Source of the DNA: Chthoniobacteraceae bacterium
GTDB lineage: Bacteria > Verrucomicrobiota > Verrucomicrobiia > Chthoniobacterales > Chthoniobacteraceae
DNA: 64,000 nt
Direction: 5' to 3'
NCBI GenBank assembly: GCA_037189965.1
Contig: JBBCKB010000006.1
Location: 13,926 to 77,925 of the forward strand
The position numbers and the translations under genes are program-made. The notes beneath the pieces were generated by a model. That model was not told the DNA's origin. It ran no database searches and was given only the letters and a program-made list of their open reading frames with translations. Positions 1 to 64,000 of the stretch are shown one piece after another. Each line of letters begins with the position of its first letter. The stretch's first letter is position 1.

Positions 1-402
1 TATGCCGGCAACACCCCGGCTACCCCTGCCCTCCGCTGCCCGGCAGACCAAACTCCCCAACGCCGCACCTACCGCTACCACCAGAGCTTCCCCAGCGAGG
101 CGGGCGCAAAGCAGTATGGCAAATCCAACTACGTGCCCACCCACTTCACCCAGATCGCAAAACCTGCAACGCACGCGATGTTTTTCTGCATTACCTTTCT
201 GGATTCCCGTTCACTCCCGCTCTGGGGTTTTGACAACGCCATCTGGAAGGAAACTTCCGAACCTCTCTACCCTCCCGGAAACCAAACCTTCGGTCGCCCC
301 CACTACCGGGAGCGGGGGATCAACCTCCTCTACAGCGACGGCCATGCTGCCGCCGCCTTCTACCCACTGCCACCGGAAACCTGGCACTTCGACGGCCAAT
401 GA
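1..402 (+). CDS. DUF1559 / H-X9-DG pseudopilin-like protein, C-terminal fragment (5' end outside window)
   Basis: Frame 1 is open from base 1. The C-terminal ...HYRERGINLLYSDGHAAAF resembles the His...DG tail of PVC-group DUF1559 proteins. Stop TGA 400-402 overlaps the next ATG. Confidence 0.5.
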   Translation, partial: YAGNTPATPALRCPADQTPQRRTYRYHQSFPSEAGAKQYGKSNYVPTHFTQIAKPATHAMFFCITFLDSRSLPLWGFDNAIWKETSEPLYPPGNQTFGRPHYRERGINLLYSDGHAAAAFYPLPPETWHFDGQ

Positions 403-1532
403 CACCTCCTCATATCGACCTCCATATCGTCTCGCAAGGGTATGATCGCATCCACTGCTGGGTCCACGCCCGGGTGGCGGCGATCCCCGGGGAAACGCAC
501 CCCCACGCCCTCATCACCACCCAACCGCTTTGGCTTGCGGGGAGTGATGTTTTCTACGAGATCAACACCTTCCTCTCCAAAGACCTCGGGCAGACGTGGT
601 CGGGGCCGCAAGCGCATCTCGCCGAGTTGGGGCGCCGCCCGTGCGAGGAAAACCTCGAAGAGGTGCTGGCCGACTTCACCCCGGGCTGGCACGCCGCCAC
701 CGGCGTCGTCCTCGGCACCGGGCTTAATGGCTTTTATCGGGAAAACACCCAGCTCTCCTACCCCGCCCAACGGAAGACCTCCTACAGCGTCTACCACCCT
801 CAGACGGGGCAATGGGCCCCGTGGAAAAAGCTCGAGTCGCCCTTGATCGAAGGGGCTGGTTGCACCCAACGGGTCGATCTCCCGGATGGCCGTATCCTCC
901 TACCCACCTACCTGCGCGCCGCCGCCCCGGCGGCAGATCGCGTCCTCTTTTCCGCCACCGTCATGCAATGCGGGTTCGATGGGGAGACCCTCCATTACCT
1001 CGGCCACGGCACCGAGTTGACGTTGCCCACCGGGCGCGGCTTCGTAGAGCCCTCGCTCACCGAATACGGCGGGCGCTTCTACCTCACCCTGCGCAATGAT
1101 GAAGCTGGCTACGTCTCCACCAGTGAAGATGGGCTCCACTACACCGCTCCGCAACGTTGGTGCTTTGATGACGGGAGCGAACTCGGCAGCTACAATACCC
1201 AGCAACACTGGCTCACCGGCGGTGGCGGGCTCTACCTCGTCTACACCCGGCGCGGGGCCAATAACGACCATATCATGCGCCACCGCGCGCCGCTCTTTCT
1301 CGCCCGGGTGGACCCCGAGCGCCTCTGCGTCCTCCGGGAGACGGAGCAGATCCTCATCCCCGAGCGCGGCGCGCGCCTGGGCAACTTCGGCGTGGCGCGG
1401 GTCAACGACCGGGAAAGCTGGGTCTCCGTAGCCGAGTGGATGCAAACCACCGCCCCAAACCCGTATGACCCGACCGTGTGCGAACGCTACGGGGCCAACA
1501 ACCGCATCTATTTCGCCCGCGTGCTATTCTAA
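399..1532 (+). CDS. BNR/Asp-box repeat protein, sialidase-like beta-propeller glycosidase family
   Basis: 377-aa ORF with Asp-box motifs SKDLGQTWS and STSEDGLHY. ATGA overlap with the upstream gene. Confidence 0.6.
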   Translation: MTPPHIDLHIVSQGYDRIHCWVHARVAAIPGETHPHALITTQPLWLAGSDVFYEINTFLSKDLGQTWSGPQAHLAELGRRPCEENLEEVLADFTPGWHAATGVVLGTGLNGFYRENTQLSYPAQRKTSYSVYHPQTGQWAPWKKLESPLIEGAGCTQRVDLPDGRILLPTYLRAAAPAADRVLFSATVMQCGFDGETLHYLGHGTELTLPTGRGFVEPSLTEYGGRFYLTLRNDEAGYVSTSEDGLHYTAPQRWCFDDGSELGSYNTQQHWLTGGGGLYLVYTRRGANNDHIMRHRAPLFLARVDPERLCVLRETEQILIPERGARLGNFGVARVNDRESWVSVAEWMQTTAPNPYDPTVCERYGANNRIYFARVLF

Positions 1533-1538
1533 AACCCC

Positions 1539-2555
1539 ATGCCTGCCCTTCCCCGTGCCGTCGTGCTTGATGGCCACACCACCAACCCGGGAGACAACCC
1601 GTGGACTCGCCTTGAAGCCCTCACCCGACTCACCGTTTACGAGCGTACCCTGCCGCACGAATTGATCGAACGAGCACAGGGAGCGGAAATCCTCCTCACC
1701 AACAAAACGCCGATCTCCGCCGAGCAAATCGCCGCGCTCCCGGCGTTGAAGTTCATCGGCGTGCTCGCCACCGGATACAATATCGTCGATACCGAAGCGG
1801 CGCGAGCGAGGGGCATCCCCGTTTCCAATGTACCCGAGTACAGCACCCGGGCGGTGGCACAACACACGCTCGCGCTCCTGCTCGAGCTTTGCCACCGGTG
1901 TGGCGAGCATTCGCAGGCGGTGCATTGTGGAGAATGGAGCCGCTCGCCCGACTTTTGCTTCTGGAAGAGCCCGCAAGTCGGTCTTTGGGGCAAGCGCATC
2001 GGCATCGCAGGCAATGGGCGCATTGGCAAACAGGTGGCAGCGCTGGCAGAGGCATTTGGCATGCGGGTGCAGATCTTCAGCCGCCACACCCCGCCCGATG
2101 GCGACCGCTTCGTCTCGTGGGAGGAATGGCTGGAGAGTTCCGACGTTCTCTCCCTCCACTGTGCGCTGACAGAGGCCACCCGCCAGATGATCAATGCCGA
2201 AGCGCTCCGGCGCGTCAAACCGTCTGCCTTCCTGCTCAACACGAGCCGGGGAGCCCTTATCGACGAAACCGCACTCGCCACCGCCCTGCACGAAGGCCGC
2301 CTGGCCGGAGCGGCGTGCGATGTCCTTTCCACCGAACCGCCCGCTCCAGACAACCCGCTCCTGGGGGCTCCGCGCTGCCTCCTCACCCCCCATATCGCCT
2401 GGACCGCCCTGGAAGCCCGCCGCAGCCTGATGGAGACAATGGGCGATAACCTCGCCGCCTACCTGCGGGGCGCGCCCATCCATGTCGTCAATGAAGTCGC
2501 CGCGGCGGGGGCCGCTTTTTGCGCTTCCCAACCGCCGGGCTCCAATAGTAGGTAA
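1539..2555 (+). CDS. D-isomer-specific 2-hydroxyacid dehydrogenase (glycerate dehydrogenase-like)
   Basis: Rossmann motif GIAGNGRIGKQVA, conserved RGALIDE and LLTPHIAW catalytic-His region. Confidence 0.8.
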   Translation: MPALPRAVVLDGHTTNPGDNPWTRLEALTRLTVYERTLPHELIERAQGAEILLTNKTPISAEQIAALPALKFIGVLATGYNIVDTEAARARGIPVSNVPEYSTRAVAQHTLALLLELCHRCGEHSQAVHCGEWSRSPDFCFWKSPQVGLWGKRIGIAGNGRIGKQVAALAEAFGMRVQIFSRHTPPDGDRFVSWEEWLESSDVLSLHCALTEATRQMINAEALRRVKPSAFLLNTSRGALIDETALATALHEGRLAGAACDVLSTEPPAPDNPLLGAPRCLLTPHIAWTALEARRSLMETMGDNLAAYLRGAPIHVVNEVAAAGAAFCASQPPGSNSR

Positions 2556-2561
2556 ACGGGC

Positions 2562-3338
2562 ATGAGCAACCGTCCTCTCGAAGGGAAAACCGGCGTCGTC
2601 TTTGGCGTCGCAAACAAGCGCAGCATCGCATGGGCCATCGCAAAGGCATGGGCCGCGGCCGGGGCGAAGCTGGTCTTCAACTACCAGGGAGAGCGGCTCA
2701 AGGAGAACGTCGAAGAGCTCGTCGCCGAGTTCGGCCCCGACACCCCGCTCTACCCTTGCGATGTGACGGATGATGCGCAGATCAGCGCCTTCTTCGCCAA
2801 AGTCAAAGAACACACCCCGACGCTGGACCTCTTGCTCCACGCCGTCGCCTTCGCCCCCAAGGAAGCGCTGGAGGGCAACTTTATCGACACAAGCCGCGAA
2901 GCCTACCGCATGGCGCACGATATTTCCGCCTACTCGCTCGTCGGCCTCGCGCGGGAGGCCGCGCCGCTCATGGTCAATGGCGGCTCCATCGTCGCCATGT
3001 CGTACTACGGCGCGGAGAAAGTCGTGCCGCACTACAATGTCATGGGCGTCGCCAAGGCGAGCCTCGAAGCCTCCACCCGCTACCTTGCGTATGACCTGGG
3101 GCCGAAGAAAATCCGGGTCAACTGTATCAGCGCCGGGCCGGTGCAGACGCTCGCAGCGCGCGGCATCTCCGGGTTTTCGGGGATGATGAAGCACTACCAG
3201 GAGCATGCCCCCCTCAAGCGGAGCTGCGACACCGAGGAGCTGGGTGCCACCGGCGTCTTCCTCGCCAGCGACGGAGCGGCCTCCATCACCGGGCAGGTGC
3301 TCTATGTCGATGGCGGCTACCAGATCATGGGGATGTAA
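2562..3338 (+). CDS. fabI: Enoyl-[acyl-carrier-protein] reductase (NADH) FabI
   Basis: GKTGVVFGVANKRSIAWAIAKA N-terminus and the Tyr-x6-Lys motif YNVMGVAKASLE. 258 aa, typical length. Confidence 0.9.
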   Translation: MSNRPLEGKTGVVFGVANKRSIAWAIAKAWAAAGAKLVFNYQGERLKENVEELVAEFGPDTPLYPCDVTDDAQISAFFAKVKEHTPTLDLLLHAVAFAPKEALEGNFIDTSREAYRMAHDISAYSLVGLAREAAPLMVNGGSIVAMSYYGAEKVVPHYNVMGVAKASLEASTRYLAYDLGPKKIRVNCISAGPVQTLAARGISGFSGMMKHYQEHAPLKRSCDTEELGATGVFLASDGAASITGQVLYVDGGYQIMGM

Positions 3339-3353
3339 GGTTTTTCCTTTTTC

Positions 3354-3400
3354 AAAAAGGGCGAACTTCCGGGGATACGGAAGCTTCGCCCTTTTTTTTT
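3354..3400 (+). terminator. Rho-independent terminator after fabI
   Basis: AAAAAGGGCGAACTTCCG-gggata-CGGAAGCTTCGCCC followed by T9. The A-run upstream suggests it could act in both directions. Confidence 0.8.
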
Positions 3401-3458
3401 GCCCCATCGCACCGACCCTCCCGCGCGGGGCCGCCCGTTGCGTCGATACCCTCCGTAT

Positions 3459-4259
3459 ATGAACGCGCAACAGGAAGAGACAGCCGCCATCATCGGGGAA
3501 TTGATTGAGACCTGCCGAGACGGGCAGGAGGGGTTTCGCCTCGCCGCCGAAGCGGTGACGGATGATGTGGAGCTTAAACGGCTCCTCTCTTCCTTCTCCC
3601 TCCAGCGGGCCAAATTTGCCGGGGAGCTCGAGGGGCTCCTCACCCGGCTTGGCCACGAGATCCCCGCCGACCACCTCTCCGCAGGTGGCACCGCCCACCG
3701 GGGGTGGATGAAAATCAAGAGCGCCCTCAGCCTCCACGATCCGCACGCCATCCTCGCCGAGTGCGAGCGGGGTGAAGACGTCGCCAAGGAAGCGTACGCC
3801 CGCGCCGTCGCCCAGCGCCTTTCCGAACCCGCTCAGGAGATCGTCCGCCGCCAGCGGCAGGAAGTGCTCGCCACGCACAACACCATCCGCGCCCTGCGCG
3901 ACAGCACCGAACCGGGAAGCCCGCTGGCCGCCACCACCGAGGCCGCCTCCGAAGCATGGGAGAGCGCCAAGGAGAAAGGCCACGCCCTCCACGCTGCGGC
4001 GAAGGAGCGCATCCGCGAGCGGCCCGTGCCCGCTATCCTCGCGTTATTGGCAGCGGGGTTTGCCTTTGGCCTCGCCATCCACCTCCTGCGGCGGCGCAAC
4101 GAGCCCACCGACCCGCTTGAGCGCGCCAACCTGGCCACTACCCAGTGGTTTGGCAAAATGGGCCGCAAGCTCCGCCGCGAGCGTGCCATGCACAACATCC
4201 GCCGCAAGGTCAACCGGCTCGCCAACCGCCACCTGCCCGACCGGATGCGCTGGGGGTAG
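3459..4259 (+). CDS. DUF2383 (PA2169-type four-helix-bundle) protein with C-terminal membrane anchor
   Basis: N-terminal IIGELIETCRDGQEGFRLAAE...ECERGEDVAKEAY pattern plus a single TM PVPAILALLAAGFAFGLAIHLL. ATG 3459 chosen; the ORF is open from 3399. Confidence 0.6.
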   Translation: MNAQQEETAAIIGELIETCRDGQEGFRLAAEAVTDDVELKRLLSSFSLQRAKFAGELEGLLTRLGHEIPADHLSAGGTAHRGWMKIKSALSLHDPHAILAECERGEDVAKEAYARAVAQRLSEPAQEIVRRQRQEVLATHNTIRALRDSTEPGSPLAATTEAASEAWESAKEKGHALHAAAKERIRERPVPAILALLAAGFAFGLAIHLLRRRNEPTDPLERANLATTQWFGKMGRKLRRERAMHNIRRKVNRLANRHLPDRMRWG

Positions 4260-4285
4260 CATGACATCGTGGGTCCGGCGCGGAA

Positions 4286-4358
4286 GTGAGCTGTAGGGCG
4301 TCTCTGTGAGACGCCGTGGGGTTGGGCCGCCGTCTCACCGAGACGGCCTATAGTTCAC
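4286..4358 (+). repeat. REPIN-like double-hairpin palindromic element, unit A
   Basis: GTGAGCTGTAGG-GCGTCTC-tgtg-AGACGCC-GTGGGGTTGG-gcc-GCCGTCTC-accg-AGACGGC-CTATAGTTCAC. Intergenic. Confidence 0.9.
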
Positions 4359-4480
4359 GCGGTATCCCGGCGGGAAATGAAAACGCCATTCCAAAGGCGT
4401 GTCGCAAATTCTTCCAAAGAGCATAGGCGCGCGGGGGAAAAGAGGTTAGATTGGCCCGAACCTCCCTCCCCCCCCGCTCC

Positions 4481-5437
4481 ATGCCTGCCTCCACGCTTGC
4501 CCCTGCCTCCACCGCAGACCTCTCGCGGCTGCTCGACCAGCTTAACCTCATCATCGTTGGCAAGAACCGGGTGATCCGGCTGGCGGTGGCGGTGCTGCTC
4601 GCGCGCGGGCATTTGCTGCTCGAGGATGTGCCCGGCGTGGGCAAGACGACGCTTTCGCAGGCGCTGGCCCTCTCCATCGGCCTGGAGTTCCGGCGCATCC
4701 AGTTTACCAGCGACCTCCTCCCCGCCGACGTTTTGGGGAACTCGATCTTCGACGCCACCACCCGCTCCTTCATCTTCCACCGGGGGCCGCTCTTTGCCGG
4801 AGCGGTTTTGGTAGACGAGATTAACCGCGCCACCCCCAAGACCCAAAGCGCCCTGCTAGAGGCGATGGAAGAGCGCCGCGTCTCCATTGATGGCGTGGGG
4901 CACGATCTGCCGGACCCCTTCTTCGTCGTCGCCACGCAGAACCCACGCCAGCTCGGCACCTTCCCGCTGCCCGAGTCGCAGTTGGACCGCTTTCTCATGC
5001 GGCTCCACCTCGGCTTCCCGGATGCCGAGAGCGAGCGTGCCATGCTGCTGGGCGAAGACCGCTCGGCCCTGCTGCGTGGCCTGGAGCCGGTGCTCTCGGC
5101 CGAGCAGCTCCGCGACTTGCAGGGCGAGGTGGCCGCCGTACGGCCTGCCCCCGCCGTCGTGGCCTACCTGCAAGCCTTGCTGGCCGCCAGCCGGGCGCGC
5201 CACCCGGTGGGGCTCTCGCCCCGGGCGGGGCTTGCCTTCCTGCGCGCCGCCAAAGCGTGGGCCTTTATGGAAGGGCGCGATTATTTGATGCCCGAGGATC
5301 TGCAAGCCGTGGGCGTGGCTGTCATGGGCCACCGGCTCGCCTCCGGCACGCAAGAGCGAGGCGGCGTCTATGCCTCCGGCGTGGGGGATGAAGGCGAGCG
5401 CCTCGCCCAGGAGCTCCTGCAGGAGGTGCCGGTGTGA
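4481..5437 (+). CDS. MoxR-family AAA+ ATPase
   Basis: LLLEDVPGVGKTTLSQALA (Walker A), RIQFTSDLLPADVLG, VDEINRATPKTQSALLEAMEE. ATG 4481 (TTG 4451 is an alternative). Confidence 0.88.
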   Translation: MPASTLAPASTADLSRLLDQLNLIIVGKNRVIRLAVAVLLARGHLLLEDVPGVGKTTLSQALALSIGLEFRRIQFTSDLLPADVLGNSIFDATTRSFIFHRGPLFAGAVLVDEINRATPKTQSALLEAMEERRVSIDGVGHDLPDPFFVVATQNPRQLGTFPLPESQLDRFLMRLHLGFPDAESERAMLLGEDRSALLRGLEPVLSAEQLRDLQGEVAAVRPAPAVVAYLQALLAASRARHPVGLSPRAGLAFLRAAKAWAFMEGRDYLMPEDLQAVGVAVMGHRLASGTQERGGVYASGVGDEGERLAQELLQEVPV

Positions 5438-6357
5438 GGCGGGGCCGCCGCGTCCGCCCGACCTCCGGGCTGGCCGTCTACCTTTTTGTAGCGCTCGCGG
5501 TTTTATACGCGGCGGCGTGCCAGAACAATGGCGCGGCGTATATCCTCACCTTCTTCCTCTTTGCCCTGCTCGGCGTGGGGGTGATGCAGGGGCTGCAAAA
5601 CACCGCCCTGCTGGAGGCGCGGCAGGTCGGCACCGCCTACGGCATGGCCCCGGCTGCGGATGTGCCCGGCTCCGGCCGCGTGGAGGTACGGCTCGCCCTG
5701 ACCAATACCGGGCGCATCCGCGCGCGTGCCCTTTCGCTGCGGCTGGTGGGGCAACCCGGTGAGCCCACGCTGCTGCCCGCCCTCCCCCCGGGAGAAACGC
5801 GCGAGATCGTGGTGCGGCTCCATGGGCTGGCCCGGGGGCACTATGCGCTGGAAGGGGCCGAGCTAACGACCGAGTACCCCTTTGGCCTCACCCGGGTGGC
5901 CCGCACCCTGCCGCTGGAGCGGCCCGAGGGCGTCTGGATTTACCCCGCCCCGCGCCCCGGGGGCGAGCGCCCCGAGGGCCCCTCCGACCATGCGGGGACT
6001 GGCGGCGGCGGCGGGGGCGGCGAAGATTTTGCCGGGGTACGCCCGTACCGCGAGGGCGAGTCGCAACGCCATGTGGACTGGAAGGCCGTCGCCCGTGGCA
6101 ACCCGAGGATGGTCAAACAATTTGCCGGCGGGGTAGACCGCGCCCTTGTGTTGGATTGGGATTTTCTCTCCACCCCGCCCGAGGCACGGCTGCGCTCGCT
6201 CTGCTACTGGCTCTTTGAGGCCGAGCAACAAGGGGCGCGCTACGGCCTGCGCCTGCCGGGGGGCGACTTTCCGCCGGGCGGCGGCCAGGAGCACCTGCAC
6301 ACGCTGCTGCGGGCGCTGGCGAGCTTTCCCGGTGGAGCCGAAAGGGGGCCTGCATGA
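5434..6357 (+). CDS. DUF58 domain protein (MoxR partner)
   Basis: EDFAGVRPYREGESQRHVDWKAVAR signature with N-terminal TM helices. GTG start overlaps the moxR stop (GTGA). Confidence 0.8.
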   Translation: MRRGRRVRPTSGLAVYLFVALAVLYAAACQNNGAAYILTFFLFALLGVGVMQGLQNTALLEARQVGTAYGMAPAADVPGSGRVEVRLALTNTGRIRARALSLRLVGQPGEPTLLPALPPGETREIVVRLHGLARGHYALEGAELTTEYPFGLTRVARTLPLERPEGVWIYPAPRPGGERPEGPSDHAGTGGGGGGGEDFAGVRPYREGESQRHVDWKAVARGNPRMVKQFAGGVDRALVLDWDFLSTPPEARLRSLCYWLFEAEQQGARYGLRLPGGDFPPGGGQEHLHTLLRALASFPGGAERGPA

Positions 6358-8390
6358 ACGAAGCCCCCCTCTCGTGGCGCACGCTCCACGGCGTCACCTT
6401 TCGCGATGGGCTCTGGCTGGCCGTGCCGCTATTGATGGTGGTGCTCCCACTGGTACCCGACGTAGGGGTGCTGCCGGTCGGGTTTGTGGCGTTTGGCGTA
6501 TTGGCCCCCATCGTGGCCGGATGGCTGGGGCGCGCACTGCCCGGGTGGCTGCGCTGGGTGGTACTGCTGCTCGGGGTAGGGGCCGTCTACCAGACGCATG
6601 GGGCCTTTACCGGTATGGAGCCGGGGATGGCGCTGCTGCTGGTGCTCATCGCCACCAAGCTCATCGAGCTGCGCACCCCGCGCGAGTACCGGATGGTCTG
6701 CATCCTCGGCTTCTTCCTCGTCCTCTGCGGGCTCTTCTTTTCGCAGGACTTCGCGCTTTGCATGTACGAAGGGCTCGTTTTCTTCCTGCTCACCCTCGTG
6801 CTCCAGCGCTTCCATGGCGGCCCGGCAGAGGAGGCTCCGGGGGCGCGCCAGCGGCTCGCCGAGCTTTGGGCCGTGGGGCGGGCGGTGCTCATCGCGCTGT
6901 TGCAGGCGCTGCCGGTGGTGCTCATCCTCTTCGCCTTCTTCCCCCGAGCCCCTGCGGGGTTTGGAATGCAGTTTCTGCGCCGCAACGTCACCGGCATGTC
7001 GGACCACCTTGCCCCCGGCGAGGTGGAAAAGCTCGTCGAAGATGGCTCGCCCGCCTTCCGCGCCCGCTTTATCCGGGGCAACCCCGGCAGCGGCCCCTTC
7101 TACTGGCGCGGCGTGGTGCTTTGGGATGCCGGGGGGCTGGAGTGGCGGCGCGGGCTCGATCGCGACCCGGCGCCCACCATCCCCGAGCGGCAGGTGAACC
7201 GCCCGGTCGAGCAGGAGATCGTCGTCGAGCCGCACGGCGGGCACTGGCTCTTCTCGCTCGACCAGCCGCTGGCCCCCCCTGAGGGCGAGCGCCTGCTTGC
7301 AGGCCGCTACCTCACCTCCCGCCGACCGATTGACTATCGCAAGCTCTACCGCGTCGTCTCCGGCCCCCTGCGCGAGCCGTTGGACCCGATGCGGCGCCGG
7401 CAGGCGCTAGTCGTCCCCCAGGATCTGCCGCCCCGCGTACGCGAGCTGGCGGCCTCGTGGGTGGGCACCCCGCGCGAGAAAGTAAGCGAGGCGATCCGCT
7501 ACTTCTCCCGCAACTACGTTTACACGCTGGAGGCCGGCTCCTACCCGGGTAACGACGGGTGGGCGATGCTCGAGACCTTCCTCTTCGAGCGCAAGCGCGG
7601 CTTCTGCTCGCACTACGCGGCGGCGTTTGCCTCGCTCATGCGGATCAGCGGCATCCCCTCGCGGGTGATCATGGGGTACTTCGGGGGCGAGTATAACCCC
7701 GTGGGCAATTTCTACGCCATCTCGCAGGCAGATGCCCATGCGTGGTGCGAAGTCTGGCTGGAGGAAGATGGGTGGGTGCGGATCGACCCCACCCTTTTCG
7801 TTCCCGGCGGGCGGCGCAACCCCGGGGCGGCCGCCGCCGCGCGAGACCCCGCCTCCGCCACGCTGGAGCCCGAGCGCCCCCCGCGCCGCGTGCTGGAGCA
7901 GATGGATTTTCTCCAAGAGCTCCGCTTCCAGTGGGCCGCATTTAATTATGACTGGACGGTCTGGGTCCTCGGGTACGACCGCGACGTCCAGCAAGCCTTC
8001 TTCAACAAACTTGGCTTCGCCCGCCTGAGCCGGGGCATTGTCTTCCTCTGGGCGCTGGTGGCCGTGGGTCTCTTTTACCTCGCCCTGCGCTGGTACCTCA
8101 AATGGCGGGCCGCTCCCCGGGTCGATGAGCTCACGCGCGCCTACCGCCACCTTTGCGCGCGGCTCGCCGCTGTGGGCCTGCCGCGTGGTGTGGCTGAGCC
8201 TCCCGCCGCGTATGGCGCGCGCGTCATCGCCGCCCGCCCCGACTTGCGGGCCACGCTGGAGCCCCTCTTCGAGGCCTACACCCGGCTCCTCTACGCTCCG
8301 TGGAAGGAGGCCAACCCCACCGCCGCCGAGCGCAAGCTCATCCGCGAGCTGCTCTTTACCCCCATTCAGCGCGAGCAGGCCGAGCGCTGA
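6354..8390 (+). CDS. Transglutaminase-like membrane protein (TgpA-like, DUF3488 + transglutaminase core)
   Basis: Multi-TM N-terminus. Cys-His-Asp core GFCSHYAAAF ... DAHAWCEVW ... VRIDPT. ATGA overlap with the DUF58 gene. Confidence 0.85.
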   Translation: MNEAPLSWRTLHGVTFRDGLWLAVPLLMVVLPLVPDVGVLPVGFVAFGVLAPIVAGWLGRALPGWLRWVVLLLGVGAVYQTHGAFTGMEPGMALLLVLIATKLIELRTPREYRMVCILGFFLVLCGLFFSQDFALCMYEGLVFFLLTLVLQRFHGGPAEEAPGARQRLAELWAVGRAVLIALLQALPVVLILFAFFPRAPAGFGMQFLRRNVTGMSDHLAPGEVEKLVEDGSPAFRARFIRGNPGSGPFYWRGVVLWDAGGLEWRRGLDRDPAPTIPERQVNRPVEQEIVVEPHGGHWLFSLDQPLAPPEGERLLAGRYLTSRRPIDYRKLYRVVSGPLREPLDPMRRRQALVVPQDLPPRVRELAASWVGTPREKVSEAIRYFSRNYVYTLEAGSYPGNDGWAMLETFLFERKRGFCSHYAAAFASLMRISGIPSRVIMGYFGGEYNPVGNFYAISQADAHAWCEVWLEEDGWVRIDPTLFVPGGRRNPGAAAAARDPASATLEPERPPRRVLEQMDFLQELRFQWAAFNYDWTVWVLGYDRDVQQAFFNKLGFARLSRGIVFLWALVAVGLFYLALRWYLKWRAAPRVDELTRAYRHLCARLAAVGLPRGVAEPPAAYGARVIAARPDLRATLEPLFEAYTRLLYAPWKEANPTAAERKLIRELLFTPIQREQAER

Positions 8391-9556
8391 AGCCAAGTCC
8401 CCCCCGCCCAGCAGCCCCCCCCAAGCACCGCGCCGACCAGCGCGCCGAGCGCCAACGGCCACGCCCCCGTCGGCAGCAACGGCACCACCACCCCGGAGAG
8501 AAAGGCAAAAAGGAGCATGAAGACAAACGTCTGCAATGAAGCCGCCAACCCGCGCGCCTTCGGCAGCATCGCCAGCGTGCGCAGCGTCATCGCCGGAGAG
8601 GCCAGCGACATCCCCATCGCGTAAAGGGCCAGCGGTGCCACCGCCCATGGCAGCACCGGCGGCAGCCAGCGCGTGGTGGCGGCATTGGCCAGCAGGCCAA
8701 GCCCCATCACCCCAAACCCGGCACGGATCAACACCACCGGGCGGCAATGGTGGGCGAGCCGCCCGGCGAGGATCGAGCCGATCGTCATCCCCCCGATCAA
8801 CGGGCCAAAGAGCCACGCAAACTCCTGCACCCCGAGCCCCAGCACCTCCATGACAAAGAACGGAGCCGCGCCAATGTAGAGCGCCACCCCGGAGAACGAA
8901 AACGCCGTCCCCAAACAACAGAGTAGAAACGACGGGTGCCGCACCGCCTCCGCGTAGCGCTGGAGGATCTCGCCCAGGTGGAAGCGGTGCCGCTCCGCAT
9001 GCGGCAGACTCTCCGGCAGCCACCGCAGGCACGCCGCCCAGAGCAGCAGCGCGAAGAGCGCGATCACTCCGAAAATCATCCGCCACCCCGAGATCGCCAG
9101 CAACCACCCACCCAGCACCGGTGCCAACGCCGGGGCGAGCCCAAAGAGCATCGAAATATAGGCAAACGCCTTCTGCGCCTCGCGGCCCGAGAGCCGGTCA
9201 TTCACGATGGCGCGCCCGATCACCGCGCCCGCACCTGCCGAAAGCCCTTGCAGCACGCGAAAGAAAAGGAGCGCCCCGAGGCTCTCCGCCCACGCCGCGC
9301 CGAACGAAGCCACGATGTAGAGCCCCATTGCCCCCATCACCACCGGCCGCCGCCCAAATGAGTCGGAAAGCGTGCCGTAGAAGAGCGTCATCACCGCATA
9401 CGCAAAGAGGTAAACGGTGAGCGTCTGCTGCGTGGCCGCCGCCGTGGCACCAAAATCCGCCGCGATGGCAGGCAGCGCGGGGATGTACGCATCAATGGAA
9501 AGCGCCCCGAGCATCGAGAGCGCCGCGAGCAGGAAGATCAACCGCACGTGTTGCAT
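8366..9556 (-). CDS. MFS transporter, Bcr/CflA drug-resistance subfamily-like
   Basis: Start MQHVRLIFLLAALSMLGALSIDAYIPALPAIA..., motif LSDSFGRRPV, 12-TM pattern. The 596-aa track ORF was trimmed to the internal ATG at 9556. Confidence 0.8.
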   Translation of the reverse strand: MQHVRLIFLLAALSMLGALSIDAYIPALPAIAADFGATAAATQQTLTVYLFAYAVMTLFYGTLSDSFGRRPVVMGAMGLYIVASFGAAWAESLGALLFFRVLQGLSAGAGAVIGRAIVNDRLSGREAQKAFAYISMLFGLAPALAPVLGGWLLAISGWRMIFGVIALFALLLWAACLRWLPESLPHAERHRFHLGEILQRYAEAVRHPSFLLCCLGTAFSFSGVALYIGAAPFFVMEVLGLGVQEFAWLFGPLIGGMTIGSILAGRLAHHCRPVVLIRAGFGVMGLGLLANAATTRWLPPVLPWAVAPLALYAMGMSLASPAMTLRTLAMLPKARGLAASLQTFVFMLLFAFLSGVVVPLLPTGAWPLALGALVGAVLGGGCWAGGTWLQRSACSR

Positions 9557-9803
9557 TTTTGGAAAAAACAGACCCGGCAAAACAGCCGGTTTCTCCCCCC
9601 TGCTTACGCCCTTCCAGGCGGGGCGGCGAGCGGTTTCTTTGCCTCCTTCTGGGTCGCATTTGGAGGGGGTTCGGCAAGCCAAAAAAAATAAAAAAATTTC
9701 CACCTCCACGGGGTTGCGCCGTATCTCCCTTGGGGCCAGAGTAATCCAGCCTTCAGGGGGGTACAGGGGCTCTTTTGCCCCCCGTTTCGCGAGAAAGAGC
9801 GGG

Positions 9804-9832
9804 TTGACAGAAGGGGGGCTTTTTCCTATCCC
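9804..9832 (+). promoter_or_regulatory. Candidate sigma-70 promoter for nrdBA (TTGACA-17 nt-TATCCC)
   Basis: Perfect -35 hexamer at 9804-9809. Weak -10 at 9827-9832 after a 17-nt spacer, about 90 nt upstream of the nrdB ATG. Confidence 0.35.
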
Positions 9833-9854
9833 TTGGGGGCACTTCCCGGTGTAG

Positions 9855-9870
9855 CCACAATATCTTGTGG
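9855..9870. promoter_or_regulatory. NrdR-box-like 16-bp palindrome
   Basis: CCACAATATCTTGTGG matches the NrdR box consensus acaCwAtATaTwGtgt at about 13/16. It lies 54 nt upstream of nrdB. A weak second box, TTCCTATCCCTTGGGG, at 9823-9838 lies 32 bp centre to centre. Confidence 0.6.
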
Positions 9871-9923
9871 TTCCCCCCGTTTTACTCTTTGACCCCGCCT
9901 CCAACCCCAACCCCTTGCCTGCC

Positions 9924-11114
9924 ATGAGCCAAACCTTCTCTGATTCTGACGCTTCTTCCCCTGTTTTTCCCGGGGGAGATGCCGCCCCCGCGAGCACGCC
10001 TGATCTCCTTGGCGAAAGCACCGAAGGCGAGCGCGTCACCGTCACCGTTGGCAACAAAACGTTCCGGCTTGATAAAGCCAAGGCGCGGGAGCGGCTCGCG
10101 GGCAAGCAGGTCATCAACGGCATGCGCAGCGCGGAGCTCAACGTGCTTCCCCTCAAGTACCACGAGGCGTACCGGCTCTATAAGCAAATGAAGGCCAACC
10201 ACTGGGAGCCCGACGTCATCGACATGACCAAGGATTGCACCCAATGGAACACCGGGGCCCTCTCGCCCAAGGAGCGTTGGATTATCGAGATGGGAGTCGG
10301 TTACTTCTCCTCGGCCGAGGGGATCGTGGGCGACAGCGTCCTCCACGTCATCGAAGACAACCTCACCGCGGCCGAGCTCAAGCACGCCTCGCTGCGGTGG
10401 ATCGCCGAAGAGTCGATCCACATGGACTCGCTCCTGCACATCATCGGCAGCCTCAACATCGACTTGGATGAGGTGACGGCGAAGTTCCAGGACATCCCGA
10501 GCATCCGCCGCAAGAATGCCTTTATCACCCGGCACATGCCGGAGCTGAAGATGGGGCTGGACCTCACGCAGACGGAGAACAAGCGCAAGTTTGCCAAAGC
10601 GCTCTTCGGCATCACCCAGGTGATGGAGGGGACGCAGTTCTACGCCCTCTTTGCCATGATCCTCTCGCTCCACCGGCAAAACAAAATGACCGGCATCGGC
10701 CAGATGTTCCAGTACACCCTGCGCGACGAGTCCAACCACATCGCGCTGGGGCGCTACCTGCTCACCGAGCTTTTCCGGGAAAACCCGGACATCCGCACCC
10801 CCGAGTTTGAGAAAGAGCTCATCGACTTCATGGTCGAAGGCGTGGCACTGGAGAAAGAGTTTGTCCGCGATTGCTTGCCTGAAGACGGCGTCGGGATGAC
10901 GCAGAAAGACTTCCTCGAGTACGTCGACTTCAACTCCGACCGCCGGCTCACCAGCCTCGGGCTCCCGGCGCAATCCACCGTGAAGGCCAACCCCTTCCTC
11001 TGGCTCGATGAAGTCATCTTCCTCAAGAAGGAGAAGAATTTCTTTGAAACCCGCGTCACCGAGTACCAGACGGGCGGGTCGATGAAAAACACCCGCGAAG
11101 ACGATCTGATCTGA
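9924..11114 (+). CDS. nrdB: Ribonucleotide-diphosphate reductase beta subunit (R2), class Ic-like
   Basis: Ferritin-like diiron ligand pattern AEGIVGD / EESIH / MEGTQF / RDESNH and HWEPDVIDMTKD. ATG 9924 (MSQTF...) chosen within the ORF from 9867. Confidence 0.88.
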   Translation: MSQTFSDSDASSPVFPGGDAAPASTPDLLGESTEGERVTVTVGNKTFRLDKAKARERLAGKQVINGMRSAELNVLPLKYHEAYRLYKQMKANHWEPDVIDMTKDCTQWNTGALSPKERWIIEMGVGYFSSAEGIVGDSVLHVIEDNLTAAELKHASLRWIAEESIHMDSLLHIIGSLNIDLDEVTAKFQDIPSIRRKNAFITRHMPELKMGLDLTQTENKRKFAKALFGITQVMEGTQFYALFAMILSLHRQNKMTGIGQMFQYTLRDESNHIALGRYLLTELFRENPDIRTPEFEKELIDFMVEGVALEKEFVRDCLPEDGVGMTQKDFLEYVDFNSDRRLTSLGLPAQSTVKANPFLWLDEVIFLKKEKNFFETRVTEYQTGGSMKNTREDDLI

Positions 11115-11141
11115 CGCAATCCCTCCCCTCCCTTTTCCGCA

Positions 11142-13982
<2,841 letters not shown>

Positions 13983-13992
13983 GAAAAGAACT

Positions 13993-14562
13993 ATGAGCGT
14001 CCAATCAGACCGGTGGATCCGCCGGATGGCCCAGGAATGCGGGATGATCGAGCCCTTTGCCGACGGGCAGACCCGCGAAGGGGCTGACGGCAAGCGGATC
14101 ATCTCCTACGGCCTCTCCAGCTACGGGTATGACCTGCGAGTCTCCCGCGAGTTCAAAGTCTTCACCAACGTCTTCAATACCGTCGTAGACCCCAAAGCGT
14201 TTGACCCCCAATCCTTCGTCGATATCGAGACGGATATGTGCGTCATCCCGCCGAACTCGTTTGCGCTCGCGCGCAGCGTCGAGTACTTCCGCATCCCGCG
14301 CGGTGTGTTGACCATGTGCGTGGGCAAGAGCACGTATGCGCGGTGTGGCATCATCGTCAATGTCACCCCCTTCGAGCCCGAGTGGGAAGGGCACGTGACA
14401 CTGGAGATCTCCAACACCACCCCGCTCCCCGCGCGCATCTATGCCAATGAAGGGCTCGCGCAAGTCGTCTTCTTCGCGGGGAATGAGGAATGCGAAGTCT
14501 CCTACGCCGATCGTGGCGGGAAGTACCACAAACAGACCGGCATTACCGTCCCGAGGATGTAG
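13993..14562 (+). CDS. dcd: dCTP deaminase
   Basis: [22 protein letters not shown]...SYGYDLRV...[31 protein letters not shown]. 189 aa. Confidence 0.9.
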
Positions 14563-14645
14563 GGTGGGCAGGGGTCAAGTCCCCCAAGAGCCCAAAGCCG
14601 ATTGATGAAAAGATCGTCGGCTCCAAAGGGGGAAGGAGCAATGGG

Positions 14646-14912
14646 ATGGCCTCTTCGAGAAAACAGAATGTCGTCGGGGCGGAAGTCGCCCGGCAGCGGC
14701 GTGCCTTGGGCTTGGGGCAAAGCGATCTGGCGGCCCGGCTTACCCGGCTGGGGTGGGATTGCTCCGAAAACCTCGTCAGCAAAATCGAGGCGGGGTTTCG
14801 CCGGGTGATCGATGAAGAGAGCGTCCTCCTCGCACGCGCGCTGGGGCTGCCACCCGGGGCGCTGTTTCCGGGTGATTCACGCAGGAAGGATGTACCCCGC
14901 CCTTTGCACTGA
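14646..14912 (+). CDS. XRE-family helix-turn-helix transcriptional regulator (small, orphan)
   Basis: VGAEVARQRRALGLGQSDLAARL...VSKIEAG HTH pattern. Shine-Dalgarno GGAAGGAG lies 7 nt upstream of ATG 14646. Confidence 0.65.
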   Translation: MASSRKQNVVGAEVARQRRALGLGQSDLAARLTRLGWDCSENLVSKIEAGFRRVIDEESVLLARALGLPPGALFPGDSRRKDVPRPLH

Positions 14913-14987
14913 CAATCGGGTTCCCACGCCAAAGCGGCGCAGCGCCCGCAGCGCCGCCGCGTTGGGAAAACAGGCACAGTAACAGGA

Positions 14988-15125
14988 AATTGTATCCAAC
15001 CCCATGGCGTCTCACAGAGACGCCCTACAATTCTTCCTCGCCCGAGCGTCGTTTGACCCATTGTAGGCCGTTTCGGTGAAACGGCGGTTCAAACCCATGG
15101 CGTCTCGCAGAGACGCCCCAAATAC
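14988..15125 (-). repeat. REP array B: one singlet unit (14988-15032), 26-nt spacer, one doublet unit (15059-15125)
   Basis: CCAACCCCATGGCGTCTCACAGAGACGCCCTACAAT ... CATTGTAGGCCGTTTCGGTGAAACGGCGGTTCAAACCCATGGCGTCTCGCAGAGACGCCCC. Near-identical to array C. Confidence 0.9.
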
Positions 15126-15165
15126 AACCTTGGAAAAACGGAATACCCCCTTTTAAAAATGATCG

Positions 15166-15560
15166 GTGCGGCCACCCCGAATCTCCAACTGGGTCTCCGG
15201 AGAAAAGCCGCCTCTCTATTTCGTCACCCTATGCGTGCAACACCGCCGCAAGGTGCTCGATTGTCCCCAAGCGTGGGCCGCATGCCAACTTGCCTGGAAA
15301 CGGCTTGACCGATGGGCAATACCCGCCGCACTGGCGATGCCGGATCATCTGCATCTGATCCTTTCGCCCGTGCACGACCGGGATGAATCCTTGAGCTCCT
15401 TTTTCAAATGCTTCAAACGCTGGTACGAGGTTTTGACCGCCTCTTGCGCAACGACGAAAGCCTTTCCGCAAAATGGGAATACATCCGGCAAAACCCGGTT
15501 CGAGCCGGTTTGGTAAAACGGTGGGAGGAATGGCCGTACCGGCTCGAGCACGCTTTGTAG
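15166..15560 (+). pseudogene. REP-associated tyrosine transposase (RAYT / Y1 HUH transposase, IS200-like superfamily), frameshifted
   Basis: Frame 1 carries LYFVTLCVQHRRKVL and the HUH motif MPDHLHLILSP. The C-terminal signature WEYIRQNPVRAGLVKRWEEWPYRL (catalytic Tyr) is in another frame, from about 15429 to stop 15558-15560. One extra T in the T4 run 15431-15434 would fuse them into about 131 aa. Confidence 0.75.
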
Positions 15561-15714
15561 GCTGGTCTGGCGAAAATCGCACTCCAACCCCGCGGCGTCT
15601 CACAGAGACGCCCTACAATTCTTCCCCACCCGAGCGTCGTTTGACCCATTGTAGGCCGTTTCTGTGAAACGGCAGTCCAAACCCATGGTGTCTCACCGAG
15701 ACACCCCGAAATAC
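15555..15714 (-). repeat. REP array C: one doublet with a decayed arm (15555-15620), 26-nt spacer, one doublet (15647-15714)
   Basis: Same unit order, orientation and spacer sequence (TCTTCC..CCCGAGCGTCGTTTGACCC) as array B. The first unit overlaps the RAYT stop codon. Confidence 0.9.
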
Positions 15715-15715
15715 C

Positions 15716-16750
15716 TTACCCTCCAAACCGCATTCGATACGTAGGAATCTCCCCCAGTGGCTCGGCGGCGTAGACACCCCGGCTCACGGCGCGGGCCACG
15801 CAGTCTGCTGCGACGGAGCCAAGCCACATCAAATCGCGCAGGCGGCCCTCCCCCTCGGCCAGCGGCACGGTGCCGGTGGCGAGCATGAAGAGGACATCGC
15901 CATCCACATGCGAGTGGATCGGCCGTAGCGAACGCGCCAGCCCATCCTGCGCCATGATGGCGATCCGCTTCGCCTCAGCGGGGGTGAGGATGGCGTTGGT
16001 CGCTACCACGCCGATCGTCGTATTCCCCCCCGGCGCGAGCGGGCGATACTCCAGCCGGCTGGCGCGGAACGGGTCTTCCCCCGAAACGGCGGGCACCCCC
16101 GTGGGCCAGCCGCGCCCGCCAAACTCCGCCCCCAGCTCATACGGCGCGGCCCAGAAATGCGGCGTGCCGGGGATCAGCGCGGAGCCAAACGCATTCACCG
16201 CGATGAGTGCGCCGACTTGCAAGCCCTCCTCCACCGCGCTGGCCGAGCCGAGCCCGCCTTTGAGGTCGCCGCACATCGCCCCCATGCCCGCGCCCACATT
16301 GCCGAGCGCAAAGTCATGCCCCACCGCTTCGCACGCCTGGCGGCCCCACTCGCGGTAGGGGGGCATCTCGCCCCACGCTTTGTCGCCGCCGTTGGGGAGG
16401 TCGAAGAGGATCGCCCCCGGCACCACGGGCGAGACGCGCGGCGTCTCCCCCAAGCTAAAGCCACGCCCCCGGTGCCCGAGCCAGCCGACGACGCCGCAGG
16501 GCGCCTCCATCCCATACACCGAGCCGCCCGAGAGGACGACGGCATCCACCGCATCCACGAGGCACGAAGGGTCGAGCGCATCCGTCTCGCGAGTACCCGG
16601 TGCACCGCCGCGCACGTCGCAAGCGGCCACGGCGCGGGCATCGGGCAGGATGAGGGTGACGCCACTGCGCACCGAGGCGCACTCCACATTGCCGACGCGC
16701 AGGCCATCCACATCGGTGATCAAATTCCGGGGGCCGGGGGTAATTGCCAT
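15716..16750 (-). CDS. P1-family peptidase (DmpA / L-aminopeptidase-like, peptidase S58)
   Basis: MAITPGPRNLITDVDGLRVGN..., VVLSGGSVYG self-processing region, IGVVATNA. Track ORF trimmed to ATG at 16750. Confidence 0.75.
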   Translation of the reverse strand: MAITPGPRNLITDVDGLRVGNVECASVRSGVTLILPDARAVAACDVRGGAPGTRETDALDPSCLVDAVDAVVLSGGSVYGMEAPCGVVGWLGHRGRGFSLGETPRVSPVVPGAILFDLPNGGDKAWGEMPPYREWGRQACEAVGHDFALGNVGAGMGAMCGDLKGGLGSASAVEEGLQVGALIAVNAFGSALIPGTPHFWAAPYELGAEFGGRGWPTGVPAVSGEDPFRASRLEYRPLAPGGNTTIGVVATNAILTPAEAKRIAIMAQDGLARSLRPIHSHVDGDVLFMLATGTVPLAEGEGRLRDLMWLGSVAADCVARAVSRGVYAAEPLGEIPTYRMRFGG

Positions 16751-16826
16751 AAGGCCATTGGTGATACCGGCCCGGCCCCCGGTTAGGCAAGCGCAAGCCT
16801 TGTCAACCCGGCGGAGGTGAGCCACA

Positions 16827-17957
16827 TTGCGGGAATCTATGAACGATCCTCGGTTTGATAAACTGGCCCGCCTGCTCACCAGCCACTCCACCCAGCTTCG
16901 CAAGGGGGATAAAGTGCTGATCGAGGGGTTCGACATCCCCGTGGAGATGATGATCGCCCTCGTACGCGCCGCGCGCGAGGCCGGGGCGCTCCCGCTGGTG
17001 CAGCTCCATAGCGCCCGCCTCTCGCGCGAGATGGCGCTCGGCGCGGAAGAGGCGCAGTACGCCACACTCGCCAAGGCGGAGCTGGCCAAGATGAAGGAGA
17101 TGGATGCCTACATCGCCGTGCGCGGCTCGGAAAATATTGCCGAGCTTTCCGACGTGCCCGCCGGGCAGATGAAGATCGTCTCTTCCAAGATGAAGCCCGT
17201 GCTCGACCACCGCGTCAAAAAAACGCGCTGGTGTGTCCTGCGCTGGCCCACCCCCTCCATGGCCCAGCAGGCGGGGATGAGCACCGCCGCGTTTGAGGAT
17301 TTCTTCTTCAAAGTCTGCACGCTCGACTACTCCCGCATGCAGCGCGGCATGAAGGCGCTCGTGGCGCTGATGGACAAGACCGACCGCGTGGAGATCAAAG
17401 GCCCGGGGACGGACCTGCGCTTCTCCATCAAAAACATCCCCGCCATTGCCTGCGGCGGCACCCACAACATCCCCGATGGCGAGGTCTTCACCGCGCCGGT
17501 GCGCAACTCCGTGCAGGGGGAGATCACCTTCAACGCGCCGACGATCTACCAAGGCACGCCGTTTGATTCGATCCGCCTCAAGTTTAAAGATGGCCGCGTT
17601 GTCGAGGCGACCTCCAACAACACCGCCCGGCTCAACCAGATTCTCGATTCCGACCCCGGCGCGCGCTTCATCGGTGAGTTTGCCCTCGGGTTTAACCCCT
17701 ACATCCTCCACCCGATGCGCGACATTCTCTTTGACGAGAAGATCTCCGGCTCCTTCCACTTCACCCCCGGGCAGTGCTACGAGCAGACGGAGAATGGGAA
17801 CCGCTCGCAAGTCCACTGGGATATGGTGAACATCCAGCGGGAAGATTACGGCGGCGGTACCATCCACTTTGACGGCAAGCTCGTGCGGGAGAATGGCCTC
17901 TTTACCCCCAAAGCGCTGCAAGCCCTCAACCCGGAGTACCTGACCGGCGAGCGGTAA
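16827..17957 (+). CDS. Aminopeptidase, peptidase family M29 (PepS/AmpS-like)
   Basis: [29 protein letters not shown]..., [17 protein letters not shown] 16827 has GGAGG 9 nt upstream; ATG 16839 is the alternative start. Confidence 0.8.
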
Positions 17958-17992
17958 GCCCCCGCAGGGCTTGCCGCCCCTCTGGTTTTCGG

Positions 17993-18019
17993 CTACAAAA
18001 AAGGGGACCGCTTCCCCAT
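17993..18019 (+). promoter_or_regulatory. Sigma-32-like heat-shock promoter candidate upstream of hsp20-lon
   Basis: CTACAAA-14 nt-CCCCATCG compared with the E. coli RpoH consensus CTTGAAA-13/14 nt-CCCCATNT. Confidence 0.3.
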
Positions 18020-18081
18020 CGGAGCACGTTCCCTTGGGGAGAAACCCTGTACCCACTGTGGAACCTCTCCCTTCCATCCGA

Positions 18082-18504
18082 ATGCGGCTCCTGCATGGCG
18101 AGCTCGGCGCGGTAGCCAGCCAGCTGCGCGGCTTCCACGGTGCCCCCTCGGGCGGCAAGTGGCGGCCCGCGCTCAACGCCTTCTGCTGCGAGCTGGGGAT
18201 GAAGGTCTGCGTGGACCTCGCCGGGGTGAGCCGCTCGCAGATCGAAATTTTTGCCGAGCCGACTCGCCTCACCGTGCGCGGCTTCCGCGCGCCACCGGAG
18301 CCGCCTTCGCCGGAGATCACCGTGCAGATCTTTGCCATGGAGATCGACTACGGCGCGTTTGAGCGCGTGGTCGATCTGCCGATCCGTGTGAAGGTGGAGG
18401 AGATCGCCGCCGACCAGCACAACGGCTTCCTCTGGATCTCGCTCCCCGCCGTTCACCCCCGCCCCTTGCGCGGCGGCAACCCGGAGGAGGAGGAGGAATC
18501 GTGA
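18082..18504 (+). CDS. Hsp20/alpha-crystallin family small heat-shock protein
   Basis: ACD pattern WRPALNAFCCELGMKVCVDLAGVSRSQIEI...LTVRGFR...EIDYGAFERVVDLP...IAADQHNGFLWISLP. Start uncertain (ORF open from 17971). Confidence 0.65.
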   Translation: MRLLHGELGAVASQLRGFHGAPSGGKWRPALNAFCCELGMKVCVDLAGVSRSQIEIFAEPTRLTVRGFRAPPEPPSPEITVQIFAMEIDYGAFERVVDLPIRVKVEEIAADQHNGFLWISLPAVHPRPLRGGNPEEEEES

Positions 18505-20912
18505 ACGATCCGTTTGATCTCAAGCACCCCAAGCCAGCCGCCCTCCCGCTCGGCTCCGGCGCGGGCGAAGCGCGCCCCACGACAGAGGACAAGCCCGAGA
18601 TCCCCACGACCTTGCCGATTCTTCCGCTGCGCGGGGCGGTCGTCTTCCCCGGCACGCTCGTGCCGATCACCATCCGGCGGGCTGCCTCGTTGCGTTTGCT
18701 GGATGAGACGCTGCCGCACTCCAAGCTCATCGGCCTCGTCGCCCAGCGGGACGAAGCGGTGGAAGAACCGCGCCCGGAAGATTTGTACCGAATCGGCGTG
18801 GCCGCCACCGTCCTGAAGCTCCTGCGCCAGCCAGACCAAAGCGCCATCGTCGTCGTCCAAGGCGTCGCCCGCGTGGGGTTGACCCGGTTTACCGAAAGCG
18901 AGCCCTTCCTGCGTGCCGAAGTGCGCGAACTGGCCACGCTCCCCCCCGAGGTGGACGACTCCGCGTGGCAGGCCGAAATCAAGAACCTCCGCGAGAACGC
19001 CGCCCGCCTCCTGGAGCTGACTCCCGAGATCCCCGAGCAGGTGCGGCTCGCCCTCTCCAACCTCGAAGAGCCCGAAGGGTTGATCGACTTCCTCGCCAGC
19101 CACCTCAACGTCGATTTCAAAGAAAAGCAGGCGCTTTTGGAAGAGCTCGACCTCCGGCAGCGCGCCACCGCCGTGCAGACCCGCGTGGCCCGGCTTTTGG
19201 AGATCGCCCAGCTCCAGCAGAAGCTTCAGAAAGATGTCGCCTCGCGCTTCTCCGACGCCGAGCGGCGCGCGTGGCTGCGCGAGCAGGCCCGCGCCATCCA
19301 ACGCGAGCTGGGCGAGGAGGATGATGGCGCGCAGGAGCAGATCGCCAACCTCAAGCAACGGCTGGAGGAAGCGAGCCCGCCCGCAGAAGTCCTCGCCACC
19401 GCCACCAAGGAGCTGCAACGGCTCAACGTCATCCCACCCGCGAGCCCGGAGTACGCCGTCATCGTCAGCTATGTGGAGACGATTGCGGACCTCCCGTGGG
19501 CGCGCTCCAGCGAAGAGCACCTCGACCTCAAAGCCGCCCGCGCCACGTTGGATCGGGATCACTTCGATCTCGATAAAGTCAAACGCCGCCTCATCGAGTA
19601 CCTCGCCGTGCGCAAGCTCAACCCGCAGAACCGCGGCCCCATCCTCTGCCTCGTTGGCCCGCCCGGTGTGGGCAAGACGAGCCTGGGCGAGTCCGTCGCC
19701 GAAGCGTTGGGGCGCAAGTTCTCGCGGCTGAGCCTCGGCGGCATCCGCGATGAGGCGGAGATCCGCGGGCACCGGCGCACCTACATCGGCGCGATGCCCG
19801 GGCGCATCATCCAAGAGCTGCGGCGTGTCGGCACGCGCAACCCGGTCATGATGCTCGACGAGCTCGACAAAATCGGGGCCGACTTCCGGGGAGACCCCGC
19901 CAGCGCCCTGCTCGAAGTGCTCGACCCCCGGCAGAACCACGCCTTTGTGGATCGCTACCTCGACCTCCCTTTCGACCTCTCGCAGATCCTCTTTATCGCC
20001 ACAGCCAACTACCTCGACCCCGTGCCCGCCCCCTTGCGGGACCGGATGGAAGTGCTCGAAATCCCCGGCTACACCGAGCGCGAGAAGGCGGCCATCGCCC
20101 AGCGCTACCTTGTGCGCCGCCAGCTCGCCGAGAATGGCCTCACCGCCGAGCAATGCGCTTGGAGCGAGGCTGCCGTGCTTGCCGTCATCAACGACTACAC
20201 GCACGAAGCCGGGGTGCGCGAGTTGGAGCGGCAGATCAGCGCCGTGTGCCGCGCCATCGCCGCGCGCGTGGCCGAGGGGGAGCCAGGCCCCTTCGAGATC
20301 ACCCCCGAGCAGGTGGCGCAGACGCTCGGGCCCGCGCGCTACATCCGCGAGACGCGCTTGCAGACCAACCGGCCCGGCGTGGTCATCGGCCTCGCGTACA
20401 CGCCGGTGGGCGGCGAGATCCTTTATATCGAAGCCGCACGCTACCCGGGCAAAGGGGGGCTTACGCTCACGGGGCAGATCGGCAATGTCATGCGCGAATC
20501 CGCCCAGGCAGCCATGAGCCTCTTGCGCACGCGGGCAGGGCAGCTCGGCATCGGCCCCGAAGCGTTTGCAGAGAGCGATTTGCATGTCCACGTCCCCGCC
20601 GGGGCGATCCCCAAGGATGGGCCCTCTGCCGGTGTCGCCATGTTTACCGCGCTCGCCTCCCTCTTTCTGGAAAAGCCGGTGCCCGCCGAAGTGGCGATGA
20701 CGGGGGAGATCACCCTCCGGGGGTTGGTGTTGCCGATCGGCGGCCTCAAAGAAAAATCGCTGGCGGCCCTGCGCGCGGGGGTGAAGACGATCCTCATCCC
20801 CAAGCTCAACGCCCGCGATCTGCCAGACCTCCCCCCCGAGGTGCAGGAGAGCATCCGCTTTGTGCCTGTGGAGACGGTGGACGACCTGCTCGCCGCCGCC
20901 GGGTTGCGGTAG
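18501..20912 (+). CDS. lon: ATP-dependent protease Lon
   Basis: 803 aa. LON N-domain LPILPLRGAVVFPG, Walker A GPPGVGKTS, protease site PKDGPSAGVAM. GTG start overlaps the hsp20 stop (GTGA). Confidence 0.95.
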   Translation: MNDPFDLKHPKPAALPLGSGAGEARPTTEDKPEIPTTLPILPLRGAVVFPGTLVPITIRRAASLRLLDETLPHSKLIGLVAQRDEAVEEPRPEDLYRIGVAATVLKLLRQPDQSAIVVVQGVARVGLTRFTESEPFLRAEVRELATLPPEVDDSAWQAEIKNLRENAARLLELTPEIPEQVRLALSNLEEPEGLIDFLASHLNVDFKEKQALLEELDLRQRATAVQTRVARLLEIAQLQQKLQKDVASRFSDAERRAWLREQARAIQRELGEEDDGAQEQIANLKQRLEEASPPAEVLATATKELQRLNVIPPASPEYAVIVSYVETIADLPWARSSEEHLDLKAARATLDRDHFDLDKVKRRLIEYLAVRKLNPQNRGPILCLVGPPGVGKTSLGESVAEALGRKFSRLSLGGIRDEAEIRGHRRTYIGAMPGRIIQELRRVGTRNPVMMLDELDKIGADFRGDPASALLEVLDPRQNHAFVDRYLDLPFDLSQILFIATANYLDPVPAPLRDRMEVLEIPGYTEREKAAIAQRYLVRRQLAENGLTAEQCAWSEAAVLAVINDYTHEAGVRELERQISAVCRAIAARVAEGEPGPFEITPEQVAQTLGPARYIRETRLQTNRPGVVIGLAYTPVGGEILYIEAARYPGKGGLTLTGQIGNVMRESAQAAMSLLRTRAGQLGIGPEAFAESDLHVHVPAGAIPKDGPSAGVAMFTALASLFLEKPVPAEVAMTGEITLRGLVLPIGGLKEKSLAALRAGVKTILIPKLNARDLPDLPPEVQESIRFVPVETVDDLLAAAGLR

Positions 20913-20955
20913 GGTGCGGGCTATTAAGCCAAATCCGGCAGGACGCCTGCGAAGC

Positions 20956-21025
20956 GTGAGCTGTAGAGCGTCTTTGTGAGACGGCACTCCAACCCCATGG
21001 CGCCTCACAGAGACGCCCTACAATT
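20956..21025 (-). repeat. REPIN-like element, unit D (one stem partly decayed)
   Basis: GTGAGCTGTAGAGCGTCTTTGTGAGACGGCACTCCAACCCCATGGCGCCTCACAGAGACGCCCTACAATT, between convergent lon and lysR. Confidence 0.85.
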
Positions 21026-21069
21026 CCCAACCCTCACACCGAACTTTCAAACGATCTATCGTAGTGAGA

Positions 21070-21957
21070 CTATGCCTTGCCGAGCCCGTCTTGCAGCAGC
21101 TCCAGAAACTCGCGTAGCGCCGGGGTGCGGGGCCGGTTGCGCTTGAGGAGGATGCCAATGGGCCGCCGCAGCGGGGGGTCCAGCGGGATGGCCCGCAACG
21201 CGCCCCCGCTCACCTCCGAGCGCACACTGGCCCGGGGGACGATGGAGATCCCCTGCTCGATCTCCACGGCGCGTTTCACGGTCTCAATATTATCAAACTC
21301 CAGCGCATGCCCCAGCGCCACCCCGTGCTCGCGGAAGTGCCGGTCGATCGATTGGCGGGTGGGCAAGTCGGGGTCAAAGGCGATAAAGCGCTCGTTTTTG
21401 AGCTCGCGCGGGTGCACCCGCTCGTGGTCTGCCAGCGCATGCGTGGGCGGGCAGATGAGGACGAGCTCATCGTCCATAAACGGCTCGACATGGATCCCCT
21501 TGCGCTGCGCCGGGTAGGCGACGAGGCCGAGGTTGGCCTCTCCCCCCAGCACCTGCGCATAGACTTGCGCCGAACGGCGGTAGGAAATCTTGACCTCCAC
21601 CTCCGGGTAGCGCCGGCGAAACTCCTTCAAATACGGCGGCAAATCGTGCAGACCGATGGAATAGACCGCCGCGATGTTGAACTCCCCCGCCACCACATCG
21701 GCCAGCTCGTGGAAGCGCTCGTCCAACCCATCATAGATGGAGAGCATCTCGCGGGCGGCCTCCAGCAGTACGGCCCCCTCGGGCGTCACACAGCACTGGC
21801 GGCGCCCTCGCTCCAGCAGCGTGCGGCCCAGCTTCTTCTCCAAAGAGAGAATCTGTTGACTCACTGCGCTCTGTGTCATGGAATTGAGCTCCCCCGCCTT
21901 GGAGAAACTGGCGGTCTCGACTACATCGCAGAAGATTTTGAGCGTCTCGATGTGCAT
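21070..21957 (-). CDS. LysR-family transcriptional regulator
   Basis: MHIETLKIFCDVVETASFSKAGELNSMTQSAVSQQILSLEKKLG HTH. 295 aa. Track ORF trimmed to ATG at 21957. Confidence 0.85.
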   Translation of the reverse strand: MHIETLKIFCDVVETASFSKAGELNSMTQSAVSQQILSLEKKLGRTLLERGRRQCCVTPEGAVLLEAAREMLSIYDGLDERFHELADVVAGEFNIAAVYSIGLHDLPPYLKEFRRRYPEVEVKISYRRSAQVYAQVLGGEANLGLVAYPAQRKGIHVEPFMDDELVLICPPTHALADHERVHPRELKNERFIAFDPDLPTRQSIDRHFREHGVALGHALEFDNIETVKRAVEIEQGISIVPRASVRSEVSGGALRAIPLDPPLRRPIGILLKRNRPRTPALREFLELLQDGLGKA

Positions 21958-22017
21958 AGGACGTAAATTAACAAATCTAATAGCCAACCTCTCACCCGTC
22001 AACGCGCCTTTTACATT

Positions 22018-22737
22018 ATGAGTGACTCGTTTGCCTCTCGTTTGGACCAGATCTCCCAAACCCTCTCCGCTGCCGCCGACCGGGTGGGGCGCTCGGCGAG
22101 CGAAGTCACCCTCGTGGCCGTAAGCAAGAGCCACCCGCCCGAGGCGCTCACAGAGGCATTGGAAGCGGGCCAAACGCTCTTTGGCGAAAACCGGGTGCAG
22201 GAGGCGCGGGCCAAGGCGGCGCTGCTCCCCTCCCGAGCGCGGTGGCACCTCATCGGCCATTTACAGAGCAACAAGGTGCGGCAGACGCTGCCGCTTTTCG
22301 AGTGCATCCAGAGTATCGATTCGCTGGCGCTGGCCACGGAGGTCAACCGCGTGGCGGCGGAGCTGGGGCTCTTCCCCCGGGTGTTATTGGAAGTCAACGT
22401 CGCGGGCGAGGGGACGAAGTTCGGTTTCAGCCCCGAGCGGCTCCATGGCGACATGGAGGAGCTGCTGGCGCTGGATCGGCTTGCCATCGAGGGGGTGATG
22501 GCGATCCCCCCCTACTCGCCGGAGCCGGAGGATTCGCGCCGCTACTTCGCCGCCCTGCGCGAGTGCCGCGACAAGGTGAGCGAAGCCTTCCGCGTGCCCC
22601 TGCCCGAGCTTTCCATGGGCATGAGCCACGACTTTGCCGTGGCTGTGGAGGAGGGGGCCACTTATGTGCGCGTCGGCACCGCGCTTTTTGGCGAGCGCAA
22701 GGGCAAGACGTGGAAGCCGGAAGGCCCCACTCCCTGA
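22018..22737 (+). CDS. yggS: YggS-family pyridoxal-phosphate homeostasis protein
   Basis: VTLVAVSKSHP, FGENRVQE, HLIGHLQSNKV, ELSMGMSHDF, VRVGTALFG. Confidence 0.9.
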   Translation: MSDSFASRLDQISQTLSAAADRVGRSASEVTLVAVSKSHPPEALTEALEAGQTLFGENRVQEARAKAALLPSRARWHLIGHLQSNKVRQTLPLFECIQSIDSLALATEVNRVAAELGLFPRVLLEVNVAGEGTKFGFSPERLHGDMEELLALDRLAIEGVMAIPPYSPEPEDSRRYFAALRECRDKVSEAFRVPLPELSMGMSHDFAVAVEEGATYVRVGTALFGERKGKTWKPEGPTP

Positions 22738-22802
22738 ACCGCGCCCGGAATGCTCATTGCCGAACGAGGGGCGATGTGGTGTTATCGCTTCGTTTACCTT
22801 AC

Positions 22803-24812
22803 ATGCAGCAAAGCACGAAATCGAAGGTCGCTCCATCGCCACCTGCGGCGCGCCCTTCCTTCAGCTACCGCCCGGAGATTGATGGGCTGCGAGCCATCGC
22901 GGTTCTGGCGGTTCTGTTTTGCCACGCCGGGCTGGGGTTCTCCGGAGGGTATGTCGGAGTCGATGTCTTTTTCGTCATCTCGGGCTACCTGATCACCTCG
23001 CTTCTCATTCGCGATCTCGAAGCCGGGAAGTTCTCGCTCGTCCATTTTTGGGAACGGCGCATCCGGCGCATCGTGCCTGCTCTGGCGGCAACGCTTTTGG
23101 TAACGCTGGTGCTGGGGTGGTTTCTCCTCTTTTCCGGCGACCTTGTCCGGCTGGCAAAATCGACCCTCGCCGTGGTCGGCATGGCCTCCAACCTCTATTT
23201 CAGAACGCAGAGCGGCTATTTTGACGGCGCGGCAAAGGAGCGGCCGCTTCTGCATACCTGGTCGCTCTCGGTGGAGGAGCAGTTTTACCTCATCCTTCCG
23301 GTGGGGCTCTTCCTCTTCTACTTCTGCATGAAGCGCCGGGGCTGGCGTCGAGGGTTGCTGCCGATGCTGCTGCTCGCGGCGGCAGCCAGTCTCCTGATGT
23401 CCATTTGGGCCGTAAGGGCGGACAAACTCGTTGGCGCGTACTACCTGCTCCCCTCGCGCGCGTGGGAAATGCTGATGGGGTCGGTGCTGGCTTGCCTGCC
23501 GGCAGTAGCCGCCCCGACTTCCCGGTGGGCTCGCGAGGCATCCTCATGGGCTGGAGTGGGGATGATCCTCATCGCCTCATGGGTCTACACCGAAGCGACG
23601 CCTTTCCCCGGCCTCGCCGCGATTCCGCCCTGCCTCGGAGCCGCTCTGATTATTTGGGGCAACACCCCCTCCCGCGAAGGAGGGGCAACCACCTTCTGCT
23701 CGCGCGTGCTCGCCTCCAAACCGATGCTGGGGATCGGGCTGATCTCCTATTCGCTCTACCTATGGCATTGGCCTCTCTATGCGTTCGGGCGCTATCTGGG
23801 GGTTGACCAACTGGGCCTCCGCGTGGCGCTGGTGCCCCTCTCATTCCTGCTTGCCATCCTCTGCTGGAAGTATGTGGAGCAGCCGGTGAGGGAGAAGCGG
23901 ATCTTCGGGTCGCGCCGGAGCTTGTTTACGTTTTTCTTCTGTTCCACGGCGTTCTTTGTCCTGGCTGGCCTCAGCCTGATCTATTGGAACGGCGTGCCCC
24001 AACGCCTAAAGGGCAGTTTGGCGTTCAATGACCAGATTATCTCCCGTGAGGAAGCGCGGCTCCGGGCCTTTAATGAGGCAAAAGACGGGCTCGGGTTGAC
24101 GGAACGGGTCGAGGAGCTCGCCAAGAAGCATACCTACCCGGAAATCGGCCTGCGTGGCGCGCCGCCAACCGTCTTCGTATGGGGAGACAGCCAAGGCATG
24201 GTCATTGCCCCTTTGATGGATGCGCTTCTCAAAGAGGCCAACCTCGGCGGGCAGGTCGCGGCTTTTGGCGGCATTCCGCCCCTCCTCCGGATTGATGGGA
24301 TGAGCCGCCCGGGGAGCCAGGTGGTTTCCGAGATCGTCCTCCAATACATTGAGCAGCACCCTACGATTAAAGACGTCCTCCTGACGGCGTGGTGGTCTGC
24401 CCGCATGGAGCATCGCCCCGAGGTTTTCAGTAGCGGATTTCAGGAAACGATCGAGCGTTTGCAGAAGAGCGGCCGCACGGTTTGGCTTCTTAAGGAAACT
24501 CCCAATTCGGAGTTCAACATCCCCCGCAAAGTGGCCCACTCCGGCTTTAGTTCTGACAGGAGTTGGCGCCTCACGGTGAGCGATTACCGGGCTAAAACTC
24601 GCGAGGTCGAGCGCGTCTTTGTCAAGTACCCGGCCGTCCGCTTTATCGACCCGCTGCCGGCATTCATGATCCCCGGCAGCCAGGAGCTACGAGTTGAGGT
24701 AGACGGCATCTCCCTCTACAGCGACCACCTCCACCTGACGAAGGAGGGGGCCGAGCAGCTACTCTTGCCGACGCTCAAGGCGGCGCTACTCCCGGCTTTG
24801 AGAGGGGAGTGA
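22803..24812 (+). CDS. Acyltransferase family 3 membrane protein with C-terminal SGNH domain (OafA/OatA-like O-acetyltransferase)
   Basis: RPEIDGLRAIAVLAVLFCHAGLGFSGGYVGVDVFFVISGYLIT, multi-TM, C-terminal VFVWGDSQG SGNH block. ATG 22803 within the 856-aa track ORF. Confidence 0.85.
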   Translation: MQQSTKSKVAPSPPAARPSFSYRPEIDGLRAIAVLAVLFCHAGLGFSGGYVGVDVFFVISGYLITSLLIRDLEAGKFSLVHFWERRIRRIVPALAATLLVTLVLGWFLLFSGDLVRLAKSTLAVVGMASNLYFRTQSGYFDGAAKERPLLHTWSLSVEEQFYLILPVGLFLFYFCMKRRGWRRGLLPMLLLAAAASLLMSIWAVRADKLVGAYYLLPSRAWEMLMGSVLACLPAVAAPTSRWAREASSWAGVGMILIASWVYTEATPFPGLAAIPPCLGAALIIWGNTPSREGGATTFCSRVLASKPMLGIGLISYSLYLWHWPLYAFGRYLGVDQLGLRVALVPLSFLLAILCWKYVEQPVREKRIFGSRRSLFTFFFCSTAFFVLAGLSLIYWNGVPQRLKGSLAFNDQIISREEARLRAFNEAKDGLGLTERVEELAKKHTYPEIGLRGAPPTVFVWGDSQGMVIAPLMDALLKEANLGGQVAAFGGIPPLLRIDGMSRPGSQVVSEIVLQYIEQHPTIKDVLLTAWWSARMEHRPEVFSSGFQETIERLQKSGRTVWLLKETPNSEFNIPRKVAHSGFSSDRSWRLTVSDYRAKTREVERVFVKYPAVRFIDPLPAFMIPGSQELRVEVDGISLYSDHLHLTKEGAEQLLLPTLKAALLPALRGE

Positions 24813-24818
24813 TGCTTT

Positions 24819-24985
24819 TAGAGCGTTTTTGAGTTATCTGGTTACACGCTTTGCGGCGGCGCGGGTCGTTGTCCGGCCCTTCAAGCTTGGGCAGTATTGA
24901 AAATACAGCCGCTGCGCTTGAAAAGCCGGGCACCAACCCACGGCGCTCGCAAATCATTGTAAACACTTAACTCAAAAGCGCTCTA
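24819..24985. repeat. 167-bp element bounded by 18-bp inverted repeats (element X)
   Basis: TAGAGCGTTTTTGAGTTA (24819-24836) pairs with TAACTCAAAAGCGCTCTA (24968-24985) at 17/18. The interior carries a REP-core-like CACCAACCCACGGCGC. Confidence 0.8.
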
Positions 24986-25201
24986 GCTCCGCTTGCTGAA
25001 GATGCGCAACTGTGCGGCCTCTTTCTCCAGCGCCTCCAGGCGCTCCAGCGTGGCGGCCTGCGCTCTGAGCAGGGCATCCTGAGCCGCGCGGATCTCGGCG
25101 AGCACCACTTCCGGCGGCTTCGGCACCGGGGCTTGCGAATGAAGGGGCCCCCCGCTGGCAAGCAGGAGCCCCACAATGGCGAGGGTGGAAAGTGTTTTCA
25201 T
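24983..25201 (-). CDS. Small secreted coiled-coil protein (72 aa), hypothetical
   Basis: Signal peptide MKTLSTLAIVGLLLASGG followed by a heptad-like Ala/Leu/Glu-rich helix. The start ATG overlaps the stop of the upstream paralog (ATGA). Confidence 0.5.
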   Translation of the reverse strand: MKTLSTLAIVGLLLASGGPLHSQAPVPKPPEVVLAEIRAAQDALLRAQAATLERLEALEKEAAQLRIFSKRS

Positions 25202-25464
25202 TTCGGCGCTGGCCCTCCTCTCCCCGCGCGGGCGGCATAGAGCCGGGCCTGGCGGACGTTTTCGGCGATCTGGGCGAGCCGCTCATCGACGACCTTCTGG
25301 TTCTCCACCAGTTGCTTGCTTTGCACAGCGAGGTCGTTGATCAGCGCCGTCAAATCCGGTGGGGCGGAATCGTACTGGCCGGAGCTCGGCCTCGGGCTGG
25401 CAAACGTGAGGAGGAGGACCGCCCCTCCCAACACCGCCACTGCGGGGAACGCGCGCGATTTCAT
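25198..25464 (-). CDS. Small secreted coiled-coil protein (88 aa), hypothetical; paralog of 24983-25201
   Basis: Signal peptide MKSRAFPAVAVLGGAVLLLTFA. Collinear with its neighbour at PP(D/E), ERL and Q-x-R-(L/I)-(Y/F)-x-x-R. This is the only credible part of the 600-aa antisense track ORF. Confidence 0.5.
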   Translation of the reverse strand: MKSRAFPAVAVLGGAVLLLTFASPRPSSGQYDSAPPDLTALINDLAVQSKQLVENQKVVDERLAQIAENVRQARLYAARAGRGGPAPK

Positions 25465-25593
25465 AAGTTGGAATAAAGTAGCCCGTTCCATGCCACCCGC
25501 GCCAGCCAAACCTGCCCGGGTGGAAAAATTTTCCAGCCATGTGGCGTGGATTCTGCTTGCTGCTGGGGGCAGGGAGGCTACCTTCAGAGGGGA

Positions 25594-26994
25594 ATGGCCG
25601 GAATGCAACAGGTCCAGAATCTCTCCATGCAGCAGGCGCTGGCCCCCCAGCTTCAGCAGAGCCTGCAGATCCTCCAAGCGCCGATGCTGGAGCTGCGCGC
25701 CCTCATCGCCGCGGAGCTGGCGGTCAACCCCGTCGTCGAGGAGGAGCGCACCGAGCCGAGTCTCGAAGACAAGCAACGGGAGATGGAGGAGTTCCAACAA
25801 GAGTTTGAGCACCTCGCCCGGCTCGATGACGAATGGCGCGATTTCATGTCGCAAAGCGCCGCCTACTCCGCCCGTTCGCAGGAAGAGGAAGAGCGCCGCC
25901 AGTTTTTCTTTGATTCGCTGGTCAACCAGGAAACACTCCAGCAACACCTCATTGATCAGCTCCAGACGAGCGACCTCCCCCCCGCAGACCAGAAGGTGGC
26001 CGAGCTGATCATCGGAAACCTGGATGATACCGGCTTCCTCCAGGCCTCCCCGGCGGAGATGGCGCAAAACACCGGCGTGGATGAGGCGGATCTCGAGCGC
26101 GTCCTCGAAATCGTGCAGAGCTTCCACCCCGTCGGCGTGGGCGCGAGAGATCTGCGGGATTGCCTGCTCATCCAGCTCCGGCGGCTCGGCAAAGAGGGGA
26201 GCATGGAGTATCGCATCATCTCCAAACACCTGGATGATCTTGGCAAACGCCGCTTCCCCGAGATCGCCCGCAAGCTGGGCACCACCGTCGAGCAAGTGCA
26301 GAAGTGCGCCAACTTCATCGCCACGCTCGACCCCAAGCCCGGCCAACTTTTTAGCGCCGCGCCAAGCCAGTACGTCGTCCCCGACGTCGCCGTGGAAAAA
26401 GTGGGCGATGAGTGGATCATCACCCTCAATGGAGACCAGATCCCCCGGCTGCGCATCTCCAACACGTACAAGGACATCATGTCGCAGGATGGCAACCCAA
26501 GCGAAGTGCGCGACTACATTCGCGACAAGATCCGCAGCGGCAAATTCCTCATCAAGAGCATCCACCAGCGGCAGCAGACGATCTCCAACATCGCCCATGA
26601 AATCGTGGCACGGCAGCACGAATTTTTCGAAAGCGGCCCCACCGCCCTTCGGCCGATGACGATGGTGCAGGTGGCTGATGCCGTCGGCGTGCATGAGACC
26701 ACCGTCTCCCGCGCCATCTCGGGCAAATACATCTCCACCCCGTGGGGCGTGTTTGACATGAAGTACTTCTTCACCCCCGGCTACCAGACTTCCGATGGCG
26801 AGGTAATGAGCAACACCAGCGTCAAAAACGCGATTGGCGAGCTTGTGAAAGGCGAAGACACCCGCAGCCCCCTCTCCGACAAAGAGATTGTGGATATCCT
26901 CACCGAGCGCGGCATCCCCATCGCCCGTCGCACCGTGGCCAAATACCGCGCCGAGCTGGGCATCCTCCCCAGCAACATGCGCAAGAGCTACTGA
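25594..26994 (+). CDS. rpoN: RNA polymerase sigma-54 factor
   Basis: Region I MQQALAPQLQQSLQILQAP, HTH VHETTVSRA and RpoN box ARRTVAKYR. ATG 25594 chosen (ORF open from 25546). Confidence 0.93.
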   Translation: MAGMQQVQNLSMQQALAPQLQQSLQILQAPMLELRALIAAELAVNPVVEEERTEPSLEDKQREMEEFQQEFEHLARLDDEWRDFMSQSAAYSARSQEEEERRQFFFDSLVNQETLQQHLIDQLQTSDLPPADQKVAELIIGNLDDTGFLQASPAEMAQNTGVDEADLERVLEIVQSFHPVGVGARDLRDCLLIQLRRLGKEGSMEYRIISKHLDDLGKRRFPEIARKLGTTVEQVQKCANFIATLDPKPGQLFSAAPSQYVVPDVAVEKVGDEWIITLNGDQIPRLRISNTYKDIMSQDGNPSEVRDYIRDKIRSGKFLIKSIHQRQQTISNIAHEIVARQHEFFESGPTALRPMTMVQVADAVGVHETTVSRAISGKYISTPWGVFDMKYFFTPGYQTSDGEVMSNTSVKNAIGELVKGEDTRSPLSDKEIVDILTERGIPIARRTVAKYRAELGILPSNMRKSY

Positions 26995-27262
26995 TGACAA
27001 CCTGACCTCGAACAGGTTACGCAGCTATAGAAGAAGCGATTCAAGGCGATCTATTTGACATCGCCGCGGCGGATGCCTTCACACAGGCCCCAGCGTTTTC
27101 TCGCCGGACGCCCGCGTATTGGCCCGGCTACCGCGCTGATCTTTCCGGAAATTGACGACATCCCCATTCCCGCAGAACCGAATCAACGGTTTCAGGCAAT
27201 GATCGCCATTGCCGGAAGGCGAATGGACGGCGTGTCTATTTCCCGCCGGGATGCCGGAAAAC

Positions 27263-27330
27263 GTGAACTGTAGGGCGTCTCTGTGAGACGCCGTGGGGTT
27301 GGACCGCCGTCTCACAGAGACGGCCTACAG
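27263..27330 (+). repeat. REPIN-like element, unit E
   Basis: GTGAACTGTAGGGCGTCTCTGTGAGACGCCGTGGGGTTGGACCGCCGTCTCACAGAGACGGCCTACAG. The best-preserved copy. Confidence 0.92.
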
Positions 27331-27364
27331 TTGCCCGCTTTCGCATCGAACCGGCAAATCATCC

Positions 27365-27442
27365 CTAGGGCGTGTCTGTGAATTTAAATGAAAGGCGATT
27401 AAAAGCCCCCTTTTGGCCTCAAAATTCGTAGACACGCCCTAG
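27365..27442. repeat. 78-bp hairpin element with REP-like 13-bp arms and an AT-rich loop (element Z)
   Basis: CTAGGGCGTGTCT (27365-27377) pairs with AGACACGCCCTAG (27430-27442) at 13/13. Additional GAATTT/AAATTC pairing extends the stem. The loop is unusually AT-rich. Confidence 0.8.
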
Positions 27443-28635
27443 AGGAGCGCACTACGCAGGAAGGCGAGGGCGGCGGTTTGCATTTCGGCGTTAAAGCAGT
27501 GGCCGGTTTCGTAAAGGAGGCTCCCCAAGTGGGGCTCCGCGCCGGCGCGCTCCCAAACGTTGCGTAGGAAATGGTGCAACTGCGCCATTCCGGCGGGCTG
27601 GAGCATCGGGTCTGCCCAGCCGCTGATGGCAAGGTACGGCTTGGGGGCCGCAAGGGCGGGGAGGTCGGCAAGGTCAAACCTCCGGTAGAAGCCGGGCGGC
27701 AAGGCAAAGAAACCGAGCGCGCCACCGAGGTTGTAAGGGAAGACGCCCTCCAGCGTGCTTACCCAGCAGACGCTGACGGCGGCGCGGATGCGCGGCTCCA
27801 GCGCGGCAAGGTAGTTGGTGCGGAAGGCTCCGAAGGAAAGACCGAGGCAGCCGATGCGGTCGGCATCCACATCGGCCCGGGTGGCAAGGTAGTCGAGGGT
27901 GCGCAGGTCGTCTGTGACCACCAGCGCGGGGGTGGAGTACCCGAGCGTGAGGAGGGCGCGGGAGAGCAACGCATCGTTCTGGATGCGCGAGGGGAGGTGC
28001 CCGGGGGCATCGGGCCCGTGCCGCCACGCCTCAAAGTCGGCCCCTTTCTCCAGAGCCTCCTGCGAGCGGAGGCCGAAGCCGATGGCATCAATGGCGATGG
28101 AGAGGAACCCGGCCCGGGCCAGCTCGGCCTGGAGGGAGCGCCCGTCATAATACTTCTGCCGGTATGCGGTGAGCGAGGCGGGCTCGCCCGCATGGGCCAG
28201 GAGCTTTTCGCGGCCAAAGAGTTCGTACCCGCCCATGCTGTGGAGGGCGAGGAGGGCGGGGTGCCGCTCGGCCCCGTTGCGTGGGATGACGACGGTGGCC
28301 CGGACGCGCAGCGGCGGGGTGAGGGTGATCTCGACTTCCTCGACGGTGTAATCTGCCTCTTCCCACTGGCGCAGGAGGCGCGGCTCCGAGGGTTGCCCGA
28401 GGCAACCGGGCAGGAGCAGAGCTTCGCGCAAGGTTTGCACCCCTTCGGCCTGCCACTCAGCGAAGTCGCGCTCCGGGTGGTGGTAGAGGGAGCTGGCAAA
28501 CGACCCCGTATGCCGCTCGACAAAGGCGGGCGGCAGCAGGCCGGGGAACTCGTACGGCTCGCGCCACTCCTCCAGCCGGGCGGCCAGCTCGGCATCCGGG
28601 GTGCGGAAATCCGGGGTGCGGAAGGCGGTGCTCAA
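27439..28635 (-). CDS. Alpha/beta hydrolase (acetyl-xylan-esterase / dienelactone-hydrolase-like)
   Basis: 398 aa. Nucleophile elbow CLGLSFGAF (G-x-S-x-G) and a late His region ETGHCF. The stop codon lies in the right arm of element Z. Confidence 0.6.
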   Translation of the reverse strand: MSTAFRTPDFRTPDAELAARLEEWREPYEFPGLLPPAFVERHTGSFASSLYHHPERDFAEWQAEGVQTLREALLLPGCLGQPSEPRLLRQWEEADYTVEEVEITLTPPLRVRATVVIPRNGAERHPALLALHSMGGYELFGREKLLAHAGEPASLTAYRQKYYDGRSLQAELARAGFLSIAIDAIGFGLRSQEALEKGADFEAWRHGPDAPGHLPSRIQNDALLSRALLTLGYSTPALVVTDDLRTLDYLATRADVDADRIGCLGLSFGAFRTNYLAALEPRIRAAVSVCWVSTLEGVFPYNLGGALGFFALPPGFYRRFDLADLPALAAPKPYLAISGWADPMLQPAGMAQLHHFLRNVWERAGAEPHLGSLLYETGHCFNAEMQTAALAFLRSALL

Positions 28636-28647
28636 GCGAAGGGCGAC

Positions 28648-29742
28648 TTAGCTGATGCGCATCGGCATCAGCAGGTAGAGGAACGGCCCGGGGATCTTGA
28701 TGACGCCGGGGCTCATTTCATCAATGAGGTCGAGGAAGATTTCGTCTTCCGCGAGGTTCTTGAGCGGCGCCATGAGGAACTCGGGGTTGAAGGCGATGGC
28801 AAGGTCGCGCCCTTTGTAGGCGATGGCGAGCTCTTCGCGGGCCTCACCAACGTCCGGCGTGTTGGCGACGATGGTGAGGTTGTTTTTGGCGAAGACGAGC
28901 TTCACGGAGTTGCTCTTTTCGCTGGCGAGCAGGGCGACGCGGTGGACGGCGTTGTAGAACGCCTCGCGCTCCAGGGTGACGCGTTCTTTGACTTCGCCGG
29001 GGATGGCCTGCCGGTAGTTCGGGTAGTTCCCCTCGATGAGCTTGGAGACAAGGAAGACGCCGTTGAGCTCAAAGGCGATCTGGTTTTCGCCGATGCTCAC
29101 GCGCACTTCGCCCTCATCGCTCAGTAGGCGGACCAACTCGGAGACGGCTTTGCTGGGGATGATGACCTCTGTCTCATGGCTGCGGGGGAACTCGAGCTCG
29201 ATGTCGACGAGCGCCAAGCGGCGGCCATCGGTGGCGACGAGGGTAAATTTGTTTTCCTTGAACGAGCAGAGAACGCCGTTGAGGACGTAGCGCGTCTCAT
29301 CGGTGGAGATGGCGTAGGCGGTCTTGCGCAGGCCGTCGCGGAGATCTTTCTGCCGGATGTTGAAGGTCTTGGCGTTCTCAAACTTCGGCAGAGGGGGGAA
29401 TTCCTCCTCGGGCAGGCCGTACATTTTGAAGAAGCTCTGCCCGCTGCGGATGGAGGCGACGTTTTTCGAATCGACCTCGACGGTGATTTCGTTGGCCGGA
29501 AGCTCGCGGGCGATGGTGGCCAGACGCCGGGCGGGGAGCGTGGTGCCTCCCGTTTTTTCGACGTGGGCTTCCACCCCGTAGCGGATGCCGACATCCAGAT
29601 CGGTGGTGGTAAACTGAAGGCCGCTCTCCCCGGCCTGAACGAGGACGTTGGAAAGGATCGGGAGCGTGGTGCGGGTGCTGACGACGTTCTGGACGGTCTG
29701 CAGCCCTTCGAGGAGCTTCTCTTTGCTGACGCTGAACTTCAT
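28648..29742 (-). CDS. dnaN: DNA polymerase III beta sliding clamp
   Basis: MKFSVSKEKLLEGLQTVQNVVSTRTTLPILSNVLV..., 364 aa, immediately downstream of dnaA. Confidence 0.93.
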   Translation of the reverse strand: MKFSVSKEKLLEGLQTVQNVVSTRTTLPILSNVLVQAGESGLQFTTTDLDVGIRYGVEAHVEKTGGTTLPARRLATIARELPANEITVEVDSKNVASIRSGQSFFKMYGLPEEEFPPLPKFENAKTFNIRQKDLRDGLRKTAYAISTDETRYVLNGVLCSFKENKFTLVATDGRRLALVDIELEFPRSHETEVIIPSKAVSELVRLLSDEGEVRVSIGENQIAFELNGVFLVSKLIEGNYPNYRQAIPGEVKERVTLEREAFYNAVHRVALLASEKSNSVKLVFAKNNLTIVANTPDVGEAREELAIAYKGRDLAIAFNPEFLMAPLKNLAEDEIFLDLIDEMSPGVIKIPGPFLYLLMPMRIS

Positions 29743-29873
29743 AGAGGAGGAGGCGGGGTAAAGGTTCCGGCGGCCTGCCGGTGCCCACCCCCGTGCCTTG
29801 GGCTGCGGGGGTGGTGTTGGCCGATCATGGCAAGGCTGTCTTTAGTGTCAAGAAGACGCACCCGGAAAAAACA

Positions 29874-31373
29874 CTAGCGGTTGAGCTGGGTATCCAGGAA
29901 GGAGACGATCTGCCGGAGCTTTTCGTCGGAATCCATCTTGGTGCGGATGAGCCGGTGGGCGTGAAGGACGGTGCCGTGGTCTCTCCCGCCAAAGGCGTCG
30001 CCAATTTCGCTCAGGGAGGTTTTGGTGAGCTCGCGGGCGAGGTACATGGCGACTTGCCGGGGCAGCGCGATGTTGGCCGGGCGGCGCTTGCTGGTCATAT
30101 CGGCCAAGCGAATGTCGAACTGCTCGGCCACCTGTCGCTGGATTTGGTCGATGGTGACGGTGCGGCGCGCTTCTTCCTGGAGGATATCCTTGAGGAGGTG
30201 CTCCACGGCTTCGGCATTGAGCTCGCGCCCGGAGAGCGAGGCAAATGCGGCCACGCGCATGAGCGCCCCCTCCAGCCGCCGCACGTTGGTGCGGATCTTT
30301 TGGGCAAGGAACTCGAGAATCGTATCTCCCAGGCGCACGTGGAGGCTCTGGGCCTTCTTGCGCAGGATGGCCACGCGCGTCTCGATATCGGGCGGCTGCA
30401 TCTCGGCGGTAAGCCCCCACTCGAAGCGGGAGACGAGCCGCTGCTCGAGGTTGCGGATCTCGCTCGGCTGCCGGTCGGAAGAGAGGATGATCTGTTTGTG
30501 CCCGTCAAAAAGGGTGTTGAAGGTGTGGAAGAACTCGTCTTGCGAGCGCTCCCGCCCACCGAGGAACTGGATGTCGTCAATAATGAGGACATCGGCCTGC
30601 CGGTACCGGTTGCGGAAGCGGACGAGCTTGCCATTCTGGATGGCGTCAATGAACTCGTTGCAAAACCGCTCGCTGGTGATGTAGAGGACGCGGCTGTTTT
30701 TGCGGTTCGCGGCGACGTACTGGCCGATCGCCTGGATCAGGTGCGTCTTGCCCAGGCCGACGCCTCCGTAGACGAAGAAGGGGTTGTACGTTTTGGCCGG
30801 GTTTTTGGCGACGGCCAGCGCGGCGGCATGGGCAAATTGGTTGTTGGCCCCGACGACAAACGAGTCAAACGTGTTGCGCGGGTTCATCCCATTGGGGGCG
30901 CTTGTCGTGGCGGCAGCCGGAGCGGCGGCCGCTTTTCGCCGCGAAGCGGCGGCGGGGGCCGCGAGCGGCAGCTTCTCGAGGTCAGCCATGGTTTGGCCAA
31001 GGGCATCGGCGGTATCCGCGCTCGCCAGTGCTTCGGGAAGCTCGGCGGCAAACTCCGTTTCGGCGTCTGTGTCGACTTCCTCTTCGGCCAAGCCTGGCTC
31101 GGGCTCCGCCGCGACTTCCTGGGCCTCGCCCACGGCAAAGACGATTTTGCGGTCGCTCCCTAATACGAGCAAAATGGAGGAGTGGAGCAGGGGGAGGTAG
31201 TTCGTCTCAATCCAGAGCTGGTAGATGTTGTTGGGCACCCGGAGGGTGATCTGCGCCTCATCGGCCTGCAACATCCGGATCGCCTTGAACCACCGCTGGA
31301 ACGTATCCGCACTGACCTGGGGGCGGATCGCGTCCGCAATGTGCTTCCAGATCAGGGCGAGGTTGTCTTGCAT
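29874..31373 (-). CDS. dnaA: Chromosomal replication initiator protein DnaA
   Basis: Walker A GGVGLGKTHL, box VII SDRQPSEI, DNA-binding domain IV RRPANIALPRQVAMYLARELT..SLSEIG. ATG at 31373 preferred because a consensus DnaA box sits between it and the alternative ATG at 31394. Confidence 0.93.
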   Translation of the reverse strand: MQDNLALIWKHIADAIRPQVSADTFQRWFKAIRMLQADEAQITLRVPNNIYQLWIETNYLPLLHSSILLVLGSDRKIVFAVGEAQEVAAEPEPGLAEEEVDTDAETEFAAELPEALASADTADALGQTMADLEKLPLAAPAAASRRKAAAAPAAATTSAPNGMNPRNTFDSFVVGANNQFAHAAALAVAKNPAKTYNPFFVYGGVGLGKTHLIQAIGQYVAANRKNSRVLYITSERFCNEFIDAIQNGKLVRFRNRYRQADVLIIDDIQFLGGRERSQDEFFHTFNTLFDGHKQIILSSDRQPSEIRNLEQRLVSRFEWGLTAEMQPPDIETRVAILRKKAQSLHVRLGDTILEFLAQKIRTNVRRLEGALMRVAAFASLSGRELNAEAVEHLLKDILQEEARRTVTIDQIQRQVAEQFDIRLADMTSKRRPANIALPRQVAMYLARELTKTSLSEIGDAFGGRDHGTVLHAHRLIRTKMDSDEKLRQIVSFLDTQLNR

Positions 31374-31380
31374 AAGTGAT

Positions 31381-31389
31381 TTATCCACA
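31381..31389 (+). promoter_or_regulatory. Consensus DnaA box TTATCCACA
   Basis: Exact 9/9 match, 8 nt upstream of the preferred dnaA start codon. Confidence 0.75.
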
Positions 31390-31640
31390 ATCATTAGAAC
31401 CCCCAGCTACCGAGGCCGGAACGGTGGGTCCGCGCTTTCCCGTTACGCCGCCCAAGAGCGGCCGTTTGCTTGGTGAACTGACCAAAACCGCGTGAGGAAC
31501 AATCCTCCAACCCTCTGATTTCCAGCATCTTAGGAAATCGGAAAGTGTGGAACGCTTCTGCCGACAGGCTTTGCACCCGCTGCCGCGCCCCAAGGCGCTT
31601 GGGCAGATGGTTTGCCAAAAGAAGGCTCTGTTTTTGGTTC

Positions 31641-31660
31641 TTGTTCACAAGTTATTCACA
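31641..31660 (+). promoter_or_regulatory. Tandem DnaA-box-like pair TTGTTCACA-ag-TTATTCACA
   Basis: TTATTCACA fits TTATNCACA, and TTGTTCACA has one further mismatch. Both lie in the locally most AT-rich stretch of the 479-bp dnaA upstream spacer. Confidence 0.45.
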
Positions 31661-31873
31661 GGCAGGCTTCCCCTCGCCCGCCGACCGGCGTGAGATTACC
31701 GGGTGGGTTTTGGGGGGACAAGGAAAAACCCGGTCGGCTATGCGGAAAACTCCCCCGCTTTCCGCCCGCCGGCGCGATGGCGAGCGGCCCTTTCGCGCCT
31801 CCTCTCTGAAGGAACGCCCGCCCGCCAACCAAGGCAGCTAGGGCTTTCCCCGGTGTTGAAATCCGGCAGGGGG

Positions 31874-33496
31874 TCACTTCGCACCTTCCCCCGCGGCCAC
31901 GTGGGCACGGGCGATCTCGACCTGCCGATCGGGGGTGCGGAAGAGGATGGCCACGGCGAAGGTGGCCAGCGTGCCGATCGTCAACCGCCAGGGGAAGGCG
32001 ACCTCGGGCAGCCACTCCGGCTTCCACAAAATCAGCTCCTTATTCCCATGCAGTAGCCGCCACAGATCGTTGTGCAACCCGGCAAAGAGCGCCGCCGCAA
32101 AAAAACCGATCACCATGGCGAGGATGTTGCCCGCCTCGCTCCCCCGGCGGCGGGTGATCATCCCGACCAGAAAGATCCCCAGCAGCGACCCGTAAGTGTA
32201 CCCGAAGACCCCGAGTACGATCGGGATGATGGCCGACTTGAGCACCAGCACCGCATACGCCGTGGCTGCGCCGATCACCACCAAAATGGCCGAAAAGACC
32301 ACCGTGCTCCAGCGGGCCGCGCGGACGATCTGCGCCGGGCCCGCCTCGGGGCGGATATACGGTTTGTACCAATCTTCGGTAAAGCTGGTGGCCAGCGCGT
32401 TGAGCGCCGTGGAGAGCGACCCCATGGCCGTGGCAAACACCCCCGCTACCAGCAGCCCGCGCACGCCGGGCGGCATCTCGTGGAGGATGTAGTAGGCAAA
32501 CGGGTGCGCCTTGCCGGCCTCCTGGTAGAAGACCCAGAGGAGGATGCCGACAAAAAGGAAGCAGAGCACCAGCGGCACGTCCGCAATGCCCGAGAGGATG
32601 ACGGCGAGGCGGCTCTTTTTGTAATCCTTGGCGGTGAGCATCCGCTGCACCATGTCCTGGTCCGTCCCGTGGGTGGCCATCGTCAGGAAGGTGGCCCCGA
32701 AGATGGCCGTCCAGATCGTATAGTCCGACTCCAGCACCGAGCGCACATGGCCCAGGAAGGTCTTCTCCCCCTCCAGCCCGAGGTCGAAGAAGGCCAGATC
32801 TTTCGGCCCGGTAAGGTGCGCGGAGACGGTGGCCCACCCGCCGGGGATGTGGTCGAGCAGCGTGTAGATGGCAAACCCAAGGCCGCCAAACATCACCGTT
32901 GCCTGGATCACATCCGTCCAAACCACCGCTTTGATCCCCCCCAGCGTCGTATAAATCGCCGTGGCCACGGTGATAAAGGTGAGCGCGCCGATGTAAACAA
33001 AGAGCTGCTGGCGGATGGAGAGCGTCTGCCCGGTCACCATCTCATACCCAAGCACGAGGATGATCGCCGCCACATAGAGCCGCGTGCCGCTCGCCAGTGC
33101 CCGGGTAACGAGGAAGACGGCGGAAGCCCCGTTCTTCGTCCGCTCGCCAAAGCGCAGGCGGAGAAACTCGTAGATCGAGACCACCCGGTAGTCGTAATAC
33201 GGCTTGATGAAAAGGTATGCGACGATGATGCGCGCGAGAATGGTGCCGATGGCGAGCTGCGCGTAGGTGAAGTTGCGGTGGGAATACCCCTCGCCCGGCG
33301 CGCCAAGGAAGGTGGCCGCGCTCGTCTCTGCCGCGATGATCGAGGCGAGCACCGCCCACCACGGGATGTTGCGGTCGCCCACGGCAAACGCCTCCATATC
33401 CTTGCTCCCCCGGCCCATGTAGAGGCCGATGCCCATCACAAGGGCGAAGTAGAGGACGATAACAAACCCATCCAACGCGTAGGGGGCGAGATTCAT
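31874..33496 (-). CDS. Sodium:solute symporter family (SSF) transporter
   Basis: MNLAPYALDGFVIVLYFALVMGIGLYMGRGSKDMEAFAVGDRNIPWW..., about 13 TM helices. Track ORF trimmed to ATG at 33496. Confidence 0.85.
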   Translation of the reverse strand: MNLAPYALDGFVIVLYFALVMGIGLYMGRGSKDMEAFAVGDRNIPWWAVLASIIAAETSAATFLGAPGEGYSHRNFTYAQLAIGTILARIIVAYLFIKPYYDYRVVSIYEFLRLRFGERTKNGASAVFLVTRALASGTRLYVAAIILVLGYEMVTGQTLSIRQQLFVYIGALTFITVATAIYTTLGGIKAVVWTDVIQATVMFGGLGFAIYTLLDHIPGGWATVSAHLTGPKDLAFFDLGLEGEKTFLGHVRSVLESDYTIWTAIFGATFLTMATHGTDQDMVQRMLTAKDYKKSRLAVILSGIADVPLVLCFLFVGILLWVFYQEAGKAHPFAYYILHEMPPGVRGLLVAGVFATAMGSLSTALNALATSFTEDWYKPYIRPEAGPAQIVRAARWSTVVFSAILVVIGAATAYAVLVLKSAIIPIVLGVFGYTYGSLLGIFLVGMITRRRGSEAGNILAMVIGFFAAALFAGLHNDLWRLLHGNKELILWKPEWLPEVAFPWRLTIGTLATFAVAILFRTPDRQVEIARAHVAAGEGAK

Positions 33497-33631
33497 GGCC
33501 GCCACGGTAGGCACGAACCCCGCCAAACCGCAACCCGGTTCCGCCACCCTCGCGCACCCCGGGGGAACCCCGGCCCTTCCTTCCGCGTGACGTGCGCCCC
33601 CCGGGCATGGTACGCTCTGGCCCTCTTCGCC

Positions 33632-34690
33632 ATGAGCCAACCCACCTCTTCCTACCGCGCCTGGGGCGTTTCCGACGCCGCTTCCTCCCTCGCCCCTCTC
33701 ACCATCGGCCGCCGCGCCCCGCTCTCCACCGACGTGGAGCTTGAGATTCTCTACTGCGGCGTCTGCCACTCCGATCTCCATCAGGCCCGCAGCGAATGGG
33801 GTCCGAGCTTCTACCCGTGCGTCCCCGGCCACGAGATCGTGGGCCGCGTGGTGCGCGTGGGTGCCGGGGTGCGCAACTTCAAGGTGGGCGACATCGCCGC
33901 CGTCGGGTGCATGGTCGATTCGTGCCGCACCTGCCCCAACTGCGCCGCCGGGGTGGAGCAATACTGCGAAGCCGGGCCCACCTTTACCTACAATAGCCGC
34001 GACCTCCTTACCGAAGGCGGCCACACCTTTGGCGGGTACTCCAGCGGCATCGTGGTGGACGAGGCATTTACCGTGCGCGTGCCCGAGGGGCTCGACCTCG
34101 CGGCCACCGCCCCGCTTCTCTGCGCGGGCATTACCACCTACTCGCCCCTGCGCCACTGGAAGGTGGGGCCGGGGAGCAAGGTCGGCGTCGTCGGCCTCGG
34201 GGGGCTGGGGCACATGGCGCTGAAATTTGCCCGGGCCTTTGGGGCGGAAGTCACCCTCTTTACCACCTCCCCCTCGAAGGTGGAGGACGGGCTGCGCCTC
34301 GGCGCGCACGAGGTCGTCATCTCCCGCGATGCCGACGCCATGCGCAAGCAGCGCAACCGGTACGACTTCATCCTCGACGCCGTCTCCGCCGAGCACGACC
34401 TCAACGCTTACCTCGCCCTGCTGCGGCTCGATGGCACGCTCGTGCAGGTGGGTGCGCCCGATAAGCCGCTACCGGTCTCGGCCTTCAGCGTCATCGGCCA
34501 GCGCCGCAGCTTCGCGGGCTCGGCCATCGGCGGCATCGCCGAGACGCAGGAGATGCTCGATTACTGCGCGAAGGAGGGGATCGTCTCCGACATCGAGCTG
34601 ATCAACATCGCGCAGATCAACGAAGCGTGGGAGCGGATGCTGCGGCAGGATGTGCGCTACCGCTTTGTCATTGATATGGCGACGCTGTAG
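33632..34690 (+). CDS. Zinc-type NAD(P)-dependent alcohol dehydrogenase (CAD/YahK-like)
   Basis: GVCHSDLH, PCVPGHEIVGRV, structural-zinc Cys cluster CRTCPNCAAGVEQYC, GLGGLGHMA Rossmann motif. Confidence 0.88.
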   Translation: MSQPTSSYRAWGVSDAASSLAPLTIGRRAPLSTDVELEILYCGVCHSDLHQARSEWGPSFYPCVPGHEIVGRVVRVGAGVRNFKVGDIAAVGCMVDSCRTCPNCAAGVEQYCEAGPTFTYNSRDLLTEGGHTFGGYSSGIVVDEAFTVRVPEGLDLAATAPLLCAGITTYSPLRHWKVGPGSKVGVVGLGGLGHMALKFARAFGAEVTLFTTSPSKVEDGLRLGAHEVVISRDADAMRKQRNRYDFILDAVSAEHDLNAYLALLRLDGTLVQVGAPDKPLPVSAFSVIGQRRSFAGSAIGGIAETQEMLDYCAKEGIVSDIELINIAQINEAWERMLRQDVRYRFVIDMATL

Positions 34691-34702
34691 AGCCGCTTTT
34701 TT

Positions 34703-35179
34703 ATGAAGACCTCCCAGATCACCCGGATCATCCTGCGGCTTTTTGCCCTCAAGTGGTTCTTCAGCGCGGCGATCCAGATTCCATGGATGTTCATGGGAGA
34801 GACGCCGATGTACCGCAACTGGCTGCCCTGCGTGGTCACGCTCGGGCTTGCGGCTCTCGTATGGCGGCTCGCCCCGTGGTTGGGGCGGCTGGTCGCAGGG
34901 GCAGAGGATGAAAGCGGCCCGCTCCCCAGCATCTCCCACCGGCAGCTTTTACATGTCGTGCTGGTGGGCTTGGGGGGCTACTTCTGCCTCTCTTCCATTG
35001 GGGCGCTGATCAATGCGTTTTACATCTACACCGTCGAGCAAACCTCCTCTGCCGAGGTCGGTATTAGGCTTGCGCCCTTCCCTCAAGAAGCAATTCTGCA
35101 CGGCTTCACCTTCGCGGCTGGGCTCTTCGTCGTCTTGGCTGCGCCGCATCTGGTGCGCAAGCTCCTGCCCGCTACCTAG
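34703..35179 (+). CDS. Hypothetical membrane protein (about 4 TM)
   Basis: 158-aa ORF with four hydrophobic segments. No recognisable motif. Confidence 0.4.
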   Translation: MKTSQITRIILRLFALKWFFSAAIQIPWMFMGETPMYRNWLPCVVTLGLAALVWRLAPWLGRLVAGAEDESGPLPSISHRQLLHVVLVGLGGYFCLSSIGALINAFYIYTVEQTSSAEVGIRLAPFPQEAILHGFTFAAGLFVVLAAPHLVRKLLPAT

Positions 35180-35201
35180 GACTACTACGTTAGCGCCGGA
35201 G

Positions 35202-35265
35202 ATTGTAGGGCGTTTCTGTGAAACGCCATGGGGTTGGGCTGCCGTCTCACAGAGACGGCCTACCG
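35202..35265 (+). repeat. REPIN-like element, unit F (compensated stem variant GGCGTTTC/GAAACGCC)
   Basis: ATTGTAGGGCGTTTCTGTGAAACGCCATGGGGTTGGGCTGCCGTCTCACAGAGACGGCCTACCG. Overlaps the glgA stop codon. Confidence 0.88.
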
Positions 35266-36696
35266 TTCATGCTTCGCGGCGCTTGCGTACACCTGCTCGT
35301 AGCGGGCGGCGGCGGTGCTCCATGAGAAGTCGGCCTCCATCGCCCGGGCGCGCAGGGCGGCCCAGTGCGCGGCATCCTCAAACGCGGCGCGGGCGCGGGC
35401 CAGCGCATCCCAAAAGGCTTCGGGCGTTTCTTCAAAAAAGAGGAAGCCGGTGCCGGGGGTGGCCGGGTCGTCATCGCGGATAATCTGGTGGAGCCCTCCG
35501 GTGGCGTGCGCCACCGGCACGGTGCCGTAGAGCTGCGCGTACATGGCCGTGAGCCCGCACGGCTCGTAGCGCGAGGGGGCGAGGAAGACATCCGCCCCCG
35601 CCATGAGCCGGTGCGAAAGCGCCTCGTCAAACCCTTGGCGGAAGGCGAACTTGCCGGGGTGCCGCCGTGCGGCCACGAGCAGCTCGCGCTCCCACCGGGC
35701 CTCGCCCTCGCCGAGGATCGCCAGCCGCACATCATCCGCCAGCAGGCGGTCGAGCAGTGGGGTGAGCCACGCCAGCCCCTTCTGCTCCACGAGCCGCCCC
35801 ACCAGCGCAAAGACAGGGCCGCGCGCCTCGGGCAGGAGCCCCAGCTCCTCCAGCAAGGCCGAGCGGCAGAGCGCCTTGCCGGAAAGATCTTCCGCGGAAT
35901 AGCGGGCGGGGAGGGCGGCATCGTGCGCCGGGCTCCAGCGGGTGGTATCCACCCCATTGAGGATGCCGCGCAGGCGGCCCGCGCGGGCACGCAGGATGCC
36001 GTCGAGCCCGCACCCGCCTTCGGGCGTGCAGATCTCGCGCGCATACGGCTCGCTCACCGTGGTGATTGCGTCGGCAAAGGCGATGCCCGCCTTCATGAAG
36101 TTAAACGCGCCCCACGCTTCCACCCCCTCCGCGTTGTAGTAGGCCCAAGGCAACCCCGCAAGCCCGAAGCTTTCCGGCGGGAAGGCCCCCTGGTGAGCGA
36201 GGTTGTGGATGGTGTAGACCGTCGCAAATGGCAGCCCCGCCTCCCGCACCATGGCGGGCACGAGCGCCGTGGGCCAATCGTGCAAATGCAGCACTTCGGG
36301 GGAGGGGTCTAAATGCCGGGCCAGCTCGGTGACCGCGCGGCAGAACCAGGTAAACCGCGCCGCGTTATCCTCATACGCGCTCCCGGCATCCGGGCCGTAG
36401 AGGCCGGGGCGGTCGAAAAAGCGGTCGCACCCGAGCAGAAAGAGGGGGACTCCGTTGGGGGCCACCCCTTCGTACACCTGCACATCCAAGCGCTGGCCAC
36501 CGCCGAGCACCACCGGCAGCGAGACCCCCGTGGCCTCTACCGGGAGGTAGGCGCGCACTTGCGGGTAGAGCGGCAGCGCCACCGCCACCTCGTGCCCCCG
36601 GGCCCGGAGTGCGGCGGGGAGCGCCTCCAGCACATCGCCCAAGCCGCCCGTGCGCACCAAAGGCGCCATCTCTGCCGTCGCCATGAGAATCTTCAT
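35260..36696 (-). CDS. glgA: Glycogen synthase (GT5, ADP-glucose type)
   Basis: MKILMATAEMAPLVRTGGLGDV (KTGGL-type motif), 478 aa. Track ORF trimmed to ATG at 36696. Confidence 0.9.
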   Translation of the reverse strand: MKILMATAEMAPLVRTGGLGDVLEALPAALRARGHEVAVALPLYPQVRAYLPVEATGVSLPVVLGGGQRLDVQVYEGVAPNGVPLFLLGCDRFFDRPGLYGPDAGSAYEDNAARFTWFCRAVTELARHLDPSPEVLHLHDWPTALVPAMVREAGLPFATVYTIHNLAHQGAFPPESFGLAGLPWAYYNAEGVEAWGAFNFMKAGIAFADAITTVSEPYAREICTPEGGCGLDGILRARAGRLRGILNGVDTTRWSPAHDAALPARYSAEDLSGKALCRSALLEELGLLPEARGPVFALVGRLVEQKGLAWLTPLLDRLLADDVRLAILGEGEARWERELLVAARRHPGKFAFRQGFDEALSHRLMAGADVFLAPSRYEPCGLTAMYAQLYGTVPVAHATGGLHQIIRDDDPATPGTGFLFFEETPEAFWDALARARAAFEDAAHWAALRARAMEADFSWSTAAARYEQVYASAAKHER

Positions 36697-36785
36697 TCCC
36701 GCCCTTATACCCGCCCCGCCCGGGCAAGGCAACCGGAGCCCACTTGATAAAAGGGCGGGCGAGAGGCGCAACCATGCGCGGTTGG

Positions 36786-36850
36786 GTTGTAGGCCGTTTC
36801 TGTGAAACGGCGGTCCAACCCGATGGCGTCTCACAGAGACGCCCTACAAT
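36786..36850 (-). repeat. REPIN-like element, unit G (compensated stem variant GCCGTTTC/GAAACGGC)
   Basis: GTTGTAGGCCGTTTCTGTGAAACGGCGGTCCAACCCGATGGCGTCTCACAGAGACGCCCTACAAT. Confidence 0.88.
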
Positions 36851-36927
36851 CTTCCACTTTCGCGCCGAGCTTCCATATCATCTAGCGAAGTAGGACTAAT
36901 ACGCTCCCGCACAACGCCCCGGGGAAA

Positions 36928-36942
36928 AGGCTCTTGCGTTGC
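36928..36942 (+). promoter_or_regulatory. Sigma-54 (-24/-12) promoter-like motif upstream of the ptsN-like gene
   Basis: AGGCTC-ttgcg-TTGC compared with consensus TGGCAC-N5-TTGC (GG and GC correctly spaced). The GC dinucleotide is 46 nt upstream of ATG 36988. Confidence 0.35.
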
Positions 36943-36987
36943 CCCCGGGCAGCCCCTAAAGTCGCCCCCACCTTTTTTGCAGGCACC

Positions 36988-37461
36988 ATGACCTTGGGGC
37001 ACCTCTTATCCATCGAACAGATCATCCCGCAGATGCAAGCGGTGGACCGCTGGGCGGCTATTGTCGAGCTGGTTGATCTACTGGTTTCCCGCGGCAAGAT
37101 CCGCCCTGAAGATCGCGACGCCATCCTCGCCGCCCTGCGCGCCCGCGAAGAGACGATGAGCACCGGCATCGGCTTCGGCATCGCCATCCCGCACGCCTCC
37201 TCCGAGCGCGTTACAGAAGTCGTCGCCGCTTTTGGTCGTTCTGACAAAGGCATTGAGTTTGACTCGTTGGACAACCAGCCCGTCCGCTTCATCGTCCTTT
37301 TCATCGTCCCCAAAGACCAGTTCCAGACGCACCTGCGCACCTTGGCGGCCATCGCCAAGTTCCTCAACGACCGCACCGTGCGCGAGCGGCTTGGCAGCGC
37401 CCCCACCGTGCAGGATATTTTGACGATCTTTGAGGCGCCCACCCCCTCCCGCGGGGCGTGA
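36988..37461 (+). CDS. ptsN: PTS EIIA type-2 domain protein (nitrogen-regulatory EIIA-Ntr-like)
   Basis: SIEQIIPQMQAVDRWAAIVELVDLL..., phospho-His region STGIGFGIAIPHA, FIVLFIVP. Confidence 0.75.
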   Translation: MTLGHLLSIEQIIPQMQAVDRWAAIVELVDLLVSRGKIRPEDRDAILAALRAREETMSTGIGFGIAIPHASSERVTEVVAAFGRSDKGIEFDSLDNQPVRFIVLFIVPKDQFQTHLRTLAAIAKFLNDRTVRERLGSAPTVQDILTIFEAPTPSRGA

Positions 37462-37507
37462 GCATCCGGGCCCTGACTTTCCGGGCCAAGGCCCGAGGCT
37501 TCCTTTA

Positions 37508-39208
37508 ATGACCATCCAAGCCCTTCTTGAAACGCGGCTGCGCGAAGCGCTCCCCGACGTTGATCCCGCCAAAGTACGCGTGGCCGCCGCCACCGACTCC
37601 CGCTTTGGAGATTACCAGAGCAACATCGCCATGCAGCTCGCCCGCGAGCGCAAGGCGAACCCCCGGCAGGTGGCCACGGAGATCCAGTCTACCCTGCGGG
37701 TGGAGGATCTTTGCGAGAGCGTCGAGATCGCCGGGGCCGGGTTTCTCAACTTCCGCCTCCGTGCCGACCTGCTGGCCCGCCACGCCCGCGCCGCGTTGGA
37801 CGATGCGCGCCTCGGCGTCCCCGCCGCGCCCGAGCCGCGCACCATCCTGATCGACTTCAGCTCGCCCAACGTCGCCAAGCCGATGCACGTGGGCCATATT
37901 CGCAGCACCATTTTGGGCGATACGCTTGCCCGCATCGCCCGGTTCCTCGGCCACCGCGTCGTTACGGATAACCACATTGGCGATTGGGGCACCCAGTTTG
38001 GCAAAGTCATCTACGGGTGGAAGCACTACCGCGATGAGGCCGCGCTGGCCGCCTCGCCCATCAACGAGCTGGTGCGCCTTTACAAACAGGCCAACGCCGC
38101 CGCCGAGGCGGACCCCGCCATCCTCGCCACCTGCCGCGAAGAGCTCGTGCGCCTGCAAGCGGGCGATGCGGAGAACACCGCCATCTGGGAGCAAACCGTG
38201 GCCCTCTCGTGGCGCGAGTTTGAGGCGATGTACGGCCTTCTAGGCATTGAGTTTGACGAGCATTTGGGCGAGAGCTTCTACAACGAGCGGCTCGCCCCCC
38301 TCGTGGAGCGGCTCTTGGCCGGGGGGATCGCCGAGATCAGCGAAGGGGCCGCGTGCGTCTTCTTCCGGGGCAACCCCGCGCTGGAAGATAAGCCGTGCCT
38401 CATCCGCAAGAGCGATGGCGGCTTCCTCTACGCCACCACCGATCTGGCCACGATCGAGTACCGCGCGGAGCGGTGGGCGCCGGACGAAGTCTGGTACGTC
38501 GTCGGCGCGCCACAGGCGCTGCATTTTGAGCAGGTCTTCTCCGTCGCGGAGAAAATGGGGCTGGCCGGGCGGCGCGTCCACATCCCGTTTGGCAGCATCT
38601 TGGGGGAGGACCGCAAGCTGATGAAAACGCGCTCGGGCGAGAACGTGCAGCTTCGCGACGTGCTCGTGGAAGCGCAGGAGCGCGCCCGCAAGATCGTGGA
38701 GGATAAGAACCCCACACTTGCCCCCGAGGAGAAGGAGCAGATCGCCCGCACTATCGGCATCGGGGCCGTCAAGTACGCCGAGCTTTCCCAGTATCGGCTG
38801 ACGGATTACGTCTTTTCGTGGGAGAAAATGCTCTCTTTCCAGGGCAACACCGCCCCGTATTTGCAGAACGCCTACGTGCGCATCCGCTCCATCTTCCGCA
38901 AGCTGGAGGAGCCGTTCTCCCCGCCGCCCCAGCTGGAGCTGGCCGCGCCTCAGGAGCGGGCGCTCGCGCTCAAGCTCGCGCAGTTTGGCGAGGTCATCCC
39001 CTCCCTCCTGGAGGAGCACCGCCCCAACCTGCTGGCCAACTACCGCTACGAGCTGGCCGACACCTTCCACGGCTTCTACGAAGCCTGCCCCGTCCTCAAA
39101 AGCGAAGGGGCCGCCCGCGCCACCCGGCTCGCCCTGTGCGAGCTAACGGCCCGCATCCTGCGCGAAGGGCTCGGCCTCCTGGGCATCGACGTGCCGGAGC
39201 GGATGTAG
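37508..39208 (+). CDS. argS: Arginine--tRNA ligase
   Basis: FGDYQSNIAMQLA, HIGH-type PNVAKPMHVGHIRS, LMKTRSGENV, C-terminal anticodon-binding (DALR-type) domain. Confidence 0.93.
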   Translation: MTIQALLETRLREALPDVDPAKVRVAAATDSRFGDYQSNIAMQLARERKANPRQVATEIQSTLRVEDLCESVEIAGAGFLNFRLRADLLARHARAALDDARLGVPAAPEPRTILIDFSSPNVAKPMHVGHIRSTILGDTLARIARFLGHRVVTDNHIGDWGTQFGKVIYGWKHYRDEAALAASPINELVRLYKQANAAAEADPAILATCREELVRLQAGDAENTAIWEQTVALSWREFEAMYGLLGIEFDEHLGESFYNERLAPLVERLLAGGIAEISEGAACVFFRGNPALEDKPCLIRKSDGGFLYATTDLATIEYRAERWAPDEVWYVVGAPQALHFEQVFSVAEKMGLAGRRVHIPFGSILGEDRKLMKTRSGENVQLRDVLVEAQERARKIVEDKNPTLAPEEKEQIARTIGIGAVKYAELSQYRLTDYVFSWEKMLSFQGNTAPYLQNAYVRIRSIFRKLEEPFSPPPQLELAAPQERALALKLAQFGEVIPSLLEEHRPNLLANYRYELADTFHGFYEACPVLKSEGAARATRLALCELTARILREGLGLLGIDVPERM

Positions 39209-39228
39209 GGGCTCGTTTGCAGAGGGAG

Positions 39229-41226
39229 CTACGCGTAGTAATCGAACCCCTCTTCCCGCGCCATTTTGCGACGGACCCGGAAGAGGTGCACGGGGAGGCG
39301 CGCGGGGTCGAGGCTCACGTAGTTGCGCTCGCCGTGCCAGAGGTAGCGCTCGTCGGTAAAGAGGTCGTGTACCTGGTAGGTCTCCTCGGGGAGCCACCCC
39401 AGCTCCGCCACCGGTACGTGCACAAACCCATCCTGCCGGTGCCACGGGTCGAGGTTGACGACGATGAGCAGCACATTTTCCCGCCCCGGCGTCATCTTGC
39501 TGTAGAAGAGGAGGTTCTCGTTCTCCACCGGGTGGAAGCGCAGGTTCGCGTACTCGTGCAGCGCGCGGTTCTCCCGGCGGATCTGGTTGAGCCGGGTGAG
39601 GAACGGCTTGATGTTCCCCGGCGCATCCCAGTCGCGCGCTTTAAGCTGGTACTTCTCGCTATCCAGATACTCCTCGCGGCCGGGCAGGGCAGCGGCTTCG
39701 CAAAGCTCGAAGCCGCTATAGATGCCGTAGACGCTGGAGAGCGTGGCCGCCAGCACCGCGCGGATCTGGAACGCGGGCCGCCCCCCTTGTTGGAGAAAGA
39801 CAGGCAGGATATCCGGCGTATTGGGCCAGAGGTTCCCCCGGAAATAATGGCGCACGGGGGTCTGGGTGAGCTCGGTAAAGTACTCCTCCAGCTCAGCCTT
39901 GGTGTTGCGCCAGGTAAAGTAGGTGTAGCTTTGCGAAAAGCCGACCTTGGCGAGCACTTTCATCATCTTGGGCCGGGTAAAGGCTTCAGAGAGGAAGACG
40001 ACGCCGGGGTGTTTGGCGCGCACTTTGCCGATCAGGTACTCCCAGAAGGCAACCGGCTTGGTGTGCGGGTTATCCACGCGGAAGTGGGAGACCCCCCGGT
40101 CAGCCCAGAAGAGGACGACGGAGGCCAGCTCCTCCCACAAGGCGCGCCAATCCGCATTCTGGAAGTTGAGGGGGTAGACATCCTCATACTTCTTGGGCGG
40201 GTTTTCGGCGTACTTGATGGTGCCATCGGGCCGTTTGAAGAACCACTCCGGGTGCTCGGCCACGTACGGGTGGTCGGGCGAGCAGTTGATGGCAAAATCG
40301 AGCGCCAGCTCCATGCCGCGCTCGCGGATCTGGGCGAGCAGCCAATCAAAATCCTCAAGCGTGCCCAGCTCGGGGGCGACATCCTTGTGCCCGCCGCCGT
40401 TGGGGCACCCTTGGTGGCGGTTGCCAATGGCGTAGGGGACTCCGGGCTCCCCGGGCTGCGAAGTCACCGAGTTATTGCGCCCCTTGCGGTTGGCAAAGCC
40501 GATCGGGTGGATCGGCGGGAAGTAAATGACGTCAAACCCCATCGCGCGTGCATCTTCAACGCGCGGCAGGCAATCGCGAAAGGTGGAGCCCCGGTCGGCC
40601 AGCCCTTCGGCAGAGCGGGGGAAGAACTCGTACCACGCGGCAAACCGGGCATAAGGCCGGTCCACAAAGATTTGCGGGTACGGGTGCACCTCGGTGGAGA
40701 GCGTGCGGTCGGGCCATGCGGCAAGCAGCGCCTCCACCTCGCTCCAGTGGGCCATGGCGTCTACGGTGGCGGGCTCGGCGGTCTCCAGCGTGGCGGCCAA
40801 CTCCTCCAGCCGCGCGCGGTCGGCCCCGGTGGCGCGGCGGGCGGCGGCGCGCAAGAGGGCGGCCCCCTCCAGCGTCTCGCTGGCTAGGGGGGAGACACCG
40901 GCCTCAAACTTGGTGCGAAACTCATGCTGCCACGAGCGGAACGCATCCCCCCAAGCTTCAATGGTAAACTCGTGGAAGCCATTGCCAAAAAGCACCAGCG
41001 TGCCACGCCACCGGTCGTTCACCAGCGGGGCCATCGGCGTTTCGTGCCACGCCACTTCGCCCACGCGCCGCCATTTGAGGACGGCGGTTAAGAGATCATG
41101 CCCGTCTTTAAAAATATCCGCCTCGATGGAGAGGCTCTCGCCCTCCGTGCATTTGAGGGGGTGGCGGCCACCATCTACCAGCGGCTCGACGGCTTCGATG
41201 ACAACGGAAGCAGGCTTTCGGATCAT
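39229..41226 (-). CDS. glgE: Alpha-1,4-glucan:maltose-1-phosphate maltosyltransferase
   Basis: N-terminal IEAVEPLVDGGRHPLKCTEGESLSIEADIFKDGHD (DUF3416-type), GH13 core FRVDNPHTKP, 665 aa. Confidence 0.88.
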   Translation of the reverse strand: MIRKPASVVIEAVEPLVDGGRHPLKCTEGESLSIEADIFKDGHDLLTAVLKWRRVGEVAWHETPMAPLVNDRWRGTLVLFGNGFHEFTIEAWGDAFRSWQHEFRTKFEAGVSPLASETLEGAALLRAAARRATGADRARLEELAATLETAEPATVDAMAHWSEVEALLAAWPDRTLSTEVHPYPQIFVDRPYARFAAWYEFFPRSAEGLADRGSTFRDCLPRVEDARAMGFDVIYFPPIHPIGFANRKGRNNSVTSQPGEPGVPYAIGNRHQGCPNGGGHKDVAPELGTLEDFDWLLAQIRERGMELALDFAINCSPDHPYVAEHPEWFFKRPDGTIKYAENPPKKYEDVYPLNFQNADWRALWEELASVVLFWADRGVSHFRVDNPHTKPVAFWEYLIGKVRAKHPGVVFLSEAFTRPKMMKVLAKVGFSQSYTYFTWRNTKAELEEYFTELTQTPVRHYFRGNLWPNTPDILPVFLQQGGRPAFQIRAVLAATLSSVYGIYSGFELCEAAALPGREEYLDSEKYQLKARDWDAPGNIKPFLTRLNQIRRENRALHEYANLRFHPVENENLLFYSKMTPGRENVLLIVVNLDPWHRQDGFVHVPVAELGWLPEETYQVHDLFTDERYLWHGERNYVSLDPARLPVHLFRVRRKMAREEGFDYYA

Positions 41227-41250
41227 GAAAATACGCTATGGGGCGCGGTG

Positions 41251-41417
41251 CTAGTGTCGTGTTAGGTTAGTTCCTTGAAAAAGTCCGCGGTGATTTTTCG
41301 CATTCTCCAAGGCGCGAGCAAGGGCGGTATCTGAAGATACCGACCGCTGTGAGCAACGCCGGAGAATCGGAAAAGCATCCGGAAATTTGAAAAGGAAATC
41401 GGCTAACACGACACTAG
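41251..41417. repeat. 167-bp long imperfect palindrome bounded by perfect 15-bp inverted repeats (element Y)
   Basis: CTAGTGTCGTGTTAG (41251-41265) pairs with CTAACACGACACTAG (41403-41417) at 15/15. Inner arm pairs are GATTTTTCGCATTCTCC/GGAGAATCGGAAAAGCATC, with a central hairpin GCGGTATC-tgaa-GATACCG. Confidence 0.85.
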
Positions 41418-42004
41418 CGCGGCTCGCCGGGGGGCAGCTCCTCGCCCTCTTCGTAGGCGGCTTCCTCGTCGGCGGGCTGGGCGGCCGCTTCGCGGGCGGC
41501 GGCTTCGGCCTCGGCGTAGACGCGCTTGAGGTGCTCCACCGTCTCCGGGGCCGTGAGCCCCGAGAGCCCTTTCTTATAGAGCCGCTCGGCGATCTCGGGC
41601 TCCTCGACTTGAAAAGCGAGCTGAATGCCCTCCACGTAGGCCAAAAACTCGTCCGGGTGGTAGTGGATGATTTGTTGGTACTGCTCCAGCGCCTCGGCGT
41701 AGCGCTCCTGCTCGCAGTAGACCCGGGTGACGTTGTAATCCGGCGGCGGTACCCCCCGCTCGCTGGAGGTAAAGAGCCCGTCAAACATCATGCGAATGGG
41801 AATGGAGCCCCAATGCATCAGCTCCGGGGCGATGCAAATGACGGCGAGCATCAGCAGCCCGATGCTATAGAGCAACGGCATGACGGCGTTAAAATCCCCC
41901 GTCTCCTGCGCGGCCGTTTCCGAGCCGATCACATACGAGGCGATGCCGAACCCGATGGCGGCAGCCCACCGGACCAGGAGAATGATGGTGTGTTTCATCA
42001 GCAA
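41414..42004 (-). CDS. Hypothetical membrane protein with C-terminal TPR-like helical region
   Basis: Two TM segments, then YCEQERYAEALEQYQQIIHYHPDEFLAY TPR-like repeat and an acidic tail. The stop codon lies in the right arm of element Y. Confidence 0.45.
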   Translation of the reverse strand: MLMKHTIILLVRWAAAIGFGIASYVIGSETAAQETGDFNAVMPLLYSIGLLMLAVICIAPELMHWGSIPIRMMFDGLFTSSERGVPPPDYNVTRVYCEQERYAEALEQYQQIIHYHPDEFLAYVEGIQLAFQVEEPEIAERLYKKGLSGLTAPETVEHLKRVYAEAEAAAREAAAQPADEEAAYEEGEELPPGEPR

Positions 42005-42294
42005 ATTGAATGAAAACGCGGGGGAACCCGTCTTAACGCCCAGAGTGTAGATGCACCCTCCGGCAAAAGCGAGCCTGCCCGGCCGGAAAATGCGCCTTCC
42101 AAAAAATAGGGGAAACCCCTATACTCTAAACAGTTTTTTACGGATTGATTGAACGAAGGCACCACCCAGGTGTCCAAACCAACGAACCCAAAAGCGTTTT
42201 CCAAACCCGAGCAACCTTCCCCGAGCATTCCCAGCTTCCGGAACGTATCTCTTATTGGAACCCGAAGAAAAAACCACACGGGGGATTAAACATT

Positions 42295-43179
42295 ATGGCC
42301 GCTGAAGATACCGATTCCGGAATCAAGATCTACCTTCGGGAGATCGGGCAGATCCCGCTTCTGACTCCGGCAGATGAGATTGAACTGGCCGCCCGCATCA
42401 AAGCGGGGGACCAGGAAGCCCGCAGCCGGATGATCCGGGCGAACCTGCGGCTCGTCGTGAAGATTGCGCATGATTATGCCAACCTTGGCTTGCCGCTGTT
42501 GGACTTGATCTCCGAAGGCAACATCGGCCTCATGAAGGCTGTGGAGCGGTTTGACCCCGCTAAGGGGGGCAAGCTGAGCACTTACGCGGCGTGGTGGATC
42601 AAACAATCCATCAAGCGTGCGCTGGCCAACCAGAGCAAAACGATCCGCCTGCCGGTGCACCTGGTCGATAAAATTTCCAAAATGCGTCGGGTCTCTCTGC
42701 AAATGAGCGAGGAGCTGGGGCGCGAGCCGACGGACGACGAGCTGGCCGAGGAAGTCGGCCTCTCCGTTGCGAAGGTTTCGCACCTCAAGACGGTGGCGAT
42801 CCGCCCTGCTTCGCTCGATGCACCGATTTCGGATGAAGACTCGACGGCGTTTGGCGAGATCGTCGGCGACGAAGAGGCGCTTACGCCCTTCGAGTTGCTG
42901 CGCGATAAAAACCTGCGCGCCGAGCTGGCCGAGCTGCTGGCGGTGCTCGATGACCGTGAAAAACGGATCATCTTCTCGCGCTTCGGGCTCGACGGCGGCA
43001 AGCCGCGCACGCTCGAAGAGGTGGGCAAGAAGTTCAAAGTCACCCGCGAACGCATCCGCCAGTTGCAGAATATCGCCCTCTCCAAGCTGCGCCGCGCGCT
43101 CCAGAAAAAGGAGCGCCCGGCGATCCAGGGGCTCGTGGATGCCGCCAGCGAAGAGCTGGAGGTCAACTACGACGGCTAA
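42295..43179 (+). CDS. RNA polymerase sigma-70 family factor, RpoD/SigA-like (regions 1.2-4)
   Basis: IKIYLREIGQIPLLT, RLVVKIAHDY, ISEGNIGLMKAVERFD, STYAAWWIKQSI, TIRLPVH, TLEEVGKKFKVTRERIRQ. Confidence 0.88.
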   Translation: MAAEDTDSGIKIYLREIGQIPLLTPADEIELAARIKAGDQEARSRMIRANLRLVVKIAHDYANLGLPLLDLISEGNIGLMKAVERFDPAKGGKLSTYAAWWIKQSIKRALANQSKTIRLPVHLVDKISKMRRVSLQMSEELGREPTDDELAEEVGLSVAKVSHLKTVAIRPASLDAPISDEDSTAFGEIVGDEEALTPFELLRDKNLRAELAELLAVLDDREKRIIFSRFGLDGGKPRTLEEVGKKFKVTRERIRQLQNIALSKLRRALQKKERPAIQGLVDAASEELEVNYDG

Positions 43180-44318
43180 CAGGCCAGCCGCGAGGCAAAG
43201 AGTTCCGCAAGCTTCCGGGACTCTTCTGCCGTCGTCGTCTTCCCCACGCGGATGCCGATGGGGAGAATCCTCGCCGGGAGCTCCAGCACTTCGCGCTCGA
43301 GCATCTCCATGAGCATGCCGACCAGGTTGCGCCCGATCTCCCGGATCGGGTGGAGCAAGGTCGTCACCCCATATTCCTGCACCAGCGGGTGAAACCCGGC
43401 TCCGGCGATGACGGATACCTCTTTGGGCACCGCTACGCCCCGTTCCTTGAGCGCCAGCACCGCGCCGATGGCAAGGCCATCTCCCGCGGCAAGGATGGCG
43501 TCGGGCAGGAAGGTGCCTGCCCCCCAGAGATCTTCCACCGCGCGTTGGCCATGCTCTTCGCGGACGCCCAGGCAATCGATAATCCGCAACTCCACCGAGC
43601 GGCCGATGGCCGAGCCGATGCCGTTGATGACCCCCGAGAGCCGCTCGCGAATGGAGACAGAGCGCTCCAGCTCGGGGCTGATGAGCACGGCAAAACGCTT
43701 GCGCCCGGCGTCGCGCAGAGCCCGGGTGATCCGGTAAAACGAGGTGAAGTTTTCCAACGCCACGAAGTTGGCCGCCGCGTCATCTCCCGGCGGGTTGAGG
43801 TAGACGTACGGTTTGCGCCGCTCGCGGCAGAATTGCATGATCGCCCCGTGTTGCGGGTCGGTCTGGTAGAGGATCATCCCATCCAAATGCTCGCAGCGGG
43901 AGAGGACTTCCTCCACGGAGAGGGAGTCGATCTCCTCCGAGGAGGAGTAGATGGAGGTGTACGCCCGTTTGGAGCCTAGCTCCGAGACGGCCTCCAGCAC
44001 GTTGATGCGGATGTGCCCGCCCCATTGGTAGGGGGCCTGCTCGTGGCTGCGCACGTTGGAGCCGATCCGCAACAGGCGGGTCGCGGGCGGCGCTTCGCAG
44101 ATGAAAATGCCGCTTCCTTTGCGCGAGCGGAGCTTCCCTTCGCCCAGCCATTTGCGGAGCACTCCTCGCACCGTCCCCTCGCTGACGTTGATCTGCGAGG
44201 CGATCTGCCGGGGGCTCGGCAGGCGGTCTCCCGGCAAGTGGTGTTGCTGGGAGAGGTAGTCGCGCAGAAATTGCTCGGTTCGCTCCGAAGGGCGGCGGCT
44301 CTCGGTGTAGGCTTGCAT
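43176..44318 (-). CDS. Transcriptional regulator, GntR-type winged HTH fused to a LacI/PBP1-type sugar-binding domain
   Basis: LPSPRQIASQINVSEGTVRGVLRKW N-terminus. C-terminal 270 aa show a periplasmic-binding-protein pattern (AILAAGDGLAIGAVLAL). Confidence 0.7.
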   Translation of the reverse strand: MQAYTESRRPSERTEQFLRDYLSQQHHLPGDRLPSPRQIASQINVSEGTVRGVLRKWLGEGKLRSRKGSGIFICEAPPATRLLRIGSNVRSHEQAPYQWGGHIRINVLEAVSELGSKRAYTSIYSSSEEIDSLSVEEVLSRCEHLDGMILYQTDPQHGAIMQFCRERRKPYVYLNPPGDDAAANFVALENFTSFYRITRALRDAGRKRFAVLISPELERSVSIRERLSGVINGIGSAIGRSVELRIIDCLGVREEHGQRAVEDLWGAGTFLPDAILAAGDGLAIGAVLALKERGVAVPKEVSVIAGAGFHPLVQEYGVTTLLHPIREIGRNLVGMLMEMLEREVLELPARILPIGIRVGKTTTAEESRKLAELFASRLAC

Positions 44319-44543
44319 GGAGATGCCCCAAGTTACGGGAGGCTTTCACGCCTAACAAGGATAATTTTACCTACCTTTTGAACTGTTGTTCCCGAGAAAT
44401 AAGAGACTGTTCCTGAAAAGCAGCTCTCAGGTGAGGCTGTAAAATTAGCAATCTTTTGATGTATATGTGTAATATGTAGCTAAAAAAATATTGACCTGAA
44501 TTTAGTGAGCCTTCATGCTGCGAGCATTCTCTACCCCCATGGC

Positions 44544-45713
44544 ATGCTTATGAAACCGCTCTTCATTCTCGCTCTCTCCCCCCTTCTTTTTGGCCTTTCC
44601 GCGGCGCGGGCTCAGGAAGACCCCGCCTACCAGCCGGAGTACCTTCAGGGGAACTCCTTCATTTACACCTCGGCGGCGTCCCGGAACCTTAATACCGCCA
44701 CGGGGGCGTACATCCGTTTCACGGCCACGGAAGATACCTCGGCCACCTCGCTCCACCTCTACTTCAACTCCACGGTGGATACTTCGGTAACGTTCGGGCT
44801 CCAGGCCGATAACGGCAGCGGAGCCCCCAGCGGCATCTTCCTGGGCTCCGGCACGGTGTCGCCCAAGGAGGGGTGGAATTCGTTGACGCTGGAGACGCCG
44901 CAGGCGCTCGTTGCGGGGCAGGTCTACCACGTGGTGGCGCTCCCCACCACGGGCGATACGGCCCGGCTGCGGCGGCTGGTGATGGCGGCTCCGCTCACTT
45001 ACCAGACGTGGGGAATCAAAGACGTCAACTACGGCTACGGCACGCGCAATGTCAGCGGTACACCGAGCGCGGCCTCCAATGCAGACGCCATTACGTTTGC
45101 GATCGGCACCACCTCGGGGCGAGGGCTCGGGCTGGCGTACTCGAAGTTCTCGAACTCCCCGGTTTTGTCGGCAGCCACCCCACGGGCCCAGCGGTTCCAG
45201 TTTCACGCCACGGAGTCGGGCCACAATTTGCTGGAGTCGATCACGATCCGCCTCTCGGCCGGTGCGGCAGATTTGCAAGATGTGCGGATCACCCTGCTTA
45301 ATGATGCCAACCTCGTCCTGGCCACTTCGGTGATCGAGGCTTCCCAGATCACCCCTTCCTCCACGGCGGACTATACGGCCACCTTTACCGGAGGCCCCGT
45401 CCTGGCCGAAGGCGGGTATTACCGGATCGCCCTGACGGCAGTCGGCGACGGCGCAAGCTCGATCACCTGGGCTTCCACCATTACGGAAAGCACCAATGCC
45501 GACATCAACTCAGCCACCTTCCAGGGGGTGGAGGGGTACGCCTTCTCCTACTCCGACGCTACATTCGCCACGGCGCAGGGCATCAGCTACGGGAGCGACT
45601 ACCTCTTTAGCTATAGCGCCGTGGCCGTGCCCGAGCCGGGTGCCACGGCCGCGCTTGCCTTTGGGGCGCTTGTCCTTGGGTTTGGCCGGCGGTTGCGCAA
45701 GCCCCGGGCCTGA
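44544..45713 (+). CDS. PEP-CTERM sorting-domain secreted protein
   Basis: Signal peptide MLMKPLFILALSPLLFGLSAARA. C-terminal VPEPGATAALAFGALVLGFGRRLRKPRA gives PEP motif, TM helix and basic tail. Confidence 0.8.
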   Translation: MLMKPLFILALSPLLFGLSAARAQEDPAYQPEYLQGNSFIYTSAASRNLNTATGAYIRFTATEDTSATSLHLYFNSTVDTSVTFGLQADNGSGAPSGIFLGSGTVSPKEGWNSLTLETPQALVAGQVYHVVALPTTGDTARLRRLVMAAPLTYQTWGIKDVNYGYGTRNVSGTPSAASNADAITFAIGTTSGRGLGLAYSKFSNSPVLSAATPRAQRFQFHATESGHNLLESITIRLSAGAADLQDVRITLLNDANLVLATSVIEASQITPSSTADYTATFTGGPVLAEGGYYRIALTAVGDGASSITWASTITESTNADINSATFQGVEGYAFSYSDATFATAQGISYGSDYLFSYSAVAVPEPGATAALAFGALVLGFGRRLRKPRA

Positions 45714-45734
45714 ACCATCCTTCTCTCTCCCCCC

Positions 45735-46778
45735 ATGCAAACGCTCTGCCACAAAGTCATCTACCAGAACCGGGGTGAGTACGCTGCGTTCAACAGCTTC
45801 CCGAGTGCCGTCATCACCCAGAGCGGGCGAATGCTCGTCGCCTTCCGGCAGGCGCGGGATTTTTCGGCCACGCGGGGCAAGACCGTCCACCTCGACCCGA
45901 AATCCCGCGCGGTCCTGCTGGCTTCGGAAGATGGGGGGGCATCGTGGGTCGCCTCTTCGCTGGCCGACCACTTCCTCTACGGCGTGCAAGACCCGTGCCT
46001 GACGCTTCTTGCCGACGGCACCGTGGCGGGCACCTACTTCCTCTGGAAAGTGGTGGAGCCCAATGGCGAGCGGGGCGATACCGCCGCTTATGGCGAATGG
46101 ATTGGCCGTCTAATGGGGGTGCAAACCGTCCGTTCGCAAGATGAAGGGCGCACTTGGGATGAGCCGCTGCCGCTTGGCCCGCTGCCGCTTGCCTTGCGGG
46201 GCAACCTCGTGGAGCTGGCCGATGGCACGCTGCTGGCCGCACCGTACCGGGGCAACGAGGTCCACCTTTTCGCTTCGCAAGACCGGGGGCAAAGCTGGGA
46301 ACGCCGGTACAACTTCGTCCACCCCGACTATTCGCTCAACGAAACCAACCTTTACCAGACCCCTTCGGGGAAAGTGGTGGCCTTCGTGCGCAGCCGCCAG
46401 CACCGCCTCTCCGTGGAGCCGCCGAGCCCGCTTTTGACGGCGGAATCGACCGATGGCGGCCAGACCTGGAGCCCGCTTCGGGTGCGGGCAGAGATCGAGT
46501 CGCCCACCCCGTTCCACCTCCTGCGGTTGCAAAGCGGGCGCGTCCTCCTCTCCTACGGTTATCGGCGCGAGCCGTACGGCATCCGCGCCCACCTCCTCGA
46601 TGCCGAGTGCGAGCAATGGGGCGAGGCCGTGGAGCTGCGCTCCGGCGGCCCCGACCGCGACATCGGCTACACCAGCGCCGTGCAGCAGGCAGACGGCACG
46701 ATCTGGGTCTTCCACTACTGGCACGACCCCGGCTCTGGTGGGCATCGGCACATCGCCGCCACGCTCTGCCGCGAATAA
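45735..46778 (+). CDS. BNR/Asp-box repeat protein, exo-alpha-sialidase-like
   Basis: Four Asp boxes: SEDGGASW, SQDEGRTW, SQDRGQSW, STDGGQTW. Confidence 0.75.
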   Translation: MQTLCHKVIYQNRGEYAAFNSFPSAVITQSGRMLVAFRQARDFSATRGKTVHLDPKSRAVLLASEDGGASWVASSLADHFLYGVQDPCLTLLADGTVAGTYFLWKVVEPNGERGDTAAYGEWIGRLMGVQTVRSQDEGRTWDEPLPLGPLPLALRGNLVELADGTLLAAPYRGNEVHLFASQDRGQSWERRYNFVHPDYSLNETNLYQTPSGKVVAFVRSRQHRLSVEPPSPLLTAESTDGGQTWSPLRVRAEIESPTPFHLLRLQSGRVLLSYGYRREPYGIRAHLLDAECEQWGEAVELRSGGPDRDIGYTSAVQQADGTIWVFHYWHDPGSGGHRHIAATLCRE

Positions 46779-46791
46779 GGCTCCTAAAGAA

Positions 46792-47544
46792 ATGGCCCCC
46801 CCCGCTTCTTCCCGCCGCTCCGGCTTCACCTTTGTGGAGTTGCTGGTGGTATTGCTTATTCTGGCGCTTTTGCTGGCGCTTCTTTTCCCCGCTATGTCGC
46901 GGATGCGGGTGGCTACGGAGAAGAGCACCTGTGTTAACCACCTGCGCAAGCTTGGCGCGGCCAGCCACCTATGGGCCAGTGAGCACAATGGCATTCTCCC
47001 CCCCGCCGCCCGCGCGGATGATGAGAATAAACTCGGCACTCTTGAGGAGCTGCTGGAACCGTACGTCGGCCCGTGGGTGGACCGCGCGCGCCTCATCGCG
47101 GCAGACGGCTTTTACTGCCCCTCCAACGTTCGCCTCGGCTCTCCGCCGCCCGAGGGCTACGAGACGGGTGCCGACGGTCGGGGGCGCTATAAAGGGTGGT
47201 CGGGCTACATGATTGGCTACACGATCAACGGCAGCATCCACCCGATCCACCGGGTCGACAACCCGGAGCGCCCGGTGGTGCGTCTCAGCCAGGTCCAGCA
47301 CCCCGCCCGCACCCTTTCGCTGGCGGATATCAATACTCGCGACGCGAAGGGGCCTGTCCCGGCCAAGGCGCTCAACAGCCGCCATTTTTTTGACCCCGCC
47401 AGGCTCCAGCCGTCGTGGTTTGGAGCCGTGCACGGGGGGCATTGCAACGTGCTTTTTGTGGATGGGCACGTAGCGGCCTACCCGCTCCATCGCCCGCTCC
47501 CGGTATTCTCGATGCCCGAGCAGGAAGCTCCGTGGTTCCCGTAG
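46792..47544 (+). CDS. DUF1559 / H-X9-DG protein with prepilin-type N-terminal cleavage/methylation domain
   Basis: GFTFVELLVVLLILALLLALLFP pilin-like leader and C-terminal HGGHCNVLFVDGH (His-x9-Asp-Gly). Confidence 0.85.
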   Translation: MAPPASSRRSGFTFVELLVVLLILALLLALLFPAMSRMRVATEKSTCVNHLRKLGAASHLWASEHNGILPPAARADDENKLGTLEELLEPYVGPWVDRARLIAADGFYCPSNVRLGSPPPEGYETGADGRGRYKGWSGYMIGYTINGSIHPIHRVDNPERPVVRLSQVQHPARTLSLADINTRDAKGPVPAKALNSRHFFDPARLQPSWFGAVHGGHCNVLFVDGHVAAYPLHRPLPVFSMPEQEAPWFP

Positions 47545-47558
47545 CGTAACTTTGTTTG

Positions 47559-50500
47559 ATGATGCGCTTTCTCCTATCGCTCCTGCTTTGTGCCCTCGCG
47601 CCCGTTTGGGCCAAGGGTAGCGACTTTGGCTACCGGGGGGGGAATCTGCTCGTGGGCGAGCGTGCCCTTGCCAAGCTTCGGGTTGCGCATGGTGGGGGGA
47701 GCATCCACCCGGTGGAAGGGGGCGAAGGTGTCCGGCTGGAGCGCCCCGCAGCCAACGGGGGTGCGACGTTTACGCTAACGATCCCGGTGGAAAAAGGGGC
47801 CGAGTACCTTCTGCGCTTCAAGGTGCGCTCCGAAGCCTCGGTGGTGGCGCGGCTGGGGGGCCTGACCATGGCGTACAACGACCTCGGGCAGTGGCAGACC
47901 GTCGCGGGGCTCTACCGGGCGACGGATTCGCTCGTCGTGCTGGAGCTGACACTCTCGGCGCTCGCCCCCGGGGGCGCGGCGGCGGCGGAGTTGCAGGGGC
48001 TTTCGATGGTGCGCGTGGAGCGCCCGGGGCGGATCGGGCGGCGCACCACTTCGGGCACGACGCCGCTGGTCGAGGGGGGCAAGGCGCAGGCGGCCATCGT
48101 GATCCCCGCCGGGCAGGCTCGTTATGTCGAGCTGGCGGCTTCCATTAACGAAGGGCTCCGCAAGCGCACGGGGGTCTCGCTCCCCGTGTTGACCGACCGC
48201 GAGGCAACCGCTGCCGACTACCCCACGCTCCTGCCCGAGCACCGGGGCAGGCATCTCATCGTACTGGGCCGTCTGGGGAATAACCGCGCTCTGTGGCCCG
48301 CTTACAACCATTTCCTGACGGCGGTGGATCGCTTCTACCCGGGGGGCGATGGCTACGCGCTCCACACCGCCGCCAATGTCGGCAACCGGGGTGGGAACCA
48401 CCTTGTCATCGGCGGCAGCTCCGACAAAGGGGTCGAGCGGGGGACGGAGCGCTTCCTCCAACAGCTGGCCAAGGCCGAGGCGGGGGAAGGGGGCCTCCGC
48501 CTCCCGTGGCTGCTGGAGACCGACCTGCAAGGGGCCTGCCTTGCCACCTTCCGCGAGGACGACGCGCTCTGGCGCAATGACCCGGAGAGCCCGCTCCTGC
48601 CCAAGCGCGAGCCCGGCTACGGCAACGTGGTGCGCTGGTACCACAACGCCATGGGATACTACCGGACAGGGTGGCCCTCCTACCGCGAGCGGGCGCGGGA
48701 AGATCTTGCGCGCGTCTTGCACGAGCGGGCTTACACGCACCACTACATCGCGGAGTTCTTCGTGCGCATTTTCGATATGCTTGATGAAAGCGGCACCCTC
48801 CCCCCTGAGCAGGTGGCGGCGGTGGATGCCCTTCTGCTGGAGAACTTCCTCGATGTGCAGACGCTCCACGAACTGCGGTGGATGACGACGTTTGCCCCGC
48901 CCTACGGGCAGATCGGCCTTACCAGCCGCCACCAGATCGCCCCGTGGATGGCCGACTGGAAGCTCGCCCAGTGGGTGAGCGGCACCCTCACCCCCGAAGG
49001 AGGGCTGCGCGACCTGGCAACCTTCCGCCGAGAGGAGAAGGAGCGGGCGCTGCGCAATTTCGTCGCCCACCGTAATAACCCGAGCCTCCCCGGCGGCGGG
49101 CTCGATGAGGTGTACGAGGAGGTCAACGCCAGCTTCTTTCGCTTCGCGCTGGAGAAAGAGCTCTATCGCGAATTCTTCGGTAGCGGCAATGCCCGCAAGG
49201 CGCTCGCCCTGGAGCGGGTGGACCACGTGAGCGGCCGCTTCGCCTACCCACCCCGAAGCCGCGATACGCGGCTGCCGCTCGGCATTCTGGCCTCGCTCAC
49301 CGGCGAGCCCGGGCTCTATTGGCTTTGGAAAAACCTCCCCGAAGAGAAGCGTCCCACCGGCTATTTCCAGAACCGCTACCTCGGCCCGGTGGGCCGGTAC
49401 AACCCCGAGCCCAAGCCTGGCCCGCCACCCGACGAGGGGGGCGGCATCGTCTTCGCCCCAGACCCGGTGAGCAACGCACCGCTGCGCGCCACCCGGGAGA
49501 ACTATTTTTTCCTCGCTCTGCGCGGCGGGTTTGGCCGTAAGGATGATTACCTCGCCCTCAATGGAGTGGAGGGGACGGCTCCTTCGGGCGCGGTCGTCTC
49601 GCTTATTGCCAATGGAGTGGCGTGGGTGCAGACGCGCCCGCGCAACGGGGCCAGCCGCTTCCACTCCAACACGGCCACCGCCGTTCGTGCTGACGGTGCA
49701 CTTTCGCGGGGCGGGGCCACCGTGTCGCGGTGCCTCTGGAGCGCGGATCTCCCCACCGGCAGGGCCGTGCGCCTGCGGCAGATGCTCTCCAGCGAGGTGG
49801 AGTGGACGCGCGATATCATCCGCCTGCGCAACGGGCTTTTTGTCTTTCGTGATGCCTTTACCGCGCAGCAGGCGGGCACTTACCTGCTCGGGGTCAACTG
49901 GGCGTTGCAGGGGCAGCTTTCGCGCGAGGATGGGGCATACCGTTTCAACGCGGGGGGCGGGCGGCTCCAGCTGCGAATGGGGGGAGCGGGGTTTGAAGCA
50001 ATGGAGTCGCAAGGGCCTCTGGGGCGGCACCTCCACTACCAGAGCTTGCGGCGGCTTGGGGTGGGCGAGTCTGCTGTGGCGTACACCGTGGTGGAAAGCC
50101 CGGGCGCGAAAGCGTTTGAGCCGGTGGCCTTCCCCGAGGGGGGTGGGGTTGTTATCGGCCCGGAGGCTGCGCCATGGCGGCTGGAGTGGGGAGGGCAAGC
50201 ACCGCTCTCTATCACTACCGCAGAGGCGACGGGGCACTACCCGGCATTGACTCCGGGCGGCATCCCTCGGGCGCCGGTAGCGAAGGCCAGCCTGCCCGGC
50301 GCAGGCGCGGGGGAGCTGCGCATCGGCATTACCTCTACCCCATGGCGCAAAGCGTGGAGCTACGGGGGGATGCTGCAACCGGCCCGCGTATCGTCGCTGA
50401 CCTTTGGCCCCGACGGCGTGGCCGACTTGGGGGAGCGCCTGGAGCTGGCAGAGATCCGCGCGCTTCCTTCGGGCGTGGAAATGTTGGAGGGGCGCTTGCC

Positions 50501-51911
50501 TCAAACCGTGCAAGCCGCAGATACGCCGGAGGGCGAGTGGCGCGAGCTCAAGGGCGAGCGCCGCTGGCGCCCCGGAGTGCGCACGGGCAACTACGGGGAA
50601 GCCCACCCCGTGGCGCGGCTCGATGAGGCGTTTTTCCCCCCGCGCGGGACGTTTGCACGCTACCTCAAGGCGGGGCCTGCGGCGTTGGTCTTTACCCATT
50701 CGCGGCAGGAAGCACGGCACCCGTTGCGGCTGGAGACGGGCGATTTTCTTTCCACCGGCGAGCCCCAAACGCTGGTGGTGAGCGATATTTTCCCTCAGTT
50801 CCCCCGCGCCTTCCGGCAGGATGATTTCTCGGTGGCTCTCCTCGATGCCCGCGGGAAGGCGCTTTTCCACAAAACCTTTACCCACCCGGTACAAGCGGCG
50901 CGCCTGCTCGACCGCGAGGGCAATGGGCAGAAGGAGCTATTTATCCTCCGAGCCGACGGCAAACTCGCGATCTACGGGCTGGATGGGGGGCTGCGCGCCG
51001 AGGCCGATCTCTACGCCATGCACCAGGAGTTTGCCGCCGCTTATCGGGAGCGCAAGACGCGCGTTCCGGCGGGGGGGCATGTGCTGCCGTTTTCCATCGG
51101 CCTTTGGCGCCCGGAGGGCGAAGGCGCGCGCGAGGTGGTGGTAGGCCGGTATGGCGGCTTTACCTTCCTCAACCCGGACTTATCCTTCAAAGGCGTACTC
51201 TACGCCGCAGGCTACGGAACGCCGGGGTTGCTGCCCGAGGGGGCCAACTTCGGGCGCGGCAAGGGCGAGGAGCAGGTGGTGGCCGAGCGGCAGCGGCTCT
51301 GGCTGCTTGGGGGGAGCGGCAAGCCGACCGCGCGCACCCCCGGTGGCCCGCAGTTCTGGAAGCAGGCGCACGAGGTGCTCCACAGCGTAACGGAAGGGCG
51401 CGACCAGGGGACGCCGCTCTCGGGCGCGCCGATCCTCCGCTTCGAGCTGCTTGCCGGGGTTTCGGAAACGCCCCGCTACGTGTTGCTCGCCCGGGGCGGG
51501 GCGCTCACGCTTTACGATGCGCAGCGGCAGGCGTTTGCGTATCGCTGGGCCTCGGGCGCGCCGATGAAGGGGGTGGCGATTCTGGAGCAAACAGCCACGT
51601 GCCTGCGCCTGCTGGTGGCCACGGCGGATTTCCTGCTTTGGGAGCTGGAGTGGCGCGAGGGCCTTGCCAAGCCGCCGCGCGTCCATACCCGCCTCTTTCC
51701 CGCGCCGGTTTCCTCGCTTTGCGAAGGGGGCGGGGGGAGCGCGCTGCTGGCCGGGCCGGAGGGGCTCTACCGGATTTCGCCACAGGGCGAAGCCACGCAG
51801 ATCGCCGAGGGGGCCTACCGCACGGTGGCCCCGCTGCGCACGGGCTCGCAAGAGGAAGTGGTGGCGGCGACGGAGCTTGGCGAGGTGATCTCCCTCAGAC
51901 CAGCACGCTGA
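47559..51911 (+). CDS. Large secreted multidomain hypothetical protein (about 1450 aa)
   Basis: Signal peptide MMRFLLSLLLCALAPVWA. The long ORF has a consistent GC3-rich coding pattern. The domain guesses given in the findings are recall-based only. Confidence 0.7.
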   Translation: MMRFLLSLLLCALAPVWAKGSDFGYRGGNLLVGERALAKLRVAHGGGSIHPVEGGEGVRLERPAANGGATFTLTIPVEKGAEYLLRFKVRSEASVVARLGGLTMAYNDLGQWQTVAGLYRATDSLVVLELTLSALAPGGAAAAELQGLSMVRVERPGRIGRRTTSGTTPLVEGGKAQAAIVIPAGQARYVELAASINEGLRKRTGVSLPVLTDREATAADYPTLLPEHRGRHLIVLGRLGNNRALWPAYNHFLTAVDRFYPGGDGYALHTAANVGNRGGNHLVIGGSSDKGVERGTERFLQQLAKAEAGEGGLRLPWLLETDLQGACLATFREDDALWRNDPESPLLPKREPGYGNVVRWYHNAMGYYRTGWPSYRERAREDLARVLHERAYTHHYIAEFFVRIFDMLDESGTLPPEQVAAVDALLLENFLDVQTLHELRWMTTFAPPYGQIGLTSRHQIAPWMADWKLAQWVSGTLTPEGGLRDLATFRREEKERALRNFVAHRNNPSLPGGGLDEVYEEVNASFFRFALEKELYREFFGSGNARKALALERVDHVSGRFAYPPRSRDTRLPLGILASLTGEPGLYWLWKNLPEEKRPTGYFQNRYLGPVGRYNPEPKPGPPPDEGGGIVFAPDPVSNAPLRATRENYFFLALRGGFGRKDDYLALNGVEGTAPSGAVVSLIANGVAWVQTRPRNGASRFHSNTATAVRADGALSRGGATVSRCLWSADLPTGRAVRLRQMLSSEVEWTRDIIRLRNGLFVFRDAFTAQQAGTYLLGVNWALQGQLSREDGAYRFNAGGGRLQLRMGGAGFEAMESQGPLGRHLHYQSLRRLGVGESAVAYTVVESPGAKAFEPVAFPEGGGVVIGPEAAPWRLEWGGQAPLSITTAEATGHYPALTPGGIPRAPVAKASLPGAGAGELRIGITSTPWRKAWSYGGMLQPARVSSLTFGPDGVADLGERLELAEIRALPSGVEMLEGRLPQTVQAADTPEGEWRELKGERRWRPGVRTGNYGEAHPVARLDEAFFPPRGTFARYLKAGPAALVFTHSRQEARHPLRLETGDFLSTGEPQTLVVSDIFPQFPRAFRQDDFSVALLDARGKALFHKTFTHPVQAARLLDREGNGQKELFILRADGKLAIYGLDGGLRAEADLYAMHQEFAAAYRERKTRVPAGGHVLPFSIGLWRPEGEGAREVVVGRYGGFTFLNPDLSFKGVLYAAGYGTPGLLPEGANFGRGKGEEQVVAERQRLWLLGGSGKPTARTPGGPQFWKQAHEVLHSVTEGRDQGTPLSGAPILRFELLAGVSETPRYVLLARGGALTLYDAQRQAFAYRWASGAPMKGVAILEQTATCLRLLVATADFLLWELEWREGLAKPPRVHTRLFPAPVSSLCEGGGGSALLAGPEGLYRISPQGEATQIAEGAYRTVAPLRTGSQEEVVAATELGEVISLRPAR

Positions 51912-53013
51912 TGGGCGCAGGGACCGCCGCTTGTTGCCGGGTGATCCACCCGCCGCCGACGGCGCGGTCTCCCTGGTAGCAGACGGCCGCTTGCCCGGGG
52001 GTGACGGCGCGCTGCGGCTCGTGGAGCCGGACGCGCGCTTCGCCATTGGGGAGCGGGGTGACGGTGGCGTCTGCCCCCGGATGGGCGTAGCGGATTTTGA
52101 CGTTTACCTCAAACGGCTCTTGCGGGTTGTCCTCATGGTGCCAGTTGCAATGGTCCATAAGGAACGATTCGGTAACCAGGTCTTCCGCTTCGCCAACGAT
52201 GACGCGGTGCGTTTCGGGGTCGATATCGACCACATACATCGGCCGGGGCGAGCCGCCGGGCAGCCCTTTGCGCTGGCCGATGGTGAAAAGCTCGATGCCG
52301 CCATGCTCAGCGAGGCGGTTGCCCGCTTTGTCGTAGATGCCGCCGGGGTGGAAGCTGCCGGGCTCCATGTGGCCTTTGAGAAAGGCTTTATAGTCGTTCC
52401 CGGGGACGAAGCAGATCTCCTGGCTCTCGACCTTGTCGGCGACTTTAAGGCCAAGCTCGCGGGCGATGGCGCGGATCTCGGGCTTCTCCATCCCCCCCAG
52501 TGGGGTGAGCGCCCGGCGAAGCTGCTCCTGCCGGAGGCTGAAGAGGAAATACGACTGGTCTTTGCGCGCATCTCTCCCCTTGCGGAGGATGGAGCGCTCG
52601 GGCCCGTGGTCGATAATGGCGTAGTGCCCCGTGGCGATGTACTCTGCCCCGAGCGAGCGGGCCTTGGCCCAGAGGTTGCCGAACTTGACCTTCTCGTTGC
52701 ACATGACGCACGGGTTGGGCGTGCGCCCGGCCTGGTACTCGGCGGTGAAGTAGTCGATCACCGTTTTTTCAAACGAGACGGCTTCATCCACCACATAGTG
52801 CGGGATGCCGATGCGGTGGGCGACGCCGCGCGCATCTGCAATGGCGGAGGGGCCACAGCATTTGTCTTCCGCACGCGACATGCAATCCTGCGGCCAGACC
52901 TTCATCGTCACCCCCACAACGTCGTACCCCTGCTCTTTAAGCAGGTACGCGGCGACGGAGGAATCGACGCCGCCACTCATTCCGAGGACGACGCGCGGCA
53001 GGTTGGCACTCAT
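51895..53013 (-). CDS. mnmA: tRNA 2-thiouridine(34) synthase
   Basis: VVLGMSGGVDSSVAAYLL PP-loop, CCGPS, GHYA, C-terminal beta-barrel. ATG at 53013. Confidence 0.92.
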   Translation of the reverse strand: MSANLPRVVLGMSGGVDSSVAAYLLKEQGYDVVGVTMKVWPQDCMSRAEDKCCGPSAIADARGVAHRIGIPHYVVDEAVSFEKTVIDYFTAEYQAGRTPNPCVMCNEKVKFGNLWAKARSLGAEYIATGHYAIIDHGPERSILRKGRDARKDQSYFLFSLRQEQLRRALTPLGGMEKPEIRAIARELGLKVADKVESQEICFVPGNDYKAFLKGHMEPGSFHPGGIYDKAGNRLAEHGGIELFTIGQRKGLPGGSPRPMYVVDIDPETHRVIVGEAEDLVTESFLMDHCNWHHEDNPQEPFEVNVKIRYAHPGADATVTPLPNGEARVRLHEPQRAVTPGQAAVCYQGDRAVGGGWITRQQAAVPAPISVLV

Positions 53014-53035
53014 AAAAAAGGGGGCCAACATACCC

Positions 53036-53065
53036 CCGCTTTGCGACCGAGGCAAAGCGGTTTTT
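53036..53065 (+). terminator. Plus-strand intrinsic-terminator-like hairpin between two minus-strand genes
   Basis: CCGCTTTGC-gaccgag-GCAAAGCGG followed by TTTTT. A second hairpin, GGGGG-ccaacata-CCCCC (53020-37), reads as stem plus T6 on the minus strand. Confidence 0.45.
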
Positions 53066-53076
53066 CGCGGGTGGGC

Positions 53077-53982
53077 CTACTCCTGCGGCGCGAGGGCGGC
53101 GCGTACCAGCTCGATCCAGCTCGCTTCGGCGGGGTTGGGGATGGCCCCTTTGAGCTGGTAGTAGCCGAAGTCCATCGGCATTTTCGGTAGGATGCGGCGC
53201 ACCACGGCCTCGGGCCGCCGCGCCCAGCGGGCAAGGTACCCGGGTACCACGGCCACGCCGAGCCCGGCAGTGGCAAGGGCGACAAGGGTGACGGTGTTGG
53301 TCGTGCGGACGCCGACACGCGGGTCCCCCTGGAGCATCTGCCGGGGGATGCCCGCCTTGCGCAGCTCGGCCTCCACGCCGCCCGCGTAGAGGTGGGTGAG
53401 GAGCGGCTCGCGGCCGACGACATCGGCCAGCCGCAACCGGCGCGTCCCTTTGGCCAGCCGATGCTGGACGGGGACGACGAGGACCAGCTCATCCTTCAAC
53501 AGCGGGGTGAAGTGGAGGTCGATATCATTCACGTAGCTGGGCCCGAAGCTCACGCGCAGCTCGCCCTGCCGAAGCCGCTCGACTTGCTCGCGGATGGAGA
53601 GCTCGTGGAGGATCACCTCGATCTGCGGGTGCCGCCGCCGGTACTCGGCCACCACGGGGGGGAGCTGCGTTTGCGCAAACACGGTGCCGCAGCCGACGCG
53701 CAGGTAGCCGGAGATCTGCCTGCTGCTTGGGGCCGGGGCGGCGAGGCGCAGGTTTTCCATGCCGCGAATGAGCGCCTCCACCCGGGGCAGGAGCCGGTGT
53801 GCCTCCGGGGTGGGTTGCACGCGGCGGCCCACGCGGGCAAAGAGCCGCTGCCCAAGCTCGGCCTCCAGCGCGCGGATCTGTTTGGTGACGGCGGGCTGGC
53901 TCAAAAAGAGGCGCTCTGCCGCCACGGAGACGGAGCCGGAGGCGATGACTTCGGCAACGGCGCGGAGTTGGGCAATCGTCAT
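53077..53982 (-). CDS. LysR-family transcriptional regulator
   Basis: MTIAQLRAVAEVIASGSVSVAAERLFLSQPAVTKQIRALEAELG HTH. 301 aa. Confidence 0.88.
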   Translation of the reverse strand: MTIAQLRAVAEVIASGSVSVAAERLFLSQPAVTKQIRALEAELGQRLFARVGRRVQPTPEAHRLLPRVEALIRGMENLRLAAPAPSSRQISGYLRVGCGTVFAQTQLPPVVAEYRRRHPQIEVILHELSIREQVERLRQGELRVSFGPSYVNDIDLHFTPLLKDELVLVVPVQHRLAKGTRRLRLADVVGREPLLTHLYAGGVEAELRKAGIPRQMLQGDPRVGVRTTNTVTLVALATAGLGVAVVPGYLARWARRPEAVVRRILPKMPMDFGYYQLKGAIPNPAEASWIELVRAALAPQE

Positions 53983-53996
53983 GAGGTTGGCATTCT

Positions 53997-54011
53997 ATTC
54001 CATTATGGAAT
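53997..54011. promoter_or_regulatory. LysR-type T-N11-A operator candidate (perfect 15-bp palindrome)
   Basis: ATTCCAT-T-ATGGAAT, 15 nt upstream of the lysR start, in the divergent lysR/MFS spacer. Confidence 0.55.
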
Positions 54012-54122
54012 GAATCGGGAGAGAAAGTTTCATTAGTCGTGGAGGGAGATCCCCGTTACGAAGGAAGGCGACATGAGACTTTCTTTCGCGCCCGGGAGTT
54101 GTTACCGGGTGCTTGCCTGAAC

Positions 54123-55412
54123 ATGAAGGTGGCTTCCTCCGGCGTACCGCCGGATGCGGCGGTGGCCCGGGTGCTCCCCGGGCGGCTGTTGGAGCCTTTG
54201 GAAAAGCCGCTCTTTCGCGCGTTGTGGATCGCGTCGATGGTATCCAACATCGGCACGCAGATGCAGCAAGCCGGGGCGGCATGGCAGATGACATTTCTCT
54301 CCGCCTCGCCGTTGTTGCTTGGGCTGGTTTCGCTCATGACGTATGCGCCGACGCTCCTTTTCTCCCCCGTGGCGGGGGTGGTGACAGACCTTTCCGACCG
54401 CCGCCGCCTGCTACTTACCACTCAGGCCATGCTCTGGGTGCTCGCCATGGCGCTGGCATTGGTGACGTACTTTGGTGCGCTGACTCCCTTCATGTTGCTG
54501 ACGCTGGTGGGGGCGATGGGGCTCGTCACGGTCTTCAACGGCAACTGCTGGCACACTGTGGTGCAGGAGATCGTGCCGCGCGAGCAGCTGAGCCAGGCGG
54601 TGTCGCTCAATGCGATCAGCATCAACAGCGCGCGCAGCATTGGCCCGGCGCTGGGCGGTGTCTTCATTGCATGGCTGGGTACGGAGGCGGTGTTCTTTCT
54701 GAATGCGTTTTCGTTTATGGGGACGATCGTGGTGGTTTACCGCTGGCGTGGGGAGCACTTGCCGCCTCGCCCGGAGAAGCGCGAGGCCATGCTCGGGGCG
54801 ATGAAGGAGGGGGCGCGCTACGTGGTTCACCGGCCGTTGCTGGTCTGGCTCCTTTTCCGCCACCTTTGTGCGATAGCCGGTGGCTTTTCGGTAATGACGC
54901 TCCTGCCTTTGCTGGCGCGGGGGCGGCTGCATCTGGAGGCGGAGGGGTATGGGTTTCTTTCGGCAGCTTACGGCGTGGGCGCGGTTGTCGCAGCGGTGAG
55001 CGCGCATGCGATCTCCTCTCGCTGGGGCTTGCGGGTGACAACGCGCGTGGCGCTTTGCTTGCTGGTGGGCACGCTCTTTGGCCTCGTGTTTGCCACGCAC
55101 GCGCGCGTGGTGGCGGGGCTCCTGTTTTTCAATGGACTTTGCCTGACGTTCACGGCGATCAACCACGGCGTGCGGGTGCGGATGAGTATTGCCCCCTCCA
55201 TGGTGGGGCGGGTCTTCGCCTACTACGCAATGATGGGGCTGGGAGGCATGGCCCTGAGCGGGTTGATCTTCGGCTCGCTTGCCGCATGGGCAGGGGTGCC
55301 CTCGGCTATCTTGGGGGCCACGGCGCTGGTGCTGGTAGCGCTATGGGTGGCCCTGCGCCACCCGATGCCGCAAGTCTACCGCCCGGAAGCCGAGGTGGCC
55401 ACCGGGCAGTAA
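54123..55412 (+). CDS. MFS transporter (MFS_3 / EntS-like)
   Basis: FRALWIASMVSNIGTQMQQAGAAW N-terminus typical of this subfamily, 12-TM pattern. ATG 54123. Confidence 0.8.
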   Translation: MKVASSGVPPDAAVARVLPGRLLEPLEKPLFRALWIASMVSNIGTQMQQAGAAWQMTFLSASPLLLGLVSLMTYAPTLLFSPVAGVVTDLSDRRRLLLTTQAMLWVLAMALALVTYFGALTPFMLLTLVGAMGLVTVFNGNCWHTVVQEIVPREQLSQAVSLNAISINSARSIGPALGGVFIAWLGTEAVFFLNAFSFMGTIVVVYRWRGEHLPPRPEKREAMLGAMKEGARYVVHRPLLVWLLFRHLCAIAGGFSVMTLLPLLARGRLHLEAEGYGFLSAAYGVGAVVAAVSAHAISSRWGLRVTTRVALCLLVGTLFGLVFATHARVVAGLLFFNGLCLTFTAINHGVRVRMSIAPSMVGRVFAYYAMMGLGGMALSGLIFGSLAAWAGVPSAILGATALVLVALWVALRHPMPQVYRPEAEVATGQ

Positions 55413-55487
55413 GTAGGGGTGGAAATCTGTGCAAATCGTCCACTTGGTGGTTGATTTTCAGCCACTTGATAATGGATATTCACAAGG

Positions 55488-56714
55488 ATGTGGAGGCGTA
55501 ACCTTACCTCGGATCTTGCGGCTGCGCTTGGAGATAGCCCGGTGGTGCTGATCAATGGAGCGCGGCAAGTCGGCAAAAGCACGTTGGCCCGCGAATTGGT
55601 CGACCCTGGGGAGCGAGGGTATTTTACGTTGGATGACGCGACGGTTCTTTCCGCTGCGGCTTCAGCACCGCTCTCCTTTCTTGAGCAGTCGGTAGGGAGA
55701 GTGGTGATTGACGAAGTCCAGCGGGCCCCCGAGTTGTTTCTGGCGATCAAAAAGCTGGTAGATGAGGACCGGAGACCGGGCCGCTTTCTGCTTACGGGCT
55801 CTGCCAATGCATTGACCTTGCCAAAGATCGCCGACTCCTTGGCCGGGCGGATGGAAATCCAAACGCTTTGGCCGTTATCGCAAGGGGAGATTGAAGGGCG
55901 GTGCGAAAGCTTTATCGACGCCTGCTTTGCAACCGGGCCGATGCCTGAGGTAGAGGGCGTGGTTTGGGACGACCTTACGCGACGGCTTTACTATGGAGGC
56001 TACCCGGAGGTGTTGACGCGGTTGGAGCCCCGGCGGGTGGATGCCTGGTTTCGTGCGTACCTGACTGCGATATTGGAGCGCGATATTCGCGATTTGGCCA
56101 ACATCGAAGGCCTTCGCGAGTTGCCCAACCTGCTTCGGCTGCTGGCAACCCGGGCAGGGGGGCTTCTGAGCTATGCGGAGCTTTCCCGCATTGGCAAGGT
56201 ACCCAATACGACCTTGAAGCGCTACATCGCCTTGCTTGAAGCCGTGTTCCTTTTTATCCCGCTTCCGGCGTGGTTCCGCAATGAAGAGAAGCGGCTTGTC
56301 AAAGCTCCCAAGGCGTACCTCAACGATACGGGGCTATTGATGCACTTGCGCGGGCTAAACCCCGAGCGTTTGAATGACCACATGCTGGCTGGGCCCGTGG
56401 TGGAAAACTTTGTCGTCATGGAGCTGGCCAAACAACGCGGGTGGAGCCGGACGCTGCCCACGTTGTACCACTTCCGGACGGCCGTAGGTAAGGAAGTCGA
56501 CGTGGTGCTGGAAGCGCCGGATGGGCGGCTGGTGGGCGTGGAGGTTAAATCCACCAGCGAAGCGAGCACGAGGGACTTCGCCGGCCTCAAAGAGCTGGCG
56601 AAGCTTGAGCCGGAGCGGTTCCACCGGGGAGTTGTACTCTATACCGGTGAGAAAACCGTCTCCTTTGGGGCAAACCTGACGGCGATGCCCCTCTCTGCCC
56701 TCTGGCGGGTGTAG
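55488..56714 (+). CDS. AAA-type ATPase with DUF4143 C-terminal domain
   Basis: VLINGARQVGKSTLAREL Walker A, IDEVQRAPELF Walker B, C-terminal PTLYHFRTAVGKEVDVVLE pattern. Confidence 0.75.
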   Translation: MWRRNLTSDLAAALGDSPVVLINGARQVGKSTLARELVDPGERGYFTLDDATVLSAAASAPLSFLEQSVGRVVIDEVQRAPELFLAIKKLVDEDRRPGRFLLTGSANALTLPKIADSLAGRMEIQTLWPLSQGEIEGRCESFIDACFATGPMPEVEGVVWDDLTRRLYYGGYPEVLTRLEPRRVDAWFRAYLTAILERDIRDLANIEGLRELPNLLRLLATRAGGLLSYAELSRIGKVPNTTLKRYIALLEAVFLFIPLPAWFRNEEKRLVKAPKAYLNDTGLLMHLRGLNPERLNDHMLAGPVVENFVVMELAKQRGWSRTLPTLYHFRTAVGKEVDVVLEAPDGRLVGVEVKSTSEASTRDFAGLKELAKLEPERFHRGVVLYTGEKTVSFGANLTAMPLSALWRV

Positions 56715-56721
56715 CCTCCGG

Positions 56722-57111
56722 CTACATGGCGACGACGCAGTCGATCTCAACATCAATGTTGATCAACTGCGCGCCGATGGTGGTGCGGGCCGGGCGGTGG
56801 GGGCCGAAGAAGGCTTCAAACGCGCGGTTCATGGCCGCAAAGTTTGTCTCCGTAAGCTGCTGGAGGTAGACGCGCACGCTGACGACGTTGCGAATATCGG
56901 CCCCGGCTTCCTTGGCGACGCGCTCCAGACACTGGAGGGTGCGGGTGGTCTGCTCCTCGATGGGGCCGCCCACCATTTTCTGCTGCTCGGGGTCCCACGG
57001 GCCATGCCCGGAGATAAAGAGGAACTTGCCTTCGGCCACGACGCCCAGCCCGTAAGGGCGGCGTTTGGGGTCGGAGCCTCCGGGGACGGTGTCGATACGC
57101 TGGATGTTCAT
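56722..57111 (-). CDS. RidA/YjgF-family reactive-intermediate deaminase
   Basis: FISGHGPWDP...QTTRTLQCLERVAKEAGADIRNVVSVRVYL...PARTTIGAQL. 129 aa. Confidence 0.8.
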   Translation of the reverse strand: MNIQRIDTVPGGSDPKRRPYGLGVVAEGKFLFISGHGPWDPEQQKMVGGPIEEQTTRTLQCLERVAKEAGADIRNVVSVRVYLQQLTETNFAAMNRAFEAFFGPHRPARTTIGAQLINIDVEIDCVVAM

Positions 57112-57131
57112 AGACTTTAAGATCGGAAAGG

Positions 57132-58622
57132 CTACGCCCCGGCGTCGAGCGGAAAGACGGGCCGCCGCAGGAGCTGGTACGGGAGGGCGGCGAGGTCGCT
57201 CGTGCACGGGCCGATGGTGCGTACCCAGTAGCTGGCCTTGGCGATTTTATCGTACGCCTGCCGGTGGGCCACGGCGGCTTTGACGCCGATAAACGGCAAC
57301 GCAGAGGGCTCCACACCCTGGCTGCGCCATTGCCCAAGATCCATCGGCGCATGGCGCAGGGAGGTGATCAAAAGGGTGACGCCCCCCACCTCTACGACGG
57401 CGCTAGGGCCCATCTGCATCTGCACGCCGCTCATGGAGGCGGCGTGGCTGTGGCGGTCTTCCAGCTCGTAGTTGCCATCAGTCAAGCGGATGAGCCGGGC
57501 GCGCACGGAGACGGGGCCGGGGTCTGCCGGGTAGGTTTTGCCGCCGACCTGCAGGTCGTGCTCGGTGCCGGGCTCCTGCGTGTGCAGGTAGGCAGCCACC
57601 TCAGGGTCGCACAGGACGACGCCGCCTTGCAGCCCGCGCTCCAACAGGGCGCGGAGGATGGAGGTGCCATCTCCGGTGGCGCCGCCGCCGATATTGTCCG
57701 CCGGCTCCACGAGCAGGGTGGGGTATTGGTTTTTCTCCAGCGCGTCGGTGATGGCGGCCCCCAGCTCCCATTCATGAGGGAGGCCCAGCTCCCGCTCGGC
57801 CACGGCGGTGGAGTGGAGGCGCTCCTCCACAGCGGCGAGGCGCTCGGGGGAGACTTGCGCGGGGTCGTAGACGATGGAGAAGGAGACGCCGGTGTGCGGC
57901 GTATCGGCCTGGGCAAACCCGGCAAAGACGTTGACGGCGGCGATGCCCTCGCGCTCTTCCTCCCGCGCGATGGCCTCCAGCGTGGCCATGGGGGCCACGG
58001 CGGTGCCGGTGCCGGGCGGCGGCCAGAGGAGGTTGGTGCCCCGGAAGCGGGTGGCTAGGGTGCGCCCGGCATTGAGGCTCTCCTCCAGCAAGCGGGCGCA
58101 GCGGGTGCCTGTTTCGGCGGCGTCGGTGTGCGGGTTTTTAAGGTAGACGAGGAGGCCGTTGGAGTGCTCGGCCATGGCGGGGGTGAAGTTGGCATGCAGG
58201 TCGAGCACGCCGAAGATCGGCACGTGGGCAAAGGCGGGCTTGGCGCGCAGCCGGGCGAGGAGGGTGCCCTCCACATCCGGGCAGCCGGGGCCTGCCATGG
58301 CTCCGTGGAGGATGAGGCAGATGGCGTCCAACCCTTGCGCGGCTTCTGTTTCGGCAAAGGCGTCGAGAGCGGTGAAGGCGGTATCGACCACTTCGCGCGA
58401 GGGCATCGCCCCCGGGGTGCCGCGGATGTCGATGACGGGGAGGACCTCCCAGCCGAAGCGCTCAGCCTCTTCGAGCACGGCTCCGAGCGGCGAGCCATTA
58501 CCCCGGGCGGCGAGAAGCTCCTCCCCCCGGGCGACGGCAAATTGGTCGAGCCCCATTTCTCCCGGGGCGAAGGTGTTGGTTTCGTGGAAGAGACCGGCGA
58601 GGAGGATGCGTTTACGGGCCAT
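57132..58622 (-). CDS. M81-family metallopeptidase (MlrC-like)
   Basis: MARKRILLAGLFHETNTFAP N-terminal signature. 496 aa. Track ORF trimmed to ATG at 58622. Confidence 0.75.
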   Translation of the reverse strand: MARKRILLAGLFHETNTFAPGEMGLDQFAVARGEELLAARGNGSPLGAVLEEAERFGWEVLPVIDIRGTPGAMPSREVVDTAFTALDAFAETEAAQGLDAICLILHGAMAGPGCPDVEGTLLARLRAKPAFAHVPIFGVLDLHANFTPAMAEHSNGLLVYLKNPHTDAAETGTRCARLLEESLNAGRTLATRFRGTNLLWPPPGTGTAVAPMATLEAIAREEEREGIAAVNVFAGFAQADTPHTGVSFSIVYDPAQVSPERLAAVEERLHSTAVAERELGLPHEWELGAAITDALEKNQYPTLLVEPADNIGGGATGDGTSILRALLERGLQGGVVLCDPEVAAYLHTQEPGTEHDLQVGGKTYPADPGPVSVRARLIRLTDGNYELEDRHSHAASMSGVQMQMGPSAVVEVGGVTLLITSLRHAPMDLGQWRSQGVEPSALPFIGVKAAVAHRQAYDKIAKASYWVRTIGPCTSDLAALPYQLLRRPVFPLDAGA

Positions 58623-58633
58623 GGGTAAAAAGA

Positions 58634-59677
58634 TCAGGCAGGGAGCAGGTGGGCGATGACTTCGATCTCCGCCGTCTGCGCAAACATGTCGAGTGGGGTG
58701 ACGCTGGAGAGCCGGTAGCTGCGGCAGAGGACTTGCAGATCCCGCGCGAGGGTGGCGGGGTTGCACGAGACGTAGAGGATCTCGCGCGGGCGCGCGGCAA
58801 GCAGGGTATCCAACACCCGGGGGGAGACGCCTGCCGCCGGGGGGTCCAAAATCACCGCCGGGGGGAGCCCCGGCTCGGCGAGGACGGTGGGGAGGTATTC
58901 CTCCACGGGCCCGGCGTAGTAGCGCTCGCGGGGGCTGGCCTGCGAGCGGGCGTGGGCGACGGCAAATTCGTTCTCCTCAATGCCAGTCACCAGGTCGTAC
59001 CGCTCGCGCAGGTGGCGGGAGAAGAAGCCCGCGCCGCAATACGCATCGACCAGCCGCCCGCCGGGGGTGAGGAGCGCTTCGACTTCGGCGAGCAGGGCGC
59101 GGCCCACTTCGGGGTTGGTTTGCTCAAAGAAGCGGGGGTTTCCCGCCTGGGCGATGGTGTAGTCTCCATCAGGCCGGGGCTTGGCCCGGAAGGCGGCGAG
59201 CCGGTCGTTGACTTCGGGCGAGGCAATGGGGCAATGCGCCACATCCACCAAGGCATCGGCCCCGTGCGCGTAGAAGCCGATGACGCCGCCGAGCGCGTGC
59301 ACGCGGATGCGGTTGCGGTACCCATAGGGCCGGGGCGAGGGGAGGGTGGGGCGCATCGGCACCTCCGCGAGCCGCCCCACGCGGCGCAAGGTTTGCTCTA
59401 CCTGCCGCGCCTTGGCGGTGAGCTGCGCGGGGTAGGCCATCATCTGGTAGGCGCAGCCGCCGCACCGGGTAAAGAGCGGGCACTCGGGCTCCACGCGGTC
59501 GGGGGAGGGAGTATCGACGGAGAGCAGCTCGGCCTGTGCAAATTTCTTCTTCCGGTGATGGATCGCCACGGTGACGGTATCTCCCGGGATCGTGAAGGGG
59601 GTGAAAACGGCCATGCCGTCCTCGGTGCGGCCTACACCGGAGCCGCCAAAGGCAAGGTCGTGGATCGTCAGTTGCAC
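58634..59677 (-). CDS. Class I SAM-dependent RNA (uracil-5)-methyltransferase, TrmA/RumA family
   Basis: N-terminal TRAM-like barrel, Fe-S Cys cluster CPLFTRCGGCAYQ, SAM motif VDAYCGAGFF, catalytic YVSCNPATLARD. Confidence 0.8.
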   Translation of the reverse strand: MQLTIHDLAFGGSGVGRTEDGMAVFTPFTIPGDTVTVAIHHRKKKFAQAELLSVDTPSPDRVEPECPLFTRCGGCAYQMMAYPAQLTAKARQVEQTLRRVGRLAEVPMRPTLPSPRPYGYRNRIRVHALGGVIGFYAHGADALVDVAHCPIASPEVNDRLAAFRAKPRPDGDYTIAQAGNPRFFEQTNPEVGRALLAEVEALLTPGGRLVDAYCGAGFFSRHLRERYDLVTGIEENEFAVAHARSQASPRERYYAGPVEEYLPTVLAEPGLPPAVILDPPAAGVSPRVLDTLLAARPREILYVSCNPATLARDLQVLCRSYRLSSVTPLDMFAQTAEIEVIAHLLPA

Positions 59678-59679
59678 AG

Positions 59680-59728
59680 GTGGAAAGAAAAGAGGCTTTC
59701 GTCCTTTTTGGGGAGCGAAAGCCTCTTT
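59680..59728 (-). terminator. Rho-independent terminator after the TIGR04073-like gene
   Basis: 12-bp perfect stem AAGAGGCTTTCG/CGAAAGCCTCTT (59690-59701 / 59716-59727) with a 14-nt loop, followed on the minus strand by TTCTTTCC. Confidence 0.65.
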
Positions 59729-59747
59729 GGAAATGGTTTTTTAAATC

Positions 59748-60164
59748 CTAGTACCCGTGGTAAGTGCGGGAGTAGTTGAAGCGGGTCTCAAAGCCAAGCT
59801 CGGGTGGGAACTCGGTGTAGCCGTGGTAAGCGCCCCAGATATAGGCCGAGGAGTACGGCGGGCGGTAAGAGCCCTTGTAGGTGGGCGCGGGGCTCGTGGC
59901 GATCTCGTAGATGCCCTTGCCAAAGCGGTAGAAGGCGCGGTGGACGCCCTGAACGATCCCAAAGCCAAACGCGGCGCTGTTGCCCTCAACATCGTTGGTG
60001 GCAGACATGGTGAAGGGGATTTCCGACCAACCGTAGAGGACGTTGGAGATGCCGCGGCCAAGCTTGCGCACCGGGGTGTGCTGCGAGGCCGGCGGGCTTT
60101 GGATATCGGCAACGGCCGCCCCGGCAAAGGCAACCACCAGCGAGAGCGAAAGGAGGAACTTCAT
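59748..60164 (-). CDS. Exosortase-system-associated small secreted protein (TIGR04073-like)
   Basis: Signal peptide, then RKLGRGISNVLYGWSEIP, which matches my recollection of the KLGRG..N...GW.EIP family signature. 138 aa. Confidence 0.6.
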   Translation of the reverse strand: MKFLLSLSLVVAFAGAAVADIQSPPASQHTPVRKLGRGISNVLYGWSEIPFTMSATNDVEGNSAAFGFGIVQGVHRAFYRFGKGIYEIATSPAPTYKGSYRPPYSSAYIWGAYHGYTEFPPELGFETRFNYSRTYHGY

Positions 60165-60274
60165 AAGCGTGTAAAGGGGAGGTTAACGAAACCGTGGCTC
60201 AAAAGGCAATGCCTTTCTTAGTGGCCGGTATTGCCGCGTTAAGTGATCTGCCGGCTCGGGGCGAGAGCGGGCAA

Positions 60275-60342
60275 CTGTAGGGCGTCTCTGTGAGACGCCG
60301 TGGGGTTGGACTGCCGTCTCACAGAGACGCCTTATAGTTCAC
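60275..60342 (+). repeat. REPIN-like element, unit H
   Basis: CTGTAGGGCGTCTCTGTGAGACGCCGTGGGGTTGGACTGCCGTCTCACAGAGACGCCTTATAGTTCAC. Confidence 0.9.
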
Positions 60343-60533
60343 GGCAACCCGTCGGGAAACGGGCACGCCATCCAAAAGTCAAGGGGGGGCTCAGGGGGCC
60401 GGTTGGAGCGTTTGACCGCGGACCGCGAGATTTTTTCGTTAACGGAGGAATCCTAAAGCGCTACAAGGAAGCCCCCCCCTCCCAAAGAATCCGGCTTGCC
60501 CTTTGGGCCGGGCAAAGCGACCGTAGCCAACCT

Positions 60534-61310
60534 GTGATTGCCGCTCTCCAACGTTGCCTTGGCTTCCTCGGCGTTTACGCCATGCTGGTGGGGATGCTCC
60601 CTGCCTCCGCCCCGGCGGCGGATTATAACGCCCTCATCCTCAAAGAAATCGGCTCCATGCCGCAAGGCGGGCGCTATGCTGTCACCCGCGAAGCGGCCGT
60701 GGCGCTGCGCTCCTCCGTGCAGCAGGAAGGCTCGGCCTTGCGCATCGCCCCCGGAGCGGCGCGGCCCAGCTACTGCTCTGGAGCCACCTACCTCGTCTTT
60801 CTCAAAACGCTGGAGCAACTGCGCCGCAGCGGAAGCATCGAGCTGCCCGCCGAGGCCCAGCGCGCCCTTCTCATCGCCGGGCAGCCAGATGGGCACGGCG
60901 TCTGGGGTCGGTGGAATGCCAATGGCCCCGGCACCGCCCGCCTCTTCCACGAGCTCGGCCTCGGCCGCAACTTCGAAGGGTACGAACAAGCCCGCCCGGG
61001 CGACTTCATGAAGATCTTCTGGACCAAAGAAGTCGGCAGCCACGAGCGCGGCCACTCCGTCGTCTACCTCGGGCGCGAAATGCGCGATGGGCAGGAGCAC
61101 GTCCGCTTCTGGTCGAGCAACCAGCCCGATGGCTACGGCACCAAGAGCGTGCCGCGCTCCAAAATCGCCTACGCCCTCTTCTCCCGGCTGGAGCACCCCG
61201 AGACCGCCGCAAAGGCAAGCAGCCTCCCCCGGGCAGATGCCTATCTCGCCGGGCTTTTGAAGGTGCGCTCCTCCCCCGCCGAGGTGCGGGCTAAAAGCGG
61301 CATCCGGTAG
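60534..61310 (+). CDS. Secreted NlpC/P60-like (papain-fold Cys-His) hydrolase, hypothetical
   Basis: PSYCSGATYLVF (xCSG nucleophile context) and ARPGDFMKIFW...GHSVVYLG (PGD...H-x-x-x-Y-x-G), as in C40 peptidases. Start uncertain (GTG 60534 or ATG 60582). The upstream part of the track ORF is REP-derived. Confidence 0.45.
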   Translation: MIAALQRCLGFLGVYAMLVGMLPASAPAADYNALILKEIGSMPQGGRYAVTREAAVALRSSVQQEGSALRIAPGAARPSYCSGATYLVFLKTLEQLRRSGSIELPAEAQRALLIAGQPDGHGVWGRWNANGPGTARLFHELGLGRNFEGYEQARPGDFMKIFWTKEVGSHERGHSVVYLGREMRDGQEHVRFWSSNQPDGYGTKSVPRSKIAYALFSRLEHPETAAKASSLPRADAYLAGLLKVRSSPAEVRAKSGIR

Positions 61311-61364
61311 TGCTTGCCTTTGGCCAAGCCCCTCTGGAAAAATGCGCCGCCTTTCCCCGCACTC

Positions 61365-62459
61365 ATGAAAATCCTCGACCGCTACATTGGCAAAGAAGTC
61401 CTCTCGACTTCGCTCTTCGCCGTAGCGGTATTGAGCCTCGTCCTCGTCCTGGGCAACGTCTTCAAGCAGCTCCTCGATCTGCTGGTCAACCACGACGTGC
61501 CGTTGGACGCCATCCTCTCCTTCATCGGCTACATCCTCCCGTTCTCGCTCACCTTCACCATCCCGTGGGGGTTCCTTACGGCGGTGTTGCTGGTGTTCGG
61601 CAAGATCTCGGCGGAGAACGAGCTGCTGGCCCTGCGCTCCAGCGGGGTGAGTATGGCTCGGCTGTGCGCTTCCGTGGGCGTCATCGCCGTGGCCTTCTCG
61701 TTGATCTGCCTTTGGATCAACGTCTCCGTCGCCCCGCGCGCGCAGGAGAAAATGAAGAACGCCCTCTTCAACATCGCCACCAGCAACCCGCTCGCCATGT
61801 TTGGCAGCGACCAGGTGATCGAGGAGTTTCCCGACAAGAAGATCTACGTCGAGCGCAAGGAAGGGCGCTCGCTCTACAACATCATCGTCTACAGCCTCGG
61901 CGAGCATGGAGAGCCTGTCTCCGTCATGCATGCCCACGAAGGCGAGCTGGAGACCGACCTTGAGAACAAACAGGTGCTCATGCACCTCAAAAACGCCCGG
62001 TACGAACAGCGGGATGAATCGTCGCCCAACGACTTCTCCAAAATCCGCATCGGCACCATGCGCGAGGGGACCTTCCCCATCTCTCTCCAGGAGCTTTACG
62101 AAAAGAACCGCAAACGCCGCGGCCTGAGCCAAGCAACCCTTCAGGAGTTGTTGAAGGTCGATGACCAGAAGCAGCTCAGCGCGGCGAAGACGGAGGTCAA
62201 CAAACGCTTCTCCTTCTCCCTGGCCTCCCTTGCCTTTGCGCTCGTGGGCATCCCGCTAGCCATCACCGCGCACCGCAAGGAGACTTCCATCGGCTTTCTT
62301 TTTTCGCTCGTCGTAGCGTTTGTTTACTTCTTCTTCATCATCCTCGTGGAGAACGTGCAAAATAACCCGAGCTACTACCCGCATTTGCTCATCTGGATGC
62401 CCAATGTCATCTTCCTTGGGCTGGGTGCGTGGCTCTTCTCGCGGCTTGCACGCCAGTAA
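61365..62459 (+). CDS. LPS export ABC transporter permease, LptF/LptG (YjgP/YjgQ) family
   Basis: MKILDRYIGKEVLSTSLFAVAVLSLVL..., 6-TM pattern with a central periplasmic beta-jellyroll region. Confidence 0.85.
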   Translation: MKILDRYIGKEVLSTSLFAVAVLSLVLVLGNVFKQLLDLLVNHDVPLDAILSFIGYILPFSLTFTIPWGFLTAVLLVFGKISAENELLALRSSGVSMARLCASVGVIAVAFSLICLWINVSVAPRAQEKMKNALFNIATSNPLAMFGSDQVIEEFPDKKIYVERKEGRSLYNIIVYSLGEHGEPVSVMHAHEGELETDLENKQVLMHLKNARYEQRDESSPNDFSKIRIGTMREGTFPISLQELYEKNRKRRGLSQATLQELLKVDDQKQLSAAKTEVNKRFSFSLASLAFALVGIPLAITAHRKETSIGFLFSLVVAFVYFFFIILVENVQNNPSYYPHLLIWMPNVIFLGLGAWLFSRLARQ

Positions 62460-62474
62460 ATTTTCCCCTTCACC

Positions 62475-62795
62475 ATGGTTCACCACGTTGCGCTTTTCAG
62501 CCTCAAGCCCGAAGTCACCCCCGCCAAGGTGGAGGAGATGATGCGGCAGACGCGCATCAGCCTGCTCAAAATTGACGAAGTGTGCGCCGTAAAGTGCGGG
62601 CGCAATGTCGAGGCGCAGAACCAGTGGGGCTTCTTCATGGCGATCGACGTGGAGTCGATGGATAAGCTCGCCGTCGTCGAGCAGAGCGCCATCTTCCTCA
62701 AGTACACCGAAGAGGTGATCAAGCCCAACACCCTCTCGCAGGTCAACCTCAACTACGAGATGGACCCCGTGCGCCCCGAGATCAGGTATATCTGA
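62475..62795 (+). CDS. Dabb-family stress-responsive alpha/beta-barrel protein
   Basis: MVHHVALFSLKPEVTPAKVEEMM... (HhVlfk pattern), 106 aa. Confidence 0.7.
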   Translation: MVHHVALFSLKPEVTPAKVEEMMRQTRISLLKIDEVCAVKCGRNVEAQNQWGFFMAIDVESMDKLAVVEQSAIFLKYTEEVIKPNTLSQVNLNYEMDPVRPEIRYI

Positions 62796-64000
62796 AGCCG
62801 CTCGCGGAGGTGCTCGATATGCGCCTCCTCAATCCCGAAGGGGGGCGTAAACCCGAGCACATTCCCCTCGGGCCCGCTTTGCAGGAGGATGAGCCCCTCC
62901 CCCAGCGCCCGGCGCACCAGCGCATTCGTCTGCGCGCCATCGAGCGCCAGCTCCACCCCCACCAGCAACCCGAGCCCGCGCACGTCGCGGATGAGCGGGC
63001 TCTCCAGCGTGCGCAACGCCTCTAAAAGCATGCGCCCCTTCTCCTGCACCATTGGGCCAAGCGCCGGGTCGGCATGCGCCCTGAGCGAAGCGAGCGCCAT
63101 TGCGCAGCCGAGCGGGTTCCCCAAAAACGTGCTCGTATGCAGCGCCTCGCCTTGGGTGGGGGGCCATGCATCCATCACCGCCGCGCGGCCCACGCAGGCC
63201 GAGAGAGGGAAGCCGCCCGTAAGCCCCTTGCCCAAGCAAATCAGATCGGGCACCACCCCCGCGTGCTCGCACGCAAAGAACGCCCCCGTGCGGTGGAAGC
63301 CGGTGTAGATTTCATCCAGAATAAGCACCGCTCCGTACTGGTCGCACAAGCGCCGCAGCAGGGGCAGGAACCCCGGGGGCGGAATCCGCTCCCCCCCGCG
63401 CCCCTGTACCGGCTCCGCCAGCACCGCACCCACTTCGCCGGTGGAAAGCGCCGCCTCCAAGGCAGCCTCCAGCGTCTCCAGCTCGCCCGAGGGGTAAGGG
63501 AGCCAGCGCGCAAACTGCCCAAGCTGCGGGCCAAACGGATCGCGAAAAAACGGATTCCCCCCCACCTCCAACGCGCCATAGCCGAGCCCGTGATAGCCGC
63601 CTTCAAACGCCACCACCCCGCGCCGCCCCGTGGCGAGCAGCGCCGTCTTGAGCGCCGCCTCCACCGCATCGGAGCCCGCGTTCCCAAGAAACACCTTGCC
63701 CACCCCCGCGCCCCAGCGCTCAAACGTCGCCGCCGAGAGCGCCTCGCAAAGCGCCGCCTTACCCAGCGCGGGGTGTACATCCCCCATGGCATGCAGCAGC
63801 CGCCCCGCCTGCTCGGTGAGCGCCTCGCGCACCGGCTCGGCCCCGTGCCCGAGCCCGCAGACGCCGAAGGCGCTGGTCCAATCCACAAAGCGGTTGCCAT
63901 CGGCATCCCACACATTCACCCCCTCCGCAAGATCCCAGAAGACTGGGTAATCGTGCGAAAGCCACGTCACATTGCGCGACTCATACCGCCGCAGCCGCTC
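62753..64000 (-). CDS. Class III pyridoxal-phosphate-dependent aminotransferase (acetylornithine/GABA aminotransferase-like), 5' end outside window
   Basis: GNAGSDAVEAALK, ILDEIYTGFHRTG, CLGKGLTGGFPLSA (PLP Lys), HTSTFLGNP. The reading frame is still open at base 64000. Confidence 0.85.
   Translation of the reverse strand, partial: ERLRRYESRNVTWLSHDYPVFWDLAEGVNVWDADGNRFVDWTSAFGVCGLGHGAEPVREALTEQAGRLLHAMGDVHPALGKAALCEALSAATFERWGAGVGKVFLGNAGSDAVEAALKTALLATGRRGVVAFEGGYHGLGYGALEVGGNPFFRDPFGPQLGQFARWLPYPSGELETLEAALEAALSTGEVGAVLAEPVQGRGGERIPPPGFLPLLRRLCDQYGAVLILDEIYTGFHRTGAFFACEHAGVVPDLICLGKGLTGGFPLSACVGRAAVMDAWPPTQGEALHTSTFLGNPLGCAMALASLRAHADPALGPMVQEKGRMLLEALRTLESPLIRDVRGLGLLVGVELALDGAQTNALVRRALGEGLILLQSGPEGNVLGFTPPFGIEEAHIEHLRERLQIYLISGRTGSIS

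Follow-up and report, generated by a model that had tools for sequence, protein, structure and literature searches.

A probable decayed REPtron in Verrucomicrobiota: a RAYT gene apparently inactivated among its own REPINs

Overview

We propose, with a probability of roughly 85%, that this locus is a decayed REPtron, in which a RAYT gene lying amid its own REPINs was inactivated by an internal deletion. As in a REPtron, four REPIN units flank the gene and six copies of the same family lie elsewhere in the window (the whole 64-kb stretch of DNA analysed here). Coordinates of the gene halves, the deletion and the REPIN units are collected in Table 1.

Table 1. Features of the RAYT locus and REPIN copies in the window.
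Feature	Position	Strand	Description
Putative RAYT pseudogene, N-terminal part	15166..15426	+	frame 1, GTG start; tblastn to P0001 residues 1-87, 61% identity
Deletion junction	15425..15429	+	loss of 37 nt within the gene, as compared with the intact relatives L082 and L085 (37-column gap, DNA alignment)
Putative RAYT pseudogene, C-terminal part	15429..15560	+	frame 3; tblastn to P0001 residues 101-137, 81% identity
Array B unit 1	14988..15031	+	REPIN lacking left REP stem-loop (23-column alignment gap); outer ATTGTA head kept
Array B unit 1, right REP	hairpin 15006-15024, CTAC 15025-15028	+	intact
Array B unit 1, nhmmer match	14995-15031	+	model positions 32-68, E 1e-11
Linker copy 1	15032..15059	+	28 nt, non-REP, TCTTCCTCGCCCGAGCGTCGTTTGACCC
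Array B unit 2	15059..15125	+	full REPIN; nhmmer E 4e-21, exact pattern matches, ssDNA fold
Array B unit 2, left REP	15063-15085	+	GTAG + 8-bp stem + 3-nt loop
Array B unit 2, right REP	hairpin 15099-15117	+	CTAC head degenerate (CCCCAAAT)
Array C unit 1	15553..15620	+	REPIN; degenerate left REP (GTAGGCTGGTCTGGCGAAAATCGC) overlapping RAYT gene 3' end; nhmmer E 2e-17
Array C unit 1, right REP	hairpin 15594-15612 + CTAC	+	intact
Linker copy 2	15620..15647	+	28 nt; 2 mismatches to copy 1
Array C unit 2	15647..15714	+	full REPIN; nhmmer E 2e-20
Array C unit 2, left GTAG REP	15651-15673	+
Array C unit 2, right hairpin	15687-15705	+	differs from array B by a compensatory C>T / G>A pair
Dispersed REPIN	4289..4356	-	nhmmer E 2e-21; opposite orientation; far end of ~10.5-kb inverted segment
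Dispersed REPIN	20959..21025	+	pattern and nhmmer
Dispersed REPIN	about 27266-27334	-	single long ssDNA hairpin, -31.8 kcal/mol, z = -10
Dispersed REPIN	35202..35267	-	pattern and nhmmer
Dispersed REPIN	36786..36850	+	copy closest to those flanking the gene (GCCGTTTC stem, ATTGTAG/CTACAAT ends)
Dispersed REPIN	60273..60340	-	pattern and nhmmer

Family assignment of the gene

An earlier note on this DNA had called the gene a RAYT-type HUH transposase, and profile and fold searches bear this out. The NCBIfam model NF047646 (REP_Tyr_transpos) matches the frame-corrected gene product at E 1.9e-19 and 70 bits, a score lowered by the deletion and set against a curated cut-off of 80; intact relatives score 78.9, 80.7, 91.5 and 70.5 bits with the same model, and the NCBIfam model transpos_IS200 reaches 12 bits only. 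Homology to NF047646 is clear, though at the margin of the curated model. When a profile of the family was searched against the PDB, the TnpAREP structure 4ER8 (E 6e-13) came ahead of ISDra2 TnpA (E 9e-5). An AF2 model of P0001, the nearest intact relative (pLDDT 92), had 4ER8_A as its best Foldseek match (TMq 0.69), with IS200/IS605 TnpAs at ~0.52. TnpAREP is thus closer than IS200/IS605 TnpA by both sequence profile and fold. Residues H61, H63 and Y107 are invariant in the family alignment, and all 392 homologs found are single ORFs, many of them named RayT by JGI. These results support the assignment of the gene as a RAYT-type HUH/Y1 gene.

The check proposed earlier, Pfam Y1_Tnp (PF01797), nominally fails for the window protein (13 bits against a cut-off of 23), and intact relatives, at 16-17 bits, fail as well. 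The model is therefore too insensitive for this clade, and we dropped it as the deciding test, judging identity instead by NCBIfam, the PDB profile search and the fold search. Because intact relatives lie at or just under the NCBIfam cut-off and below the Pfam cut-off, the gene appears to represent a divergent branch of the RAYT family.

An internal deletion in the gene

The earlier reference to a 'frame-corrected protein' implied a broken reading frame, and the gene is indeed split across frames 1 and 3: the tblastn match to RAYT proteins is divided over the two frames, with residues 88-100 missing. Frame 1 encodes MPDHLHLIL, with the HUH motif H-L-H at 15346-15354; as it stands, the ORF in this frame (15166-15516) has 116 aa, runs out of frame past the deletion and stops at 15514-15516. 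The frame 3 ORF (15408-15560) encodes WEYIRQNPVRAGLV, with the catalytic Tyr codon TAC at 15480-15482, and it ends in a TAG stop (15558-15560) supplied by the GTAG head (15557-15560) of the adjoining REP. DNA and protein alignments place a 37-nt deletion near 15426 that removes 13 residues, corresponding to P0001 88-100 (FNEAVQPEWKWME), and shifts the frame. Among the lost residues are W95, W97 and G100, of which W97 is invariant and the other two are at least 90% conserved. In the AF2 model the lost residues form the end of helix 76-91 and the following loop. The same model rules out the loss of a core beta-strand, as strand 102-105 is retained.

As a consequence of the deletion, the HUH motif and the catalytic Tyr lie in different frames and, though both are encoded and family-invariant, do not occur in one polypeptide in the present gene. 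The sole remaining ORF has the HUH motif without the Tyr, so this copy is predicted to be unable to cut or join DNA. Judged by its sequence, the gene is most simply described as a pseudogene inactivated by the frameshifting deletion, and the suggestion that it is the probable source or mobiliser of the dispersed elements fails for the present day. Intact relatives are ~146 aa long and 59-61% identical. Outside the deletion, all residues invariant among 16 relatives have been kept, and no additional stop codon interrupts either half, for which reasons the inactivation looks recent. The public record L001 has a 100% identical sequence and no gene called at the locus; the deletion rests on one sequence, given that L001 may stem from the same reads, and the gap may be an assembly artefact or a minority allele.

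A tblastn search found a single RAYT copy in the 64-kb window. An Rfam scan of 13500-17000 returned nothing relevant, and a consensus scan for promoters and terminators detected neither a terminator-like site nor, ahead of the RAYT gene, a plus-strand promoter.

Flanking arrays

The bracketing of the gene by near-identical arrays in the same orientation, as first described, was recovered by a repeat search of the window as a 128-nt direct repeat (14995-15122 and 15583-15710) with 91% identity and a spacing of 588 nt. In a gapped alignment of 14995-15125 with 15583-15714, 120 of 132 positions are identical. The description of each array as unit, spacer and unit stands as regards the duplicated architecture and needs revision as regards the parts: each array comprises two REPINs (inverted pairs of 23-nt GTAG REP hairpins), the first of array B being without its left REP, and the linker between them measures 28 nt. 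Both REP orientations are present on either side of the gene, with GTAG heads at 15063 and 15651 and, on the minus strand, at 15025-15028 and 15613-15616. The contrast drawn in the earlier note between direct flanks here and inverted flanks in published REPtrons was thus a mis-parse of arrays that are themselves built of inverted REP pairs.

As ssDNA, both arrays fold far more stably than shuffled sequences (z = -5.4 and -5.3). Among the 12 differences between them none disrupts a stem, and one pair of changes within a stem is compensatory. Array C ends 1 nt short of the stop codon of a convergent S58 peptidase gene (15716-15718, minus strand). No further copy of the linker was found in the window or in 172 other loci; since it is confined to the two arrays, the REPIN-linker-REPIN block on the two sides of the gene is a local segmental duplication of a BIME-like cluster, now 9% diverged.

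The REPIN family in the window

The stem pattern, defined with a 3-nt loop, has 16 matches in the window where ~1 is expected. An nhmmer search with a REPIN profile identified 10 copies, of which four, all on the plus strand, lie at the RAYT locus and six are dispersed. The 66-nt consensus, AATTGTAGGCCGTCTCTGTGAGACGGC-AGTCCAACCCCAT-GGCGTCTCACAGAGACGCCCTACAATT, consists of two inverted REPs and a short spacer. Both methods place the flanking hairpins in the same REP family as the dispersed copies, as had been claimed, and hence identify a REPtron. The REP sequence GTAGGCCGTTTCGGTGAAACGGC is a predicted TnpAREP-like substrate.

The REPINs scattered through the window are in good condition, and several have perfect stems. 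This fits a recently active enzyme and hence, possibly, a second intact RAYT outside the window; if one flanked by the GCCGTCTC variant is present in the genome, it would point to mobilisation in trans.

Genomic context

The unit and the XRE gene, between dcd and the peptidase gene, had been viewed as an accessory insertion. The RAYT locus is indeed specific to this lineage in its position: a sister species lacks it both after dcd-XRE and after the S58 peptidase gene (contigs L168 and L173). The XRE gene is not an insertion, as it is conserved beside dcd in that species (81% aa). The proposed search for an empty site likewise found the locus absent but the sister site rearranged rather than cleanly empty. 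By blastn, ~10.5 kb of the window (~4405-14890) is inverted relative to L168 and L173, two contigs that are assumed, no more, to come from one genome, and the RAYT site lies at one breakpoint of this inversion. Both inversion junctions in the window carry REPIN-family sequence, mutually inverted, and homology to the sister resumes at 15720, within ~5 nt of the end of array C. The sister junctions carry no REPIN and instead have a RES-Xre toxin-antitoxin pair and a different palindrome.

Only these two contigs were informative for the empty-site comparison, the contig of P0242 being too short. Look-ups found no contig with the exact dcd protein or P0243, synteny with the window ends at nrdJ-dcd in 80 metagenome dcd loci (at most 85% aa identity), and no outgroup that could polarise the inversion was found.

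RAYT loci across the clade

The intact RAYTs closest to this one (L082, L085-87) have unrelated gene neighbourhoods, yet share its flanking REP sequence and likewise have their TAG stop in the GTAG head of a REP. At about 23 of 80 related RAYT loci the two flanks share a same-orientation match of 60 nt or longer, and at 6 one of 100 nt or longer; REPIN arrays that bracket the gene in a shared orientation are a common feature of this Verrucomicrobial clade. Inside single MAGs, RAYT paralogs are 44-79% identical. Among 86 RAYT loci (GTDB genomes and look-ups), none has nrdJ, dcd, XRE, S58 or M29 beside the RAYT gene.

Discussion

By analogy with the TnpAREP proteins of E. coli, S. maltophilia and Marinomonas, the intact gene would have encoded a ~146-aa RAYT/TnpAREP, an HUH-Y1 ssDNA endonuclease. 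This enzyme is predicted to have recognised 23-nt REP hairpins (GTAG, an 8-bp stem and a 3-nt loop), cleaved at nearby CT dinucleotides via a 5'-phosphotyrosine intermediate and rejoined the strands, and would thereby have multiplied REP doublets (REPINs) around the genome. The binding and cleavage specificity is the one expected from homology to TnpAEc, TnpASm and TnpAMb (PMC8266576). The 37-nt deletion would later have killed the enzyme at this locus, and the dispersed REPINs may be fossils of past activity or may be served in trans by a RAYT outside the window. The hairpins beside the gene have probably been retained as passive elements, possibly with a role in terminating or stabilising transcripts where the convergent genes meet.

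Comparison with known systems

Published REPtrons have BIMEs on their borders and resemble IS200/IS605 elements; they apparently do not transpose as a unit, and certain E. coli strains no longer have tnpAREP (PMC3333891, PMC6006769). The E. coli REPtron comprises three REPINs (PMC6006769). Like the E. coli K-12 REPtron (tnpAREP/yafM, PMC3333891, 4ER8), the locus described here has a small HUH-Y1 gene with GTAG-headed REP clusters on both sides, made of inverted pairs and linkers, and further members of this REP family are scattered over the genome; 4ER8 is the top match by profile and fold. The two also share loss or replacement in related lineages, with hicAB toxin-antitoxin in E. coli and the RES-Xre pair at the sister's equivalent junction here. 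In contrast to E. coli TnpAREP, to which sequence identity is ~21% (4ER8), the REP stems are short (8 bp) and perfect, lacking the bulge on which E. coli TnpAREP depends, the gene appears to be a pseudogene, and the flanks form a 128-nt direct duplication that includes a unique linker.

The REP design instead matches that of group 3 RAYT/REPIN systems (the S. maltophilia REPtron Sm and Pseudomonas fluorescens SBW25; PMC8266576, PMC3116915, PMC3337134), in which a 23-nt REP has GTAG directly followed by a perfect 8-bp palindrome with a 3-nt loop, as in the group 3 REPSm (PMC8266576). Other shared features are the arrangement of REPs as REPINs, an own REP family for each RAYT and divergent paralogs in one genome. 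Unlike those systems, the host belongs to the Verrucomicrobiota (Chthoniobacterales-like by best matches) rather than the Proteobacteria, and the protein is shorter (~146 aa). With IS200/IS605 elements (IS608, ISDra2) the locus shares the HUH-Y1 core and sub-terminal hairpins with a 5' guide tetranucleotide in the same strand orientation at both gene ends. It departs from them in its weaker fold and profile similarity, in a Tyr signature (Y-I-R-Q-N-P) that is not the IS-type motif, and in having multi-REPIN arrays with no defined LE/RE, no tnpB and, within the 64-kb window, no multiple identical copies.

Alternative explanations

A gene that still functions would require that the 37-nt gap be an assembly or sequencing error, that a -1 ribosomal frameshift restore the product or that the 116-aa HUH-only fragment be active. 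The intact state of both halves outside the gap and the well-kept dispersed REPINs are what such a gene would show, and passage from frame 1 to the C-terminal frame does need a -1 shift. However, the sequence is identical in two public records, and programmed frameshifting was rejected: inspection of the 15408-15516 overlap revealed no slippery heptamer of the form X XXY YYZ, and fusion of the frames would still leave the product short of the 13 residues that include W95, W97 and G100. Against this reading also stand the single ORFs of all 392 homologs and the need of HUH enzymes for a Tyr nucleophile, Y-to-F mutants of three TnpAREP proteins being inactive (PMC8266576); we regard it as highly improbable. 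We consider it very unlikely that the arrays and the gene together form, or formed until recently, an autonomous element of the IS200/IS605 kind, with the GTAG REPs at 15063 and 15651 acting as LE and RE so that a ~588-nt single-stranded circle with the RAYT gene on it would be excised and reinserted. GTAG REPs do occur on the same strand both upstream and downstream of the gene, flanks in a common orientation are found repeatedly in the clade, the nearest homologs occupy wholly different gene neighbourhoods, the unit is missing at the matching junctions of the sister species, and Ton-Hoang et al. noted the resemblance of REPtrons to IS200/IS605 (PMC3333891). Yet the gene is broken and only one copy is present in 64 kb; the shared 128-nt flanks include a non-REP linker, an outcome of local duplication rather than an IS200/IS605 LE/RE; MAG paralogs are far less alike than the near-identical copies of an active IS; homologs, at no more than 61% identity, have diverged too far for transposition to be read from their lost synteny; and RAYTs in the literature are single-copy and vertically inherited and do not move as units (PMC3333891, PMC6006769). 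The earlier proposal that the whole 727-bp unit is mobile therefore finds no support in the single visible copy or in the paralogs, which are not IS-like. A related idea, that gene and arrays are still excisable as an IS200-like unit intermediate between an IS and a fully domesticated REPtron, is also very unlikely; if true, it would explain the homologs in unrelated contexts, the bracketing direct repeats of at least 100 nt in several lineages and the sister's toxin-antitoxin pair at the REPtron site.

Rearrangement is a possible, if tentative, contributor to the present shape of the locus. In this account, recombination between inverted REPINs (4289-4356 and the RAYT locus) produced the ~10.5-kb inversion and, as side effects, both the duplicated arrays and the present position of the locus, the second array being the remnant of a duplicated REPtron cut at the breakpoint. 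The inverted segment itself, the mutually inverted REPIN sequences at both of its junctions and the close fit of the end of array C to the point where sister homology resumes all speak for it. The sister junctions are less accommodating, with the RES-Xre pair and another palindrome in place of a REPIN; the junction REPINs differ in sub-variant and have no chimeric structure; the common origin of the two sister contigs is an assumption; and no outgroup was found to show the ancestral arrangement. This account in any case explains location only and does not compete with the reading of the locus as a decayed REPtron.

Significance

Two-sided BIME-like arrays, a GTAG head that supplies the TAG stop, IS200-like geometry and loss or replacement of the locus in relatives have all been described in Proteobacteria. 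Because every architectural feature was known before, the current view of REPtrons is unchanged. What the locus adds is a documented RAYT/REPIN system in an uncultured, soil-type member of the Verrucomicrobiota, seemingly caught soon after inactivation of its transposase. Such cases, combined with whole genomes, could help to address the rate at which a REPIN population decays after the death of its RAYT, and the possible link of REPIN clusters to rearrangement breakpoints.

Identity of the gene between the arrays

Two overlapping open reading frames in different frames lie between the array copies, one at 15166–15516, with a product that includes ...AMPDHLHLILSP..., and one at 15408–15560, with a product that includes ...KWEYIRQNPVRAGLV... 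The earlier note had read this gene as a REP-associated tyrosine transposase (RAYT, or TnpAREP) and proposed a search with the Pfam model Y1_Tnp. That search gave the window protein only 13 bits against a cut-off of 23; because intact relatives, at 16–17 bits, also fall below the cut-off, the model is uninformative for this clade. The RAYT-specific NCBIfam model NF047646 matched a frame-corrected translation at E 1.9e-19 (70 bits for a cut-off of 80, which the 70.5–91.5 bits of intact relatives span). A protein search returned 392 homologs of about 146 amino acids, the best 59–61% identical, mostly in Verrucomicrobia/Chthoniobacterales metagenome bins and many carrying the JGI name RayT. A profile of 17 homologs matched PDB 4ER8, the E. 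coli TnpAREP with a bound REP hairpin, at E 6e-13 and ISDra2 TnpA at 9e-5. The AlphaFold2 model of the nearest intact relative P0001 (pLDDT 92) likewise has 4ER8_A as its best fold match (TMq 0.69, versus about 0.52 for IS200/IS605 transposases). The gene thus belongs to the RAYT/TnpAREP family.

A deletion disables the gene

Alignment against two intact relatives reveals a 37-column DNA gap in the window gene after ...AAACGCTGGT, and tblastn splits the gene into residues 1–87 in one frame and 101–137 in another. As a consequence of this 37-nt deletion, the HUH motif (15346–15354) and the catalytic tyrosine (15480–15482) are in different frames. The lost residues (FNEAVQPEWKWME in P0001) correspond to the end of helix 76–91 and the loop after it in the P0001 model, and include W97, invariant in a 38-sequence alignment, as well as W95 and G100, each conserved in at least 90% of its sequences. 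Reading of the ORF overlap region found no slippery heptamer for a programmed frameshift, and the public record of the locus has no gene called at the RAYT site. Outside the gap, all residues invariant among 16 relatives are still present and neither gene half contains extra stop codons, which suggests that inactivation was recent.

A dispersed REPIN family and a duplicated flanking block

The hairpin family is dispersed through the window, as the earlier note had proposed. The stem pattern GGCGTCTC-N3-GAGACGCC has 16 matches with up to three mismatches allowed (about one expected), and its GTAG-headed variant has nine (none expected). Read side by side and aligned, the copies resolve into a REPIN of ~66 nt, in which two inverted 23-nt REPs, each composed of GTAG, an 8-bp stem and a 3-nt loop, surround a ~13-nt spacer (consensus AATTGTAGGCCGTCTCTGTGAGACGGC AGTCCAACCCCAT GGCGTCTCACAGAGACGCCCTACAATT). 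The group 3 REPSm of S. maltophilia has the same REP design. An nhmmer profile finds 10 copies, six of them dispersed and four at the RAYT locus, with orientation told from scores of about 70 bits forward versus about 30 bits reverse.

REPINs and linkers in the window
Feature	Position	Strand	Detail
Dispersed REPIN	4291–4356	-	nhmmer
Array B, incomplete REPIN	14988–15031	+	without left REP
Array B, linker copy 1	15032–15059		28 nt
Array B, complete REPIN	15059–15123	+	
Array C, REPIN	15553–15620	+	left REP degenerate; overlaps gene end
Array C, linker copy 2	15620–15647		28 nt; 2 mismatches to array B linker
Array C, complete REPIN	15647–15712	+	
Dispersed REPIN	20959–21025	+	nhmmer
Dispersed REPIN	27266–27332	-	nhmmer
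Dispersed REPIN	35202–35267	-	nhmmer
Dispersed REPIN	36786–36850	+	nhmmer
Dispersed REPIN	60273–60340	-	nhmmer

Two REPIN sub-variants occur in the window. One, with GTGAACTGTAGG ends and GCCGTCTC stems, makes up most dispersed copies (4289, 27266, 35202 and 60273); the other, with ATTGTAGG ends and a compensated GCCGTTTC/GAAACGGC stem, is found around the pseudogene (14988–15714) and at 36786. They could reflect the presence of two REPIN sub-populations in this genome, or of two RAYTs.

Two direct array copies do bracket the gene. A repeat search of the window pairs 14995–15122 with 15583–15710 (128 nt, 91% identity, 588 nt apart), and a gapped alignment of 14995–15125 with 15583–15714 has 120 of 132 positions identical. 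No further copy of the linker turned up elsewhere in the window or among 172 other loci. This makes the direct repeat a local segmental duplication of a REPIN-linker-REPIN block rather than the product of independent insertions. None of the 12 differences between the arrays breaks a stem, and two of them (15101 C>T and 15115 G>A) compensate each other within the third hairpin. Folded as single-stranded DNA, the arrays are far more stable than shuffled sequences (z about -5.3). Because the arrays consist of inverted REP pairs, each side of the gene has REPs in both orientations. The contrast once drawn with the inverted REPs of published REPtrons (RAYT genes with flanking REP or REPIN clusters) thus falls away, the E. 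coli REPtron itself consisting of three REPINs (PMC6006769).

The architecture recurs among related RAYT loci

We examined 84 related loci, or 80 once the redundant contigs L083, L084, L086 and L087 were removed. The nearest intact RAYTs reside in unrelated gene neighbourhoods (P0002 in L082–84, P0001 in L085–87), flanked by essentially the same REP as in the window (GTAGGCCGTCTCTGTGAGACGGC). In the window (15557–15560), L082 (6433–6436) and L085, the TAG stop falls within the GTAG head of the downstream REP. A GTAG-embedded stop recurs in 42 of the 84 loci, and a hairpin starts no more than 5 nt past the stop in 33 (29 of 80), most such hairpins having an 8-bp stem directly after GTAG and a stem sequence that differs among lineages. 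Di Nocera et al. (2013; PMC3733652) had already described GTAG REPs that overlap the 3' ends of RAYT genes and provide their TAG stops. Besides the window and its nearest relatives, about 25–30 further loci among L002–L081, roughly a third of the 80, have a stop made up of the last three bases of the downstream REP's GTAG head, even though REP stems vary from lineage to lineage.

In about 23 of the 80 loci the upstream and downstream flanks share a direct match of 60 nt or more; in six (L052, L025, L060, L062, L023 and L076) the match reaches 100 nt or more, with REPIN-plus-linker tandem units. The window architecture is therefore normal for its RAYT clade. The earlier note had raised the possibility that the whole 727-bp array-gene-array unit moves in an IS200-like manner, for which the GTAG REPs that lie on one strand at 15063 and 15651 would give suitable geometry. 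However, a single copy is visible in the window, the flanks resemble a duplication and not left and right element ends, and related MAGs contain divergent paralogs, so that this mode of movement, though conceivable, is not supported. RAYT pairs from one MAG are 44–79% identical, which points to each REP family having one gene and not to a proliferating IS.

A second 146-aa gene lies at L086:1267–1707 (-), 600 nt downstream of the P0001 RAYT with further REPs between; tblastn did not match it to RAYT, and no Pfam hit is recorded for it.

Genomic setting and comparison with a sister organism

Contig JBBCKJ010017601.1 of GCA_037189345.1 matches the window at 100% identity. No nrdJ, dcd, XRE, S58 or M29 gene was found near RAYT in 86 other RAYT loci, and 80 metagenome dcd loci show no synteny with the window beyond nrdJ-dcd. 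Two contigs from the same assembly, L173 and L168, belong to a sister organism and were informative. L173 carries nrdJ-dcd (91% nucleotide identity), an extra SLOG-like ORF, the XRE gene (81% amino acid identity over 81 residues), a ParS-like antitoxin and a RES toxin, followed by the reverse complement of window 4259–3855. L168 carries M29-S58 (87% identity, reverse complement of window 17946–15720), a 155-nt spacer with a 25-bp inverted repeat, and window 4405–7450 (82% identity). Provided that the two contigs derive from one genome, the segment ~4405–14890 (MoxR ... nrdJ-dcd-XRE) appears inverted between the organisms; no outgroup was found to polarise the inversion. The window junctions (4260–4404 and 14890–15719) hold the minus-strand REPIN at 4289–4356 and the plus-strand REPtron, respectively. 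The sister junctions (L173:1700–2986 and L168:3570–3724) hold the RES-Xre toxin-antitoxin pair and a different palindrome, and neither contains a REPIN.

This layout indicates that the REPtron is lineage-specific at the dcd-XRE/S58 site and that the XRE gene is a conserved dcd neighbour. The earlier note had counted the XRE gene as part of an accessory insertion, which it is not. The sister contigs show a rearranged site rather than a clean empty dcd-to-peptidase interval, for which the earlier note had proposed to look. The likeness to E. coli is close: the REPtron is present or absent between relatives, the sister having a RES-Xre pair where E. coli has hicAB. There, some strains carry hicAB in place of tnpAREP and its BIMEs, and others show a precise deletion of them (PMC3333891).

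Several further features of the window and these contigs were observed. The S58/P1-family peptidase gene (window 15716–16750, -) has 70–73% GC, against about 57–65% around it. Its homologs include one 94% sister copy and several at 73–77%, one of them from a named Chthoniobacteraceae; the other best named homologs are from Hyphomicrobium (Alphaproteobacteria; 73–74% identity). This may point to horizontal acquisition of the S58-M29 pair, whose context in L168 also differs on both sides. The extra ORF of L173 (784–1359, -), inserted between dcd and XRE, encodes a 191-aa SLOG/DprA-like protein with weak Pfam matches; in the window, dcd and XRE are only 59 nt apart. In the S58-MoxR spacer of L168 (3580–3705), the arms of the perfect 25-bp inverted repeat (CGCGATAGCGTCTTGGAGTGCGGCG ... 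CGCCGCACTCCAAGACGCTATCGCG) are about 70 nt apart; the repeat is absent from the window and could be a MITE- or REPIN-like element of another kind.

Implications for RAYT-REPIN biology

By analogy with characterized family members, the intact enzyme would have recognised single-stranded REP hairpins with a GTAG head, made its cuts at CT dinucleotides via a phosphotyrosine linkage and, by rejoining strands, spread the REPINs (PMC3333891, PMC3479197, PMC8266576). The present gene copy is presumably inert, and the REPINs would be either fossils or elements on which another RAYT, encoded elsewhere in the genome, acts in trans. What the earlier note observed is confirmed and its interpretation partly supported. 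With a TnpAREP homolog disabled by deletion, a segmentally duplicated flanking block and structured REPINs dispersed in the window, the locus is a decayed REPtron, a RAYT-REPIN system of a well-described kind in an under-sampled phylum.
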